Assembly (NCBI GenBank): GCA_965222155.1
Contig: CBDCTH010000004.1
Span: 128,001-192,000 of the forward strand
From: Gammaproteobacteria bacterium
GTDB lineage: Bacteria; Pseudomonadota; Gammaproteobacteria; Eutrophobiales; Eutrophobiaceae
Reading direction: 5' to 3'
Length of the DNA stretch: 64,000 nucleotides
The translations under genes were made by a program, and so were the position numbers. The notes under the pieces are model-generated. The model saw only the letters and a program-made list of their open reading frames with translations, was not told the DNA's origin and searched no databases. Shown piece by piece: positions 1-64,000 of this stretch (positions are counted from its first letter, which is position 1; each line of letters begins with the position of its first letter).

Positions 1-1
1 T

Positions 2-1015
2 ATTTTCCTGAAAGGGCGCTGCGCGGATCAACTCCGATAGGACAAAGCTTTCCATCAGACCGCCAAGAGCGGTTGGATTTGCGTCGGCATGAAAGGAATC
101 CGGTTTCAGGTTACGTAGCGCTGAAGCGATTCCCGTATCCACAAAATGATTTTTCGAGTTCTTGATTTCGCGCCGGGTTTCACCGGATGCCCAGGCCCCA
201 AGTCTGGTGACAATTGAGAGTTTCAAGAGAACATCAAGATACTGCTCCGTGGTTTTCCTCTGCACCCCAATAATTTCGCATAACTCTGCGATATTGAGTT
301 CCGAACCGGTGCGAACGGCTAATTGATCGATCATGCGCCGCAGTGCATCAGTCTTGCGCACGGGCAGCAGATCTGCGATGTCTCTGTCGACCACGGCATC
401 CACGTAATTTCGATACGCGGCTTGTCTGGGCGCTAGCGGATAGCTCCTGATTTCCGGATATCCACCGCGCAGCAGGAGATCGATATAAGCGGCGCGCGTC
501 AACGGTTCGGCTGGGGGCAGACGCCTTAAATCGGGGGAGTTTGAGACTGCCCAATCCAGCAGACGGCACGGCGGCTGCGACCTCGTTTCAGCGATTGACA
601 AGGGCCAGAGCTTGAGGGTCAGCACACGCCCGGCAAGAGAGTCCGCTACGTCTGCTGTCGTAAACACATTGGATGACCCGGTCAGGATGAACTGACCCTT
701 GCGCCTGTTCGCATCGACAATCATCTTGATGGCAAGTGCGAGCTTCTTTGAGCGCTGCGCTTCATCAATGATCAGTGGCGCCTCTGCAAGATGGCTCAGA
801 AGGCTCCCGAGCTGCCCTGAGGGATCGTCCTCTATGGCATTGAGCGTGTTCCGATCATCCAGCGTGATAAACTTGCCCACATTCAGAATGTCTCTGACGA
901 GCGTTGTCTTTCCTGCTTGTCTCGGCCCGATAATGTTCACCACACGGGAATAAGAGAGAGCTTTTTGTAATTCGACGCTCAGGTGGCGAGGAAGAATAGG
1001 GTTGTCATTTAACAT
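2..1015 (-). CDS. AAA+ ATPase with DUF4143-type C-terminus (partial, runs off window start)
   Basis: Not in ORF track. Manual translation from ATG at 1015: MLNDNPILPRHL...IIGPRQAGKTTL (Walker A)...LIIDEAQR (Walker B)...FILTGSS...SLAGR, typical of AAA_14/DUF4143 proteins. Confidence 0.88.
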   Translation of the reverse strand, partial: MLNDNPILPRHLSVELQKALSYSRVVNIIGPRQAGKTTLVRDILNVGKFITLDDRNTLNAIEDDPSGQLGSLLSHLAEAPLIIDEAQRSKKLALAIKMIVDANRRKGQFILTGSSNVFTTADVADSLAGRVLTLKLWPLSIAETRSQPPCRLLDWAVSNSPDLRRLPPAEPLTRAAYIDLLLRGGYPEIRSYPLAPRQAAYRNYVDAVVDRDIADLLPVRKTDALRRMIDQLAVRTGSELNIAELCEIIGVQRKTTEQYLDVLLKLSIVTRLGAWASGETRREIKNSKNHFVDTGIASALRNLKPDSFHADANPTALGGLMESFVLSELIRAAPFQEN

Positions 1016-1033
1016 ACAGGGGTCGTCCCCGGT

Positions 1034-1093
1034 TGGTGGAATTGGTATTATATATCTGGTGAAAATGGTACTAGAAAACTGGTGAAACTGTCA
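1034..1093. promoter_or_regulatory. Three direct repeats (TGGTGRAA core) at 23-bp period upstream of the AAA ATPase, putative operator
   Basis: tggtggaattggta at 1034, tggtgaaaatggta at 1057, tggtgaaactgtca at 1080. Confidence 0.55.
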
Positions 1094-1129
1094 ATAGGGT
1101 CGATTGCTTCGAACGGATCGGGACAAAAA

Positions 1130-1196
1130 GGGACAGATTTATTTTTCAGTATAATGGTGTGGAGTCCGGGATGCCGGAGAAAAATAAATCTGTCCC
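1130..1196. repeat. REP-like inverted repeat, GGGGACAGATTT family
   Basis: Perfect 18-bp arms gggacagatttatttttc / gaaaaataaatctgtccc. Confidence 0.8.
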
Positions 1197-1239
1197 CACG
1201 ATAATCACTTGTCGGTTTTCCCTGTAAGCTATGCACATT

Positions 1240-1620
1240 TCAGCGGATCAGTTCTACTGTAATACCCAAATCGAGTGCTGCCCATGCTCGGTCTGCGGTA
1301 AGAACTCTGGCCTGCTCTCGAATTGCCAGGACCAAGCAAGCACGGTCGCCAAGCGACAGGCCCGCATCCCGGGTTGCCGTTCGCATAACACCTGCTGCAA
1401 TCGCAAGGGATTCGTCAAAGGGACAAATCTCAAGACCAAAAGCCAGGAGAGACGCGCGGGCATCTTCTTCGTTTGCTCCCAGGTCAACATACCGTGCAAT
1501 AACCTCGGAGGCATTAACTGCTGATATCATCCCATCGTTCAAAGCTCGCGCCGCAACTTCGGCGCCTTCTTCCTCAAAAGTGATTACCAGCAGTGCGGAA
1601 CTATCGAAGACGATGCTCAT
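1240..1620 (-). CDS. vapC: VapC-family PIN toxin
   Basis: IVFDSSALL, VNASEV, LSLGDRACL, VLTADRAW PIN motifs; overlaps the upstream antitoxin stop. Confidence 0.9.
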   Translation of the reverse strand: MSIVFDSSALLVITFEEEGAEVAARALNDGMISAVNASEVIARYVDLGANEEDARASLLAFGLEICPFDESLAIAAGVMRTATRDAGLSLGDRACLVLAIREQARVLTADRAWAALDLGITVELIR

Positions 1621-2132
1621 TCCTCTCCCCACATAGTCCGTCTGTCCTTGAGGAATTGATCGACAATACTCGTTCCCGGTTTTTTGTATTTTCTCATGCG
1701 GGATTGGATTTGTTTGACCGCAATGATGGGAGAAATAATACGGAGTTCTCCTGCCTCAACGCGGGCCGTTACGCGACCATCCTCTCCCAGGAGCATCGCC
1801 TCCCGCATCTCAAAGGGAATTGAAAACCGACCGTCCGGCGCAACCCTCAGCGATTGGGGTTCGACATCGCAAGGCTTTGCAAACGATGCAGTCGCCCGAC
1901 CCGGTTGCAGTTCATACCAATCTTTCCAGTACTGGTACTGTGTGTTGGCCGTATTTGCATTACCATTCTCTGCCGTGAAACGCTCTATGACTTCACGGCG
2001 CTTTGCTGGACGACCCTTCTCACGTGTAATCTCGTCAGCAATTTCCCAGACCCGTCCGGTTTTGGTGCCAAGCCTGGGCCGGGGATATGCTACGGTCTGA
2101 GTTGTCGATAAATTTGTCATGTTTGTCTCCAT
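1617..2132 (-). CDS. AbrB/MazE-type antitoxin with an extra N-terminal domain
   Basis: C-terminal half LRVAPDGRFSIPFEMREAMLLGEDGRV...GELRI is an AbrB signature, with a VapB-like tail SIVDQFLKDRR; directly upstream of vapC. Confidence 0.8.
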   Translation of the reverse strand: METNMTNLSTTQTVAYPRPRLGTKTGRVWEIADEITREKGRPAKRREVIERFTAENGNANTANTQYQYWKDWYELQPGRATASFAKPCDVEPQSLRVAPDGRFSIPFEMREAMLLGEDGRVTARVEAGELRIISPIIAVKQIQSRMRKYKKPGTSIVDQFLKDRRTMWGEE

Positions 2133-2221
2133 GAAATATAGATTTTGTCAATATGTAACAAAATATACAGTTTATCAACTAATTGGTTCAAATATACCAG
2201 AACGATAATCATTGTAACTAC

Positions 2222-2258
2222 CCTCCCGTAAATTCAGATAATAAGTGCAACACTCGAA
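2222..2258 (+). mobile_element. Isolated IS30-like terminal sequence
   Basis: 34/37 identical to 6464-6500, which precedes an IS30-type transposase start. Confidence 0.6.
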
Positions 2259-2437
2259 AGTGGATGCGATGAGCACGCAGGCTTTGTGAGAAGTACGGGT
2301 TAATACCAAAAAACAAATGGACAGTTAAAACACTTTTATATGTGGTTATAGTATACTTATTTCGATATACTATCAATAAGTGTATAATTAAGACACTTTT
2401 TAATAGTATATATGTCTACTTAATTGAGACCAACGCC

Positions 2438-2977
2438 ATGAATCAAACGAACGCTATTCAACGGTTGGCTGCCTATGACAAGAAAGGTCGGTATATTTTT
2501 ACCAAAAAGGATCTGACGAAAGTGTTTCAGGAAGATAGCGATCGAGCGCTTCAAGCGGGGCTTAAGAGGCTGGTTCAGCGAGGAGTATTAGTACGCGCCG
2601 CTAAAGGTATCTACGTTTACGCACTATCAAGAAACAAGGGCAGCGATACTTTAGAGCAAATTGCTAAAACCATCCGTAGAGGTGAGTACAACTATGTCAG
2701 TTTGGAGTCTGCCCTCTCTGAATATGGAGCAATTTCGCAAATTCCAATTGATCGCCTGACCGTCATGACTACAGGTCGAAAAGGCCAATACAAGACACCC
2801 TTCGGCGTCATTGAATTTACTCACACCAAACGTGCAGTCCCGGACATAATCAGCAATATAAACGCCGTCGGCAGGCCACTCAAAGTAGCTGGTAAATTTG
2901 AAGCATACCGGGATTTAAAACGTGTGGGACGCAATACTCACCTGGTCGACGAGAGGATATTAAATGAAGATAACTAA
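2438..2977 (+). CDS. abiEi: AbiEi-family type IV antitoxin / transcriptional regulator
   Basis: N-terminal wHTH (LKRLVQRGVLVRAAKGIY), YVSLESALSEYGAISQIP motif; overlaps abiEii. Confidence 0.85.
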   Translation: MNQTNAIQRLAAYDKKGRYIFTKKDLTKVFQEDSDRALQAGLKRLVQRGVLVRAAKGIYVYALSRNKGSDTLEQIAKTIRRGEYNYVSLESALSEYGAISQIPIDRLTVMTTGRKGQYKTPFGVIEFTHTKRAVPDIISNINAVGRPLKVAGKFEAYRDLKRVGRNTHLVDERILNEDN

Positions 2978-3884
2978 AGAAGATTTTGCCCGGCTGGTCA
3001 ATAAAGTGATGGAAGATTCAAACGTCACACATTTACGCCCCGTCATTGAGAAGGAACTGCTTCACTATGACATCTTGTTCTGTCTGGATCAGAAAGGTTT
3101 ACTGGATAATCTGGTTTTTCAGGGTGGGACGTCACTGCGGTTATGCCACGGTGGCAACCGTTTCAGTGAAGATTTGGATTTTGCAGGTGGTAAAGACTTT
3201 TCATCAGCCATGCTTGCCGGGATGAAAAGCTGTATTGGAGATTACCTTGGCGCAAGGTATGGCTTGGCAGTCACAGTCAAAGAGCCCGCAATATTAAAAG
3301 AAGATCCAAAATATGCAGAGCTTAACATCGACAAGTGGCAAATTGCTGTCGTCACTGCACCTGATCGTAAAGATGTGCCGAAGCAGCGCATCAAGATTGA
3401 GATTGCCAACATTCCGGCCTATACCAAAGAAGCTGTTCCATTGAAGGCAAACTACGAGTTTCTTCCGGACGGATACGACGATACGCTGATCTTCGCGGAA
3501 ACACTTAATGAAGTTATGGCTGATAAATTGGTTTCGCTCGCTGCCACGCAAAAGTATGTGCGCCATCGTGATATCTGGGATTTATCATGGCTGAAACAAC
3601 AAGGGGCAACCGTGCAGCCTGACTTGGTGGAACAGAAAGTTGATGACTACCGACTCCTCAATTACCCGGATATGCTCGATAGCATAATTGCCAGGAGCCC
3701 GACCATCGTAGCCGGAACCGCATTCAAAGATGAAATGAAGCGATTCCTGCCAACGGATGTGTGTGATCGGACTCTGGATAAAGAGAAATTTGAAGGGTTC
3801 CTGATCAGTTCGATTACGGGCTTGTACAAAGAGCTTAGGCAAAAGCTGTATAACCGGCAATCAAAGCCAGAATTCTTACTATAG
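2964..3884 (+). CDS. abiEii: AbiEii-family nucleotidyltransferase toxin
   Basis: FQGGTSLRLCHGGNRFSEDLDF, DKLVSL and RDIWDL motifs. Confidence 0.9.
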   Translation: MKITKEDFARLVNKVMEDSNVTHLRPVIEKELLHYDILFCLDQKGLLDNLVFQGGTSLRLCHGGNRFSEDLDFAGGKDFSSAMLAGMKSCIGDYLGARYGLAVTVKEPAILKEDPKYAELNIDKWQIAVVTAPDRKDVPKQRIKIEIANIPAYTKEAVPLKANYEFLPDGYDDTLIFAETLNEVMADKLVSLAATQKYVRHRDIWDLSWLKQQGATVQPDLVEQKVDDYRLLNYPDMLDSIIARSPTIVAGTAFKDEMKRFLPTDVCDRTLDKEKFEGFLISSITGLYKELRQKLYNRQSKPEFLL

Positions 3885-4000
3885 TTTTTATCCTGACCTT
3901 GTCGGCATATTGCGTTTGCCACTATGCCGCTGATCCACGGTAGACGTTGATCTTTCTCCAATAACCCGATCCACGCCAGATGAGGGGGAGAACACCACCA

Positions 4001-4330
4001 GTCTGCGGTAAGAACTCTGGCCTGCTCTCGAATTGCCAGGACCACGCGGGCACGGTCGCCAAGCGACAGGCCTGCATCCCGGGTTGCCGTTCGCATAAGA
4101 CCCGCTGCAATCGCAAGGGATCCGTCAAAAGGATAAATCTCAAGACCAAAAGCCAGGAGAGACGCGCGGGCATCATCTTCGTTTGCTCCCAGGTCAACAT
4201 ATCGCGCAATAACCTCGGAGGCATTGACCGCTGAAATCATCCCATCATTCAAAGCCCGCACCGCAACTTCGGTGCCTTCTTCCTCAAAAGTGATTGCCAG
4301 CAGTGCGGAACTATCGAAGACGATGTTCAT
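4001..4330 (-). pseudogene. vapC: Truncated second copy of the vapC at 1240-1620, with no antitoxin
   Basis: About 21 mismatches over 338 bp versus 1291-1628 (hand count); similarity ends at VLTAD and the last ~16 codons are missing. Confidence 0.85.
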
Positions 4331-4338
4331 TCCTCTCC

Positions 4339-4498
4339 GCATGCGTTCAGCGGGTTTGGGGTCAATGTCGGCGTAATTGCAGAGAAAGGTCAGTACTACT
4401 TGGCGTAGGGCTTCGGCCAGAACATCGTTTGGAATCGGTGGCAGGACGCGGAAGCTGTCAGAGGGATAGAACACCCCATCGGCGACCGTGGCGTGTAT
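4339..4498 (-). mobile_element. IS91-family (HUH) transposase fragment
   Basis: Translates IHATVADGVFYPSDSFRVLPPIPNDVLAEALRQVVLTFL, resembling the HxH-hydrophobic-DGVF region of IS91 transposases. Confidence 0.55.
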
Positions 4499-4641
4499 AA
4501 CAACTTAAGACCGGAAGTCAAATAAAAATCTGTCGTTAGCCTTAAAGCACAAGGCAAGCTCATGCATTTGGTTTATTATTTTCTTTTTGGAGAAAGTAAT
4601 ATTGAAACTCCGCCATATTGTGACCAGTAAGATCCATATAT

Positions 4642-5172
4642 TTAATTCAGCAAATACCGATTCGCGGTCAGGATTGAAATTCCTTGACCTTTGAAATCGC
4701 CGTCATGCGTAATCAATGTTAATCCTTTGACTTTGCAGAGTTCAGCAATAACCTGATCATTGAAATCAGAATCACCCGTAGAATAGGCATCAAGTAGAGT
4801 ATCTATTTTCAATTTCTCAAAGCCGCTTTCCATATGTGAACAGTGATTCATCACACGTTTGACGTCATCGGTGATTCCTTGCGCAATTGGTTTAAAATTT
4901 GGACTGTTACGAAAAGTTTTAAATTTCATGGTGGACGCAATAACTTTCCATTGCAATCTGGCGTATGTGTTAATGAATTCTGAAACGACGAGCACATCAA
5001 TATGGATATGACTTTTTGCGACGATAATACGCTTGAGCATATCTGAGTAAGTAGTAACTCGCGAATCCCCCGGTCTTTGTGGGGCATAGATATACAACTA
5101 GATATTGGCATCTAGAAACAACTGATCATTGGAGGTAAATTTGTAGCGATTCACCTCCAGCGCTTTAAGCAT
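4642..5172 (-). pseudogene. PIN-domain nuclease with an in-frame TAG at codon 25
   Basis: From ATG 5172: MLKALEVNRYKFTSNDQLFLDANI*LYIYAP...VVSEFIN...DFNDQVI...LITHDGDF; TAG at 5098-5100 is one substitution from TGG (Trp). Confidence 0.8.
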
Positions 5173-5524
5173 CCTCCTCCAGCGTATCCCGAACTGCCTG
5201 CTCGAATCTTTGTGGGTCTTTGAAGTACAGCTTGGCCGTATCAACCACGCGTTTAAGTAGGGCTAGGTCATCGGATTCCATCTCCTCTACCCTGAGCAAA
5301 GAGCGTATTTTTTCTTCATTGAATTCCCCATATAACTGGCCGATAGCGGCATTCAAAAAGGCCGAGGTTAACGTAGTAACATTGCGGAAGGAAAGTACGA
5401 CGCCACGCTCCTGTTTAAAAACAGAGGCAAGGCGATCATAAATCTTCTGTCCATCGCCGGAAGCAACGCACAGGGAGCTTCCCACCACTTCAAAAACGGA
5501 TATAGTAAAATCTTTTTGCATCAT
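5165..5524 (-). CDS. STAS-like (DUF4325-type) protein
   Basis: VASGDGQKIY...VVLSFRNVTTLTSAFLNAAIGQLY, a STAS/anti-anti-sigma-like pattern. Confidence 0.8.
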   Translation of the reverse strand: MMQKDFTISVFEVVGSSLCVASGDGQKIYDRLASVFKQERGVVLSFRNVTTLTSAFLNAAIGQLYGEFNEEKIRSLLRVEEMESDDLALLKRVVDTAKLYFKDPQRFEQAVRDTLEEDA

Positions 5525-5535
5525 TAATCTCCTTC

Positions 5536-6408
5536 TTAAAAAATATCCTCGGCGGTCAGTTCGGAGGCAAGACTATAAGACTCTGTATCTGCCGTATTGA
5601 TTTCCACACTTACCACAGTCCCAGGGAATGGGTGATTTAATTTTGTGACGGCAGTTTGTCTGCCACTCCGCCGCCAATAGCCGGCATCTGACACAATTTG
5701 AATGCAGCCACCATTCAAGTCAATAAACTCACAAAGTAATTTCAACCCTAATCCACCCGGTATACCGTCACGTTTGGTTGTATTATTGCCCTGTGTAGCC
5801 CAGACAATTGCTTTCTCGGGTGACAAATTGCGCCCTGTATAGTCTTTTATATTTTGACGTATGCCGACTCCTAGGTCAGCCACCGTAAAATCGAGCCTGT
5901 CCTTATTGGGGAAAAACTGCCCACAACTGAATATCCCTAACTCAGTACGTGAATGTAGCACGGCATTACTGAATATCTCAAAAATACTCTCGCGGAATTT
6001 TTTCAGTAGTCCCGGAGACATGTCAGGCATTTCAGAACGATGTATAAACTCCTTCTCAATATAATCGGAGAAATAGCGGTCGTCATCAACATCCAACCGT
6101 TGATAAGTAATGGTTGTGCCCCAAAGATCGGGAATTTTTTCCCGTCCATAGTGACTCAGGAAACCATTTTTTGAAAGACTACGTTTGACCTTTGGCTGAA
6201 TATTGACTAAATTGACTTCGTTAAGATTTTCTCCGAGATTGTAGAGAATCGCGCCAAATACCGCACACATATTGGCGTCAAACCAAGTCGCTGCCTGCAT
6301 GTCAATCTCAATAACATCAAGAAAACACTCTTTGGTCTGCGCATGCAGGGACGCAAAGGCTTCAAAACTTTCTTGGTCGTGGTGAATCTTCCGTAGAGTA
6401 AACCTCAC
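5536..6408 (-). CDS. GHKL/HATPase_c protein (RsbW/SpoIIAB-like), no DHp domain
   Basis: N-box EIFSNAVLHS, G1 VADLGVGI, G2 GGLGL, C-terminal FPGTVV; N-terminal IDMQAATWFD segment looks STAS-like. Confidence 0.8.
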   Translation of the reverse strand: MRFTLRKIHHDQESFEAFASLHAQTKECFLDVIEIDMQAATWFDANMCAVFGAILYNLGENLNEVNLVNIQPKVKRSLSKNGFLSHYGREKIPDLWGTTITYQRLDVDDDRYFSDYIEKEFIHRSEMPDMSPGLLKKFRESIFEIFSNAVLHSRTELGIFSCGQFFPNKDRLDFTVADLGVGIRQNIKDYTGRNLSPEKAIVWATQGNNTTKRDGIPGGLGLKLLCEFIDLNGGCIQIVSDAGYWRRSGRQTAVTKLNHPFPGTVVSVEINTADTESYSLASELTAEDIF

Positions 6409-6463
6409 ACCGACACCTCAAAAATCGTTATAGTATCGCCACCGAAGATATTCACTATCTTAA

Positions 6464-6652
6464 CCTCTCGTAAATTCAGACAATAAGTGCAACACCCGAA
6501 GAAGTCAGCCGGCTGGACTATTTCACAATTTGACTGAAACCAACTCAAGGGTGATTGCTATGCGCAAGAAATACACACAACTGACTGAGGCTGAACGATA
6601 CCACATTTATATCATGAAGAAACAAGGTTATTCCAACACCAAAATTTCCCGC
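6464..6652 (+). mobile_element. IS30-family remnant: left end plus first ~31 codons of transposase
   Basis: Terminal ...aattcagacaataagtgcaacac, then ATG at 6560 MRKKYTQLTEAERYHIYIMKKQGYSNTKISR (IS30 N-terminal HTH); homology ends at a palindromic repeat. Confidence 0.75.
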
Positions 6653-6655
6653 GGC

Positions 6656-6763
6656 AAATTCTGGGGACACAATACTTAATTCACACGATATTGGATGGGA
6701 GGGGAGAAAAGAAAGGCCTGAGTGAAATAAACGGTAATCAGGTATCGTGTCCTCAGAATTCCC
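6656..6763. repeat. REP-like inverted pair, TTCTGGGGACACAATACTTAATT family
   Basis: aattctggggacacaatacttaattc with degenerate inverse gtatcgtgtcctcagaattc; same arm recurs at ~60083. Confidence 0.7.
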
Positions 6764-6771
6764 GTTCGGGA

Positions 6772-7158
6772 TCACCAGAGACGGCGAACGCCGTATTGGT
6801 CGAAAAGCGTCTCAATCGAGATAAGAACAAGGTTGCGTGCAAGCGCTTGGGAGATAAGCATTCTATCGAACGGATCGCGGTGGGGACCAGGCAACTCACC
6901 GGCGCGTCCGGCGTCGTCTACGGTAATCGCCAGTTCTTCAAAGCCTTGGCCGGAAATTGCCCCGGCAATGTCCAGCGCGACAATCTCAGCGTTTCGAAGT
7001 TTACCGAGACGGTGCTTGGTTGCGATTTCCCAAGCCGAGGCTGCGCTCACCAGCACATCGTTCGCTTCATTTGCAATCGCCTGGCGGGCCTGCTGCGACA
7101 ACCTTTCGCTTCCGGCGAGCCACCACAGAAATGCGTGGGTGTCCAGTAGGAGCCGCAA
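6772..7158 (-). CDS. vapC: VapC-family PIN toxin
   Basis: LLLDTHAFLWW, SAASAWEIATK, HRDPFDRMLISQA. Confidence 0.93.
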   Translation of the reverse strand: MRLLLDTHAFLWWLAGSERLSQQARQAIANEANDVLVSAASAWEIATKHRLGKLRNAEIVALDIAGAISGQGFEELAITVDDAGRAGELPGPHRDPFDRMLISQALARNLVLISIETLFDQYGVRRLW

Positions 7159-7161
7159 CGC

Positions 7162-7392
7162 TCACGCTTCCCAGGCAGACAGTTCCGTTTCCGGGAGCGG
7201 TTCGAAAAAGCTGTCGTCGATCGTGATCTGCCCTGCGAGAATACCAAATTCCCGTTTGCCCCGATGTTGACAGCCGACAAGGCGCGCAACCGGCTTGCCA
7301 TTGCGAGCAATAACGACCTCCTGGCCGTCCTCGACTTGCGCGAGCAGACGTGACAACTGGGTCTTCGCTTGATGGACATTCACTATTGACAT
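7162..7392 (-). CDS. Phd/YefM-family antitoxin
   Basis: VNVHQAKTQLSRLLAQVEDGQEVVIARNGKPVARL; palindrome ttagcta..tagctaa upstream at ~7413-7432. Confidence 0.92.
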   Translation of the reverse strand: MSIVNVHQAKTQLSRLLAQVEDGQEVVIARNGKPVARLVGCQHRGKREFGILAGQITIDDSFFEPLPETELSAWEA

Positions 7393-7642
7393 CACTGGTT
7401 CCTTGAAAAGGTTTAGCTAATTATATAGCTAATGTTTATATTATGTCAAACAGCTTTTTTGACAACAAATATTCTTACGGCGAAACAGAATTGCCGTTTG
7501 TTTAAATTTAAACAGGTATCTATAAGATTTTGCTTCATTTATCAGGGTACTTATGAAAAACTTTAATTCGTCGTTGCTGCGGAGAGTTTGTCGACTTGAT
7601 AAATTGTTACAGGTGTAACAGTAAGATAACCGGAAGAACAAG

Positions 7643-8704
7643 ATGTCTTTAGGCCCAATCATGCTGGACCTGCGCGGCCCTGAGTTGGAAGCCGACGAGC
7701 GGGAGATGTTGCTGCATCCGCTGGTGGGTGGGGTCATCCTGTTCGCCCGGAACTATCAAGACCCGGAAACATTGATTTCGCTGACGTCCCGGATCCACGC
7801 TTTACGCAACCCCGCCTTGTTAATTACCGTGGACCATGAGGGAGGGCGGGTACAGCGCTTTCACCATGGATTTACCCGCCTGCCTCCCAGTCGCTGTTTC
7901 GGTGATCTCTATGATCTTGATGAGGCAAGGGCCTTGGCGCTTGTTGAGAATGCCGGCTGGCTGCTGGCCGGCGAGTTGCTTTCGGTCGGTGTTGATCTCA
8001 GTTTTACCCCGGTGCTGGACTTGAATTCCGGGGTGAGTTCATTTTTAGGCGATCGCGTCTACCATCGCTCCCCGGATGTTGTAGCGCACCTGGCGCAACG
8101 ATTGATGAAAGGTATGCGTAGCGCCGGCATGATGGCGGTGGGCAAACACTTTCCGGGCCACGGCAATGTCAAAGGAGATTCTCACCATGAGGTTCCGGTG
8201 GATAACCGCAGGTATGAAGATATAGTGATGGAAGATTTGCTGCCTTTTGAACGTATGATCAACGCGGGTTTGGCGGCAATCATGCCGGCGCACGTTATTT
8301 ACCCTCATGTGGATGATAAACCCGCCGGATTCTCCCCACTGTGGTTAAAACAGGTACTACGCGGCAGGCTGAATTTCCAGGGTGTGATCTTCAGCGACGA
8401 TATCAGCATGGCTGGCGCCGAGGTTGCCGGGACTTATACGGAACGGGCATACAGCGCGCTGGATGCCGGTTGTGACCTGGTCCTGGTATGTAATAATCAG
8501 CCTGCGGCCATAACGCTGCTGGATGAGCTGAAGGTCAACGCTGACCCTGCATCCCAACTGAGGCTGATGCGTATGCATGGTGCTAACACCTTGTCATATA
8601 AAGACTTGTGCAACAATGAAAGACGTTTACGGATCGCAAGTGAGATATCTGAACTGGACGTGGCGCCGGAGTTGGAGTTGGATGATGACGGCATTATGTC
8701 GTAA
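7643..8704 (+). CDS. nagZ: Beta-N-acetylhexosaminidase (GH3)
   Basis: VDHEGGRVQRF, KHFPGHG...DSH, FSDDISM. Confidence 0.95.
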   Translation: MSLGPIMLDLRGPELEADEREMLLHPLVGGVILFARNYQDPETLISLTSRIHALRNPALLITVDHEGGRVQRFHHGFTRLPPSRCFGDLYDLDEARALALVENAGWLLAGELLSVGVDLSFTPVLDLNSGVSSFLGDRVYHRSPDVVAHLAQRLMKGMRSAGMMAVGKHFPGHGNVKGDSHHEVPVDNRRYEDIVMEDLLPFERMINAGLAAIMPAHVIYPHVDDKPAGFSPLWLKQVLRGRLNFQGVIFSDDISMAGAEVAGTYTERAYSALDAGCDLVLVCNNQPAAITLLDELKVNADPASQLRLMRMHGANTLSYKDLCNNERRLRIASEISELDVAPELELDDDGIMS

Positions 8705-9605
8705 CTGTTTCGCTATCTTTCTGCTGTTGTTCTTGGCGGGTAGTCTTTTATCCGCGGAGCTTGACTGCCGGCCCCTGCAGATAAAAGAAATTCCCTATCC
8801 CGGTCCCGATGAGTTCGGGCAGGGATTGTTATGGAAGGTGACCAGGGAAAATCTGCCGCCGAGTTATGTGTTCGGCACCATCCACGTTGCGGACAGAAAC
8901 GTCAGCGCGCAACTGGATAAGATCAGGGACCTGTTGGCTGACAGCGAGGTTTTTATCATGGAAGCAATCCCTGAGCCGGGTGGCATTGCCTTGTTGCGGC
9001 AGATGATGTTCTTCAATGACGGCACAAAGCTGCAAGACGTCATTTCAGCCGACCTTTATGCAAAAACGCTTGCGGTGTTGAGCGCGTACCACCTGAGGGA
9101 GACGGATGTATCAGCCATGAAACCCTGGGCCGCCTACCTGACCATGAGTTATCCGGCAGACATGGGCCTCATACTGGACCAGCAATTGCTGCGCCTGGCC
9201 CGGGAGACGGAGGTAACTGCCGGGGGCCTGGAATCAATGGTGGAACAAGGCAACCTGTTCAATAGTTTTTCACTCGCCGATCAGGTACGATTATTAACTG
9301 ATGCCGTCTGCCACCGTGAGCTGTTGGTGGATGATTTTGCAAAAATGATCTCGTTATATATGGACGGGGACCTTGCGGGATTGTTTTCCTACGGCCAGCG
9401 TTACTCGTTCAGCGATAATACGCTGTACGAAACCCTGACGGAAAAATTGCTCACCAGGAGAAACCACTTGATGGTGGAAAGAATGCGGCCGGCATTGGAG
9501 AGAGGCAAGGCGTTTATCGCTGTGGGCGCCTTGCATCTTCCTGGAGAAGAGGGCGTGCTGGCTTTGCTGGAACAGCATGATTTTGATATAACCCGGGTAT
9601 TCTGA
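8682..9605 (+). CDS. TraB/GumN-family exported protein
   Basis: Signal peptide, LLWKV...SYVFGTIHV, RRNHLM, FIAVGALHLPG; start moved to ATG 8682/8685. Confidence 0.85.
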   Translation: MMTALCRNCFAIFLLLFLAGSLLSAELDCRPLQIKEIPYPGPDEFGQGLLWKVTRENLPPSYVFGTIHVADRNVSAQLDKIRDLLADSEVFIMEAIPEPGGIALLRQMMFFNDGTKLQDVISADLYAKTLAVLSAYHLRETDVSAMKPWAAYLTMSYPADMGLILDQQLLRLARETEVTAGGLESMVEQGNLFNSFSLADQVRLLTDAVCHRELLVDDFAKMISLYMDGDLAGLFSYGQRYSFSDNTLYETLTEKLLTRRNHLMVERMRPALERGKAFIAVGALHLPGEEGVLALLEQHDFDITRVF

Positions 9606-9627
9606 TGACTGACATGACGAGGCTATA

Positions 9628-10728
9628 GTGGACTTTAATCAATTTGCCGCCGACACCTGGCGCTATTTCGTGAATGAAGCATGGATAGTGCAGGTCTTTA
9701 TCCTTGTTTTTGTAACCTTGCTGATTGACTGGTTGCAGAAACGGGTGATAGCAAAATTGCAGGTGCGGGCTGAAAAGACCCGGCTCCCCTGGGACAGCGC
9801 GTTGGTGGAAACCGTCGGCAAGCCGTTGACCGTATTGATCTGGCTTATTGGTATAACCCTGGCTGCCGATATTGTCAAACATGAGACCGGGGCGGTTATT
9901 TTCGAGATCGTAGACCCGGTTCGCGAGGTGGGTGTAATCGCGGTCATCGGCTGGTTTTTAGTCAGGTTCATACAACGGGCCGAAATGCACTTCCTCAGAA
10001 TACGCGTAGAGGCCGGAATGCCGGTTGACCGGACTACCGCCGATGCCATAGCCAAGTTATTGCGTATATCGGTTCTGATTACCGCGTTTCTGGTTATATT
10101 GCAGTCTTTGGGATACAGCATTTCCGGGGTGTTGGCCTTTGGCGGCGTCAGCGGTATCGTAGCCGGGTTTGCAGCCAAGGATTTACTGGCTAACTTTTTC
10201 GGCGGTTTGATGATTTACCTGGACCGGCCTTTTGAGGTGGGAGACTGGATACGTTCGCCGGATAAGGAGATAGAGGGCACTGTGGAATATATTGGATGGA
10301 GATTAACTCGTATCCGTACCTTTGACAAAAGACCGTTATACGTCCCAAATTCTGTATTTGCCAGTATTGCCGTGGAAAATCCAGAGCGGATGACCAACCG
10401 GCGTATCTACGAAACCATAGGGATTCGCTATGATGATGCAGGCAAGATGGCCGCGATTACCCGGGACGTAAAACAGATGTTGCGCAACCACCCGGAAATT
10501 GATACGAACCAGACCATGATCGTCAATTTCATCGCGTTCGCGCCCTCATCACTGGATTTTTTTGTTTATACATTTACCAAAACGACTGAGTGGATCAGGT
10601 TCCATGAGATCAAGGAAGACGTTATGCTGAAAATTATAGAAATTGTCGAGCGGCACGGCGCTGAATGCGCCTTTCCCACCTCGACGATACACATCGCCCG
10701 CGAACAGGACAATGTGCCTGAGCACTGA
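9628..10728 (+). CDS. Small-conductance mechanosensitive channel (MscS family)
   Basis: GFAAKDLLANFFGG, DRPFEVGDWI, GTVEYIGWRLTRIRTFD. Confidence 0.93.
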   Translation: MDFNQFAADTWRYFVNEAWIVQVFILVFVTLLIDWLQKRVIAKLQVRAEKTRLPWDSALVETVGKPLTVLIWLIGITLAADIVKHETGAVIFEIVDPVREVGVIAVIGWFLVRFIQRAEMHFLRIRVEAGMPVDRTTADAIAKLLRISVLITAFLVILQSLGYSISGVLAFGGVSGIVAGFAAKDLLANFFGGLMIYLDRPFEVGDWIRSPDKEIEGTVEYIGWRLTRIRTFDKRPLYVPNSVFASIAVENPERMTNRRIYETIGIRYDDAGKMAAITRDVKQMLRNHPEIDTNQTMIVNFIAFAPSSLDFFVYTFTKTTEWIRFHEIKEDVMLKIIEIVERHGAECAFPTSTIHIAREQDNVPEH

Positions 10729-10737
10729 TCGGTTTCC

Positions 10738-11565
10738 ATGTTACTGAAGTTCACGAAAATGCACGGGCTGGGCAATGACTTTGTGGTCATTAACGCATTG
10801 GAACAGGCCGTTGAGTTGGACAGGGAACAAATTCGCAGGATTGCGAACCGCAGGCTTGGGATCGGTTGCGACCAGCTACTGGTGATTCGTCCGAATCGAC
10901 ATGAGCAGGCGGATTTTCTTTGCAGTATTTATAATTCGGATGGCAGTGAAGCCGAACATTGCGGTAACGGCATACGTTGCGTAGCTGCTTTCCTGAGGAA
11001 TAACGGTCTCATCTGCAAAGATGAGCTGGTTGCCGAGACCGGGGCCGGATTGGTAAAACTTTACTTTGAGGGCGATAACGTCAGGGTCAATATGGGCCGG
11101 CCCAATTTCAAACCGGCGGCTATCCCGCTTGCCGCTACCGAGCAGCAACAGCTCTACAATTTCGAGGTGGATGGAAAGGACATTGAGGTCGTAGCCTTGT
11201 CGCTGGGCAACCCCCATGCTGTTTTACTGGTTGATGACGTTGACAGCGTCCCTGTTACCGGGATTGCCCCGCAGGTTCAACGCCATGCCTTGTTTCCCAA
11301 TAGTGTAAACGTGGGGTTTATGCAAGTCCTGGATAATTCACATATCAGGTTGCGTGTATATGAACGCGGCGCCGGTGAGACGCTCGCCTGCGGCAGTGGG
11401 GCCTGTGCCGCCGTGGTCGCCGGAATTAAAGTGTATAATCTTGACAGGAATATCGAAGTATCATTGCCTGGCGGCAGTTTGGCGGTATCATGGGCGGGTG
11501 ATGACAAGCCGGTTTGGATGACGGGACCGACTGCAACAGTATACGAGGGAAGTATTAACTTATGA
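10738..11565 (+). CDS. dapF: Diaminopimelate epimerase
   Basis: FTKMHGLGNDF, CGNG, ERGAGETLACGSG. Confidence 0.97.
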   Translation: MLLKFTKMHGLGNDFVVINALEQAVELDREQIRRIANRRLGIGCDQLLVIRPNRHEQADFLCSIYNSDGSEAEHCGNGIRCVAAFLRNNGLICKDELVAETGAGLVKLYFEGDNVRVNMGRPNFKPAAIPLAATEQQQLYNFEVDGKDIEVVALSLGNPHAVLLVDDVDSVPVTGIAPQVQRHALFPNSVNVGFMQVLDNSHIRLRVYERGAGETLACGSGACAAVVAGIKVYNLDRNIEVSLPGGSLAVSWAGDDKPVWMTGPTATVYEGSINL

Positions 11566-12263
11566 GTATGACAGAAAAAATTTCAGACGGACCCTCCGTG
11601 ACTGCTGAAGACGTTGAAAGTTATCTCGAGAATAACCCGGATTTCTTTCTTGGCCGGCCGGAACTCCTGGCCGAACTATCCATACCACACACGTCCGGCG
11701 AAGCTGTCTCCCTGGTGGAAAAACAAGTCAAGATACTGCGTGAACAGAACGAACAAGCCCGCAAACGACTGCATGAATTGATAGAAATAGCCAAGCTGAA
11801 TGAAGACCTGGCGCACCGGATGCACCACTTGGTGTTGACCATGATAGATGCAGGCAATCCTGAAGAGATATTCAAGACACTCTACGAAAACCTGAAGCGT
11901 AATTTCAGGGCTGAGAAGGTGGCGGTAAGGTTGTTTGCCCTGTCGCCGGAAACCGAAGCTCATGCCATGGCCGAGTTCGTCGGGAAACAGGCAGAGGCGG
12001 CAAAGTTGTTTGAGACATTGATTGAGAAGCGTCTGCCGACCATAGGAGCGCCGGACACGGCACAACAGGCATTTTTGTTTGGCCCGGACAGCGCTGATAT
12101 TACATCCGTGGTATTGGTCCCTTTGCGCGGAAGCAACTGGGGGGGCGTAATGGCAATCGGTAGCCGGGACCGGGATCGTTTCCAGAAAAGCATGGGAGTT
12201 GAACTGCTGGCAAATCTTGGTGAGATGCTCAGCTTCATCCTTAAACCCTGGATAGTCGCATAG
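11562..12263 (+). CDS. DUF484 (YigA-like) protein
   Basis: YLENNPDFF, AVSLVEKQV; conserved dapF-yigA-xerC order. Confidence 0.9.
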   Translation: MSMTEKISDGPSVTAEDVESYLENNPDFFLGRPELLAELSIPHTSGEAVSLVEKQVKILREQNEQARKRLHELIEIAKLNEDLAHRMHHLVLTMIDAGNPEEIFKTLYENLKRNFRAEKVAVRLFALSPETEAHAMAEFVGKQAEAAKLFETLIEKRLPTIGAPDTAQQAFLFGPDSADITSVVLVPLRGSNWGGVMAIGSRDRDRFQKSMGVELLANLGEMLSFILKPWIVA

Positions 12264-12264
12264 C

Positions 12265-13158
12265 GTGAAACAATCCGAAGTCGCCAAGATCGATGCGTTC
12301 CTGGGGACACTGCTACATCTCTCAGGTCATACGCGCAAGGCTTATGCCGGTGATCTTGCATTTTTTTTGGATTATTGCAATCAACTCAATGTGAACGGTT
12401 GGCGCGATCTGGACGGCCGGCAGATACGGGGATATGTCACGCAAAGACACAGGAAGGGAATAGGCGGGCGGAGTTTACGGCGCAACCTGTCTTCAGTCAG
12501 GGCGTTCTACAGGTACCTGTTAACCAGGGGCGAAGTAACACAGAACCCGGCAGAAGGGATCACTACGCCCAGAACGGAAAAGAGACTGCCAAAAACACTG
12601 GATGTGGAACAGTCTGCCCGGTTGGTGGAGATCAAGGGAGATAAGGAACTGGCTGTGCGTGACAGGGCTATCCTGGAATTGATGTATTCATCGGGACTGC
12701 GATTGTCGGAATGTATCGGACTGGACCTGTACAGTGTAGACATCAGGGACCAGCTGGTAACCGTCAGGGGGAAAGGAAACAAAACGCGCAAGGTGCCGGT
12801 GGGGAGATACGCCCTGGATGCAATCAGCGCCTGGCTGAGAGTGAGGCCGCAGTTGGCGGCACTGGAAGAGACTGCCTTGTTCGTCAGCGTCCGGGGCAAC
12901 CGGATCAGCGCACGTTCCGTTCAGCAACGCTTGCGCCATTGGGCGCTGAAACAGGGTCTGGATACCCACGTGCATCCGCACATGCTGCGTCATTCATTTG
13001 CCACACACATGCTCGAATCCAGCGGCGATCTCAGGGCGGTACAGGAATTACTGGGACACGCCGATATCAGCACCACGCAAATCTACACCAACCTGGACTT
13101 CCAGCACTTGGCTAACGTATATGACCAGGCCCACCCCCGGGCCAGGAAGAAGAGTTGA
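12265..13158 (+). CDS. xerC: Tyrosine recombinase XerC
   Basis: ELMYSSGLRLSE, HPHMLRHSFATH, LGHADISTTQIY; synteny. Confidence 0.95.
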   Translation: MKQSEVAKIDAFLGTLLHLSGHTRKAYAGDLAFFLDYCNQLNVNGWRDLDGRQIRGYVTQRHRKGIGGRSLRRNLSSVRAFYRYLLTRGEVTQNPAEGITTPRTEKRLPKTLDVEQSARLVEIKGDKELAVRDRAILELMYSSGLRLSECIGLDLYSVDIRDQLVTVRGKGNKTRKVPVGRYALDAISAWLRVRPQLAALEETALFVSVRGNRISARSVQQRLRHWALKQGLDTHVHPHMLRHSFATHMLESSGDLRAVQELLGHADISTTQIYTNLDFQHLANVYDQAHPRARKKS

Positions 13159-13176
13159 GGTCAGTCTATTGATTTA

Positions 13177-13317
13177 AGCCACAGAGGACACAGAGTAAAA
13201 CAGGACAGATTTAATCTGTAGTCTGTCATTCTTGAATAGCGGGTAAAATGAATTGGCAAACATGCAGGTTACCTATGCATTAACAAGCTTCTCGATTCAC
13301 TCTGTGTCCTCTGTGGC
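13177..13317. repeat. Inverted pair, CCACAGAGGACACAGAG family
   Basis: gccacagaggacacagag ... ctctgtgtcctctgtggc; recurs at ~36291-36424 and, degenerate, near 48147-48200. Confidence 0.7.
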
Positions 13318-13346
13318 ATCCTGGAATGACATTCCTCGCCAGCCCT

Positions 13347-13820
13347 TCAGCGGCTCTTCAGCAGGCGCCGTTTTTGCAGTTGCCAGTCCCGATCCCGTTC
13401 AGTCTGACGTTTGTCATGGACTTTTTTACCCTTTGCTACGCCGATTGCCAGCTTGGCCCGGCTGCTTTTCCAATACATCGTCAGCGGGATCACGGTATAA
13501 CCCTGCCGTTCCACTGCGCTGGTCAGCCGGTTTATCTCAGCACGGTTCAGCAATAATTTCCGGGTCCGTTGCGGGTCGGTTTTAATGTGCGTCGAAGCCG
13601 TCGGCAAGGGTGTGATCAAGGCGCCGAACAGAAAAGCCTCCCTGTCTTTCAACAGGATATAACTTTCATTGATCTGTATTTTACCGGCACGCAGGCTTTT
13701 CACTTCCCATCCTTCCAGGGCCAGACCGGCCTCGAATTTATCTTCGATATAAAATTCAAACCGCGCCTTTTTATTCAGGGCGATTGTATTTTCCGGTGTT
13801 TTGCTTTTCTTTTTTGTCAC
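13347..13820 (-). CDS. smpB: SsrA-binding protein
   Basis: [32 protein letters not shown]. Confidence 0.97.
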
Positions 13821-13889
13821 CAGTATTCATGCGGGAAATAGTCACCTGGAGTATAGCATTTCATGGGTGTCCTGATTTCACCACCCACC

Positions 13890-14118
13890 GGGGACAGATT
13901 TGAAATCTGTCCCCTTTCTCTTGTGGACGATTTGTGGGTATCCCAAATCTAATGCGTCCGTCATTCCGGCATTCGCCGGAATGACGGCTACTCTGGATTT
14001 CCATCCTTTGGTCCGTTAACGGCACATCCCCCTGCTTACAGCATGCAGAGCCTGCCCTGTCATGCCGTAAGCCGGGGGGCAGGCTATGTGCCACTACTCG
14101 GCATTCGCCGGAATGACG
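13890..14118. repeat. Composite palindromic repeat cluster
   Basis: ggggacagatttgaaatctgtcccc (13890-13914), ccgtcattccggcattcgccggaatgacgg (~13958-13987), partial copy ~14099-14118. Confidence 0.8.
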
Positions 14119-14222
14119 ATGGGTTGGATTCAAATGTATGCGTTTGTCTTGAATAGTTATGGAAGCAGGCTTGTGTAACACGGGAATATCCCGCAGAATT
14201 GTTGGAAACGGAGAGAGGGTAA

Positions 14223-15590
14223 ATGGCTACTAATCGTACTTCTATTCATGGTCAGTGGTCGTCAAGGTGGATATTCATCCTGGCGGCTACCGGGTCTGCC
14301 GTCGGCCTGGGCAATATCTGGCGGTTTCCATACATCACCGCGGAACATGGCGGCGGCGCTTTTGTGTTGATTTACCTGGTCTGTATCGTCCTGGTGGGTT
14401 TGCCGATTATGATGTCCGAGATCATGCTGGGACGGCGCGGGCGCCGGAGTCCCATCCACACCATGGCGGTCCTGGCTGAAGAAGAAGGACACAGCAAACA
14501 CTGGCGTCTGGTCGGTGTACTGGGGGTGTTTGCCGGATTTTTTATCCTGACCTTTTACAGCATCGTGGCCGGCTGGACCCTGGCATATATCGTGCGCGCC
14601 GCGTCAGGCATATTTACCCAGGCAAGCGCGCAGAACACACAGGATATTTTTACCGCGCTGGTGTCCGACCCGGAGCGGCTGCTGGCCTGGCACACCATTT
14701 TTATGATCATGACCGTGTTTGTCGTATCAAGAGGGGTAAAAAAAGGATTGGAGCAGGCTGTGCGTTATCTGATGCCTGCCTTGTTTCTGCTGTTGCTGTT
14801 CCTGGTAGTTTACTCTATGACCACCACAGGTTTTTCCAAGGCCGTGTCATACCTGTTCAAGCCGGATTTCAGCCAGATCGGGGCCTCCACCATACTGGTT
14901 GCTTTAGGCCAGGCATTTTTCAGTTTAAGCCTGGGTATGGGCGCCCTCATGACTTACGGTTCCTATCTCTCCGAGCGCACCTCCATTCCCGGTACGACAG
15001 TGACCATAGCGGTGATGGATACCAGTGTTGCGCTGCTGGCCGGCCTGGCCATATTTCCCATCATGTTCAGTTTCGGCTTGCAGCCGGAAGAAGGCGGACC
15101 GGGGCTGATATTTAAAATATTGCCGATAGCGTTTGGCCAGATGGCTTACGGGCGTGTCCTGGCCGTGATTTTCTTTACCCTGTTAATGTTTGCTGCCTGG
15201 ACCTCAGCCTTGTCCATACTCGAGCCCATCACCGCCTGGCTGGTGGAAAAGACGGGTTATACCAGGGCGAGGGCGGCTATCTGCGCCGGGGGTGTCGCCT
15301 GGTTACTGGGATTAGGCTCTTTGTTGTCCCTGAACCTCTGGTCCGAGGCAAAGTTGTTCGGAATGACTTTCTTTGGCCTGATGGAGCACCTCTCAGTCAA
15401 TATCATGCTGCCTGTAGGGGGCTTGTTGATATCCGTGTTTGCTGCCTGGTTTGTGTCGAAGTCATCCTCGTTTGCCGAATTGAAATTGAACAAAAACGCC
15501 TATCTGGCCTGGAAAGTGACCGCCATGTTTATCGCTCCGGCCGGGGTGATTTTAATCCTGTTGCAGGAACTGTTCGGTTTTCTGGGCTGA
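14223..15590 (+). CDS. Sodium-dependent transporter (NSS/SNF family)
   Basis: GSAVGLGNIWRFPY, GQAFFSLSLG. Confidence 0.95.
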   Translation: MATNRTSIHGQWSSRWIFILAATGSAVGLGNIWRFPYITAEHGGGAFVLIYLVCIVLVGLPIMMSEIMLGRRGRRSPIHTMAVLAEEEGHSKHWRLVGVLGVFAGFFILTFYSIVAGWTLAYIVRAASGIFTQASAQNTQDIFTALVSDPERLLAWHTIFMIMTVFVVSRGVKKGLEQAVRYLMPALFLLLLFLVVYSMTTTGFSKAVSYLFKPDFSQIGASTILVALGQAFFSLSLGMGALMTYGSYLSERTSIPGTTVTIAVMDTSVALLAGLAIFPIMFSFGLQPEEGGPGLIFKILPIAFGQMAYGRVLAVIFFTLLMFAAWTSALSILEPITAWLVEKTGYTRARAAICAGGVAWLLGLGSLLSLNLWSEAKLFGMTFFGLMEHLSVNIMLPVGGLLISVFAAWFVSKSSSFAELKLNKNAYLAWKVTAMFIAPAGVILILLQELFGFLG

Positions 15591-15591
15591 T

Positions 15592-16029
15592 GTGGGTCAG
15601 GTAAACAGGACAACCGTTGTGCCGTTCACGTCCGAGCAGATGTTTGCGCTGGTGAACGACGTTGTATCCTATCCCGGATTTTTACCCTGGTGCAGCGCTG
15701 CCGAGATCGAAGACGCCGGTGAAAACTACCTGATAGCGACGATTACCCTGTCCTGGGGCAAGATACAACAATCGGTGACCACCAGGAATACCCTGCAACC
15801 GGGCAAGCGGATTGATATGGAACTGGTCAGGGGCCCGTTACGACAGTTGTACGGCGCCTGGCGATTTGATGACGTTGCCGACGGCCAATGCCGGGTGAGC
15901 CTTGATATGGACTTTGAATTCAAAAACAAAATTCTCAAGCTGGCGCTGGATAAGGCGTTCGGCCATCTGACGTATTCATCAGTTGACGCGTTCAGGAACA
16001 GGGCGAAGCAGGTATATGGAGGGCGTTGA
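15592..16029 (+). CDS. ratA: RatA/Coq10 START-domain protein
   Basis: MFALVNDVVSYPGFLPWC; synteny with smpB and rnfH. Confidence 0.9.
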   Translation: MGQVNRTTVVPFTSEQMFALVNDVVSYPGFLPWCSAAEIEDAGENYLIATITLSWGKIQQSVTTRNTLQPGKRIDMELVRGPLRQLYGAWRFDDVADGQCRVSLDMDFEFKNKILKLALDKAFGHLTYSSVDAFRNRAKQVYGGR

Positions 16030-16321
16030 TGTCCGGCAAACGCCGTTGGCGTCTGTCGAGGTTGAGATCGTCTATGGCAAGACCGGAGCTGCACAGGTAA
16101 TCAGACAGCAAGTCCCGGGCAGCGCGACGCTGAGGCAGGCTATCGAACAATCGGGGATCCTGGAAATGTACCCTGACATCGACCTGGACAGTAATAAAGT
16201 CGGCATATTCAGCAGGAAAAGGGAATTATATGATCGAGTGAAAGCCGGTGACCGAATTGAGATTTATCAGGCATTAAAGGTGGATCCCAAAGAGGCGCGC
16301 CGCCGGCGTGCAAAAAAATGA
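16016..16321 (+). CDS. rnfH: RnfH/RatB ubiquitin-like protein
   Basis: VGIFS...GDRIEIYQALKVDPKEARRRRA. Confidence 0.9.
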   Translation: MEGVDVRQTPLASVEVEIVYGKTGAAQVIRQQVPGSATLRQAIEQSGILEMYPDIDLDSNKVGIFSRKRELYDRVKAGDRIEIYQALKVDPKEARRRRAKK

Positions 16322-16339
16322 TTGGCTAGGCGGATACCC

Positions 16340-17359
16340 ATGGCTTTGCTCAACATCAATCTGCACTCGACACCACGCTACAAGATAGTATTACTATTCT
16401 CCTCCTTGTTCGTCATCGCTGTCATCACGGGATTGGTTTCGCTGGCCAGCGGCTCGGTTTCGGTCCCGCTTCGGGAAGTGATCGATATCCTGCTGGAGCG
16501 GCCGCAGGGAATCAATTCGCAGATCATCCTGGACCTGCGTCTACCCAGGGTCACTTCAGGCTTCGTCGTCGGCGGTATGCTGGCGCTTGCGGGTGCGCTG
16601 ATGCAGATATTGTTGCGCAACCCGCTGGCAGAACCTTATATCCTGGGTATTTCCGGTGGTGCCTCCGTGTTTGCGTTGCTGGCTATCAGCATGGGGCTGG
16701 CCGGAGTATGGCTTACCCTGGGCGCCTGCTTCGGAGCATTGCTGACCATGTTCATGGTATTCATATTTTCGGGTTCCGGCGTCGGCTGGAATCCCCTGAA
16801 GGTGCTCCTGACGGGCGTCGTCATAGCGGCCGGCTGGGGCGCGCTGATCAGTTTTCTGCTTGCCATCAGCCCGGCTGCCAAGCTGCATAATATGTTGTTC
16901 TGGTTGATGGGTGATCTGAGCTTCAGCCAGCCCGGCGGCAACTATTTCCTGGTATTAATCCTGGCGGTTATCCTCGCAATGTATTACTCCCGGGCCTTGA
17001 ATTTACTGGCAGTCGGCGACATGCAGGCCGCCGCGCTGGGCGTCTCCGTCAACCGGTTGCGCGTGTTTACTTATTTCCTGGCGTCAGTATTGACGGCGGC
17101 GGCAGTCATACAGGCAGGGAGTATAGGATTTATAGGCTTGATTATTCCACATGCAGTCAGGTTGCTGATCGGCAATGATAACCGCCTGTTGCTGCCGGCC
17201 TCAATGTTGGCGGGGGGCATACTGCTTGTGTTCGCCGATTTGCTGGCGCGCATCCTGCTGGCGCCCCGGCAACTGCCCGTCGGCGTCCTGACAGCGCTGA
17301 TCGGCGTGCCTGTGTTTCTCCTGTTGCTGCGATCCACTGCCGCAAGGCAAAGACCATGA
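16340..17359 (+). CDS. btuC: FecCD/BtuC-family ABC permease, probably cobalamin
   Basis: LRLPR, LLRNPLAEPYILGISGGA, IGFIGLIIPH, LPVGVLTALIG; B12 context. Start could also be TTG 16322. Confidence 0.8.
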   Translation: MALLNINLHSTPRYKIVLLFSSLFVIAVITGLVSLASGSVSVPLREVIDILLERPQGINSQIILDLRLPRVTSGFVVGGMLALAGALMQILLRNPLAEPYILGISGGASVFALLAISMGLAGVWLTLGACFGALLTMFMVFIFSGSGVGWNPLKVLLTGVVIAAGWGALISFLLAISPAAKLHNMLFWLMGDLSFSQPGGNYFLVLILAVILAMYYSRALNLLAVGDMQAAALGVSVNRLRVFTYFLASVLTAAAVIQAGSIGFIGLIIPHAVRLLIGNDNRLLLPASMLAGGILLVFADLLARILLAPRQLPVGVLTALIGVPVFLLLLRSTAARQRP

Positions 17360-17433
17360 GCCCGGCGATCTACAGCACGCGCCGGTCTACCGGATTCCGG
17401 AAAATGGTCTTATGGCTGTCAATAGATTAGCAA

Positions 17434-18201
17434 ATGCCTACTTTATACACAGAAGGGTTGACCGTACGCGCCGGGCAGAAACTGATCTGCCGGGATTTCA
17501 ACCTGAAGATCAGTGCGGGAGAACATTGGGGGATACTGGGCGGCAACGGGGTTGGCAAAACAACCTTGCTGCATACGCTGGCCGGATTGAGGAAACCGGT
17601 CGGCGGCAGGATCATGCTGGATGATATTGATTTACAGAATTACAAACGCCTGCGCCTGGCCCGGAAGCTCGGCGTATTGTTTCAGGACAGCCAGGATACG
17701 TTTCCGGCTACGGTGAAGGAAACCGTGTTAGCGGGGAGGTATCCCTATCAGTCGTTCTGGCCACCGGAACAGCGCGCAGACCTGGTTCTGGCGGATACGG
17801 CGCTGGCGCAGTTAAACCTGTCGCCGATGCAGAACCGTCAAGTGGATACCCTGTCGGGTGGGGAACGACGGCGCCTGGCTATTGCCACCTTGTTTTTACA
17901 GGACCCCGGACTGTGGTTGCTGGATGAACCGACTAACCATCTTGATTTCCATCACCAGATTCAAGTCCTCGACCTGATAGGGCAACGCGTCAGGGACAGC
18001 AATGGGGCCTTGTTGATGGTGCTGCACGACGTCAACCTGATCAGTCGCTATTGCAGTCACGCAATCCTGATGTCGGGCACGGAACAGATGCTATGCGGCG
18101 AGGTTGCGACAATCATAAACAAGGTTAACCTGGAAAACCTGTACCGACATCCCATCCATGAGTTGTCGAGTGAAGGGCGGAAATTTTATTTCCCCGCTTG
18201 A
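17434..18201 (+). CDS. ABC transporter ATP-binding subunit (FecE/BtuD-like)
   Basis: GGNGVGKTT, LSGGERRR, LLDEPTNHLD. Confidence 0.9.
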   Translation: MPTLYTEGLTVRAGQKLICRDFNLKISAGEHWGILGGNGVGKTTLLHTLAGLRKPVGGRIMLDDIDLQNYKRLRLARKLGVLFQDSQDTFPATVKETVLAGRYPYQSFWPPEQRADLVLADTALAQLNLSPMQNRQVDTLSGGERRRLAIATLFLQDPGLWLLDEPTNHLDFHHQIQVLDLIGQRVRDSNGALLMVLHDVNLISRYCSHAILMSGTEQMLCGEVATIINKVNLENLYRHPIHELSSEGRKFYFPA

Positions 18202-18252
18202 TATCTATCGTGCCGTCATGCCGGCGCATGCCCACGCCTGTTGCTTAATGTA

Positions 18253-18795
18253 TCAAGGCTGTGCCGGACTGTCGTCAACGTGTGTGTCAGGTTCGGCAGT
18301 TTCTTGATTTTCCTCTTTTTTCTTCAATTCGGGTTCGTCGTCGTCACCGGTAAATGGCAGTTTATTGAATAATTTGCTGAAAAAGCCGCGTCTCTTATAT
18401 TTGCGTAACGGGACATCCACGATCTTTGAGGCTTTGTTTGTTATATCCTCGGGTCTTTCAAGTCCCGGAACGACGTCACCGTCAACGTAAGCCAGTTTCT
18501 CGTCTTTGAAATGTAGCGTAATATGACGCTGTTGCCGCTGGCGGCCCCCTTTCGAAAAGGTATAGATGTACTCCCAGCGGTTTGTATGAAAAGGGTCGAC
18601 CAACGGCGGCGTCCCCATAATGAACTGCACCTGGGTTTTATCCATGCCGGGCTTCAGTCTGGACAGCATCTCGCCGCCAATAATACTGCCCTGCTGTATG
18701 TCGATTCGATAAACCCCCGGCAGTTTAAAGGACCCTTCATGGCTGCACGCCGCGAGAAAGAATGCAAGTGATAGTAATAAAAATCTCATCGCCAT
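18253..18795 (-). CDS. bamE: Outer membrane assembly lipoprotein BamE
   Basis: Lipobox LAAC, YRIDIQQG, GMDKTQVQFIMGTP; divergent from fur. Confidence 0.93.
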   Translation of the reverse strand: MAMRFLLLSLAFFLAACSHEGSFKLPGVYRIDIQQGSIIGGEMLSRLKPGMDKTQVQFIMGTPPLVDPFHTNRWEYIYTFSKGGRQRQQRHITLHFKDEKLAYVDGDVVPGLERPEDITNKASKIVDVPLRKYKRRGFFSKLFNKLPFTGDDDEPELKKKEENQETAEPDTHVDDSPAQP

Positions 18796-18887
18796 AATTT
18801 ACGACATTCCTGCCGACATGCAGTATACTTAACTCTGAGAGGGTTATCAGAGTTTCTTTTACTATTTTTACGGGCAGGAAAAATCCT

Positions 18888-19286
18888 ATGGACAGTAAGT
18901 CTCTGAAAGAAGCGGGTTTGAAAGCGACACTGCCGCGTATCCGGATACTGGAAATCCTGGAGGCGTCTGATCAAAAGCACGTGAGTGCAGAAGATGTCTA
19001 TAAAGCCCTGCTGGATGCTGGGGAAGACGTGGGTCTGGCAACTGTCTACCGGGTGCTCACACAATTCGAGGCCGCCGGCCTGGTAATTCGCCATCATTTC
19101 GATTCAGGTTATTCCGTGTTTGAACTGGACCGCGGCGGACACCATGATCACATGGTCTGCATCAAGACCGGTAAAGTCATCGAATTTGAGAATGAGGAAA
19201 TTGAAAAGCTGCAACGTCAGATTGCGGAAGAACACGGTTACGAACTGGCTGAACACAGCCTGATACTTTACGTGAGACCCAAATAA
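18888..19286 (+). CDS. fur: Ferric uptake regulator
   Basis: GLKATLPR, GLATVYRVLTQFE, HHDHMVC. Confidence 0.97.
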   Translation: MDSKSLKEAGLKATLPRIRILEILEASDQKHVSAEDVYKALLDAGEDVGLATVYRVLTQFEAAGLVIRHHFDSGYSVFELDRGGHHDHMVCIKTGKVIEFENEEIEKLQRQIAEEHGYELAEHSLILYVRPK

Positions 19287-19451
19287 CATTGAGCCCGAAA
19301 GGCTGCGCCGCCCGCCTGGTTTCTGTCGGCTGGGAACGTCCAGGTAGTGGCGCACAGCAACGCAACCCTGGATTTACTGAACGATACCAACCACCTGGCA
19401 GGTGATTAATGCTGTCCGGCCATTCTCCGAGTTGGCCGATCAATGAGTAAT

Positions 19452-20360
19452 TCAACGTAAGGAGCCGGCCTCCCTGGCTTGGCTGATATTCTTTCTTGCC
19501 TGTTCCAGGATTTCACACAGTTGTCTGGACCCCAGTAATATCCGGGTAGTGTGGCGCTGAATGATGTCGGGGTCGATGAAGAACAGGTTGTCGTAAGTTG
19601 CAGCTTTGAGAAATGACCATTGTTCCCACTCATTCAGCCAGTCCGGTCTTGCCTCATTCATGCCGCTGACGATGATAGTTTCCGGGTTTTTTGTCAGCAC
19701 TGCTTCTTTGCCTACCTGGGGTGTCGGCGAACTCAGCCCGGCGAAGATGTTACTGCCGCCGCACAGTCGAATAACGTTGCCGATGATCTGTTTGTCCGTT
19801 ACGGTAATCAGCGGGTTGGGCCACACCTGGTAGAATACGGACACTTTTTCCAGTCCGGAGTACTGGTCCCGTAACCGGGAAAGCTCTGCCAGGTACTCCT
19901 GTGTGACAGTCCCGGCTTCGGCTTCCCCGCCGCCGAGAATACCGAACCTGGTTATATCTGCAGCCACGTCCTCCGGTCGATGTGGCTCGTTTACGAATAC
20001 CGTGAGTCCCAGGTCCATCAAGCGCTCTACCTGGTGGAATTGATTCCCCTCTTTCCAGGCGATGACGAGGTCAGGTTGTAGGGCCAGGATCAATTCGGTA
20101 TCGAAGTTGTTATAATCGCCCACTGACGCTATCTTGCGCGCTTCGCTGGGGTAATCACTATAGCTGACAACGCCAACGATGGAGTGTCCGACACCCGCGG
20201 CAAACAGGTTCTCGGTGATGTGTGGCGCAAGACTGACAATCCTTGTGGCCGGTTTGTCCAACTGCACGGTACGGCCAATATCGTCGACTACCGTGAGCGC
20301 CCCGGCGCCGTGCGCATAAGCAGTCAGGAACAACACGCTGAACAACCATGAAATTCTCAT
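19452..20360 (-). CDS. btuF: Periplasmic cobalamin-binding protein
   Basis: RIVSLAPHITENLFAAG, VSYSDYP, CGGSNIF. Confidence 0.88.
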   Translation of the reverse strand: MRISWLFSVLFLTAYAHGAGALTVVDDIGRTVQLDKPATRIVSLAPHITENLFAAGVGHSIVGVVSYSDYPSEARKIASVGDYNNFDTELILALQPDLVIAWKEGNQFHQVERLMDLGLTVFVNEPHRPEDVAADITRFGILGGGEAEAGTVTQEYLAELSRLRDQYSGLEKVSVFYQVWPNPLITVTDKQIIGNVIRLCGGSNIFAGLSSPTPQVGKEAVLTKNPETIIVSGMNEARPDWLNEWEQWSFLKAATYDNLFFIDPDIIQRHTTRILLGSRQLCEILEQARKNISQAREAGSLR

Positions 20361-20686
20361 AACAATCTGCAGCCTATGCTAACCAGGACACGCTAGCATA
20401 CCATGTAAGAAAACCCGCCTTGCTGCTCGCCGTCATGGCGTCCTATCGCCGCTTGCGCCGCTTTGCTGAAATGGGCCGGCCTGAAACATGCGGAAGTGAC
20501 GGATTACCGGCCCTGCTTTACAACTTCTGGTAGTTTTGAATTCATGTTTATGTTAGTATTTGCGCCGTTTTAGCAATGGTGGCTGTAATCGGCCGCCACA
20601 CGCCATATATGGACAGCTTGACTTCATTCTGTGAGCAGCCGACAACAACGCCAGGTTTCATCAGTGTATTCTATCAAGTAGCAACC

Positions 20687-20765
20687 CGTCATTCCGGCGA
20701 ATGCCGGAATCCAGTCAAATAAAGTATTCCTTGGTTACTGGATTCCGGCATTCGCCGGAATGACG
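20687..20765. repeat. Inverted pair of CGTCATTCCGGCGAATGCCGGAATCCAGT repeats (REPIN-like)
   Basis: Perfect 29-bp arms around a 21-bp spacer. Confidence 0.85.
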
Positions 20766-20789
20766 AGAGTACTTGTCCTGCAGGCTTTA

Positions 20790-20838
20790 CAACTTCTGCG
20801 TGTTGTCAACTTCTGCGTGTTGTCAACTTCTGCGTTGT
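20790..20838 (+). repeat. 17-bp tandem repeat, about 3 copies
   Basis: caacttctgcgtgttgt x2 plus caacttctgcgttgt. Confidence 0.85.
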
Positions 20839-20874
20839 AATTCCGCGTAATATCCTTTACCATTCTGGCCTGTA

Positions 20875-21110
20875 TACAGGTTTCCAGCCGGTGAATTGAA
20901 CTGCCGACTGGATTAACGGGAAGCCTGGTGAGTTCTTGCGAACGATTCCAGCACTGCCCCCGCAACGGTGATCAGCCTGGTCCCGGACGTTACCACTGTG
21001 CTGGTCCGGATGTCTCAATAAGTGATACATCCGGGCCTGGAGCATGGGAAGGTGTTCGGGACGTTGATTGGCAACAATCAGCGCTGATAGTCCGGAGACC
21101 GACCTGGATG
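20875..21110 (+). ncRNA. Cobalamin (B12) riboswitch
   Basis: aacgggaa..ggtg, ctgcccccgcaacggt, ccactg...gggaagg, agtccggagacc B12-box elements upstream of btuB. Confidence 0.92.
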
Positions 21111-21246
21111 CATCATTCGTCCGGGTTACATTCCCGGTACGGTAATGACATGTTGCGGAGGGCGGCATTGGGTATTTGTTCTGCTCCACTTCCCCTCTTT
21201 GCTACTGTCTGAATTCGTTCACGCGATATTCAACGGGAGTGAAGAT

Positions 21247-23067
21247 ATGAATAAGTCGTTTATTTTGGCGCTGCTTGCCGGCGCCGGTCTGTATGGGCCT
21301 GTTATCCAGGCCGCTTCTTATGAAGAAATCATTGTTACCGGGACGCGCTCCCCGATAACAGCTGACAAGTTACCCGCTGCCGTTACGGTGATCAATCGGC
21401 AGGACATTGAGGAACTGCAGGTGAATTCCTTGCCTGAATTGCTGCGCGGAGTCGCTGGTGTCGATGTAACGGTCAGCGGTGGTTACGGCAAAACGACGGG
21501 TGTCCGCATGCGCGGTACCGAAAGCCAACACGTACTGGTATTGATCGACGGCGTCAGGATCGGGTCAGCGACTCTGGGGACTGCCGCTTTTCGACATTTG
21601 CAGCCGGCGCTGATAGAGCGCATCGAGATCGTACGCGGCCCGCGTTCCAGTCTGTGGGGATCTGAGGCTCTGGGTGGGGTCATTCATATATTCACCCGCA
21701 AGGGTTCGGGTGAGAAGCCGCGTTTCAGCCTGGACGCCGGTGGCGGTTCTTTTGATACCTTCGGGGTAACCGGTGGCGTCAGTGGCGAATATCGGGATTT
21801 CGACTACAGCGCATCTGTTTCCTGGTTTGATTCACGCGGGATCGATTCGAGACGGCCTACCCCGGGTCACTTCGGTGTCGATCAGCCGGATAATGACAAC
21901 TACGACAATATTTCCGTGCATTTCCGCGGGGGCTATGATTTCGCCGACACGGGCAGGATAGAAGCCTTCATCATGAGGGCGGAAGGAATGACTGAGTACG
22001 ATGGCAATTTCCAGGATGAGACCGATTTCCTGCAACAGGTGGGGGGGGGGTCACTTTCATTCAACCCCGTGGAGGACTGGAACACGTCTTTACGACTGAG
22101 CGAGGCCAGCGATGAGATGGAAAACTTCGCCCCGTCTGGCGATTTCTTTTCGAATTTCGATACCCGGCGCCGGCAGTTGTCATGGCAAAACGATATCTCG
22201 TTGTTTGACGCACAGTTACTGACCTTTGGTGTGGACTACCGGAATGACAAGGTGGGCAGCTCAACCGACTATGCCCGGACCGGCAGGGATAATATCGGCG
22301 TATTCGGGCAGTATGGCGTGAACTTTCACGGTCACCAGTTGATTGCCTCGGTGCGCTGGGATGATGACGAGGTGTTCGGCAATGAAACGACAGGCGGGGT
22401 CGGTTGGAGTTACACCTGGCATGACTCGTTGCGCTTGTATGCTTCATACGGCACAGCCTACAAGACGCCAACCTTCAATGAACTGTTTTTTCCCTTCTTC
22501 GGCAACCCTGACTTGAGGCCGGAGACCGGCGAGTCCTACGAGGCGGGCATTGAGGGACAATATGAACGCTTCGGGTGGAGTACCCGGGCTTATCGCATAA
22601 ACGCGGAGGATCTCATCGCTACCGTCTGCGATCACAGATTCAACTGCGCTCCGGAAAACGTCAATGAGGCACAGGTTACCGGCGTAGAAGGTGAATTTTT
22701 TGTTCAATGGGGCGGATGGAATGCCATGTTAGGCGTGGAGTACCTGGACCCGGAGAATGAAACTTCGGGGAAGCGTCTGCCGCGCCGGGTCAAGAAGAGG
22801 TTGTCGTTCGACCTGAGGCGGGACCTGGGCAGGTTCACATTCGGCACACGCCTGCTTGCCGAAGGGAACCGCTTCGATAATGCCGGCAATACTATCAAGG
22901 TCAACGGGTTCGCTACGGTTGATTTGTCGGGAGAATACCGGCTCAGTGAACACCTGACATTGCGGGCAAAGGTCGCGAACCTACTCGATGAGGAATACCA
23001 GACCATCGACACCTTTAACTCATTCGACCGGAATTTTTTTGTATCGGTGCATTATCGAAGCCGGTAG
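21247..23067 (+). CDS. btuB: TonB-dependent vitamin B12 receptor
   Basis: Signal peptide, EEIIVTGTR, LVLIDGVRIGSAT, IERIEIVRGPRSSLWG; downstream of riboswitch. Confidence 0.9.
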   Translation: MNKSFILALLAGAGLYGPVIQAASYEEIIVTGTRSPITADKLPAAVTVINRQDIEELQVNSLPELLRGVAGVDVTVSGGYGKTTGVRMRGTESQHVLVLIDGVRIGSATLGTAAFRHLQPALIERIEIVRGPRSSLWGSEALGGVIHIFTRKGSGEKPRFSLDAGGGSFDTFGVTGGVSGEYRDFDYSASVSWFDSRGIDSRRPTPGHFGVDQPDNDNYDNISVHFRGGYDFADTGRIEAFIMRAEGMTEYDGNFQDETDFLQQVGGGSLSFNPVEDWNTSLRLSEASDEMENFAPSGDFFSNFDTRRRQLSWQNDISLFDAQLLTFGVDYRNDKVGSSTDYARTGRDNIGVFGQYGVNFHGHQLIASVRWDDDEVFGNETTGGVGWSYTWHDSLRLYASYGTAYKTPTFNELFFPFFGNPDLRPETGESYEAGIEGQYERFGWSTRAYRINAEDLIATVCDHRFNCAPENVNEAQVTGVEGEFFVQWGGWNAMLGVEYLDPENETSGKRLPRRVKKRLSFDLRRDLGRFTFGTRLLAEGNRFDNAGNTIKVNGFATVDLSGEYRLSEHLTLRAKVANLLDEEYQTIDTFNSFDRNFFVSVHYRSR

Positions 23068-23247
23068 TCGACCAGTCCCCAATAACCCCTTGAGGCGAAC
23101 GGCGCTAACTGCCGGCAGACATGGGGGTTATGCATAGAGAAACCGCTGTGCTAATATTTCCGACCTGTACCTGGATTACCCCGCAGCCAGGACGGTCAGG
23201 CGAATAACCTTCCTTGTTTATATGGGGCGAGGTGGAGAGGTAGAGAC

Positions 23248-23853
23248 ATGTCAGAGACAACAGTCAGTGCCGCCGAGCACAAGCAGAAGATGCAGGAGCA
23301 GCAAAGACAGGTGCGCGCCCGGATTGCCGGGGCGAAGGCAAAGCGCGGCGTCATCATCTACCTGTACGGCAACGGCAAAGGCAAAAGCAGTTCCGCATTC
23401 GGCACTCTGGCAAGGAGCGTGGGCCACGGCAAGAATGGCGCGGTCGTACAATTCATCAAGGGTAAATGGAAGACCGGTGAACAGACGATCTTCAAACAAC
23501 TGGGTGTAAAACATCTGGTAATGGGAACGGGGTTTACCTGGGATACCCAGGATCGGGACAAGGATATCGCCGCCGCCGAGCAGGTCTGGAAAAAAGCGGT
23601 TACGCTGTTTCAGGACCCCGGTTTCGATATCATCGTACTGGATGAAGTGACTTATATGTTCAAATATGGCTACCTGTCCGTTGCGGAAATCTGTGAGGTC
23701 CTGCTCGCCAGGCCGGAAAAACAGAACGTCATCATCACCGGCAGGGACGCGATACCTGAATTACTCGAAATCGCCGATACCATAAGTGAAGTCAGGGAGG
23801 TGCGGCATGCCTTCAACCAGGGTATCAAGGCCCAGAAAGGAATAGAATTTTAA
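23248..23853 (+). CDS. cobO: Cob(I)alamin adenosyltransferase
   Basis: GNGKGKSSSAFG, VQFIKG, GFTW, HAFNQGIKAQKGIEF. Confidence 0.95.
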   Translation: MSETTVSAAEHKQKMQEQQRQVRARIAGAKAKRGVIIYLYGNGKGKSSSAFGTLARSVGHGKNGAVVQFIKGKWKTGEQTIFKQLGVKHLVMGTGFTWDTQDRDKDIAAAEQVWKKAVTLFQDPGFDIIVLDEVTYMFKYGYLSVAEICEVLLARPEKQNVIITGRDAIPELLEIADTISEVREVRHAFNQGIKAQKGIEF

Positions 23854-23857
23854 AATT

Positions 23858-25531
23858 TTAGCCCGACCCGGAGCCCAGCATCTCCCTGGCGTGATTCCGG
23901 GACTGTTCCGAGACTCGGATGCCGCCCAGCATACGTGCGATTTCTTCTACCCGCTCAGCCTTACCCAACTCATGGACCTGGGTTTCGGTTATTTTATCGT
24001 CGGTGGTTTTTGTCACCCTGATGTGGTTATCCCCCTGAGAGGCTACCTGCGGCAGGTGGGTGACGCACAGAATCTGCCGGTCTGCAGCCAGCCTATGCAA
24101 CAGGTTGCCGACGATTTCGGCAATTCCCCCTGCGATACCCGCGTCCACTTCGTCGAATATCATGGTTGCCACGCTGCTGTCCCGGTTTGCGCTGACCTGG
24201 ACCGCAAGGCTGATGCGTGAGAGTTCTCCTCCGGAGGCGACCTTTCTCAACGGCAGCAAGGCCTGGCCGGGGTTGGCAGAGACGAGGAATTCAACCTGGT
24301 TATTCCCGTTTCTGTGAGGCTTTAAATCCGGGCCGGGTGTGACGTTGATATTGAGAGTGCCTTCAGGCATACCCAGGGTTCGTATCCTGCCGCTGATGTC
24401 TGCCGCCATCACGGTCGCGCACTCACGCCGGCGCTCACCCAGATTATCTGCGGCCGTCCGGTATTCTTCAAGCGACCTGATTTGTTCCTGTTCCAGTTCC
24501 GCCAGCCGCTCGCGATGCTGTTCAATAGCGTCCAGTTTCCGTCCTATGGATTGATAATGAGCGAATAACAGTTGCGGCTGCACCCGGTGTTTTCGGGCCA
24601 TGTCGTGCAACTGCTCCAGACGCTGTTCCACCTGGTGCAGGTGAGCTGGGTCCCGGTCCAGGCTGTGCAGGTAAGTCCCCAACTCATCGGCCGCCTCGCT
24701 GATATGTATCGCCGCATTTTCCAGTAGCCCGGTAATGTTTGCCAGGCCGGGATCAAACCGTTCCAGAGCGGTCAGCTCTTTTTTGACGGTGTTGATCCTG
24801 TCGGTTACCGACTGCTCGCCGGCACGTAAACCGTCCAGTGCCGTTTGGGCCGTTTCGAGCAGATTGTTTATATTGGCCAGCCGCTTATACTCGTCTTCCA
24901 GCCGGTCCACCTCGTTTTCTTCCAGTTCAAGCGCCTGTAATTCTTCCACCTGGTACTTGAGCAGTGATAAGCGGTCACCGGATTCTCCCTCCGTATCGGT
25001 CAGTGAACTTATCTCCCGGGTCACGCCATCCCATTTTTCAAACGCGCGGCTTACCTGGTCCGCTATATCGCCATAGTCACCGAAGCCGTCTAGTAACTCC
25101 CGTTGTACGTCTCTTTTCAATAAACTCTGGTGTGCATGCTGGCCGTGGATATCAATCAGGAAGGCGGCTGCGCCACGCAGCAACTGCAGGGGGGCCGCAG
25201 TGGTATTGATATAGGCGCGGGAACGCCCGTCCCTGTTGATGATCCGGCGCAGTACCAGTTCGTTATCTGCAACGTTTATGGATTGCTCCTCCAGCAACGA
25301 CAATAACCGTTCATCTTCTGCGACACTGAATGCGGCGCTGATCTCGGTGCGTGCGCACCCCGTTCGGATAACGGAGGTATCCGCCCGATCACCCAGGACC
25401 AGTCCCAGAGCATCTATCAGTATGGATTTTCCGGTGCCGGTTTCGCCGGTCAGGACCGTCAGACCTTCCCTGAACGATAACTCAGCGTTTTCTATTACTG
25501 CAAGATTGATGATGCTGAGATGCTTCAACAT
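23858..25531 (-). CDS. recN: DNA repair protein RecN
   Basis: LTGETGTGKS, ASGGELSR, FDEVDAG, VTHLPQVA. Confidence 0.97.
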   Translation of the reverse strand: MLKHLSIINLAVIENAELSFREGLTVLTGETGTGKSILIDALGLVLGDRADTSVIRTGCARTEISAAFSVAEDERLLSLLEEQSINVADNELVLRRIINRDGRSRAYINTTAAPLQLLRGAAAFLIDIHGQHAHQSLLKRDVQRELLDGFGDYGDIADQVSRAFEKWDGVTREISSLTDTEGESGDRLSLLKYQVEELQALELEENEVDRLEDEYKRLANINNLLETAQTALDGLRAGEQSVTDRINTVKKELTALERFDPGLANITGLLENAAIHISEAADELGTYLHSLDRDPAHLHQVEQRLEQLHDMARKHRVQPQLLFAHYQSIGRKLDAIEQHRERLAELEQEQIRSLEEYRTAADNLGERRRECATVMAADISGRIRTLGMPEGTLNINVTPGPDLKPHRNGNNQVEFLVSANPGQALLPLRKVASGGELSRISLAVQVSANRDSSVATMIFDEVDAGIAGGIAEIVGNLLHRLAADRQILCVTHLPQVASQGDNHIRVTKTTDDKITETQVHELGKAERVEEIARMLGGIRVSEQSRNHAREMLGSGSG

Positions 25532-25612
25532 AATATTTCCGGAGCGTGTCTATGTTATGCACTGAAGGGTTCAGGTACCCGCTGGCGGCAAAAATCCGCC
25601 ACATCAACATAA

Positions 25613-25637
25613 GGGGACGGATTTGAAATCCGTCCCC
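25613..25637. repeat. GGGGACRGATTT palindrome
   Basis: ggggacggatttgaaatccgtcccc; 36 bp of context identical to 61921-61956. Confidence 0.85.
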
Positions 25638-25681
25638 GGAGAGTTCAATAGATCGTGTATTCTCTGTGGCGAGATAAAGAT

Positions 25682-26542
25682 CTACCCCCAGTTCAATTTA
25701 TCCCTGAGGATCTTGAAATGATCGTGGTCCGCGGGATGGATGAGCCGTATTTTCTTATCTTTCTTTTGTATGTTTATCTTGTCTCCCGTAACCAGTTCGC
25801 AGACGATTTCACCGTCACGGGTCAGGTACGCCCGGTCGATTTGCGGTGTGCCGATGATGACCTCCACCACGCTGTTGCCGTCGATGACAACCGGCCGGTT
25901 GCTCAAAGTATGCGGACAGATCGGCACCAGCACCAGTGCGTTGAGCGCCGGGTGTAATATCGGGCCGCCACCGGCAAGTGCATAAGCGGTTGAACCGGTG
26001 GGCGATGAGATGATCATACCGTCTGATCGCTGTCGGTGGAGAAAATTGCCGTTGACGAATGTCTCAAGTTCAATCAGTTTGGCGATATTACCCTTCTGTA
26101 TAATGACGTCATTGAAGGCATGGCTTTCCATTAAGGTTTTACCCTTGCTTTCAATTTCGCAGTGTAATTGAAAGCGTTCGTCTTCAACATAGTTCCCGCC
26201 CAGGATTTCGTCCAGACGGCGGATCACGGCATTGGCGGGTATATCAGCGAGGAAACCGAGGCGGCCCCGGTTGATGCCGAGTAACGGTACATTGTAATCG
26301 GCCAGCAGATGAGCGGCCCGCAACATGGTGCCGTCGCCACCTATGACAATGGTGAGGTCGCAGTTCATACCGAAAAATTCCGCGTTTCCTTCGGGCAGTT
26401 TCAGATTCGGTACCAGCCTGGCGGAAAATTCATCAAGCACCACCTCCATGTCACGCTCCTGGAGATATTCTATAACCGCCTGTAAAGTATAGATTATTTC
26501 AGCAGTGCTATTATTTGTGATAATGGCTATAGTTTTGAACAT
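25682..26542 (-). CDS. nadK: NAD kinase
   Basis: GGDGTML, GRLGFL, PTGSTAYALAGGGP. Confidence 0.96.
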   Translation of the reverse strand: MFKTIAIITNNSTAEIIYTLQAVIEYLQERDMEVVLDEFSARLVPNLKLPEGNAEFFGMNCDLTIVIGGDGTMLRAAHLLADYNVPLLGINRGRLGFLADIPANAVIRRLDEILGGNYVEDERFQLHCEIESKGKTLMESHAFNDVIIQKGNIAKLIELETFVNGNFLHRQRSDGMIISSPTGSTAYALAGGGPILHPALNALVLVPICPHTLSNRPVVIDGNSVVEVIIGTPQIDRAYLTRDGEIVCELVTGDKINIQKKDKKIRLIHPADHDHFKILRDKLNWG

Positions 26543-26545
26543 TAT

Positions 26546-26572
26546 TTTGCACTAATATGAATTGAGTGATAA
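26546..26572. promoter_or_regulatory. CIRCE-like HrcA operator
   Basis: TTTGCACTA-N9-GAGTGATAA versus consensus TTAGCACTC-N9-GAGTGCTAA, between the divergent nadK and hrcA starts. Confidence 0.7.
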
Positions 26573-26610
26573 ATTTTCCTCCGGGGTACTTTGCCACATT
26601 AAACTGAACT

Positions 26611-27669
26611 ATGCCAAAAAATCGTCACCAGCCCGTATTTGATTTAAACGAGCGCAGTTTGTTATTGTTTAAATCCCTGGTTGAGCATTTCATCCAGGAT
26701 GGTCATCCCGTGGGTTCGCGTACCCTGGCTCGGGATACGGGTCTGGCTTTAAGCCCGGCAACCATCCGCAATGTGATGGCTGACCTGGAAGACATGGGAT
26801 TATTGCACTCTCCTCATACTTCAGCCGGACGTATTCCCACGGTGCGCGGGTACCGCCTGTTCGTTGACAGCATGCTCCGGGTTGAACAACTGCAGGAAAG
26901 GGAAGTGCAGCGCATGGCGCGGGAAATGGCTGCGGAAGTTGATATCCAGCACCTGGTAGTACGCGCCTCAAGCCTGCTATCCGATATTACCAAACTGGCA
27001 GCGGTCGTCATGCTGCCCCGCAAGCGGCAGAGTTCGCTTGAGCACATTGAGTTCATCACCCTTTCAGAGAATCGAATTCTTGTCATACTGGTTTTAAGCA
27101 ACAAGGAGATCCAGAACAGGATCATACACACGGCAAAAACCTATACTCAATCACAGTTGCAACAGACTGCAAACTATCTTAATGCCACCTGTCGCGGCAA
27201 GGACCTGGAAACGATCCGGATCGATGTGCTGAGTGACCTGAGAAAGTTGAAGGAAGACGTCAATGAATTGATGCAGACAGCCATCGAAATGGCGCAACAC
27301 GCCTTTGTTGCCCCTTCTACCGAGGGTGAAGTCGTAATCTCAGGTCATACCAACCTGATGGGTGTGGCGGATCTTAGCGACCTGGATAAACTGAGACGAT
27401 TATTCGAGAGCTTCAACCAGAAACGGGATATCCTGCACTTGCTGGAAAATGCGATTAGCGCCAAGGGCGTACAAATATTCATTGGCGAGGAGTCGGGCTA
27501 TGAGGTTCTGGATAATTGCAGTATCGTCACCTCCCCATACAAGGATGGAGGACAAGTCCTCGGCGTGCTGGGTGTAATAGGCCCTACCCGCATGGATTAT
27601 GAAAGAATCATTCCGGCCGTAGACGTGACCGCCAGAATACTGGGCTCGATCTTGAATTCTGCGGATTAG
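26611..27669 (+). CDS. hrcA: Heat-inducible transcription repressor
   Basis: PVGSRTLA, SPATIRNVMADLE, PHTSAGRIPT, GVIGPTRMDY. Confidence 0.97.
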   Translation: MPKNRHQPVFDLNERSLLLFKSLVEHFIQDGHPVGSRTLARDTGLALSPATIRNVMADLEDMGLLHSPHTSAGRIPTVRGYRLFVDSMLRVEQLQEREVQRMAREMAAEVDIQHLVVRASSLLSDITKLAAVVMLPRKRQSSLEHIEFITLSENRILVILVLSNKEIQNRIIHTAKTYTQSQLQQTANYLNATCRGKDLETIRIDVLSDLRKLKEDVNELMQTAIEMAQHAFVAPSTEGEVVISGHTNLMGVADLSDLDKLRRLFESFNQKRDILHLLENAISAKGVQIFIGEESGYEVLDNCSIVTSPYKDGGQVLGVLGVIGPTRMDYERIIPAVDVTARILGSILNSAD

Positions 27670-27676
27670 CCTATAT
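27651..27676 (+). promoter_or_regulatory. Sigma-32-like promoter for grpE
   Basis: CTTGAA-N13-CCTATAT. Confidence 0.55.
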
Positions 27677-27807
27677 CTTTCATACGCAAGTAGCGCGGAG
27701 TCGTATTTACGCGCCTCCACAGGTATTGTTGGCATGAGGAACATCCCGTTCATTAAAAGTATTCCTGACAATACCGATTCAATGGGCAAAATAATGGGTT
27801 AATCATT

Positions 27808-28407
27808 ATGGTTGAAGAAAAAAAACAAACAGGCAACGGAGTGGGAACCGGACAGGCTGAGAATTCTCCCGCAGTAGAAGCGTATCCCGAAGAAGTCGAA
27901 GTCGAGGCAGGTGCCCGGGAACCGGAGCAGGCTGTTCCTGACGAAATTGCCGACCTGTCGCAGGAAAATGAACGATTAAAATTAGAAGTACGGGAAAGTA
28001 TTGATAAAGCGTTACGGGCCACTGCGGAACTGGATAATATTCGTAAACGCACGTCCCGTGACATCGAAAATGCCCATAAATATGCGCTGGAAAGATTCGT
28101 CAATGAATTATTACCGGTTGTAGACAGTATGGAGTTGGGCATTAACGCGTCACAATCAGCGGAAGATATCGAGAGTTTACGAGAAGGGATGGACCTGACC
28201 CTGAAAAAGCTTTTCGATTGCCTGGGCAAGTTTGGGGTAAACGCCATTGACCCGGCCGGTGACAAGTTCGATCCTGAATGGCATCAAGCCGTTTCTATGC
28301 AGGAGCTGGAAGGCAGTGATTCGGGCCAGGTTATAACCGTGATGCAGAAAGGCTATGAGTTGAACGGGCGGCTGATAAGGCCGGCCATGGTCGTGGTGGC
28401 GAAATAA
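27808..28407 (+). CDS. grpE: Nucleotide exchange factor GrpE
   Basis: LRATAELDNIRKR, FDPEWHQAV, QKGYELNGRLIRPAMV. Confidence 0.97.
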   Translation: MVEEKKQTGNGVGTGQAENSPAVEAYPEEVEVEAGAREPEQAVPDEIADLSQENERLKLEVRESIDKALRATAELDNIRKRTSRDIENAHKYALERFVNELLPVVDSMELGINASQSAEDIESLREGMDLTLKKLFDCLGKFGVNAIDPAGDKFDPEWHQAVSMQELEGSDSGQVITVMQKGYELNGRLIRPAMVVVAK

Positions 28408-28426
28408 TCAATATTGGCCTGCCATG

Positions 28427-28455
28427 CTTGAATTTCAGCACTATGGCCCACATAT
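28427..28455 (+). promoter_or_regulatory. Sigma-32-like promoter for dnaK
   Basis: CTTGAA-N14-CCCACATAT. Confidence 0.6.
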
Positions 28456-28551
28456 ACCCGTTATCCCGCGTATTGCGCCGGCGGCTACATGAGTCACATC
28501 GGGGTTACATACAGAAATAAAACAGTTAGGAATATCAAAGAGGCTTGAAAG

Positions 28552-30492
28552 ATGAGCAAAATAATCGGTATAGACCTGGGCACGACTAATTCCTGTGTTG
28601 CGGTGTTGGAAGGCGGTCAGGCCAGAGTCATTGAAAACAGTGAGGGCGGTCGAACCACACCGTCTATTGTCGCGTTTTCCGACGACGACGAAGTCCTCGT
28701 GGGGCAGTCGGCCAAGCGCCAGGGGGTTACCAACCCCGACAAGACATTATTTGCGGTCAAACGATTAATCGGCCGGCGTTATGAGGACAAGGTAGTGCAA
28801 AAGGATATGGATATGGTCTCGTATAAAATCGTAAAAGCGGACAACGGTGATGCCTGGGTGGAAATAAAGGGCAAAAAGATGGCGCCCCCGGAGGTCTCGG
28901 CGCGCGTCCTGATGAAAATGAAACAGACAGCCGAGGATTACCTGGGAGAAAAGGTCACTGAGGCGGTGATTACCGTTCCGGCCTATTTCAATGATTCGCA
29001 ACGCCAGGCAACCAAGGATGCAGGAAAGATCGCGGGTCTGGAAGTGCGGCGCATCATCAATGAACCGACGGCCGCAGCCCTGGCCTACGGCATGGACAAG
29101 AAACATGGAGACTCCAGGATAGCCGTTTACGATCTGGGTGGCGGTACCTTTGACGTATCCATTATTGAAATCGCCGAAGTGGATGGTGAACACCAGTTTG
29201 AGGTGTTGTCCACTAATGGCGATACGTTTTTGGGCGGAGAGGATTTTGATCTGCGTATCATCGATTTTCTCTGTGATGAATTCAAGAAGGACCAGGGAAT
29301 CGATCTGCATAATGATCCCCTGGCGCTGCAACGCTTGAAGGAGGCTGCGGAAAAGGCAAAGATAGAGCTGTCGTCCAGCCAGCAGACTGACATAAACCTG
29401 CCTTATATCACGGCAGACTCCGGTGGTCCGAAGCATCTCAACATCAAGCTGAGTCGTTCCAGGCTCGAGGCGCTCGTGGGAGACCTGGTTGAACGCACCA
29501 TTCAACCGTGCCGCGTGGCCCTGGAAGATGCCGGATTTCCCGCATCGGATATCTCCGACGTTATCCTGGTGGGCGGTCAGACCCGTATGCCCAAGGTGCA
29601 GGAGAAGGTCAAGGATTTCTTCGGTAAGGAACCGCGCAAGGACGTCAACCCGGATGAAGCCGTCGCGGTCGGCGCGGCGATCCAGGCTGGCGTACTGGGC
29701 GGTGACGTGAAAGACGTGCTGTTGCTTGATGTAACGCCGCTTTCGCTGGGTATCGAGACTCTGGGCGGCGTGATGACCAAGCTTATCGACAAGAATACGA
29801 CCATTCCGACCAAGGCGCAGCAGGTATTCTCCACTGCGGACGATAACCAGACCGCGGTGACGGTACACGTCCTGCAGGGTGAGCGTGAGATGGTCGCGGG
29901 CAATAAATCGCTGGGCCGGTTTGACCTGACGGATATTCCGTCTGCGCCTCGGGGCATACCCCAGATTGAAGTGGCTTTTGATATTGATGCCAACGGTATA
30001 TTGAACGTATCGGCAAAGGACAAGGCAACAGGTAAGGAACAGTCTATCGTGATCAAGGCTTCCAGCGGGCTATCGGACGAGGAAATCAATAATATGGTCA
30101 AGGACGCGGAGGCTCATGCCGAGGAAGACCGGCAGGCAAAGGAACTGGTCGAGTCCCGTAACCTGGCGGAGAACCTGGTGTATTCAACGAAGAAATCCAT
30201 TGACGAATTGGGCGACAAGGTCGAAGAACAGGAGAAAAAGGACATCGAAGCCGCCATTGCCGACGTCGAAGAAGCCGTGAAAGGGAATGACAAGGAGGTC
30301 ATAGAGGAAAAAACCCGGAAACTGACTGAAGTTGCGGGTAAACTGGCGGAGAAGGCGTACCAACAGGCTGCGGCTGCCGACGCCAACGCCAATGCCAACG
30401 GCGAAGATAATCCTGCAGAAGCGAATAACGGCGCCGGCAACGAGGATGTTGTTGATGCTGAATTCGAGGAAGTGGATGACAACAAGAAGTAA
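28552..30492 (+). CDS. dnaK: Chaperone DnaK
   Basis: [25 protein letters not shown]. Confidence 0.99.
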
Positions 30493-31623
30493 ATGGTTGC
30501 GAAACGAGACTACTATGATGTTCTTGGCGTATCAAAAAATGCGTCCGATGCTGAAATAAAAAAGGCATTTCGCCGTTTGGCAATGAAGTACCATCCGGAC
30601 CGCAATCCGGATAATAGCGAGGCGGAAGATAAATTCAAGGAGGCAAAGGAAGCCAATGATATCCTGAGCGATCAGCAGAAACGGGCAGCCTATGATCAAT
30701 TCGGCCATGCCGGCGTCAGTACCTCCGCCGGCGAGTCGAGCGCCCAGGGAAACAGCGGTTTCGGCGATATTTTCGACAGTGTTTTCGGCGATATATTCGG
30801 CGCGCAAGGGCGCGGCGGCCAGCGCGTCCGGTCCGGGGCAAACCTGCGTTACGACCTGGAAATGAGTCTGGAGGGCGCTATCGCCGGCACAACGATCAAG
30901 ATACGGGTACCCAAGCTGGTAACCTGCAATTCCTGTTCCGGCAGCGGCGCCAGGCGGGGTTCAAGTCCGGTTCAGTGTCCTAACTGTAACGGCGGCGGCC
31001 AGGTCCGTATGCAACAAGGTTTTTTCTCGGTGCAGCAGACTTGCCCGAAATGCCGTGGCCAGGGAAAAATCATCAGTGATCCGTGCAATACCTGCCGTGG
31101 GCAGGGGCGCACCCGGGATAGCAAGACCATCTCCGTGAAAGTCCCGCCCGGTGTTGATACGGGTGACCGGATTCGCCTGTCAGGTGAGGGGGAAGCCGGG
31201 GAGTTCGGCGCTCCCTCCGGTGATTTGTATGTGCATGTCATCGTCAGGGAACATGAGATATTTACTCGCGAGGGTTCGGATATTTTCTGCGAGATTCCAG
31301 TCAGTTTTGCCGCAGCTGCTCTGGGTCGGGAAATAGAAATTCCGACCCTGGACGGCAAAGTCAAACTGAGGATCCCGCCGGAAACCCAGAGCGGCAAATT
31401 ATTTCGCCTGCGCGGCAAAGGCGTACGCTCTGTCAGGTCATCGGCAAAGGGTGATTTGTTATGCCGCGTGGCTGTTGAGACCCCCGTGAATTTAAGCACC
31501 AGACAAAAAGACTTATTGGAACAATTGGAAGAATCCATGCTGGAAGATGACAAGCGTTATCGTCCCAGAGCCAGCAACTGGTTCGACAGCGTGAAGAAAT
31601 TCTTTGATAATGCCAGCCAGTAA
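30493..31623 (+). CDS. dnaJ: Chaperone DnaJ
   Basis: HPD J-domain, four CxxCxGxG repeats. Confidence 0.98.
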
Positions 31624-31633
31624 TAATACGGGT

Positions 31634-31662
31634 CGTCATTCCGGCGAACGCCGGAATCCAGT
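31634..31662 (+). repeat. CGTCATTCCGGCGAA palindromic repeat
   Basis: cgtcattccggcgaacgccggaatccagt. Confidence 0.85.
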
Positions 31663-31698
31663 AGAATAACCGTCTCGAAGAGACACATTATTTCACTC

Positions 31699-32514
31699 AT
31701 GATCAAAGCAGGAATATGCGGCGCCGCGGGCAGGATGGGAAAAACCATCCAGGAAGTCATTGATGCGACAGACGGTGTCGCGGTCGGCGCGGCCATAGAA
31801 CAGGAAGGCTCGCCCATGCTCGGCCTGGATGCCGGCGAAGTGGCCGGTATCGGCAGGCAGGGTGTCAGCATAACGGATGACATCGAAGCCGTCATGAACG
31901 ACTTTGATGTTCTGATAGACTTCACCCAGGCCGATGCAGTGCTGGAAAACCTGGAATTTTGCCGCGCCGGCAAAAAAAGAGTGGTCATCGGCACAACCGG
32001 GTTGTCTGCGCAACAGCAGCAGGCGGTACGGACGGCGAGCCGGGAAATCGCGGTCGTGTTTGCTCCCAACATGAGCGTCGGCGTCAATTTATGCTTCAAA
32101 CTGGCAGAACTGGCGGCGAGCATTATCGGCGACAGCACTGATATCGAGATTATCGAAGCGCACCATAATCGCAAGATCGATGCGCCGTCAGGCACGGCAG
32201 TACGGTTGGGCGAGATCGTGGCGGATACCCTGGGACGCGACCTGGCAGACTGTGCGGTATACGGGCGGCAGGGTTTTACCGGCCCCCGGGATAGCAAAAC
32301 CATTGGTTTTGAGACCATACGCGCCGGCGATATCGTCGGCGAACACACAGTCATGTTCGCGGGCGCCGGCGAGAGGGTTGAGATCAGACACGTAGCCACC
32401 AACCGTAAAACGTTCGCCGGCGGCGCTGTGCGCGCCGCGCAGTGGATCATGGGCAAGGAAACCGGGCTGTATAATATGCAGGACGTGCTGGGTCTGCATA
32501 CGGCGCAACAATGA
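31699..32514 (+). CDS. dapB: 4-hydroxy-tetrahydrodipicolinate reductase
   Basis: GAAGRMG, EAHHNRKIDAPSGTA, RAGDIVGEH. Confidence 0.97.
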   Translation: MIKAGICGAAGRMGKTIQEVIDATDGVAVGAAIEQEGSPMLGLDAGEVAGIGRQGVSITDDIEAVMNDFDVLIDFTQADAVLENLEFCRAGKKRVVIGTTGLSAQQQQAVRTASREIAVVFAPNMSVGVNLCFKLAELAASIIGDSTDIEIIEAHHNRKIDAPSGTAVRLGEIVADTLGRDLADCAVYGRQGFTGPRDSKTIGFETIRAGDIVGEHTVMFAGAGERVEIRHVATNRKTFAGGAVRAAQWIMGKETGLYNMQDVLGLHTAQQ

Positions 32515-33806
32515 TTTTTGATGCTTACCTGATGGTCGACTGGAGCGCTGCGAAGCATCCGAAAACTGGCGCTGGAAGTATATGGTTTTATTTCAAACAC
32601 CCCGGCGGAGAAATCGTCGAAAATCCATCTACCCGCGTCACAGCATACAAACGAATACTGAACTTGCTGCTTCAGTATTCTGACCTGCGCATCCTGGTCG
32701 GCATGGATTTTCCTTACGGTTACCCTGCCGGCTTAGCTGAGCGCCTGGGGGTTTGCTGCTGGATTGGAATCTGGAACGAATGGCACAATCGTATATCTGA
32801 CAAGGATGACAACTCAAACAACCGGTTCCGCGTCGCAACAGACTTGAACCGCCTGATTTCGGGTAAATCAGGCCCTTTCTGGGGATGTCTTCAATCAGAT
32901 TCCAGTGACTTCCTGACTGTCGATAAAACATCCCTGGCCGGGCTTCCAGAGTACCGATTTTGCGAACCGAAAGGAGCGAAGTCGGTGTGGCAACTTTTCT
33001 ACAACGGATCGGTTGGGTCTCAGGCCTTGATGGGAATCCCTCACCTGTACGCATTGCGTTTTGATGAACAACTCAGAAAGGAGTCATGCGTCTGGCCTTT
33101 CGAGACAGGTATGGCCACTCCTGACCCTGACAAGCGTATAGTTTATGCTGAAATATACCCGTCTGTGGTGGAAATCGAAACGGGGACGGGGGAGGTTCGT
33201 GACGAGGCGCAAGTGCGTGAACTTGCACGCTGGTTCCATAAACTTGACTCCGAAGGCCAACTGGGAGACTACTTCGCTGGACCAAAATTGACCACTGACC
33301 AATACAATCAAGTCGAGTCCCATGAAGGATGGATTTTGGGTGTGATGGAGGTTCGGCAGCGTACCGTCGAAAATGTATGTGTTCAGGAACCCGCCTCGAC
33401 TTACCAGGTTGAATATACTGAAAGACTAGGGAAACACTCTGAGTTTATTCTGCACGCTTATCATCACCGCATTGAGACATTGCGGTGCGACGCGAAGATT
33501 GATGGGTTATCTGTCAATAAAGCTTCAGAAGCTAATTTCTGGTCTTTTATTGGATCGATACCCTCAGCAAGAAAAGCGGAACTGGTGCTGATGGACAACG
33601 GGAACTTTCGAGCGGTTTGGAAAGACAAAAACGGAGACCACTTAGGTGTTCAGTTCCTCGGCGAGCAGATGGCAGAGTACGTTATTTTCAAACATCGTCC
33701 GGCAGCAGGAAGCGTCTCTCGGGTAGCCGGCATTGATACCCTTGAGGGAGTGATAACCCAGCTTCATGCGTTTGATCTCGACCTCGGGCCATTGGCAACT
33801 GCATGA
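32511..33806 (+). CDS. Putative RNase-H-like (DUF429-related) protein fused to a ~150-aa putative antitoxin domain
   Basis: VDWSA, GMDFPYGYP, YRFCE, GSVGSQAL, WPFE, AEIYPS, EGWILGV, followed immediately by an in-frame ATG (33345) and a second domain. Confidence 0.6.
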   Translation: MIFDAYLMVDWSAAKHPKTGAGSIWFYFKHPGGEIVENPSTRVTAYKRILNLLLQYSDLRILVGMDFPYGYPAGLAERLGVCCWIGIWNEWHNRISDKDDNSNNRFRVATDLNRLISGKSGPFWGCLQSDSSDFLTVDKTSLAGLPEYRFCEPKGAKSVWQLFYNGSVGSQALMGIPHLYALRFDEQLRKESCVWPFETGMATPDPDKRIVYAEIYPSVVEIETGTGEVRDEAQVRELARWFHKLDSEGQLGDYFAGPKLTTDQYNQVESHEGWILGVMEVRQRTVENVCVQEPASTYQVEYTERLGKHSEFILHAYHHRIETLRCDAKIDGLSVNKASEANFWSFIGSIPSARKAELVLMDNGNFRAVWKDKNGDHLGVQFLGEQMAEYVIFKHRPAAGSVSRVAGIDTLEGVITQLHAFDLDLGPLATA

Positions 33807-34255
33807 GCAACATTGATTTACCAAATGACGACCACGTTGTCCGTTACGCAAAACCGACAAGCGTCCGTGAAGACGGGAGTGTAGACGGCTCCGAATTTCG
33901 TTTACGCCCGTCTGATAAAGGTCTGTCTGTCAACTGGCTCGATTACTATCAGGGGATCGACAAATCACAACAACTTGATAAAGTCAGACAGTCGTCCCGA
34001 TTGACCATGAGGCCCAATGGACGTCTTGCTGAGCTGAACGTCGGTGTTACGAAGCGCTATGTTCAAGTGAGGCAAAATACTTTACGATTTGTTCACGTCC
34101 CTTTGGCCGCTGAGGGCGTGTATCAACCTGACCCCTCTCATGGAGAGATATCAGGATTACCGCCGGGAGACTCTCCAGAGGCCGCGTTGATTGGTGATAT
34201 GATCGCCGAGTGTATAGAAACCATTCATCCTGCAATTATAAGGCAGGAAACATAG
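33803..34255 (+). CDS. Hypothetical protein, possible ADP-ribosyltransferase-fold toxin
   Basis: DDHVVRY...FRLR...GLSVNW...SHGEI pattern; ATGA overlap with the upstream gene. Confidence 0.5.
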   Translation: MSNIDLPNDDHVVRYAKPTSVREDGSVDGSEFRLRPSDKGLSVNWLDYYQGIDKSQQLDKVRQSSRLTMRPNGRLAELNVGVTKRYVQVRQNTLRFVHVPLAAEGVYQPDPSHGEISGLPPGDSPEAALIGDMIAECIETIHPAIIRQET

Positions 34256-34270
34256 CGAGATTCAGTTCCC

Positions 34271-34768
34271 ATGTCGATACCCGCGCCGCTTGAGCTGTAT
34301 AAGGACTTGATACTTCCTGAATGGATCGATTACAACGGCCACATGAACGTGGCCTATTACGTCCTGGTGTTTGACCGCGCCACCGATGATTTTTTCGATT
34401 TCATGGGTTTGACCGCCGAATACAGGACTGCCGCCAATGTCTCCGCCTTCACTGCGGAAATGCACGTGAATTATATCCGTGAGGTGAAGGAGGGTGACGA
34501 AGTATTCGTAACCACCCAGTTGCTGGATTACGATACAAAACGCTTCCATTATTTTCACCGCATGTACCATGCCGAACAGGGCTATCTTGCCGCCACTAAT
34601 GAATTGCTGTGCCTGTTCGTGGACATGAACCTGAGACGGGTAACGCAGATGCCGTCCCCGACCATGGACATGCTGGCCGAAATCAAACAAAGTCACGCCG
34701 TACTGCCGCTGCCCGAACAGGTCGGCAGTGTGATGAAGGTAAAGCCGAAAGGCATCGTGAAGGATTAA
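34271..34768 (+). CDS. Hotdog-fold thioesterase (4HBT-like)
   Basis: EWIDYNGHMNVAYY, FTAEMHVNYIREV. Confidence 0.9.
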   Translation: MSIPAPLELYKDLILPEWIDYNGHMNVAYYVLVFDRATDDFFDFMGLTAEYRTAANVSAFTAEMHVNYIREVKEGDEVFVTTQLLDYDTKRFHYFHRMYHAEQGYLAATNELLCLFVDMNLRRVTQMPSPTMDMLAEIKQSHAVLPLPEQVGSVMKVKPKGIVKD

Positions 34769-34769
34769 T

Positions 34770-35300
34770 CAGTAGCCAGACCCCGAACGCCATTCCCGCC
34801 AGACAGGCGCCGGCGCGAAGAGTCCTTCTGACATGTTGCCTGCGGTCAGTCCCCCACTTGGGTTCTTTCAGATCGTTCCGGTATTCCGGGCGACATATCT
34901 GGTAGAGTTGGTCAAAGCCTTGTATCGTAGCGTTCATGAACGGGACCGTATGGACGTACATTCGCCACTCGCGGGATGCGCCGATGTTGGCAAAATCCGA
35001 TGAGACCATCCGTGCTGCACTGTTGCCGAATTCGTAACCTCGAATAATTCTGTCCATGCACGCCAACATATTCCCGGGAAGGGTTATCCGACATATCCTG
35101 GCGCCCTGTCGCCGCGTCGTTTTCCCTGAATGCGCCGTAGCGCCAGACATACTGGGTCAGGGACTCTCGGTGATTGATATGCTCAAAGCGCATTCCGACA
35201 CTTGGCCGTCCATGTTGTTCACCAATCGTCTGTGGTGCGTGCCGGCGGTGAATAAACAGGGTTCTCCAAAAACGTAACTTTTTACAGAAGTCGTCAGCGC
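34770..35300 (-). pseudogene. Degenerate fragment resembling large polyvalent proteins (LPD38-associated region)
   Basis: AARMVSSDFANIG...VPFMNATIQGFDQLY in the 34683..35150 frame; recognised from memory, boundaries approximate. Confidence 0.35.
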
Positions 35301-35318
35301 GGCTTGAATTATCGTCCT

Positions 35319-35732
35319 TTAACACGCCATAGCTCGCACATGGCCAGATATAGCATAATTCAGGATCTGCCTGTCGCGTGTGACCAGGGTACAGTCGAAC
35401 TCACGGGCAGTTGCAATAAGAATTCTATCGGCCGGGTCGGCAGGTGGTTCACCGGGGAGTGTCGTCGAAGCAATGAGGACTGAAGGTGACAGGTCTGCCA
35501 GTCTTACCCGCGGTAAACCGCATAACTTCCTGAACCAGACCTCCGGCCTGAGGGTCAACAGAATTCTCTTCTTTTCCGAGAGTATCGCGATTTCCCATGC
35601 CGTAATGGGAGAAACGACAAGCCGCCCGTTGCGTTCCAGTGCTAGCGGTAATTCTGTCTCGGCAGGGTCTTGCAGCGGATCGCCATTCATCAGCCAGATA
35701 GCCGCACACGTATCAAGAAGGTAATCCGTCAT
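35319..35732 (-). CDS. vapC: VapC-family PIN toxin
   Basis: YLLDTCAAIW, SPITAWEI, DPADRILIATAR, LVTRD. Confidence 0.92.
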   Translation of the reverse strand: MTDYLLDTCAAIWLMNGDPLQDPAETELPLALERNGRLVVSPITAWEIAILSEKKRILLTLRPEVWFRKLCGLPRVRLADLSPSVLIASTTLPGEPPADPADRILIATAREFDCTLVTRDRQILNYAISGHVRAMAC

Positions 35733-35738
35733 TTCGGA

Positions 35739-36140
35739 CTATTGCTGTGCGTTCCATTTCTCCCCTGTCGGCAAGGTCAGGTCAACTCCCGGCGCAATCG
35801 TGACCGTTCCTTCGAGTGCACCGAATATACGCGAAAACGGACTCGCGCCCTCATCCTTTCCAATCCTGTTGTTACTCAGGGCCGGAAGTTCACTCGCTGG
35901 TGCTTTCCTGAACACGAGTTTGCACTTCGCCATATCCACGTCCGCCGTTTTATATCCCGCACGGAGCCATGAGTCTGCATTAACATGGTTCGAAGGATTA
36001 TTTGACCACCAGGGACGGTATTGATAAGCCGAACGTGGTAAGTTATCACCAATCACTTCCTCAACTTCCGCAAACGTCATGGGGATGTAATCCATCCCGG
36101 AGGAGGACAGATAACCGGTTAAAGGTGCATATTTTGACAT
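35739..36140 (-). CDS. Putative antitoxin: DUF7662-like domain plus VapB/Phd-like C-terminal tail
   Basis: SKYAPL...MTFAEVEEVIG..LPRSA...WWSN...WLRAGY, then FGALEGTVTIAPGVDLTLPTGEKW; 6 bp upstream of vapC. Confidence 0.65.
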   Translation of the reverse strand: MSKYAPLTGYLSSSGMDYIPMTFAEVEEVIGDNLPRSAYQYRPWWSNNPSNHVNADSWLRAGYKTADVDMAKCKLVFRKAPASELPALSNNRIGKDEGASPFSRIFGALEGTVTIAPGVDLTLPTGEKWNAQQ

Positions 36141-36448
36141 GATTCAACCCAAGAATAGTTATTACATGCGTAGTATATACTATAACTATAGTTAGTGTCA
36201 AGACGCCTATCTTGTCAGGAACTATCATTGTTGGCTGCCGCTGCCCGAACAGGTCGGCAGTGTGATGAAGGTAAATCGATAGAATTGTTATGCCACAGAG
36301 GACACAGAGATTAGGTCAAACGGCTCAGCGTACCCCGGTTACATATTTTATTAACAGACTTCTTTGAAACGATGCAGGGGTTTAAATCCCTTTCACTTAA
36401 AAAGTTCTCAGTGCCCTCTGTGGCTGAACTCTCCCGTGGTCTTGAATT

Positions 36449-39400
36449 TCAGGACAGATCGCCAGGGCTTGTGTTGACAAAGCCTGCGGGGTTACGGCGG
36501 CGGGCCAGCAGGTTGTCGATTTCCCAGCGGGAGCCGGGGTCCACGTCAGTGAGACAGGTGGTTACGCCGTTCAGTTGTTTGGCAACAGGCAGACCGTTTT
36601 TAAAGAGTATCCTGTTGGTGTGTACGGCCGGGATGCGTTCGCCGGGCAACAGGCAGCCAATCAGGTTCAGCGGATCGGTTGCGGATATAACGACAGGAGG
36701 CAGTTTCCGTGTTTCATTTTTTTGTTTCCTCAACAATGCAATCGCCTCCGCCCTGGCAAATTGTTCCCCTGAGCAACCTTCGACAAAGTAACCGCCGCGG
36801 ATCTCGCCGCGCGCCTCCATACGCCGGCAGATATACAGCAGCTCTCTCCAGGGGGGCAGGTCGGACTCGCGCTCCAGCACCTTGCGGAACAGAACCCCGT
36901 AGCGTTTCAGCAGGGTATCCACAATGGCAGCGAGGGTGTTTTCATCTGTCCCCGGCCAGGCGCCTGGCGCCGGATGATCCGGGTTCCCGGCAGGCGCAAG
37001 GATAGCCGACCAGCGCCCCGCGGCATCGATGTTGTTCATGATCGACGTTCTTGTACGACGGCGCTTTCCGTGGGCGTAGGCAGGGCGTTTACTCTCTGGT
37101 GTAATCAGCGCCCGCAATCCCGCGTAACTGTCGGAGGTAACAAGGCCGCATGCGGCCAGTTCCGCCAGGGCCGTTTCGACCTGCGTGCGCAACAGGCCGG
37201 TTTGTTGAACCAGGTCTATGAAAAATGACGCGCCCTGGCGGAGCAGCAGGTCCAGGGTTTTCCCGGCTACTGACGATAACCTGGGGCCCTCAGCCGCCCC
37301 CGAAGGTTGCAGTTTCTGCCACAGGTCCAGGTTTTCACGGGCTATTAACGTGATGGGCGTGTTTCTCAGCAATACCGTCTTATTGATCGATACCTCATCC
37401 CATTTTGGTTTGTGCCTGCTCGTAACCAGACGTGTCCAGACGATGCGGCCGCTGCCGCACAGCCGATCCAGCGCTGCGTTCGAGTAGTCGTTCACCCGGG
37501 TCGGCAGGATATCTTTTTCCCATGCTGCCGCTGGAATGGCGCAGCCCTCCAGTTTTTCCAGCGCGGCCAGCACTGCGTTGTCTCCCTCGGACCGGAGTTC
37601 GCCCATGCCGTGCCAGTAAAATAAGAAACGCATATAGTTTGCCACCGGGACTGGTTGGATTTCCTCCCGTAACGAACGGATAGTGTAGCGGTGCATCCGG
37701 GCGAGCAGACCCCGTTCGCACCATTCCGTCTCCTCAGCCTCTGTGCTGAAACGCCCCTGCATGGCATAACCTTCATTCTGTAATGCCAGCAGGGCCACAC
37801 TGATTTCATTTGGTTTTGTTTCAAACAGATCAGCCAATTGAGTTACCGTGACGGGCCCGCTGCATTCAAGCCGGGCGCGGACCAGTTCGATCAGTGCAGC
37901 CTCTTTTGTCCAGCCATCGCCAACATCACTGTTCAAGCCTGAATCCACTGAAAGATCATCCCCGTCTCCATTCCGGCGAATGCCGGAATCCAGTGAACAA
38001 GGCGCCACCCCTGGTGGCACGTTATTCGACTTCATTCCTGCTTGCGCAGGAATGAAGTCCGAGGCATAGGCGTTAAGTTCCGGCGCTGGATGGTGGTTTG
38101 GTAAGGTCTCGGATTTATCCGAGCTGGGGGAGGATATGGGCGGGTCTATTTGCGCTCCGGCGTATACCGCTTCGATCTGAGGCAAACGTTCGGCGCAAAT
38201 CCACAGGGCCTGTTTCCCGCTCTGCAGGACCGCAGCACGCTTCTCCTCCATGAGCCGTGACAGCCAGGCGCGGCCATTAGCCTGCGCAGGGTTGTCACCG
38301 TTGCCTTCCCACTCGGTCATGACGCCCGTGAGCATCAGCGCGTCGTGCAGTTCCTCTGCGTCATTCATGACGGGCCAGGCTTCCCTGCGGACCCGGGCTA
38401 TGGCAGCCGGGCTTAACCGGGCCAGTTCGGCAGCGTCCGCCGGGTCCCTGAAGCGTCTGGCTATCACCGCATTCGTGCGGCGTTCTTCCGCAGGCGCATC
38501 GTCCAGGAATGCGTAAGGTCGCGCGCTCAGGATTTCCTGCGCCAGGGGAGAAGGACCGCCCAGCTCGCGGCAATGGAAACGGATACGCCCGTCCTCATAC
38601 CGGCGCAGTATTTTTTCCAGCCCGGCAATGTCCATGAGATCATGCAGGCAATCGTTGACAGTCTGTTCAACCAGTGGATGCCGGGGTATCTCCCGTTCCC
38701 CTGTCAGGTTGTCCTGGCAGGCCAGCTGGTCGGGGAAAATCACAGCCATCAGATCTTCTGCGTCGCTACGCTGGAACTGTGCGGGCGCTTTCCGGCCTTT
38801 GTTATTGCGTCTGACAGCCAGGGCCGTGGTGGCGTTCCAGCGCCAGTGGGTGGGGAACATGGGTGTCGCCAGCAGTGCCTGGGTAACCGCGTCCCTGACG
38901 CCGGCAGAGTTCAGGAAACGGGTCACATCCTCCAGGGGAAAACTATGGGTCGCGCCCAGTGAAATGACAATGCTGTCATCCAGGGCTGCGGCCTGTAATT
39001 CAAAATTGAACTGCCGGCAAAACCGCTTGCGCAGGGCCAGGCCCCAGGCGCGGTTGACACGGGATCCGTAGGGGCTGTGCAGCACCAGGTGCTGGTCCCC
39101 AGCCTCATCGAAGAACCGTTCAAACACGATATCCTGCCGGGTCGGTATTCGTCCCAGGGCCGCGCGGGCGCCCGCCAGGTGCTCGGTCAATTGGCGCGCC
39201 GCCGAGTCGCCAAGCCGTAACTCGTCAAGCAGCCAGCGACATGCAGCGTCCGCGCCATGGGCTAACTTCTCATCCATAATTCTACGCAAGCGGGAGACCG
39301 AGCGGCTGAGTTCGTCCGACCTGCCCGGCGCCTCGCCGAACCAGAACGGGATATTGGGAGGTTGTCCCTGAGCGTCTGCCACGCGCACTTTGCTCTGTTC

Positions 39401-41017
39401 TACCTTGAGGATACGATACGACGTATTGCCCAGTTGGAAGATATCGCCGGGCAGGCTTTCAAAGGCGAAGTCCTCGTTCAATGTTCCGATAAAGTGATCT
39501 TCCGGTTCCAGCACCACGTCGTAATCAAATTGATCCGGTATCACGCCGCCATTGGTCACGGCAGTCAGCTTGGCGCCTTTCCTGGGCCTGATGCGTTTGT
39601 TTACCGCGTCATAATGGATATAGCGGCTCTGCCTGCCGCGCCGGGTTGAAAACCCCTGCGCCAGCATATCCAGCAGTTCACTGAACTTGTCACGCGTCAG
39701 ATCACGGTACGGATAGGCCAGTGTCACCCACCGGAACAACTCATCTTCCTGCCATTCCCGGCAGGCTGTTTCGGCAATGAGTTGTTGCGCCAGCACGTCC
39801 AGGTGCCCCCCGGGTATTCTGAGCCGGTCCAGTTCATCGCGCCGGACTGCGTCAAGCAGTGCCGCGCATTCCACCAGTTCGTCCCGGGTCAGGGGAAACA
39901 GGCGGCCCTTGGGAATATCTCCCAGGCGATGGCCGGAGCGTCCGACCCGTTGCAGGAAGACGGCTATGGACCGGGGGGAGCCCAACTGGCAAACGAGATC
40001 GACGTCCCCTATGTCAATACCCAGTTCCAGGGATGCGGTCGCAACCAGGGCCTTGAGTTCACCCCGTTTCAAGCGTTGTTCGGCATTCAGGCGATGCTCC
40101 TTTGCCAGGCTGCCGTGGTGGGCGGTTACGTATTGTTCACCGATGCGTTCAGCCAGGCTGCGGGCCGCCCGCTCAGCCAGGCGCCGGTTATTGACAAAGA
40201 TCAGCGTGGTGTTGTGTTGCTCAACCAGGTCGGCCAGTTGCCGGTACAGTTCCTGCCACACTTCCCCGGCCATCACGGCCTCCAGGGGTGAACCCGGGAG
40301 TTCGAGAGCAATATCGAGTTGCCTGACGTGACCACGGTCCAGGATGTTGCAATGTTCCGGCCGGTTGCCGACCAGGAATCGGGCGATCTCTGTTATGGGC
40401 CGTTGCGTTGCCGACAGGCCGATACGCACAGGCACCCGGTCTGCCAACGCATCGAGCCGCTCCAGCGATAACGCCAGGTGTGCACCCCGTTTGTTTGGAG
40501 CCAGTGCGTGAATTTCATCGATAATCACGTTGCGCACGGTCTGCAGCAGTTTCCTGCCGGAACTGCTGGTCAACAGGATATAGAGCGATTCGGGGGTGGT
40601 AACCAGGATATGGGGCGGCACCCGCCGCATGCGTTCGCGCTCTGTCTGTGAGGTGTCGCCGGTACGCACCAGGGCGCGGATATCCTGCGCCGGATATCCC
40701 TGGGTTTCCATCATGGCCTTGATCCCCTGGAGCGGTCCCTGGAGGTTCTTTTGAATATCGTTGGACAGGGCTTTCAGGGGAGAGACATACAATATATACG
40801 TCTCATCCGCCAACCCGCCGGCAAGCGCCTCATGCACCAGGTCGTCTATTGCCGCAAGAAACGCGGCCAGGGTCTTGCCGCTGCCGGTGGGCGCCGCTAT
40901 CAGGGTATGCCGGCCTTGTTTAATCGCCGGCCAGGCATCTTCCTGCACCGGTGTCGGGCTGGTGAATGCGCTATCAAACCAGGCAGCCGTAACAGGATGG
41001 AAAATAGCGGTTGACAT
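36449..41017 (-). CDS. lhr: Lhr-family DEAD/DEAH helicase
   Basis: APTGSGKT, TTPESL, DEIH, HHGSL, SLELGID, QRVGRSGH; C-terminal RGGYFV...GEQFA and SATDPLNL. Confidence 0.93.
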   Translation of the reverse strand: MSTAIFHPVTAAWFDSAFTSPTPVQEDAWPAIKQGRHTLIAAPTGSGKTLAAFLAAIDDLVHEALAGGLADETYILYVSPLKALSNDIQKNLQGPLQGIKAMMETQGYPAQDIRALVRTGDTSQTERERMRRVPPHILVTTPESLYILLTSSSGRKLLQTVRNVIIDEIHALAPNKRGAHLALSLERLDALADRVPVRIGLSATQRPITEIARFLVGNRPEHCNILDRGHVRQLDIALELPGSPLEAVMAGEVWQELYRQLADLVEQHNTTLIFVNNRRLAERAARSLAERIGEQYVTAHHGSLAKEHRLNAEQRLKRGELKALVATASLELGIDIGDVDLVCQLGSPRSIAVFLQRVGRSGHRLGDIPKGRLFPLTRDELVECAALLDAVRRDELDRLRIPGGHLDVLAQQLIAETACREWQEDELFRWVTLAYPYRDLTRDKFSELLDMLAQGFSTRRGRQSRYIHYDAVNKRIRPRKGAKLTAVTNGGVIPDQFDYDVVLEPEDHFIGTLNEDFAFESLPGDIFQLGNTSYRILKVEQSKVRVADAQGQPPNIPFWFGEAPGRSDELSRSVSRLRRIMDEKLAHGADAACRWLLDELRLGDSAARQLTEHLAGARAALGRIPTRQDIVFERFFDEAGDQHLVLHSPYGSRVNRAWGLALRKRFCRQFNFELQAAALDDSIVISLGATHSFPLEDVTRFLNSAGVRDAVTQALLATPMFPTHWRWNATTALAVRRNNKGRKAPAQFQRSDAEDLMAVIFPDQLACQDNLTGEREIPRHPLVEQTVNDCLHDLMDIAGLEKILRRYEDGRIRFHCRELGGPSPLAQEILSARPYAFLDDAPAEERRTNAVIARRFRDPADAAELARLSPAAIARVRREAWPVMNDAEELHDALMLTGVMTEWEGNGDNPAQANGRAWLSRLMEEKRAAVLQSGKQALWICAERLPQIEAVYAGAQIDPPISSPSSDKSETLPNHHPAPELNAYASDFIPAQAGMKSNNVPPGVAPCSLDSGIRRNGDGDDLSVDSGLNSDVGDGWTKEAALIELVRARLECSGPVTVTQLADLFETKPNEISVALLALQNEGYAMQGRFSTEAEETEWCERGLLARMHRYTIRSLREEIQPVPVANYMRFLFYWHGMGELRSEGDNAVLAALEKLEGCAIPAAAWEKDILPTRVNDYSNAALDRLCGSGRIVWTRLVTSRHKPKWDEVSINKTVLLRNTPITLIARENLDLWQKLQPSGAAEGPRLSSVAGKTLDLLLRQGASFFIDLVQQTGLLRTQVETALAELAACGLVTSDSYAGLRALITPESKRPAYAHGKRRRTRTSIMNNIDAAGRWSAILAPAGNPDHPAPGAWPGTDENTLAAIVDTLLKRYGVLFRKVLERESDLPPWRELLYICRRMEARGEIRGGYFVEGCSGEQFARAEAIALLRKQKNETRKLPPVVISATDPLNLIGCLLPGERIPAVHTNRILFKNGLPVAKQLNGVTTCLTDVDPGSRWEIDNLLARRRNPAGFVNTSPGDLS

Positions 41018-41124
41018 AAAGGGACAGTTTATCTAAAAGTTGGGCAAATAGCAGGTAACTCGGCCCATCTGCAGGTGCTCCCGCTAAATCGAGGCCAATA
41101 CAGTGATTATTGCCAAAGGCAGGG

Positions 41125-41231
41125 GGGGACAGATTTAAATCTGTCCCCCAAGTTCCTGACCATAAAGGGGCATGTTTCCCTGGGAGGGAGGGCGTCTCGC
41201 CCTCCACGAGGGCAGGATGCCCTCGATCCCG
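41125..41231. repeat. Palindromic repeat cluster
   Basis: ggggacagatttaaatctgtcccc (41125-41148), ggagggcgtctcgccctcc, gagggcaggatgccctc. Confidence 0.75.
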
Positions 41232-41279
41232 GGAGTTAGCGGGAACTGCTGGCCCACCTGTTCCGTTAAAGAAAAAAAT

Positions 41280-41678
41280 ATGAGTAAAGACTTGTTGGTC
41301 CATAAGGGCGGATGTCATTGCGGCGCGGTCCGGTTTGAGGTGGATGTGCCGGCAGCGATATCGGCGCTCGATTGCAATTGTTCCATCTGCCGTATGAGCG
41401 GTTATCTGCACCTGCAGGTCCCCAAATCACAGTTTCGGCTGTTGCAGGGCGAGGAAGCCCTGTCGACGTACACTTTTAATACGGGCACGGCGAAACACCT
41501 GTTTTGCAGGACCTGCGGCGTCAAGTCATTCTACGTGCCCCGGTCTTTTCCCGAGGGATACAGCATCAACCTGAATTGCCTGGACAGGGTGCATATAACA
41601 AGCGTTACAGTACAGCCATTTGACGGCAATGACTGGGAGGTAGCCTATGACAGGAAAAAGCACGCGCCCATTGATTGA
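41280..41678 (+). CDS. GFA/CENP-V family protein
   Basis: GGCHCGAVRF, CNCSIC, HLFCRTCG. Confidence 0.92.
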   Translation: MSKDLLVHKGGCHCGAVRFEVDVPAAISALDCNCSICRMSGYLHLQVPKSQFRLLQGEEALSTYTFNTGTAKHLFCRTCGVKSFYVPRSFPEGYSINLNCLDRVHITSVTVQPFDGNDWEVAYDRKKHAPID

Positions 41679-41728
41679 TTTATAACAGGCCGCATCCTCC
41701 GGGAGCTGGCGCCGCTCCTGTTTATACT

Positions 41729-42343
41729 CTATGTTGTTGCCCTGCCACGATAGAGTTGTTTATTCAGCTTTTCCAGGTCGGTGGGAACATCCAGATCGAA
41801 TTCAGCTTCGGGGATGGGGATTGTCCTGACCCGGCCGGGATTATTTTGTAACACGGATTTTGCCCCCGCATCACCTTTAAGCGCCAGGAGTTGCGGATAA
41901 AATTCATCAGGAATAACGGCCGGTGTGCCCAGGGTATCGGCATAGCCGCTGGCAATGAACCTGGACGGGTCGTCAATCCACAAGTCTGTCAGCTGGCGCA
42001 GGTGATCTTCTGTGACCAAGACCTGGTCGCACATGGTGATCATGACACCATGGCAGCCCGGTTCAAGGCTGTCTATACCTGCCTTGAGCGAGGATGCCAG
42101 TCCTTCTTGCCAATGCACGTTGTAAATGAGGTTTACCGGCAAGTCGCTGATCGCCTGCGCCACCGATTCCGAGTTGGCTCCGACGACAACGCTGATCCTG
42201 TCATGGGGGAACAGTGACGAGAGTTTGTCGACGGCAAGCCGGACCAGGCTGGAGCCGTTTATTTTGATGAGTTGTTTACACTGGCCGTACCTGCTGGAAC
42301 CGCCCGCGGCAAGGACTATGGCTGATAATTCCCTGGTAAGCAT
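41729..42343 (-). CDS. MocA/MobA-like nucleotidyltransferase
   Basis: IVLAAGGSSRYGQCKQL, WQEGLASSL, GDAGAK, DLDVPTD. Confidence 0.88.
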   Translation of the reverse strand: MLTRELSAIVLAAGGSSRYGQCKQLIKINGSSLVRLAVDKLSSLFPHDRISVVVGANSESVAQAISDLPVNLIYNVHWQEGLASSLKAGIDSLEPGCHGVMITMCDQVLVTEDHLRQLTDLWIDDPSRFIASGYADTLGTPAVIPDEFYPQLLALKGDAGAKSVLQNNPGRVRTIPIPEAEFDLDVPTDLEKLNKQLYRGRATT

Positions 42344-42514
42344 AAATGCATCATGATGAAGAAAAATGTTGCTGTCAAAAAGAGTTGCATCAATTTGCAA
42401 TGAAAGCAGGCAGCTTTGATTTTCGACAGGCGCTTTGATTCCTGCTTATCTGTTCCTGACAAATCATAACATTTAACGATTGACGTTTAACGCTATTCGT
42501 TATATTATTGCTGC

Positions 42515-42793
42515 ATGATTAAGCACTTTGCCTGCAAGCGCACGGAAGCCCTGTTTGGTGGGCATTGTCCGCGACAATTTCGAGCATTTCGGGCACAGGC
42601 AGAGCGAAAATTACAGATGCTGAATAGTGCTGTTCATATTGATGATTTGCGATTCCCGCCCGGCAATCGGCTAGAGAAACTCGGGGGCGACCGGGAAGGA
42701 CAGTGGAGTATACGGCTAAACCGGCAGTGGCGATTGTGCTTTGTCTTCAATGACGGTAAGGCAACCGATGTTGAGATTACAGATTACCACTAG
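42515..42793 (+). CDS. higB: HigB (RelE-family) toxin
   Basis: DLRFPPGNRLEKLGGDREGQWSIRLNRQWRLCF...VEITDYH. Confidence 0.95.
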   Translation: MIKHFACKRTEALFGGHCPRQFRAFRAQAERKLQMLNSAVHIDDLRFPPGNRLEKLGGDREGQWSIRLNRQWRLCFVFNDGKATDVEITDYH

Positions 42794-42803
42794 GAGAAAT
42801 TCC

Positions 42804-43145
42804 ATGACTGTTAATAAAATGAGGCCCATACATCCCGGTGAAATCCTACGGGAGGAGTTTTTGATACCTACAGGTATGACTGCTAACGCCCTGGCAAGGG
42901 CATTAAGGGTTAATGCCCCACGCATCAATGACATAGTGCGGGAACAGCGCGGCATTACGCCGGACACCGCCCTGAGATTGGCAGCATTTTTACAGACCTC
43001 GCCCGAATTCTGGTTGAACCTGCAAACAGCTTATGACTTGAAGGTAGCCGATGCGGCGAAAGGTAAAACCATACGCGCTGAAATCGTGCCGCGGCAAATG
43101 CAGACAGAAGAAAACCGGACATCAATGCGGGTGGAAAGCAGATGA
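42804..43145 (+). CDS. higA: HigA antitoxin
   Basis: PIHPGEILREEFL, ITPDTALRL, FWLNLQTAYDL. Confidence 0.95.
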   Translation: MTVNKMRPIHPGEILREEFLIPTGMTANALARALRVNAPRINDIVREQRGITPDTALRLAAFLQTSPEFWLNLQTAYDLKVADAAKGKTIRAEIVPRQMQTEENRTSMRVESR

Positions 43146-43426
43146 TCCCTCAAGAAACAGTGGGTAGTGCAAGTAACCAAACATGAATTATCAAGTCTCT
43201 ATGACGAACCGCCAAGACTTATCCGTATTATGTCGGTGAGCGATTATTTTTCAGCAAGTGCCATACAGCTATTCGTTTGGTTCGTCTTTGTAATATTTTG
43301 AAATTACAGAGAGTTCCGGAAAATAATTGAAAATCAATAATGGAAGACTAGCAGATGATAAAATGTTTTTCTCACCAGCATGGATATAGAGGAACGGATG
43401 TAGAAATCACGGTCCGCAATGATGTG

Positions 43427-43475
43427 ACCGTACCTGCTCGATCCTCCTGCCGCCAGGACTAGAGCGGATAATTCC
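43427..43475 (-). pseudogene. Diverged copy of the 5' end of the mocA-like gene
   Basis: Translates ELSALVLAAGGSSRYG versus ELSAIVLAAGGSSRYG in the intact gene, with several synonymous differences. Confidence 0.75.
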
Positions 43476-43521
43476 ATTACCTGTTTTGACCTGGTCACAA
43501 TCATCTGGTAGTGGTCTGTTG

Positions 43522-43956
43522 TCAAGAGGCCAACGGAAACCGGCAATCCAAACCGGGAAAACGTCGGAAATCCTGATCTGCCGTATGTACTTCGGCTTGA
43601 TGCGAAATTGCAAATTCAGCGATTTGAGCATCGGTGACCATATTGCCTCCCGAAGACCCCACCGCAGCAAGTAGTTCCAGTACGTGACGGGTGTGCCGGG
43701 CAGTTGGATAAAGCGTCTGCGTGATTTGGCGATCATGCCAGGACTCGACGATCTGTGTAGCCTGTATTAGTGATAAAGGATGTTCAAATGCACGGTGATT
43801 AGTGCTGATTCGAACAAAGGCAAATATAACGGGGTGACAAAGCCCGACGGGAACGGAGCCATTCAGACAACCTGACCACCATTGTTTAGCAGCGCTATGA
43901 AAAGGACTTGTTGAGTCGACCGCATACAGCAACAGGTTTGCATCCGGCACGATCAT
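43522..43956 (-). CDS. vapC: VapC-family PIN toxin (mycobacterial-like subtype)
   Basis: PDANLLLYA, FVRISTN, VTDAQIA, TADQDFRRFPGL. Confidence 0.92.
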   Translation of the reverse strand: MIVPDANLLLYAVDSTSPFHSAAKQWWSGCLNGSVPVGLCHPVIFAFVRISTNHRAFEHPLSLIQATQIVESWHDRQITQTLYPTARHTRHVLELLAAVGSSGGNMVTDAQIAEFAISHQAEVHTADQDFRRFPGLDCRFPLAS

Positions 43957-44237
43957 CCGGGTGGGGACTGATTACCCAAACGGCGTGAAAGAGCAAGGAA
44001 AGCATCCACTTCCAAATCGTCATTGAGGGAATTGATGTGGGCAGGATCGTAGCCGCTGCGAAGACCCATCGGAAATGACTGTTGGACAAAAGACGTTTTA
44101 TCGGTATCACAAAGCAAGTCTGCAAGCCCCCTGGTAACAGCCTGGTTCAACGTTTCCTTGAAACTCTGCCCGCGCTGGTGCATAGCTTCACGGAGCAGGC
44201 GTTCGGTTTCCGGTTCCAATGTTACTGTAGTACGCAT
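43953..44237 (-). CDS. vapB: RHH-type VapB antitoxin
   Basis: MRTTVTLEPE...SFKETLNQAVTRGL; overlaps the vapC start. Confidence 0.88.
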   Translation of the reverse strand: MRTTVTLEPETERLLREAMHQRGQSFKETLNQAVTRGLADLLCDTDKTSFVQQSFPMGLRSGYDPAHINSLNDDLEVDAFLALSRRLGNQSPPG

Positions 44238-44341
44238 AAGATACATAATGATGTAAATATTATTTGCTGTCAAGATGATGATCTTAAACGTGATGATCTT
44301 AAACGTATAATATAGAAATTCGGAATGGATTTGTGCCGCCA

Positions 44342-44549
44342 GCGGGAACAGCGCGGCATTACGCCGGACACCGCCCTGAGATTGGCAGCATTTTTACGGA
44401 CCTCGCCTGAATTCTGGTTGAACTTGCAAACAGCTTATGACTTGAAGGTAGCAGAAGCTGCGGAAGGTAAAATCATACGCGCAGAAATTGTGCCGCTCCA
44501 TACACAGACAGAAGAAAATCAGACATCTATTCGGGCGGAAAGCAGGTGA
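44342..44549 (+). pseudogene. higA: 3' half of a second higA copy
   Basis: Closely matches 42938-43145 (REQRGITPDTALRL...ESR); lacks the N-terminal part. Confidence 0.85.
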
Positions 44550-44644
44550 CTCCTATGCGGCATATCCCACACAAGTACGGAAGCAAGCTGAATCTCATCG
44601 GTTTTCCGGGAACAGGATACAGGTATCCTCTTTTTTCGCCAAAA

Positions 44645-44706
44645 TGTGACTTTTCTCACAATTCAGTTAATTCTTCGCTTTCCAATTCATCTCGCCCGAG
44701 TAAAAT
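44645..44706 (+). promoter_or_regulatory. Perfect CRP-type box plus -10 element at class-I spacing
   Basis: TGTGA-cttttc-TCACA at 44645-44660; TAAAAT at 44701-44706; box centre ~61 bp upstream of the predicted +1 (44713/44714). Confidence 0.65.
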
Positions 44707-44713
44707 TATCATT

Positions 44714-44986
44714 GCCATAGGGAAACAAGGCGGCGGTCAATCCAGGCTGAACGGGACTGAACACCCTGACGCCAGATGATCGGTCGAATGGAATTCGATA
44801 ATTCTGTTGTTTGTTGAGTGCCTTCATGCCTGAGGGTGGCCCGGTTAGTAGTCTCCAGGGCCAGGGATCAGGGACAGCCCGAGGGCGCCAAGGGGGGCGG
44901 TGTTTCATCTGCTGCTGATATTGCTGCGCCGCCCCCCTTTGGCAGAGGCATGACCAGTCGCCGCTCCGGCAAACCTCTTCCTTATG
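44714..44986 (+). ncRNA. Candidate structured non-coding RNA of unrecognised family
   Basis: Nested pairings 44716-44724/44978-44986, 44729-44737/44957-44965, 44824-44831/44946-44953, 44887-44902/44927-44943, plus local hairpins; no convincing CDS. Confidence 0.55.
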
Positions 44987-45118
44987 ATTCCCGACTTCGG
45001 CGGTGTCCATACCGTCTATTTGTTAATAACACCTCCAAATTCAATATAGGCACTACGATAACCTATCTGTAATACGATGACACTCAATTCCGCTGTCAGC
45101 TCCGAACCCGTCACTCTT

Positions 45119-46045
45119 TCATTTTTTGGTGTTGTATCGCGTTTGTTCTTCAAGCACCCTGTCTATTCCCCTCATCCAATTCAGATCTTTTCCAATGACC
45201 AGCTCGGTCATTGCAGCGTGATGAGTATTTTTCATTGAGATAGGTTTGACTTGAAACCCGTACTGTTTGGACAGTTCCTTAACCTCAGAGGTATTATCGT
45301 AGGTCATTATAAAATCTCCCTTAATTGATGTACATAACTCAAACAAGGTCCCATGATCCAGTTCATAATGCGTATATAAACGACTGCCCGCCTTTTTACC
45401 GCCGGCGGTGTATGGTGGATCCATGAAAAACACTGCCCCGGGAAAGTCCTTATACTGATTAATAACCTCGAAAGCGTCACCATGCTTAAATCGGAGCTTA
45501 CTGACTATTTGATTGATATCTCTCAGCCTCTTTGCAAGTGTGCTTGGATACCATCTCGAAAGAATACCTTTTCCACTTTCTCCGTTTTTGAGAAAGCCTG
45601 AGCCTGCTGCCAGGATACCGCCGTGGAAGGTTCTGTTTTTTATTATGGTTTGGAATGCCTTCTCTTTCTGACACCTCCTTTTTTTTCGGAGCTCGGCGAC
45701 GGCATTATCTTTTGTCATTTCAAAAGTAAGAATCCTTCTCGCAAGCCATTCTGCCTCGCCATCAACTATGGTTTGCCAGACTGCCGCAATCTCTTCGTCT
45801 AACTCAACCATAAGAGCATTTTCCACCAAATATTCAAACACAGCTGTCAGTGACACGATCCCGCCTCCAACAAATGGTTCAACCAATACTTCCGGTTTTG
45901 AGGATTGGCTGAGAAGCCATTCGCGCAGTCTTGGAATAAACCACGTTTTACCTCCCGGGTAGCGAAATGGACTACGCTGTGGAACAGAGGCTACATTCAC
46001 TACTTTCAAAGGTTCAAGTTCATCACTGAAAAGTAGTCTCTGCAT
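45119..46045 (-). CDS. DNA methyltransferase (Dam/D12-like, DPPY)
   Basis: SPFRYPGGK, VEPFVGGG, FMDPPY. Confidence 0.9.
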   Translation of the reverse strand: MQRLLFSDELEPLKVVNVASVPQRSPFRYPGGKTWFIPRLREWLLSQSSKPEVLVEPFVGGGIVSLTAVFEYLVENALMVELDEEIAAVWQTIVDGEAEWLARRILTFEMTKDNAVAELRKKRRCQKEKAFQTIIKNRTFHGGILAAGSGFLKNGESGKGILSRWYPSTLAKRLRDINQIVSKLRFKHGDAFEVINQYKDFPGAVFFMDPPYTAGGKKAGSRLYTHYELDHGTLFELCTSIKGDFIMTYDNTSEVKELSKQYGFQVKPISMKNTHHAAMTELVIGKDLNWMRGIDRVLEEQTRYNTKK

Positions 46046-46046
46046 A

Positions 46047-46608
46047 TTACCCGCCTCCGAAGGGGCTCTCAATGGTATTGTTGACAGGAAGACTCTCCAG
46101 CTTTTCATCTACCTTTGATTGAAGTAGATTCATGAATTTCTCCACCTTTCCAATCTTCGGCTTTGTTATGGTGTTCAGAGCATTAATAAATTTAGTGTAG
46201 ACAACCTTGAATTTCCGGTGATCCGAAATCGTAGACTTTTCCTGCATCGTTGTAAGCCACGAGAACTACATCAATATTTCCAGCAGAGTTTCCGTAGTAA
46301 TCGACTAATCTTACCTCTGTGAGGGAGGTCCATGTCGAATCAGGACCAAAGAAAAAATCTGCTGCATCATCTGCAATAAGCCAATTCTCACGGAATCTTA
46401 TGGGACAGGTGATTACAGGATTCTTTCCATGTAATATACTGCACACGCCAAGTGGATCCTTGGCCTTGTCTTTCGTACAACTTGGAACTTTGTTGTTAAA
46501 GGGACAGAGTTTATTTTTTCGAAAGCGCGTCGCCTTCAAGCTGAAATCTGTTGGTAAATGTCCAAAAATTTCTGCGAGTGGTTGGCTCTATTCTTTCATT
46601 TCTGCCAT
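46047..46608 (-). pseudogene. NotI-like type II restriction endonuclease, inactivated
   Basis: MAEMKE*SQPLAEIFG...CPF...CTKDK...GVCS...CPIRF...EVRL...GNIDVVLV...EIQG, then a frame change to VVYTKF; TAG at 46588-46590. Confidence 0.75.
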
Positions 46609-46793
46609 GGGTTGCTCAGCTTCTTGGTTCTTTAACTATACAGAGAATAAACTCCTTCTGAAAGGTCATTTGAATAGTAGTAGCAGCTCCCGCTAACTGG
46701 ATTGAAAGAGAGTTTTCATTCCGAAAAATCACATTCCGAAAAACCAATCGACACCCAACCCTTTGATTTAGTAAACTGTACAGACATTGGTCA

Positions 46794-46826
46794 GCGGGAG
46801 TAATCGGGAGGTTGCTCCCGTTTTGT
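46794..46826 (+). promoter_or_regulatory. Hairpin in the carA leader (possible attenuator)
   Basis: gcgggagtaatc-ggga-ggttgctcccgt followed by T residues, just before the carA SD. Confidence 0.45.
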
Positions 46827-46854
46827 ATGTGTGTCACTTCCGTGGAGGTATTTA

Positions 46855-47985
46855 TTGGGTCATTCGGCTTTACTCGCGCTGGCAGACGGTAGTCTGTTCT
46901 ATGGTGAATCCATCGGCGTCGATGGTGAAGCGGTCGGCGAGGTAGTTTTTAATACCTCGATTACCGGTTACCAGGAGATTCTCACGGATCCGTCCTACTG
47001 CCGGCAGATCATCACCTTTACCCAGCCGCAGATCGGCAACGTGGGTGTCAATTCAGAAGATGCGGAATCAACCCGGGTCTATGCCGCCGGCATGGTCATC
47101 AAGCAGGCGCCTCAGATACCGAGCAATTGGCGCACCGAGCAATCGCTTCCCGATTACCTGAAAGCCAGCGAGGTCATTGCAATCGCCGATATTGATACCC
47201 GCCGTCTCACCCGCTTGCTCAGGGACAAGGGCGCGCAGGACGGTTGCATTCTCGCCGGGCCGGAACCGGATGAAGCGCGCGCAGTTGAACTTGCCCGCGG
47301 GTTTCCCGGACTGCAAGGGATGGACCTGGCCAGGGAAGTGAGCACAAGGCAGGACTACCGCTGGCAGGACGGCGCCTGGTCACTCGCGGGCGGGTACGGA
47401 CAGCCGAGTATGGCGCCAAAGCGGAAAGTTACGGCCATCGATTTCGGCGTGAAAAGAAATATCCTGCGCATCCTGGCTGACCTCGGTTGTGAACTGGAGG
47501 TGGTACCGGCGACCACGCCTGCAGACCGGATACTGGCGCGTTCCCCTGACGGCGTGTTTTTATCCAACGGTCCCGGCGACCCGGAGCCTTGCACTTATGC
47601 CATAAGCGCTATCCGGGACATCGTAGCTGCAGGCGTCCCCACCTTCGGCATCTGCCTGGGACACCAGTTGCTGGGGCTTGCCTGCGGAGCCGAAACGGTG
47701 AAAATGAAGTTCGGCCACCACGGCGGCAATCATCCGGTGCAGGAACTGGCTACCGGGAAGGTCATGATCACCAGCCAGAACCACGGTTTCACCGTTGCTG
47801 AAGAATCCATCCCCGAGGTGTTGTCGGTCACCCACCGGTCACTGTTTGACGGCACGGTGCAGGGCATCCATCATAAGCAACAACCCGCATTCGGCTTTCA
47901 GGGGCACCCGGAAGCCAGTCCCGGGCCCCACGACGTCAAGCCGCTTTTCGACCACTTCATGAATTTAATGGAGATAAATAAATGA
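46855..47985 (+). CDS. carA: Carbamoyl-phosphate synthase small subunit
   Basis: [32 protein letters not shown]; TTG start after GGAGG. Confidence 0.97.
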
Positions 47986-48057
47986 ATCCGGGAGTCGGTG
48001 CGAACGTCATATCGGACAGGGAGGTCAACAATACACCGCCATTGTCGCTGTTTAACG

Positions 48058-48086
48058 ACTGGATTCCGGCATTCGCCGGAATGACG
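48058..48086 (-). repeat. CGTCATTCCGGCGAA palindromic repeat
   Basis: actggattccggcattcgccggaatgacg in the carA-carB spacer. Confidence 0.85.
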
Positions 48087-48204
48087 GACCGGGTCGTCCT
48101 GGTTGGGAAATACCATCCCAACCCGTTTGAGATATTATTGGATAACTTTGTGTCCTCTGTAACTTTTATATTTATCTGCGCTAATCTGCGTCATCTGCGG
48201 ATAA

Positions 48205-51200
48205 ATGCCTAAACGAACCGACATAGACAGTGTGCTGATCATCGGCGCCGGGCCCATTGTCATCGGCCAGGCCTGTGAGTTTGATTATTCCGGCGCGCAG
48301 GCTTGCAAGGCTTTGCGCGAAGAGGGTTATCGAGTCATCCTGGTGAACTCGAACCCGGCAACCATCATGACCGATCCGGAGATGGCTGACGCCACCTATA
48401 TTGAGCCTGTTCGCTGGCAGACCATTGCAAAAATAATTGAAAAAGAACGTCCCCACGCGCTGTTGCCGACCATGGGTGGACAGACGGGCCTGAATTGTGC
48501 GCTTGATCTGGCCCGGACCGGTGTGCTGGATGAATTCAACGTAGAAATGATCGGCGCCGACAGAGAAGCTATCAACAAGGCGGAGGACCGGGAAAAATTC
48601 CGCGACGCCATGAACAGTATAGGGCTGGCAATGCCCGAATCGGCGCTTGCCCACGACCTGGAGACGGCAATCGAAATCCAGCGACAAATCGGCTATCCCA
48701 TTATTATTCGCCCTTCATTTACTCTGGGGGGGAGCGGTGGCGGCATCGCCTGGAATAAGGAGGAACTCATAGAAATCGTCGAAAGGGGTCTGGAAGTCTC
48801 CCCCACTCATGAGGTCCTGGTGGAACAATCCGTGGTCGGCTGGAAGGAATTTGAGATGGAAGTCGTACGCGATCGGAAAGATAACTGCATTATCGTCTGT
48901 TCCATTGAGAATGTTGATGCCATGGGCGTGCATACCGGCGACTCGATAACCGTCGCGCCGGCGCTTACCCTGACGGACAAGGAGTTCCAGTTGATGCGTG
49001 ACGCTTCGATCGCGGTATTGCGCGAGATCGGCGTGGATACGGGCGGTTCCAACGTGCAATTTGCCGTCAATCCCGATAATGGCCGGTTGCTCATCATCGA
49101 GATGAACCCCCGTGTATCACGTTCGTCCGCTCTAGCCTCCAAGGCAACGGGGTTTCCGATAGCCAGGGTTGCGGCAAAACTGGCAGTCGGCTACACCCTG
49201 GATGAACTGGATAATGAAATTACCGGTGGCGCCACACCGGCTTCATTCGAACCGACTATTGATTACATTGTTACCAAGATCCCCAGGTTCACATTCGAAA
49301 AGTTTCCCCAGGCCAATCCACGACTGACGACCCAGATGAAATCGGTGGGTGAGGTGATGGCAATCGGCAGGACGTTCCAGGAATCTCTGCAAAAGGCCTT
49401 GCGCGGGTTGGAAACCGGGGTGGACGGTTTTATCAATATCTACCCTGAAGTCAGCGCAAACAACCTGGAGGAGATAACCTACGAACTGCAAAACCCCGGT
49501 TCGGAACGCCTGCTGTACGTCGGCGAGGCGTTTCGGCACGACATGGATTTGGCTCGGGTTCAATCCCTTTCACGCATCGACCCCTGGTTCCTGGCGCAAA
49601 TTCAGGACCTGATTGACGAAGAAAAACGCCTGTCGGGGTCACCCCTGGAGGCCATCGACCGGGAGCGCCTTTACCGGTTGAAGCAAAAGGGTTTTTCAGA
49701 CAGCCGCCTGGCCGCATTGGTGAACGTCAGCGAAGCCCGGCTCAGACAGCGGCGTCATGAACTGAATATCCGGCCGGTCTTCAAGCGGGTCGATTCCTGT
49801 GCCGCGGAATTTTCCGCAACCACGGCGTATATGTATTCAACGTATGATGAAGAATGCGAAGCAAATCCGACTGCCAGGGAAAAAATCATGGTGCTTGGCG
49901 GCGGCCCCAACCGGATAGGGCAGGGGATCGAGTTCGATTACTGCTGCGTGCAGGCCGCCTTTGCCATGCGTGAAGCCGGGTTTGAATCCATCATGGTGAA
50001 TTGCAATCCGGAAACCGTCTCCACGGATTACGATACGTCCGACCGGCTCTATTTTGAACCACTGACGTTGGAGGACGTGTTGGAAATCATTCACCTGGAA
50101 CAGCCCCGGGGTGTGATCGTCCAATTCGGCGGCCAGACGCCGTTGAAGCTGGCCCGTGAACTGGAGGCTGAGGGCGCGCCGATTATCGGCACCACCCCGG
50201 ATTCCATTGACCTTGCGGAAGACCGCGAACGGTTCCAGCGCCTGTTGCAGGAATCAGGCCTGAAACAGCCGCCCAACCGGACTGCGAGAAACCTGCCGAA
50301 TGCGGTCAGCCAGGCGCGGGAGATCGGTTATCCCATCGTTGTGCGACCATCTTATGTACTGGGAGGCCGCGCCATGGAGATAGTCTATGATGAAACCTAC
50401 CTGAAGGAATACATGTCCCGGGCAGTGGCGGTATCCAACGACTCCCCCATATTGCTGGACCTGTTCCTGGACAAGGCCATTGAGGTGGACGTAGATGCGG
50501 TTTCCGATGGCGCGGGTGTGGTTATCGGCGGCATCATGGAACACATCGAACAAGCAGGCATTCACTCCGGTGATTCGGCCTGTTCGTTGCCGCCATTCAG
50601 TTTGAGCGAGACTATACAGCAACGCCTTGCCTGGCAGGTGGAGAGGATGGCGCGCAGCCTGAACGTGGTCGGCCTGATGAATATGCAGTTTGCCATACAG
50701 GGGGAAGATATTTTTGTGCTGGAAGTCAATCCCAGGGCATCCCGCACCGTGCCGTATGTGTCCAAGGCAACGGGGGTTCCGCTGGCCCGGATCGCGGCCC
50801 GGTGCATGGTGGGGATCAGTCTTTCCGAACAAGGGGTTAAAGCCATTCCCAGGCCGGATTTTTACTCGATTAAAGAAGCCGTGTTCCCGTTCGCCAAGTT
50901 TCCCGGTGTCGATCCCATACTGGGCCCGGAGATGAAATCCACCGGTGAAGTTATGGGTATCGGCGCCAGTTTCGGTGAGGCCTTCAACAAAGCGGTACTG
51001 GCTACCAACCAGGAAATTCCGCAGCGCGGCATGGTATTCATCAGCGTTCGTGACAAAGACAAGCCTGACGCCGTGCAGATTGCAGGTGACTTTGCGGCAG
51101 CAGGTTTCAGCCTGTGCGCCACCGAGGGTACCGAGAGGGCAATCAGCTCCGCCGGTGTGGAATGCATCAGGGTTAACAAGGTCGCTGAAGGCCATCCTCA

Positions 51201-51426
51201 TATCGTCGATATGCTCAAAAACGATGAGATCGACCTGATTGTCAATACCACGGAGGGACGGCAAGCCATAAAGGATTCCCATTCCATCAGGACCAACGCC
51301 ATACAGCATAAGGTATTTTACACAACCACAATCGCCGGAGCGAAAGCTATAATTGCAGCATTAAGGAATAATCAAATTGACAGCATCCACTGTCTCCAGG
51401 ATCTACACGAGGTAATGACACAATGA
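48205..51426 (+). CDS. carB: Carbamoyl-phosphate synthase large subunit
   Basis: [27 protein letters not shown]. Confidence 0.99.
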
Positions 51427-51899
51427 ATAGAATACCATTGACTGCAAAAGGCGCCCAGCGTTTACGCCGGCAACTGGATGAATTGAAATCAGTCGAACGT
51501 CCCAGGATAATCCGCGCCATCGCGGAAGCAAGATCCCACGGGGACCTGAGCGAGAATGCCGAATACCATGCTGCCCGGGAGCAGCAGGGTTTTATTGAAG
51601 GCCGCATTGCGATGTTGGACGAAGCTTTGGCCGTAGCGGAAATCATCGAGGTTGAGAAAATCGACGCGCAGGGAAAAGTTGTATTCGGCGCGACTGTCGA
51701 ATTATTGAACCTTGAAAGTGATCTGGAGTTCCGTTACCAGATCGTAGGGGAGAAGGAAGCGGATATAGATCAGGGGTCGCTGTCCGTTACTGCGCCGATA
51801 GCCCGGGCCTTAATCGGCAAGGAAGAAGGCGATGTGATAGAAGTCAATGCCCCGGGGGGTGTTGTGGAATACGAAATACTGTCGGTTTCGTATATTTGA
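51423..51899 (+). CDS. greA: Transcription elongation factor GreA
   Basis: [23 protein letters not shown]. Confidence 0.97.
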
Positions 51900-51936
51900 A
51901 CAGGTACTCCGAAATTGAAGCGCAGCGCCAACCAGC

Positions 51937-51965
51937 CGTCATTCCGGTGAATACCGGAATCCAGT
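51937..51965 (+). repeat. CGTCATTCCGG palindromic repeat, compensatory variant
   Basis: cgtcattccggtgaataccggaatccagt. Confidence 0.8.
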
Positions 51966-52007
51966 CAGACAACGCGCCGCCAACGGCGGCACATTGCAAT
52001 ATCAACC

Positions 52008-52622
52008 ATGTCAAAAAGCAGCAAGCGCTGGTTGCAGGAACATAACCGGGACCCGTTCGTCAACCTGGCAAGGAGCCGGCAACTCCGTTCCCGAGCGGTG
52101 TTCAAGCTGGAAGAGCTGGACCGGCGTTACAAACTGTTTCGCCCCGGACAAACGGTGGTTGACCTGGGTGCGGCGCCGGGCAGCTGGTCAGGTTATGTGA
52201 GTGAAAAAGTCAGGCCCGGCGGTAGAGTCATCGCCATCGATTTGCTGGAAATGCAACCGCTTGCAAATGTAACTTTCCTACAAGGAGATATTACCGACCC
52301 GGAGTACCTGCAAAACTGCGTTGCCGAATTGCGAAAATTCAAGGTTGACCTTGTAATTTCGGATATGGCCCCCAATTTATCAGGTATCGCTTCTGTTGAT
52401 CAGGCCAACAGCCTGAACCTGGCGCAGACGGCTTCCCGGTTGGCCAGTTCGGTATTGCAAAAGAGTGGACATTTTCTGGTCAAGCTTTTTCAGGGAAGCG
52501 ACAGTGCGTCCTTCAGAAAGCAATTGCTGGAGAAGTTCGAAAAAGCTATACTTTGCAAGCCGCGGGCCTCAAGAGCAAATTCCAGAGAGGTATATATTCT
52601 GGCAAAAGGCTATAATGGTTAG
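52008..52622 (+). CDS. rlmE: 23S rRNA Um2552 methyltransferase
   Basis: RSRAVFKL, DLGAAPGSW, SDMAPN, SREVY. Confidence 0.96.
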   Translation: MSKSSKRWLQEHNRDPFVNLARSRQLRSRAVFKLEELDRRYKLFRPGQTVVDLGAAPGSWSGYVSEKVRPGGRVIAIDLLEMQPLANVTFLQGDITDPEYLQNCVAELRKFKVDLVISDMAPNLSGIASVDQANSLNLAQTASRLASSVLQKSGHFLVKLFQGSDSASFRKQLLEKFEKAILCKPRASRANSREVYILAKGYNG

Positions 52623-52756
52623 CATGGAGCAATAAAATACGGGACGTCCGTGATTCCGTCGAAGCATTCCCCTGCTTGCAACATGCGGGGACATGCCCCG
52701 CCGGAAAGACAGGCGGGTTACCGGTAGTAGAATAAACAATGTAGGCGTACGGCGTT

Positions 52757-54685
52757 ATGTTAAAGAGTATATTATTGTGGGTAGTAATCGCCATGGTTTT
52801 GATGATGGTATTTCAAAATTTCGGAGTGCGTACTACCAGCACCAACATCCCCTATTCCCAATTCATCCTGGATGTAAAAACCGGCAAGGTGGTTTCCGCC
52901 ACTATCGAGGGCAGCACCGTCTCCGGTAGCCTGGCTGACGGGACCAGGTTCAATACTTACAGCCCGGAAACCAGCAATGATGCCCTGATCGGGACCCTGC
53001 TGGAGAATAACGTGGAGGTGCAGGGCGCCGAGCCGAACAAGAATTCGTTCTGGGCTCATGCTTTTATCTCCTGGTTCCCCATCCTGCTGTTGCTGGGCAT
53101 CTGGATTTATTTTATGCGGCAGATGCAGGGCGGCGGTAGCGGCCGGGGCGCCCTGTCGTTCGGCAAAAGCCGGGCGCGGTTGTTAAGTGAAGATCAGGTG
53201 AAGATTACGTTTAATGACGTTGCAGGCGTTGAAGAGGCCAAGGAAGAAGTCGTCGAGTTGGTCGAATTCCTGAGCGACCCCGGCAAGTTCCAGAAACTGG
53301 GAGGCAAAATTCCCCGCGGTGTGCTGATGGTAGGTTTGCCGGGCACCGGCAAGACCTTACTGGCAAAAGCGATAGCCGGCGAAGCACAGGTTCCCTTCTT
53401 TACTATTTCCGGTTCCGATTTTGTGGAAATGTTTGTCGGAGTGGGCGCCTCTCGGGTGCGCGACATGTTTGAGCAGGCCAAAAAACACGCGCCGTGCATC
53501 ATCTTCATCGACGAGATTGATGCTGTCGGACGGCACCGTGGCGCAGGTCTCGGCGGCGGCCACGATGAACGCGAACAAACGCTCAATCAGCTCCTGGTTG
53601 AAATGGACGGGTTTGAAGGCAATGAAGGGGTCATCGTTATTGCCGCCACCAACCGGCCCGACGTGCTTGATCCCGCCTTGCTTCGTCCCGGACGGTTTGA
53701 CCGGCAGGTGGTCGTCCCATTGCCGGATATCCGCGGGCGGGAACAGATTCTCAAGGTGCATATGCGCAAGGTTGCAATAGCCGATGACGTGAAGCCCGCT
53801 ATTATTGCCCGCGGCACACCGGGTTTCTCCGGGGCGGATCTCGCCAACCTGATTAATGAGGCAGCGCTGTTTGCAGCCCGGGCAAACAAGCAAGAGGTCG
53901 ACATGGAAGAGTTTGAACGGGCCAAGGACAAGGTCATGATGGGTGCGGAACGGCGTTCCATGGTAATGAGCGATGATGAAAAGAAGCTTACGGCCTACCA
54001 TGAAGCCGGTCATGCCATTGTCGGACGGCTTGTGCCGGGCCACGATCCCGTCTACAAGGTCAGCATTATCCCGCGCGGACGGGCGCTGGGCGTGACCATG
54101 TTCCTGCCTGAACAGGACAGGTTGAGCTACTCCAAGCAGTTTTTGCAGAGTCAGATCTGTTCCCTGTTCGGCGGCCGTATCGCAGAGTGTCTGATCTTCG
54201 GAGAGGATGCCGTAACAACAGGGGCGAGCAATGATATTGAACGCGCGACCCTGCTTGCAAGAAATATGGTAACCAAGTGGGGCCTTTCGGAAAAAATGGG
54301 GCCACTCGCTTACCAGGAGGATGAAGGAGAGGTCTTTTTGGGGCACTCGGTGACCAAACATTCAACTGTATCCGCTGCGACGCAGAATGATATCGACGCA
54401 GAAGTGAAACGGATCATTGACAAGAACTACCAGCACGCCAAGGGACTGCTGGAAAAAAACCAGGATAAACTGCACATGATGGCTGATGCATTGATCAAAT
54501 ACGAAACCGTTGATTCGGCCCAGATCGACAGCATCATGGAGGGAATAGAACCCGGGCCGCCGGCTGACTGGGGCGATGACGACAGGACTCGCGGCAAGCG
54601 AGTCGGTCCTGATGAAACTCAGCAGAAGGATGAAGGGCAGCCTGTTGAAGACCCTGCCATTGACGGGCCGGCGCGACCTGCCTGA
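52757..54685 (+). CDS. ftsH: ATP-dependent zinc metalloprotease FtsH
   Basis: Two TM helices, PGTGKT, DEIDAVG, HEAGH. Confidence 0.98.
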
Positions 54686-54794
54686 AAAATAGTATTTGAA
54701 CACGGACAACAAGGAGGATGGCAATGTTGATTACATATCATAGCGCGGTCCTGCTCTCTTTCGCCAGTGTATCGCTTACCTTGGGAGTGTCCTG

Positions 54795-56132
54795 ATTACT
54801 GCCAATTCACGAAAATATTTCAGTACGGATGGTATTCGCGGCAGGGTCGGCAAGGAGCCTGTCACCCCGGATTTCATTATGAAATTAGGTTGGGCCATCG
54901 GGAAAGTTCTGAATGGACAAAGTGCAGGCCCCATTCTTATCGGCAAAGATACCCGTGTGTCCGGCTACATGTTTGAATCTGCGTTGGAGGCAGGATTGTC
55001 CGCCGCAGGCGTTGATATCCGCTTACTTGGGCCTGTGCCTACTCCTGCCGTTGCCTACCTGACAAAAAATACCCGCGCCGAGGCGGGGATTGTCATCAGT
55101 GCTTCCCACAACCCCTACTTTGATAATGGCATCAAGATCTTTTCCAGAAACGGCAGGAAGTTATCGGATGCTGTCGAATTACGGATTGAAGAACAACTGG
55201 CTAACTCCATCGAGGTCGTGGACTCGGGCAAATTGGGCAAGGCGCGCCGGATTACGGATGCGCCACGCAGGTACATAGAGTTTTGCAAGAGCAGGGTCGA
55301 TTGTGATTTGAGCGGTATCAGCATGGTGCTCGACTGCGCTAACGGCGCAGCCTACAAGATTGCGCCGAAGGTATTTGAAGAATTGGGCGCCGAGGTCCAT
55401 GCAATCGGTGTGGAACCGGACGGCTTCAATATCAACGATGGTTGCGGCGCCACGATGCCGGAGACCCTGCAACAAACCGTGCTGGAAAAAAAAGCGGATG
55501 TCGGGATCTCGCTGGACGGAGATGGCGACCGGTTGATCATGGTCGACCATAAGGGCGAACTGGTGGATGGTGATGAGTTACTGTATATCATAGCGAAACA
55601 ACAGAGAGATACGCTCAACGGAGGTGTCGTCGGCACGCTGATGAGTAACCTGGGCCTGGAGCAGGCGCTAACGGAAATCGGACTTGAATTTTACCGGGCG
55701 AAGGTGGGGGATCGTTACGTAACGGAATTGCTGGATGAAAAAAAGCTGGTGCTGGGTGGAGAACAGTCAGGTCATATTGTAAACCGGAATTTCTCCGATA
55801 CGGGTGACGGCATCATTTCCGCATTACAGGTATTGAATACAATGACGAGCAGCGGGGATGGTTTGTACTCATTGAAAAGCAGTATGCAGAAATATCCGCA
55901 AACACTGATGAATATTGAATTACAAAAACCAGTGAAGCTTGCGGATTATCCGGCGATCGACGAGATAGTGAAAGAAGTTGAAAAACAATTGGATAAACCC
56001 GAGCGGATATTGTTACGGCCATCCGGCACTGAGCCGTTATTGCGATTAATGGTAGAAGGCAGCGATAGCGTAAAGGTCAGTTTGCTGGCGCATAAGCTGG
56101 CTGAGGAAATAGATAATATAATCAGTGAATAA
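54795..56132 (+). CDS. glmM: Phosphoglucosamine mutase (probable non-canonical ATT or CTG start)
   Basis: RKYFSTDGIRG upstream of the ORF-track start; ISASHN, DGDGDR, GEQSGH, RPSGTEP. Confidence 0.92.
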   Translation: MTANSRKYFSTDGIRGRVGKEPVTPDFIMKLGWAIGKVLNGQSAGPILIGKDTRVSGYMFESALEAGLSAAGVDIRLLGPVPTPAVAYLTKNTRAEAGIVISASHNPYFDNGIKIFSRNGRKLSDAVELRIEEQLANSIEVVDSGKLGKARRITDAPRRYIEFCKSRVDCDLSGISMVLDCANGAAYKIAPKVFEELGAEVHAIGVEPDGFNINDGCGATMPETLQQTVLEKKADVGISLDGDGDRLIMVDHKGELVDGDELLYIIAKQQRDTLNGGVVGTLMSNLGLEQALTEIGLEFYRAKVGDRYVTELLDEKKLVLGGEQSGHIVNRNFSDTGDGIISALQVLNTMTSSGDGLYSLKSSMQKYPQTLMNIELQKPVKLADYPAIDEIVKEVEKQLDKPERILLRPSGTEPLLRLMVEGSDSVKVSLLAHKLAEEIDNIISE

Positions 56133-56136
56133 AGCG

Positions 56137-56313
56137 TTAGGATTATGGGGTCACGTTAGGATTATGGTGAGGATTATGGGGTCAGGTCGCACATTGCACA
56201 CACAAAGAAATGCATAAGGATTATGGGGTCAGGTCGCACATTGCACACACAAAGAAATGCATATGAAACCGTAACAAACCGCTGTGTGTGCAATGTGCGA
56301 CCTGACCCCATAA
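56137..56313. repeat. GGGGTCAGGTCGCACATTGCAC cluster: 47-bp tandem duplication plus inverted copy
   Basis: Identical units 56170-56216 and 56217-56263, inverted arm 56283-56313, partial starts at 56137 and 56156. Confidence 0.85.
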
Positions 56314-56359
56314 CACTTGGCCTGCTCTGCCTGGTTATCCGATAGCAATAATTATCAAT

Positions 56360-57961
56360 ATGACAGATGTAAATCAGCAGAAACGCATCCTGGTAGCGGA
56401 TAAGATCTCTCCCGAAGGCAGGACGTTCCTGACCGGACAGCAGAATATCGACGTTGACCATATCCACGATCTTGACGAATCCGAATTGTGCGACAAGATT
56501 AGCGACTATCATGCCGTCATTGTGCGCAGCGCCACAACGATTACAGCGAAGGTGATCGACGCGGCCGCCAGGCTGGAAGTGATAGGCAGAGCCGGTATCG
56601 GGGTCGATAATATTGACGTAGACCATGCTACGAGCAAGGGTATCGTTGTACTGAACACCCCTGACGCCAACGTAACGACCACCGCGGAATTAACCATTGC
56701 CCATATCTTTTCTTTAAGTCGAAACCTGCCACAGGCCAACAGGTCGGTGAAGTCGGGGGAATGGAAACGCGCCCGTTTCATGGGGGTGGAACTGACCAAT
56801 AAGGTATTGGGCATAATCGGCTACGGCAATATCGGCAGAATTGTGGCAGCCAAGGCGCTGGCCCTGGATATGCAGGTGCTTGCCTATGATCCGTTTGTTA
56901 CCGAGGAAATGTTTTTGGCCGACGGCGTCAGCGGTGTTGAGATTGATGAGCTGGTAGGCGAATCTGATTACATCAGTCTGCATTGCCCGCTGAATAACAT
57001 GACCCGCAACATTATGAATGCCGACCGGATTAAGGCCATGAAATCCGGTGCAAGGCTGCTTAATTGCGCCAGGGGCGGGTTGGTAGACGAAACGTCGCTG
57101 TATGAGGCTCTGAAAAGCGGACACCTGGCCGGCGCTGCGCTGGACGTATTTTCCCGGGAGCCGCCTGAGGGTTCTCCCCTCCTGACTCTGGATAACGTCC
57201 TGCTGACGCCGCACCTGGGAGCATCGACCCGGGAAGCGCAAGCGGCGACCGGCATGGAGATTGCCCAGCAGATTTGTATTTATTTAAGAACCGGCGAACC
57301 CATTAATGCGATTAACCTCCCGGCAGTGTCGGCTGATGAACTGGTGAAGCTGCAGCCTTACCTGGCACTGACCAGACGCCTGGGGAAATTACTCGGACAC
57401 ATGATACCGGAATCCATTCGCCAGTTGGAGGTATCGCTCTTAGGTGAAGCTGCTGAGAGAGATATGAGAAGTATAGCAACAGAAGGGTTGGTGGGGTTGT
57501 TGAGCGCCAATATGTCGGCTGAAGTCAATCGGGTGAATGCGAAACATATCGCTGCACAACATGGGTTGAGCCTGGTGGAGTCACGGGGTGGCGATCACCC
57601 GGATTACCGTTCGGCAGTCAGCCTGTCGGCCCATCACGGAGATCACGCGACCCGGGTGATCGGCACACTGTTCGACAAGAAACACCCGCGCCTGATACGC
57701 ATCAATGATTATGAGATCGAAGCTGTGCTGGAAGGTCAGTTGCTTGTCACCCGGCATAGTGATCAGCCGGGCGTGATTGCCGCCATCAGCAATCTGCTGG
57801 CCGCGGAACGGATCAATATTTCGCGTATGCAATTGGGTATCGTTTCCGGCAGCAACAAGGCGGTCGCCGTGATCGGAGTATCAACCGCACTGAAGGATGA
57901 GTTGATAAATGAACTCGCAGAGATCGAGGCCATCACGAAGGTGATGCAAGTCAGGTTTTAG
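56360..57961 (+). CDS. serA: D-3-phosphoglycerate dehydrogenase, long type with ASB and ACT domains
   Basis: GRAGIGVDNID, GYGNIG, NCARGG, TPHLGAST, DQPGVI. Confidence 0.95.
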   Translation: MTDVNQQKRILVADKISPEGRTFLTGQQNIDVDHIHDLDESELCDKISDYHAVIVRSATTITAKVIDAAARLEVIGRAGIGVDNIDVDHATSKGIVVLNTPDANVTTTAELTIAHIFSLSRNLPQANRSVKSGEWKRARFMGVELTNKVLGIIGYGNIGRIVAAKALALDMQVLAYDPFVTEEMFLADGVSGVEIDELVGESDYISLHCPLNNMTRNIMNADRIKAMKSGARLLNCARGGLVDETSLYEALKSGHLAGAALDVFSREPPEGSPLLTLDNVLLTPHLGASTREAQAATGMEIAQQICIYLRTGEPINAINLPAVSADELVKLQPYLALTRRLGKLLGHMIPESIRQLEVSLLGEAAERDMRSIATEGLVGLLSANMSAEVNRVNAKHIAAQHGLSLVESRGGDHPDYRSAVSLSAHHGDHATRVIGTLFDKKHPRLIRINDYEIEAVLEGQLLVTRHSDQPGVIAAISNLLAAERINISRMQLGIVSGSNKAVAVIGVSTALKDELINELAEIEAITKVMQVRF

Positions 57962-57998
57962 TTTTTTTACCGTAGAAAACTAAAACGGGTATATCGAT

Positions 57999-59243
57999 TT
58001 GCGTATCAAAGCTTTCAGGGGGTATCGCCCCGGTAAGGATAAAGTTGATAAGGTCGCATCAAGGCCTTATGACGTGCTGTCGAGCGCGGAGGCTAGGGAG
58101 GAAGCAGCCGGCAACACGTATTCTTTCCTGAATATCGTCAAACCGGAGATCACTTTTCCCGCAGGAACGGATCCCTACAGCCCCGATATCTACCGCGCGG
58201 CTGCGGCGAATTTCCAGGTTTTAATAGACAATGGAACGTTTGTACGTGATAAGCGTGAATGTCTGTATATCTACGAGTTGTGTGCGGATCAGCGGCCGAG
58301 AACAGGCATTGTTGCCGCCGCTGCCGTAGAGGATTACCTGAATGGCAGTATCAGGAAGCATGAACTGACCCGGCAAGATAAGGAGGCCGATCGCGCAAAT
58401 CATATTCGCACGACCATGCTGAACATGGAGCCGGTCATGTTCGCCTACCGCTATGACCGGAAAATCGACAACCTTGTAAAAACGGTTAAAACGGCCCTGC
58501 CGGAGTACGATTTTGTCGACGTGGATGAGGTCCGGCACCGGTTCTGGATCGTTAATGAAACTGAGACCATAGCGGCAATTATCAGTGCGTTTGCCTCCAT
58601 CCCCGCGACTTACGTGGCAGACGGACATCACCGTACCGCAGCCGCCGCCATAGTCAGCCAGGAATTGAATAACCAGGGCCGGCACAATGGCGCCGGCCCC
58701 GGACATAAATATTTCCTCGCGGTACATTTCCCCGATAACCAACTGGAAATTCTCGATTACAACCGCCTCGTTGCCGACCTTAACGGCCTTGATGCGGATG
58801 CATTCCTGAACCAACTGGCGGCTTCTTTCATCATTGAAAAAGCAGGAAGCCGGCCTGTCAGACCGAAGCAGCCCGCTGAGACGGGTATGTACCTGGCAGG
58901 TGACTGGTATCGCTTGATCGTGCGGCCTGAAAAGTATAATGCCGCTGATGTCATGGCTACCCTGGGCGTCAGTATCCTGTCGGACCTGATCCTGCGACCT
59001 ATTCTGGACATCCATGACCAGAGGACCGACCCGCGCATAGCCTTCGTCGGCGGCGCACGCGGATCGGCAGAACTGCAGGGCAGAGTGGACAACGGCGAGA
59101 TGGCAGCCGCCTTCAGCCTCTGTCCGGTATCTGTTCAAGAGCTCATGACCGTCGCGGATGCAGGCGCGATCATGCCGCCCAAAGCCACCTGGTTCGAACC
59201 TAAATTACGCAGTGGGCTGGTTGTGTACAGCCTGAAAGACTAA
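57999..59243 (+). CDS. DUF1015 family protein
   Basis: PYDV, IRKHELT, YVADGHHR, MPPKATWFEPKLRSGL. Confidence 0.92.
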   Translation: MRIKAFRGYRPGKDKVDKVASRPYDVLSSAEAREEAAGNTYSFLNIVKPEITFPAGTDPYSPDIYRAAAANFQVLIDNGTFVRDKRECLYIYELCADQRPRTGIVAAAAVEDYLNGSIRKHELTRQDKEADRANHIRTTMLNMEPVMFAYRYDRKIDNLVKTVKTALPEYDFVDVDEVRHRFWIVNETETIAAIISAFASIPATYVADGHHRTAAAAIVSQELNNQGRHNGAGPGHKYFLAVHFPDNQLEILDYNRLVADLNGLDADAFLNQLAASFIIEKAGSRPVRPKQPAETGMYLAGDWYRLIVRPEKYNAADVMATLGVSILSDLILRPILDIHDQRTDPRIAFVGGARGSAELQGRVDNGEMAAAFSLCPVSVQELMTVADAGAIMPPKATWFEPKLRSGLVVYSLKD

Positions 59244-59311
59244 TCCGGATGCGGCCAGGGATAAACCGGATACTAACCCTGTTGGTCATTCTCGGTTAGA
59301 ATATCCCCCAC

Positions 59312-59401
<90 letters not shown>

Positions 59402-59479
59402 TAGGCGTTCAGAATATGGTGACAAAAATTGTCTGTTGGCATAGTCTTGTTTTTGTCAAACCGACGGTTAAGAACTGAT

Positions 59480-60046
59480 ATGAAAACATACCTTATCACT
59501 GTACTAATGCTTATTCTCTATACGGTCACGCCTGTATGTAGTGCTACCGATAATCCATGTGATGATGATTACGATAAAGAACGGCAAAATCAATTTAAAT
59601 GTCAAAGTGCCTATTATCGTTCTCCTGAGATGCGTAATTCATTGAAGCTCTCAACCACAGAACAGGCAATAGCAAAAGACAAATTCATTATGGATTGCAT
59701 AAAAGATTTAACGGAATACCAAGAGCAGTATTGCAAAGAAAACGCACAATCGTTTTTACAAGATAATGAATCCGATTCAGATGAAGTTTTTGCTGCACAA
59801 AATGATGACACCAGTACAGATGAAATCTCTGCACTCGAATTATTTGCAACACTCGCTATTGCTGTTGAAAACGAAGAAAAATGTGAAGAAGCCTACATCG
59901 GTTCAACCGACCAACAACAAGCATCAAAACTTACCACCACAGAACGAGCAATTGCAAAAGAAAAGTTTATTATGGATTGTGTCGAGTCATTGACAGAATT
60001 TCAACTTGAGTATGTTGAAGACCAATTAACGCAGCCTAACCAATAG
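59480..60046 (+). CDS. Hypothetical secreted, acidic, Cys-containing protein with an internal repeat
   Basis: Signal-peptide-like N-terminus; KLSTTEQAIAKDKFIMDCIKDLTEYQ and KLTTTERAIAKEKFIMDCVESLTEFQ. Confidence 0.7.
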   Translation: MKTYLITVLMLILYTVTPVCSATDNPCDDDYDKERQNQFKCQSAYYRSPEMRNSLKLSTTEQAIAKDKFIMDCIKDLTEYQEQYCKENAQSFLQDNESDSDEVFAAQNDDTSTDEISALELFATLAIAVENEEKCEEAYIGSTDQQQASKLTTTERAIAKEKFIMDCVESLTEFQLEYVEDQLTQPNQ

Positions 60047-60082
60047 AAAATAAGTCTGATATTTTGTGCCGCAATTCTAGGC

Positions 60083-60168
60083 AATTCTGGGGACACAATA
60101 CTTAATTCTGAAGACAACGGCAGGATAATTAAGTATTGTGTCCCCAGAACTCCCTCCCCAGAACTCCC
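60083..60168. repeat. TTCTGGGGACACAATACTTAATT inverted pair
   Basis: ttctggggacacaatacttaatt ... aattaagtattgtgtccccagaa, followed by a duplicated ccccagaactccc. Confidence 0.85.
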
Positions 60169-60194
60169 CACCGACTTGAAAGCATGCCGTGTCG

Positions 60195-60589
60195 ATGATG
60201 TATGCCAACGGCGGGGGCGTGCTGAAAGACTACGCCGAAGCCGCGCATTGGTTGCATCTGTCTGTCGAGCAGGGGCACGCCAAGGCGCAGTACAATCTCT
60301 GCATCATGTATAAAGAAGGAGAATGCGTGTTTAGGACAATGCCAAGGCCCTGCGCTGGTATCGCCTAGCTGCCGCGCAGGGGTACGCACTGGCACAACAC
60401 AATCTGGGCGCCATGTATTACCAAGGTGTGCCTGAACAAGATATCGTGCAAGCCTATGTCTGGTTCAGTCTGGCTGCGGCAGCACAAGCAGAGTCCGCTG
60501 AGATAAGAGACAGCATCGCCGATGAAATGACTGCTGCCCAGCTTGCCGAGGCGGAGTCTTTATTTCAGGAATTACAGGCCCTGGATTGA
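60195..60589 (+). pseudogene. Sel1-like repeat protein, 5'-truncated and frameshifted
   Basis: MYANGGGVLKDYAEAAHW...EQGHAKAQYNL, frameshift, KALRWYRLAAAQGYALAQHNLGAMY...QAYVWFSLAA. Confidence 0.8.
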
Positions 60590-60699
60590 GTGTAAATGGC
60601 GCTGACAGGGAACTCTGTTCAGGGCACAGGAAAACCAGTTGTCAGGCTTCGGATTCTCTTCCCTGCTCCTTTCGAGCACGCTCATGTCAATGAGCGTCA

Positions 60700-61263
60700 T
60701 TAAATCAGTTCCTTAAACTCCCGCAATAAGTCGGCTGTGACTGGAAGTCTTGATGAAGACAGAATCTCCAGGTACTGATCCGCACTTTTTTCAGGATTCA
60801 GCAGTCGGGCGCGAATGCGTTTGGCGCAAGCAATGACGGCGCCTTGATTCAATCCAAATTGATGTTCAATAAATTCATCGGGATGAAGCGCTTCTATGCC
60901 ATAAGGAGACAGGTATTCCGGCAGGAAGTCCTTCAGGTTTGCGGTAACAATAATTTGGGCGCCACATTTGATAGCGGCCGCCAGTACATGGCGGTCCCTG
61001 GGATCCGGTAAGGAAATGCCATCTATCAACGATTCGTAATGCCTGACAAGCGCATCGGGGATAGCCGCGTCCATCAGCCTTCTTGTCTGTTGAATGCGTT
61101 TCTCAATTTCCGGACGGTCTTTTACCAGACTGGACATCCACTCCTGATGGATCCGATCCGTCCATTTGGCCCGCACCAGATCTGAAATGGCAATCTCCAT
61201 AAGCAAATCCCTGACCGGCGCGGGATAGAGAACGCACGCATCGTAGACAACAACAAAGCCCAT
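60700..61263 (-). CDS. PIN-domain protein (PIN_3-type)
   Basis: VYDACVLYP, LPDPRDRHVLAAA, IVTANLKDF. Confidence 0.9.
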   Translation of the reverse strand: MGFVVVYDACVLYPAPVRDLLMEIAISDLVRAKWTDRIHQEWMSSLVKDRPEIEKRIQQTRRLMDAAIPDALVRHYESLIDGISLPDPRDRHVLAAAIKCGAQIIVTANLKDFLPEYLSPYGIEALHPDEFIEHQFGLNQGAVIACAKRIRARLLNPEKSADQYLEILSSSRLPVTADLLREFKELI

Positions 61264-61715
61264 TAATATCCTAAATTACTTTCCTGGGCAATTTTTACCA
61301 GTTCATCCATAGCCTTTGAGCTTTGCTTCTTGATGTTGTCTTTGTATGCCATCAGGTCTTTGAACCGGATGCGCCTGTGGGTTCCCACCTTGGTAAATCG
61401 TAATTCACCTTTCTCCAGCAGCGTAACCAGATAGGGCCTGGACACATTCAGGATATCGGCTGCCTGTTGTGTCGTCATTTCTGCATGGACAGGGACGATG
61501 GTGACTGCATTCCCCTGAGCCATGTCAGCCAGCAAGTCTCTGAGAAGGATAAGTGCCTGGCGCGGTAGAATCAGGTCTTGTCCGTCCAGTTTGACATGGG
61601 CTCTATCCGTTTCCGGCAGTTTGTTCAGTAATCGACCAAGCTCCGCCGCACCGGCACGGGCTAATCGTACCGTTTCATGGTCAGGTAATTGCTCATGCGC
61701 TCGTTCAATCATCAT
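61263..61715 (-). CDS. Excisionase-like HTH protein, putative antitoxin
   Basis: EMTTQQAADILNVSRPYLVTLL...VGTHRRI; translationally coupled to the PIN gene. Confidence 0.88.
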   Translation of the reverse strand: MMIERAHEQLPDHETVRLARAGAAELGRLLNKLPETDRAHVKLDGQDLILPRQALILLRDLLADMAQGNAVTIVPVHAEMTTQQAADILNVSRPYLVTLLEKGELRFTKVGTHRRIRFKDLMAYKDNIKKQSSKAMDELVKIAQESNLGY

Positions 61716-61925
61716 GGTTGTTCTCCGGTGCGGCCCGTTCAGATTCGTATTATTGTCTGTTAATTTGTCAAATCAGTATCACTAATATAGTAAATAATCG
61801 AAATAAACGCAACAACCCCATTGACGGGCTAACCGGTTAGTTCAACCACTAAGAATTCTACGTCCATTCAACGCCATTTGCCTCAGGTCCCCAGAACTCC
61901 CCCGCAGGGCGCCCGTACTGCATAA

Positions 61926-61950
61926 GGGGACGGATTTGAAATCCGTCCCC
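61926..61950. repeat. GGGGACRGATTT palindrome
   Basis: ggggacggatttgaaatccgtcccc. Confidence 0.85.
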
Positions 61951-62253
61951 GGAGAGATGGAAGGCGTACATCAAAAAATCCGGCGCGTTCATTGCGCCCA
62001 TCCCCCTGCTCAACTCCATACAGAGCTTGCCCCTGCGGTTGTAAGCAGGGGGGCAGGCTCTGGGCACAACCCTTCGGGCGGCCTGTGCCGTGCAAATCGT
62101 CTGTCCTGACGATTTGTCATCGCATCAACTGGTGAGAAATCCGGGCTAGTCGGCTTCCATACGGATACCTGCCGTTTCAGTTAAATGCGTGCTCAAGCAA
62201 CCGAGCATACTATGCATGTTTTGAAGCTGCACATGCCGCACTGTCACTTGGAT

Positions 62254-62328
62254 ATGATGCGATTATTTAACATAATCGCATCATAATGTACTATTATATG
62301 AAGCGAATAACGGGTATGATCGCGTCAT
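62254..62328. promoter_or_regulatory. Two palindromic operators upstream of the Fic gene
   Basis: Perfect atgatgcgattat-N5-ataatcgcatcat (62254-62284) and imperfect atgaagcgaataa-N5-atgatcgcgtcat (62298-62328) overlapping the ATG. Confidence 0.65.
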
Positions 62329-63529
62329 GAAGTGGATATGGGAGCACGACAACTGGCCGCATTTTGAGTATGACTCTACAAGATCATACGACCTCGGCAC
62401 CAATGATTTCAAGCTGACATCACAACGGTTGCATGGAAATATTGAGGCTATGCCAGCGAACGACCAAGTCGACACGCTGACAGACCTGATGCTTTCCGAA
62501 GTATTGAATACTAATATGATCGAAGGCGAGGCACTGAACCGCGCGTCCGTACGCTCATCTTTGCTGGTATTACTCGGTGGTGAAGCGGATGGTACAGGCG
62601 GTCATCAGGATGAAAAATCGTTATCGGCTGCAGAGTTCATGGTGGATGTACGCAGCTGCTGGAACAGTCCCCTGGATGCGCCCATGCTGGGGCGCTGGCA
62701 ATCCATGGTGATTGCAGAGAAACGCGTTAATACCATCACGCGGGGGGCTTTCCGTCACGATGTTGCCCCAATGCAAATCATCAGTGGCCCTATTGGGCGT
62801 CATCGGGTTCACTATGAAGCGCTGCCGTCAGCACGGGTTGATGATGAGATGGCGCGTTTTCTTGACTGGTATAACACAACCCGCCCTACTGAAAGTGGCA
62901 ATAACGACGCGCTGCCTGGTCTGATCAGGGCGGGAGTAGCCCATGTATGGTTTGAAATGATTCATCCGTTTGACGACGGTAACGGGCGAGTAGGACGAGC
63001 CATTGTCGATCACGCAATCTCACAGACAGTGGGTTATCCCACGCTCGCCTGTTTTTCAACAGCGGCCTTGCAATCCCGGAAAACCTATTATCGGGAACTT
63101 GAATGGGTCGGTCGCGGCAATATAAATCTGGATTCCTGGCTGCGCTTTTTTACAAGGACCGTCAGGCAGGCGCTCATGATTGCGCAACAACAAGTGGCTT
63201 TTGTGCTGGGCAAGACCCGGTTTTACGATGCCTATCTCGAACGATTGAACGAGCGGCAAAAGAAGATGGTCGCCCGCGTGTTTGCTGGGGGCATTAAAGG
63301 CTTTGAAGGTGGCATAACAACCCGGAAATATCAAGTCGTCACAAAATGCTCCCGCGCAACCGCGTTCCGAGATCTCAATGAGATGCTGAGGCAGGGCATG
63401 CTGGTTGCGCGACCGGGTGCGGGCCGCAATGTCAGCTATGATCTGGTTTCAGTTGAAGCATGCATGCCTTTGGTCATGCAAGCGGACGTGCCGACTTTGC
63501 CAACTGCCCCTGAAGGGATGTCACCATGA
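62327..63529 (+). CDS. Fic-domain protein with DUF4172-like N-terminus and C-terminal wHTH
   Basis: WIWEHDNWPHF, HPFDDGNGRVGR, SRATAFRDL. Confidence 0.92.
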   Translation: MKWIWEHDNWPHFEYDSTRSYDLGTNDFKLTSQRLHGNIEAMPANDQVDTLTDLMLSEVLNTNMIEGEALNRASVRSSLLVLLGGEADGTGGHQDEKSLSAAEFMVDVRSCWNSPLDAPMLGRWQSMVIAEKRVNTITRGAFRHDVAPMQIISGPIGRHRVHYEALPSARVDDEMARFLDWYNTTRPTESGNNDALPGLIRAGVAHVWFEMIHPFDDGNGRVGRAIVDHAISQTVGYPTLACFSTAALQSRKTYYRELEWVGRGNINLDSWLRFFTRTVRQALMIAQQQVAFVLGKTRFYDAYLERLNERQKKMVARVFAGGIKGFEGGITTRKYQVVTKCSRATAFRDLNEMLRQGMLVARPGAGRNVSYDLVSVEACMPLVMQADVPTLPTAPEGMSP

Positions 63530-64000
63530 TTCCAGATATCCATACAATCAATAGAGCACGCTTATACATCGATCATAACGGCTTTTTTACATCATTAGAT
63601 TCCAGAACTGCCGACTGTTGGAGAAAAAACCAACCTAACAGATAACACTCAACTCGCAACCGCTTGATGTAAACGGGGTTGATTTGTCTTTAACGTTATT
63701 AATATCAATGAGTTATAAAATAGAAAATGACCGTTAAGAGAAGCATTGTTTTAATAGGAATAGGAAAGATATGCTATAAACGCCTATAAGCCGATGATGG
63801 CGGCTTCTAAAGTACTTCGATGCATACCTGATCGGTTTTACAGTCACTTTGGACAACCTTACGTTAGCGCCAAGCGAGTAAGCGGCCGTTGAAACGGCCA
63901 GGCTAGTGCTATGGTTTTTGGTATAAAGTCCCTTGTAAAGAAGGCTCTTGTGTAACCTGAGGGGCACGTGCGGATGCTGCTCAGAAACAGTGAGAAAATA

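Follow-up and report, generated by a model that had tools for sequence, protein, structure and literature searches.

A multicopy structured RNA gene family with a CRP-type promoter, restricted to one gammaproteobacterial genus

Whether a short GC-rich segment behind a CRP-type palindrome is a gene for a structured RNA, and of what kind, is the question raised by one locus in the window, the 64,000-nt stretch of gammaproteobacterial DNA analysed here. A sequence-only reading had proposed a stand-alone, possibly cAMP-regulated RNA of an undescribed class, and each part of that proposal is supported as far as computation goes. The perfect TGTGA-N6-TCACA that it placed about 61 bp before a predicted start following TAAAAT is borne out by the sequence: the half-sites lie at 44645-49 and 44656-60 around a centre at 44652.5, the box can equally be read as TGTGAG-N4-CTCACA, and the flanks extend the palindrome in the order A-run, box, T-run. 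With the TAAAAT −10 hexamer at 44701-06 and a predicted start at about 44713-44714, the box centre falls 48.5 bp before the −10 hexamer, and thus at −60.5 or −61.5 for a start at 44713 or 44714, respectively. At class I CRP-dependent promoters, the site is centred near −61.5 from the start. The promoter scan of the window region is weak when taken alone (2 sites versus 0.8 ± 0.9 in shuffles). A single exact box is likewise not above chance, with five in the 4.55 Mb of the genome versus about four expected by simple arithmetic, so the significance of the box rests on its conservation; two of the five exact boxes belong to the RNA family.

The features of the locus are collected in Table 1. The segment had been described as GC-rich against AT-rich flanks, and this was confirmed: its GC fraction is 0.56-0.60 inside the structured part versus 0.43-0.46 in the flanks, with a whole-genome mean of 0.529. 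A 277-nt segment folds with −120.6 kcal/mol on the plus strand (z = −2.81, with one of 200 shuffles as stable), while the fold of the minus strand has a z of −2.13.

Table 1. Features of the RNA locus and its surroundings, in window coordinates.
Feature	Position	Strand	Basis or remark
Strain-specific 4.4-kb islet with the window copy	42333..46737		Pfam matches; comparison with relatives
CRP-type box TGTGACTTTTCTCACA, perfect TGTGA-N6-TCACA, A/T runs on both sides	44645..44660	+	Sequence; comparison of copies
Sigma-70-like promoter: TTTCCA, 16-nt spacer, TAAAAT	44679..44706	+	Promoter scan
ORF, 107 aa	44687-45010	−	Overlaps the RNA segment
Accessory 5′ domain: P1, P2, P3, U-rich linker	44713..44817	+	Alignment A1; single-sequence folds
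P1, loop GGGAAAC	44714-16 with 44729-31	+	Without covariation
P2, variable hairpin	~44733-44783	+	Single-sequence folds only
P3, GGA loop	44784-44798	+	Sequence conserved
Conserved core, three-way junction, ~130 nt	44818..44951	+	RNAalifold, pair counts, covariance model
P5	44818-24 (GUGCCUU) with 44945-51 (GAGGCAU)	+	Closes the junction; family-supported
P6, 10 bp	44828-37 GCCUGAGGGU with 44877-86 GCCCGAGGGC	+	Tandem G·A/A·G in mid-helix
P7 hairpin	44838-62	+	Family comparison
Purine-rich single-stranded bulge AGGGAUCAGGGACA, 14 nt, two GGA	44863..44876	+	From P7 to the 3′ strand of P6
P8, long GC hairpin	44887-44943	+	Family comparison
Non-conserved 3′ tail	44952..45024	+	Holds the outer-helix partners 44957-65 and 44978-86
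Terminator-like hairpin, then UAUUUGUU	44999-45016	+	1 site versus 0.9 ± 0.9 in shuffles, not significant
D12-class DNA methyltransferase gene	45119-46108	−	Pfam; next gene, converging on the RNA

Partial copies of the segment were found by DNA search in the window's own genome (G000), and the same search across 61 sampled relatives gave matches in 20 of the 22 genomes of the same genus and in none of the 38 others. A covariance model (R1) was then built from A2, an alignment of the conserved 3′ part of 28 copies, together with the written structure; its E-values are rough owing to a short calibration, and stricter filters applied above 40 genomes in the family-wide search. R1 identified three copies in G000, with the window copy scoring 138.8 bits, and one to nine copies per genome in 19 of the 22 other genomes of the genus, while 103 genomes from 33 other genera of the family gave no match. 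The order search covers the same 126 genomes as the family search and adds nothing. Full paralogues in G000 are located at C12:883116 and C12:724406, and two short stubs in the same genome retain nothing beyond the promoter and the initial ~60 nt. A pattern scan of public genomes, one per species, returned 50 stretches, 30 of which were confirmed by R1 at 83-140 bits. All of these come from records named 'MAG: Gammaproteobacteria bacterium' except one (L088, 'uncultured Enterobacteriaceae bacterium'), whose sequence is that of a locus already seen in the genus (L014 of G011). The remaining public stretches, which R1 did not confirm, are chance matches in unrelated phyla. Three of the 34 stretches from a metagenome scan are true (84-140 bits), and two weak metagenome matches (25.8 bits) were taken as chance after pattern preselection. 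A pattern scan of viral contigs gave three matches, none confirmed by R1, and blastn against plasmid and phage records returned nothing.

At the gathering score, the sole Rfam 15 matches in the whole window are a cobalamin riboswitch and a tRNA, neither of them at this locus. At E ≤ 10, the region 44400-45200 gave three junk matches far below their cut-offs: ES239 (20.5 bits, cut-off 62), mir-9201 (14.5 bits, cut-off 95.5) and SMCR2_1 (13.5 bits, cut-off 50). This agrees with the undescribed class that had been proposed. The literature on Uma2 with non-coding RNA in defence yielded nothing relevant, and there were no papers on PDC-S17. As judged by Rfam 15 and this narrow literature search (Uma2/defence RNA and PDC-S17), the RNA is absent from known families; it is a multicopy, previously undescribed structured RNA gene family restricted to one gammaproteobacterial genus.

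Of the 46 copies examined, 44 have the box no more than 259 nt upstream, and all 43 distinct promoter sequences carry it with at most one mismatch. When the promoters are set out in ungapped rows, the −10 hexamer follows the first box base at a constant distance of 56 nt. A boxless copy (L035) has a transposase gene directly upstream. The same box, again with at most one mismatch, precedes the start codon by 116-150 nt at all 24 comEA-like (HHH_3) loci in all 23 genomes of the genus, in a promoter that closely resembles that of the RNA. The predicted promoter layout is common to the RNA gene and comEA across the genus. The comEA box also occurs in the three genomes, among the 22 of the genus, that have the regulator described below but no RNA match, which indicates that the RNA is dispensable there.

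The genome of the window encodes one Crp-family protein above the Pfam cut-off, located at C12:2144561-2145298 of G000 and featuring cNMP_binding and HTH_Crp_2 domains. Its recognition helix (THREAITRE) has the pattern R-E-x-x-x-R, which we take, by E. coli CRP, to read TGTGA. The best NCBIfam match of the protein is CRP, at 59 bits versus an equivalog cut-off of 266 bits, a score so far below the cut-off that the regulator can be called CRP-like and not proven CRP. Its gene directly follows an ORF with a class III cyclase domain, and a search of the genome for a class I cyclase found none. Orthologues of the regulator are present in 21 of the 22 other genomes of the genus and in seven of the 103 genomes of other genera, related genomes not being independent samples. 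Based on the conserved box, its recurrence at comEA and the CRP-like gene beside the cyclase-domain ORF, the label 'CRP-type' is well founded for the predicted control of this RNA, and we infer that a cyclic nucleotide (cAMP or another) and activation by the CRP-like regulator would be involved.

The RNA family has a conserved, strand-specific, covarying fold behind this conserved promoter. RNAalifold recovered the main helices unaided from the full-length alignment. In A2, a MAFFT alignment made without any fitting to the structure, pairing holds in 83.4% of cells and compensatory cells number 46, versus 20.5 ± 3.8 in shuffles (none of 500 as high). In A3, a model-aligned set of 44 distinct sequences whose pair counts lean towards the model structure because the alignment was fitted to it, pairing extends to 89% of cells, compensatory changes affect 19 of 38 pairs and none of 500 shuffles reaches any of five pairing measures; when the partners are slid by 1-3 columns, pairing falls to 33-54%. 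The helices of the proposed structured RNA thus covary in both alignments. Across 1562 cells, G·U occurs 100 times and A·C 32 times, an excess that indicates an RNA read from the plus strand, which is the direction of the promoter.

Some of the elements predicted from the window alone reappear in this fold, and others had to be redrawn. The expected GC stem of about 16 bp corresponds to P8, and the hairpin drawn at 44838-44862 is P7, both by family comparison. By contrast, the 'hairpin' at 44877-86 is actually the 3′ strand of P6, where it pairs with 44828-37. The segments UCAUGCCU and AGGCAUGA are complementary, as had been noticed, but their pairing clashes with P6 and is displaced by the family-supported P5. 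The bulge follows the consensus A-N-GGAUCA-R-GGACA, with 12 of its 14 positions invariant or nearly so among the 44 distinct sequences, and the tandem G·A of P6 is replaced by G-C/C-G in four to seven of these. Divergent variants in two genomes (G003 and G008, 29-34 bits) keep P5, P7, P8 and the bulge with one GGA. In a mutual-information scan, the last column of P5 and the variable position of the bulge were correlated in a two-state Watson-Crick fashion, a signal that is indistinguishable from subfamily history.

The unit of about 270 nt closed by a terminal helix, as first envisaged, is not a feature of the family, whose conserved core is about 130 nt. The terminal helix itself, CAUAGGGAA (44716-24) with UUCCUUAUG (44978-86), is complementary but not conserved: the duplex between the 5′ and 3′ ends ranks within the best 5% of 40 shuffles in only six of 39 copies, and the window copy has a z of −1.36 by duplex energies. 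Similarly, GGCGGCGGU and GUCGCCGCU can pair but lack family support, the 3′ partner lying outside the conserved unit. The long-range pairing of CCCUGA (44764-69) with UCAGGG is likewise unsupported by the family, as CCCUGA sits in a variable loop that is absent from other copies. The sequence of the hairpin at 44784-44798 (P3) is conserved, but an examination of P1 and P3 across copies showed no covariation in either. The 5′ domain of the window copy spans about 100 nt and carries two further GGA loops; it is missing in three copies (L067, L080 and L082), where the junction begins a few bases past the −10 hexamer. No conserved intrinsic terminator was found, with a terminator-like site within 250 nt in only six of the 44 distinct copies, so that any 3′ end assigned to the RNA is putative.

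The copies are found in two kinds of genomic setting. An ancestral-looking copy adjoins a divergent ilvB-like TPP-enzyme gene and/or lies upstream of proS in ten annotated genomes, and its downstream sequence recurs after three further copies. The G000 representative of this core copy is C12:724406. An ORF for a membrane protein of 56-72 aa, with its own preceding −10-like hexamer, sometimes intervenes at the core locus, and in one core-locus copy (L080) a −10-like hexamer of the TGnTATAAA type separates the RNA from the next ORF. Other copies lie in variable regions, such as polysaccharide-synthesis clusters or toxin-antitoxin and defence genes, with PIN, ParE, HEPN, AAA_14-DUF4143, DUF3782/Hjc-like and AbiEii-like neighbours. 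In the window, the next gene is on the minus strand (45119-46108), so the earlier remark that no same-strand gene follows was correct there. In the family as a whole, about two thirds of the copies have a same-strand gene after the RNA.

The alternative that fares best, though we consider it unlikely, is that the junction works in cis as a 5′ leader, either as a riboswitch or sensor aptamer or as a protein-binding leader for the genes that follow. Same-strand ORFs start within about 400 nt of 24 of the 37 annotated copies, and in the minimal core-locus copies only a few bases separate the junction from the predicted start. In these minimal copies, the 3′ strand of P5 could alternatively form a GGAUAU/AUAUCC hairpin followed by GUAUUUG, and the rarity of terminators (6/44 copies) would also suit a leader. 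The genes downstream are nevertheless unrelated (PIN, DUF3782/Hjc-like, ParE, DUF6338, a GFO oxidoreductase, a glycosyltransferase, a small membrane ORF and proS), and 13 of the 37 copies, including that of the window, face a converging gene. Downstream of the RNA in L063, a separate TTGACA/TATAAT promoter precedes proS, and the copies showed no conserved expression platform.

A reading that we regard as improbable makes the RNA an antisense, antitoxin-like or cofactor RNA for a neighbouring Uma2-like (PDC-S17-like) nuclease, PIN or similar gene. Such a partnership would fit arrays in three genomes (G005, G010 and G018), where RNA genes alternate with a gene for a 272-aa Uma2-like protein that matches PADLOC PDC-S17 with an E-value of about 1e-10. 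In these arrays, the Uma2-like gene is on the strand opposite the box, with about 21-55 nt separating its start from the box and 19-131 nt separating its stop from the RNA core. The pairing is not general, as only nine of the 16 loci with a close Uma2-like gene have the RNA within 1.5 kb, and no Uma2-like gene neighbours the core copies that adjoin the ilvB-like gene and proS. The window copy does stand among HigBA, VapBC and a methyltransferase, but without a Uma2-like gene: its islet encodes HigB/HigA, a VapB-like protein with a PIN protein, a HigA fragment, the RNA and the D12 DNA methyltransferase (by Pfam). This islet is absent between a mobA-like gene and carA in three relatives (G019, G020 and G022), where the flanks lie 40-158 nt apart, and the nested direct repeats within 42333-46737 suggest that it was built by serial insertions.

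Such a history also bears on whether the unit is a repeat at the DNA level, for example a mobile promoter cassette or a recombination site, with an incidental RNA fold. Genomes do carry several copies, many of them in variable islets and tandem arrays, the window copy sits inside a 4.4-kb insertion with nested direct repeats, and truncated promoter stubs exist (L003 and L004). Against a DNA element, the helices are maintained by compensatory changes and the excess of G·U over A·C is strand-specific. No terminal inverted repeats or target duplications were seen to flank the unit, many genomes have a syntenic core copy in common, and the plasmid, phage and viral collections gave no match; we consider this reading very unlikely.

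The core comes in 18 lengths ranging from 121 to 143 nt, with remainders modulo 3 distributed 10/14/20, and a conserved reading frame sought across the copies was not found. Most copies have several simultaneously open frames over the GC-rich core, as expected for GC-rich DNA. That the 107-aa minus-strand ORF at 44687-45010 or a plus-strand ORF is a real gene can be dismissed almost entirely: although open frames are present in both the window and most copies, the 107-aa ORF has no Pfam match, the core lengths span all three remainders and the variation tracks base pairs and not codons.

The window feature is best explained as one member of a paralogous family of structured RNA genes that is specific to the genus and in which every copy has a promoter of its own. 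With moderate confidence, and from sequence comparison, we propose a stand-alone RNA gene under CRP-type activation whose product would act through its bulge on a partner. A CRP-like cyclic-nucleotide-binding regulator at the box about 61 bp upstream would bring in RNA polymerase in the manner of class I activation, and in its nucleotide-bound form would activate transcription from about 44713. The RNA would be co-produced with the DNA-uptake gene comEA via the common promoter layout. The transcript would fold into the ~130-nt junction, in which P5 closes the structure, the P6-P7 arm contains the tandem G·A and P8 forms a long arm, and would present the near-invariant 14-nt purine bulge between GC helices. 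It may then act in trans, with the bulge binding a protein or another RNA; the contact surface is probably this invariant purine-rich bulge.

If expressed, this would be a well-defined new RNA family with a covariation-supported fold and a clear regulatory handle, namely a canonical CRP-type promoter shared with comEA throughout a genus that is publicly known, from the records found, by metagenome-assembled genomes only. The family offers a testable entry into the CRP-like regulon of the genus, and it prompts the question why a structured RNA should be multiplied in defence, toxin-antitoxin and polysaccharide islets. Binding studies have a concrete target in the invariant bulge between GC helices with a tandem G·A. 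Given how narrow the family is, it matters at present as a good new orphan RNA motif.

Several known systems share part of this design, and the RNA belongs to none of the families against which it could be compared. The aptamers of TPP and purine riboswitches are likewise compact three-way junctions with an invariant unpaired stretch, and in the minimal copies the junction stands at the extreme 5′ end of the predicted transcript, as in riboswitches. Unlike riboswitches, the RNA described here has downstream genes without a common function, about a third of its copies have no downstream gene, and it features neither a conserved expression platform nor an Rfam riboswitch match.

CyaR is a CRP-activated small RNA gene of enterobacteria. 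As with genes of this type, the window RNA is predicted to be a stand-alone RNA gene with a sigma-70 promoter dependent on TGTGA-N6-TCACA, and its output would follow cyclic-nucleotide signalling. In contrast to CyaR, it matches neither CyaR nor any other Rfam family; it is also larger than CyaR-type RNAs, forms a three-way junction, is multicopy, is confined to one genus and has no conserved terminator with a U tail.

The CsrB/RsmX/RsmY/RsmZ RNAs are comparable in being multicopy and in displaying GGA in loops and single strands, here in the loops of P1 and P3 and twice in the bulge. Among the unpaired bases of the RNA, conservation is highest in the GGA motifs, and csrA is present once in the genome. 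CsrA is the leading candidate for the partner of the bulge within the stand-alone reading, albeit a weak and doubtful one. The window RNA has five GGA motifs, approximately the number expected from composition by simple arithmetic, of which four are conserved and unpaired, and the minimal copies have two. With two to five motifs, GGA is not enriched as it is in Csr/Rsm RNAs, the GGAs of the bulge are only 7 nt apart, and there is neither a terminator nor a model match: the CsrB, PrrB_RsmZ and RsmY models gave nothing at the locus, and their best genome-wide scores (13.7, 15.4 and 20.2 bits) are elsewhere and below the cut-offs. Csr/Rsm RNA genes have an upstream palindrome of the GacA/UvrY type, with hexamers 6 bp apart, whereas the box here has CRP spacing in all 43 distinct promoter sequences. 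For CsrA there is thus a csrA gene without a known sponge RNA, and against it an unenriched GGA and a non-GacA upstream site.

The comEA promoters of Haemophilus and Vibrio are CRP-dependent competence promoters with CRP-S sites of the TGCGA type, and we know of no structured RNA that belongs to the competence regulons of these genera. It is conceivable, though distinctly unlikely, that the present RNA is a new class of functional RNA and a working member of a cyclic-nucleotide/CRP competence programme, co-produced with the DNA receptor ComEA, in which its bulge would control or cooperate with the Uma2/PDC-S17-like, PIN and PD-(D/E)XK nucleases or toxins next to which the additional copies have spread; if so, DNA uptake would be coupled to self-protection or defence. 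The sites found here differ from those of Haemophilus and Vibrio in having canonical TGTGA half-sites and not TGCGA-type CRP-S sites. The likeness lies in comEA itself, which in this genus carries the box and the promoter layout of the RNA gene.

The interval between the mobA-like gene and carA, which holds the window's copy of the RNA, carries nested direct repeats across window positions 42282-44554, and one pair of these duplicates the HigA C-terminus. This nesting suggests serial insertion, in which toxin-antitoxin cassettes would have successively entered one and the same site between the two genes. On the carA side of the D12-class adenine methyltransferase, a scan restricted to ORFs of at least 130 aa found none in the methyltransferase-carA interval, so the methyltransferase has no sizeable partner gene on that side.

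Another CRP-type box, and sites that resemble it, occur elsewhere in the window's own genome (G000). The box beside the CRP-like gene has a -10-like element, TAGACT, ~37 nt away from its start, which is a class II-like spacing. Downstream of it comes a 21-codon ORF whose ribosome-binding site, AGGAGG, is strong. The additional box-like sites precede an 83-aa membrane ORF and a DsbC-like gene, as well as small ORFs encoding a transmembrane segment along with a coiled coil, and these sites may be part of the RNA's CRP-type regulon.

Features of the window and of related genomes. G, genome (G000, the window's own; others, same genus); C, contig; L, extracted locus; bits for RNA copies are from covariance model R1.
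Feature	Location	Strand	Details
Direct repeat pair	window 42282-42332 and 43425-43475		80%
Direct repeat pair	window 42346-83 and 44241-78		71%
Direct repeat pair	window 42938-43150 and 44342-44554		89%; HigA C-terminus
D12-class adenine methyltransferase	window 45119-46108	-	PADLOC PD-Lambda-5_B match, E = 6e-39
Further box TGTGACTTTTCCCACA	G000:C12:2145346 (L129 about 1800-1815)		48 nt past stop codon of CRP-like gene
Additional box-like sites	G000:C4:618557; G000:C10:91419 and C8:5932; G000:C12:1741584		
~90-nt repeat, six copies	G000:C4:418525-426751 and C12:466972		5' end TTGTGG(G/A)TTTTATCACAAATC
REP-like palindromic units, ~43 nt, tandem	L004 about 1290-1470; flanks of L003 and L005	- (L004)	ATTCTGGCATTTGCCGGAATGACGACAG...
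Cobalamin riboswitch aptamer	window 20861-21121	+	74.3 bits; gathering score 31.5
tRNA, 87 nt, long extra arm	window 59312-59398	+	58.6 bits
Divergent RNA subfamily	G003:C1:424996-425125 and 427834-427966; G008:C6:496249 and 498602		29-34 bits
Tandem arrays with RNA gene	G010:C3:1145184-1148044; G005:C1:1992066-1999445; G018:C2:4449004-4478907		

Several other repeats and structured RNAs were also recorded. Alongside the ~90-nt and REP-like repeats, another palindromic repeat (GGGGTCAGAGTAAAAATAC...) lies close to RNA copies and proS. The Rfam scan of the whole window returned a cobalamin riboswitch aptamer and a tRNA.

Copies of the divergent subfamily in G003 and G008 have the same box upstream and a shorter bulge, GCGUUAAGGAUAAC. 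In the model-fitted alignment of 44 distinct RNA sequences, column 10 (window 44824), the last column of the core-closing helix P5, and column 54 (window 44864), the variable bulge position, covary as Watson-Crick pairs in two states, G-C in 21 sequences and C-G in 14. This pattern reflects a tertiary pair or, alternatively, the history of the subfamilies.

In three other genomes of the genus (G005, G010 and G018), the RNA gene forms tandem arrays in which it alternates with a gene for a 272-aa Uma2-like protein that resembles PDC-S17. The repeating unit in G010 measures ~1.35 kb, and the arrays are located within polysaccharide-synthesis clusters.
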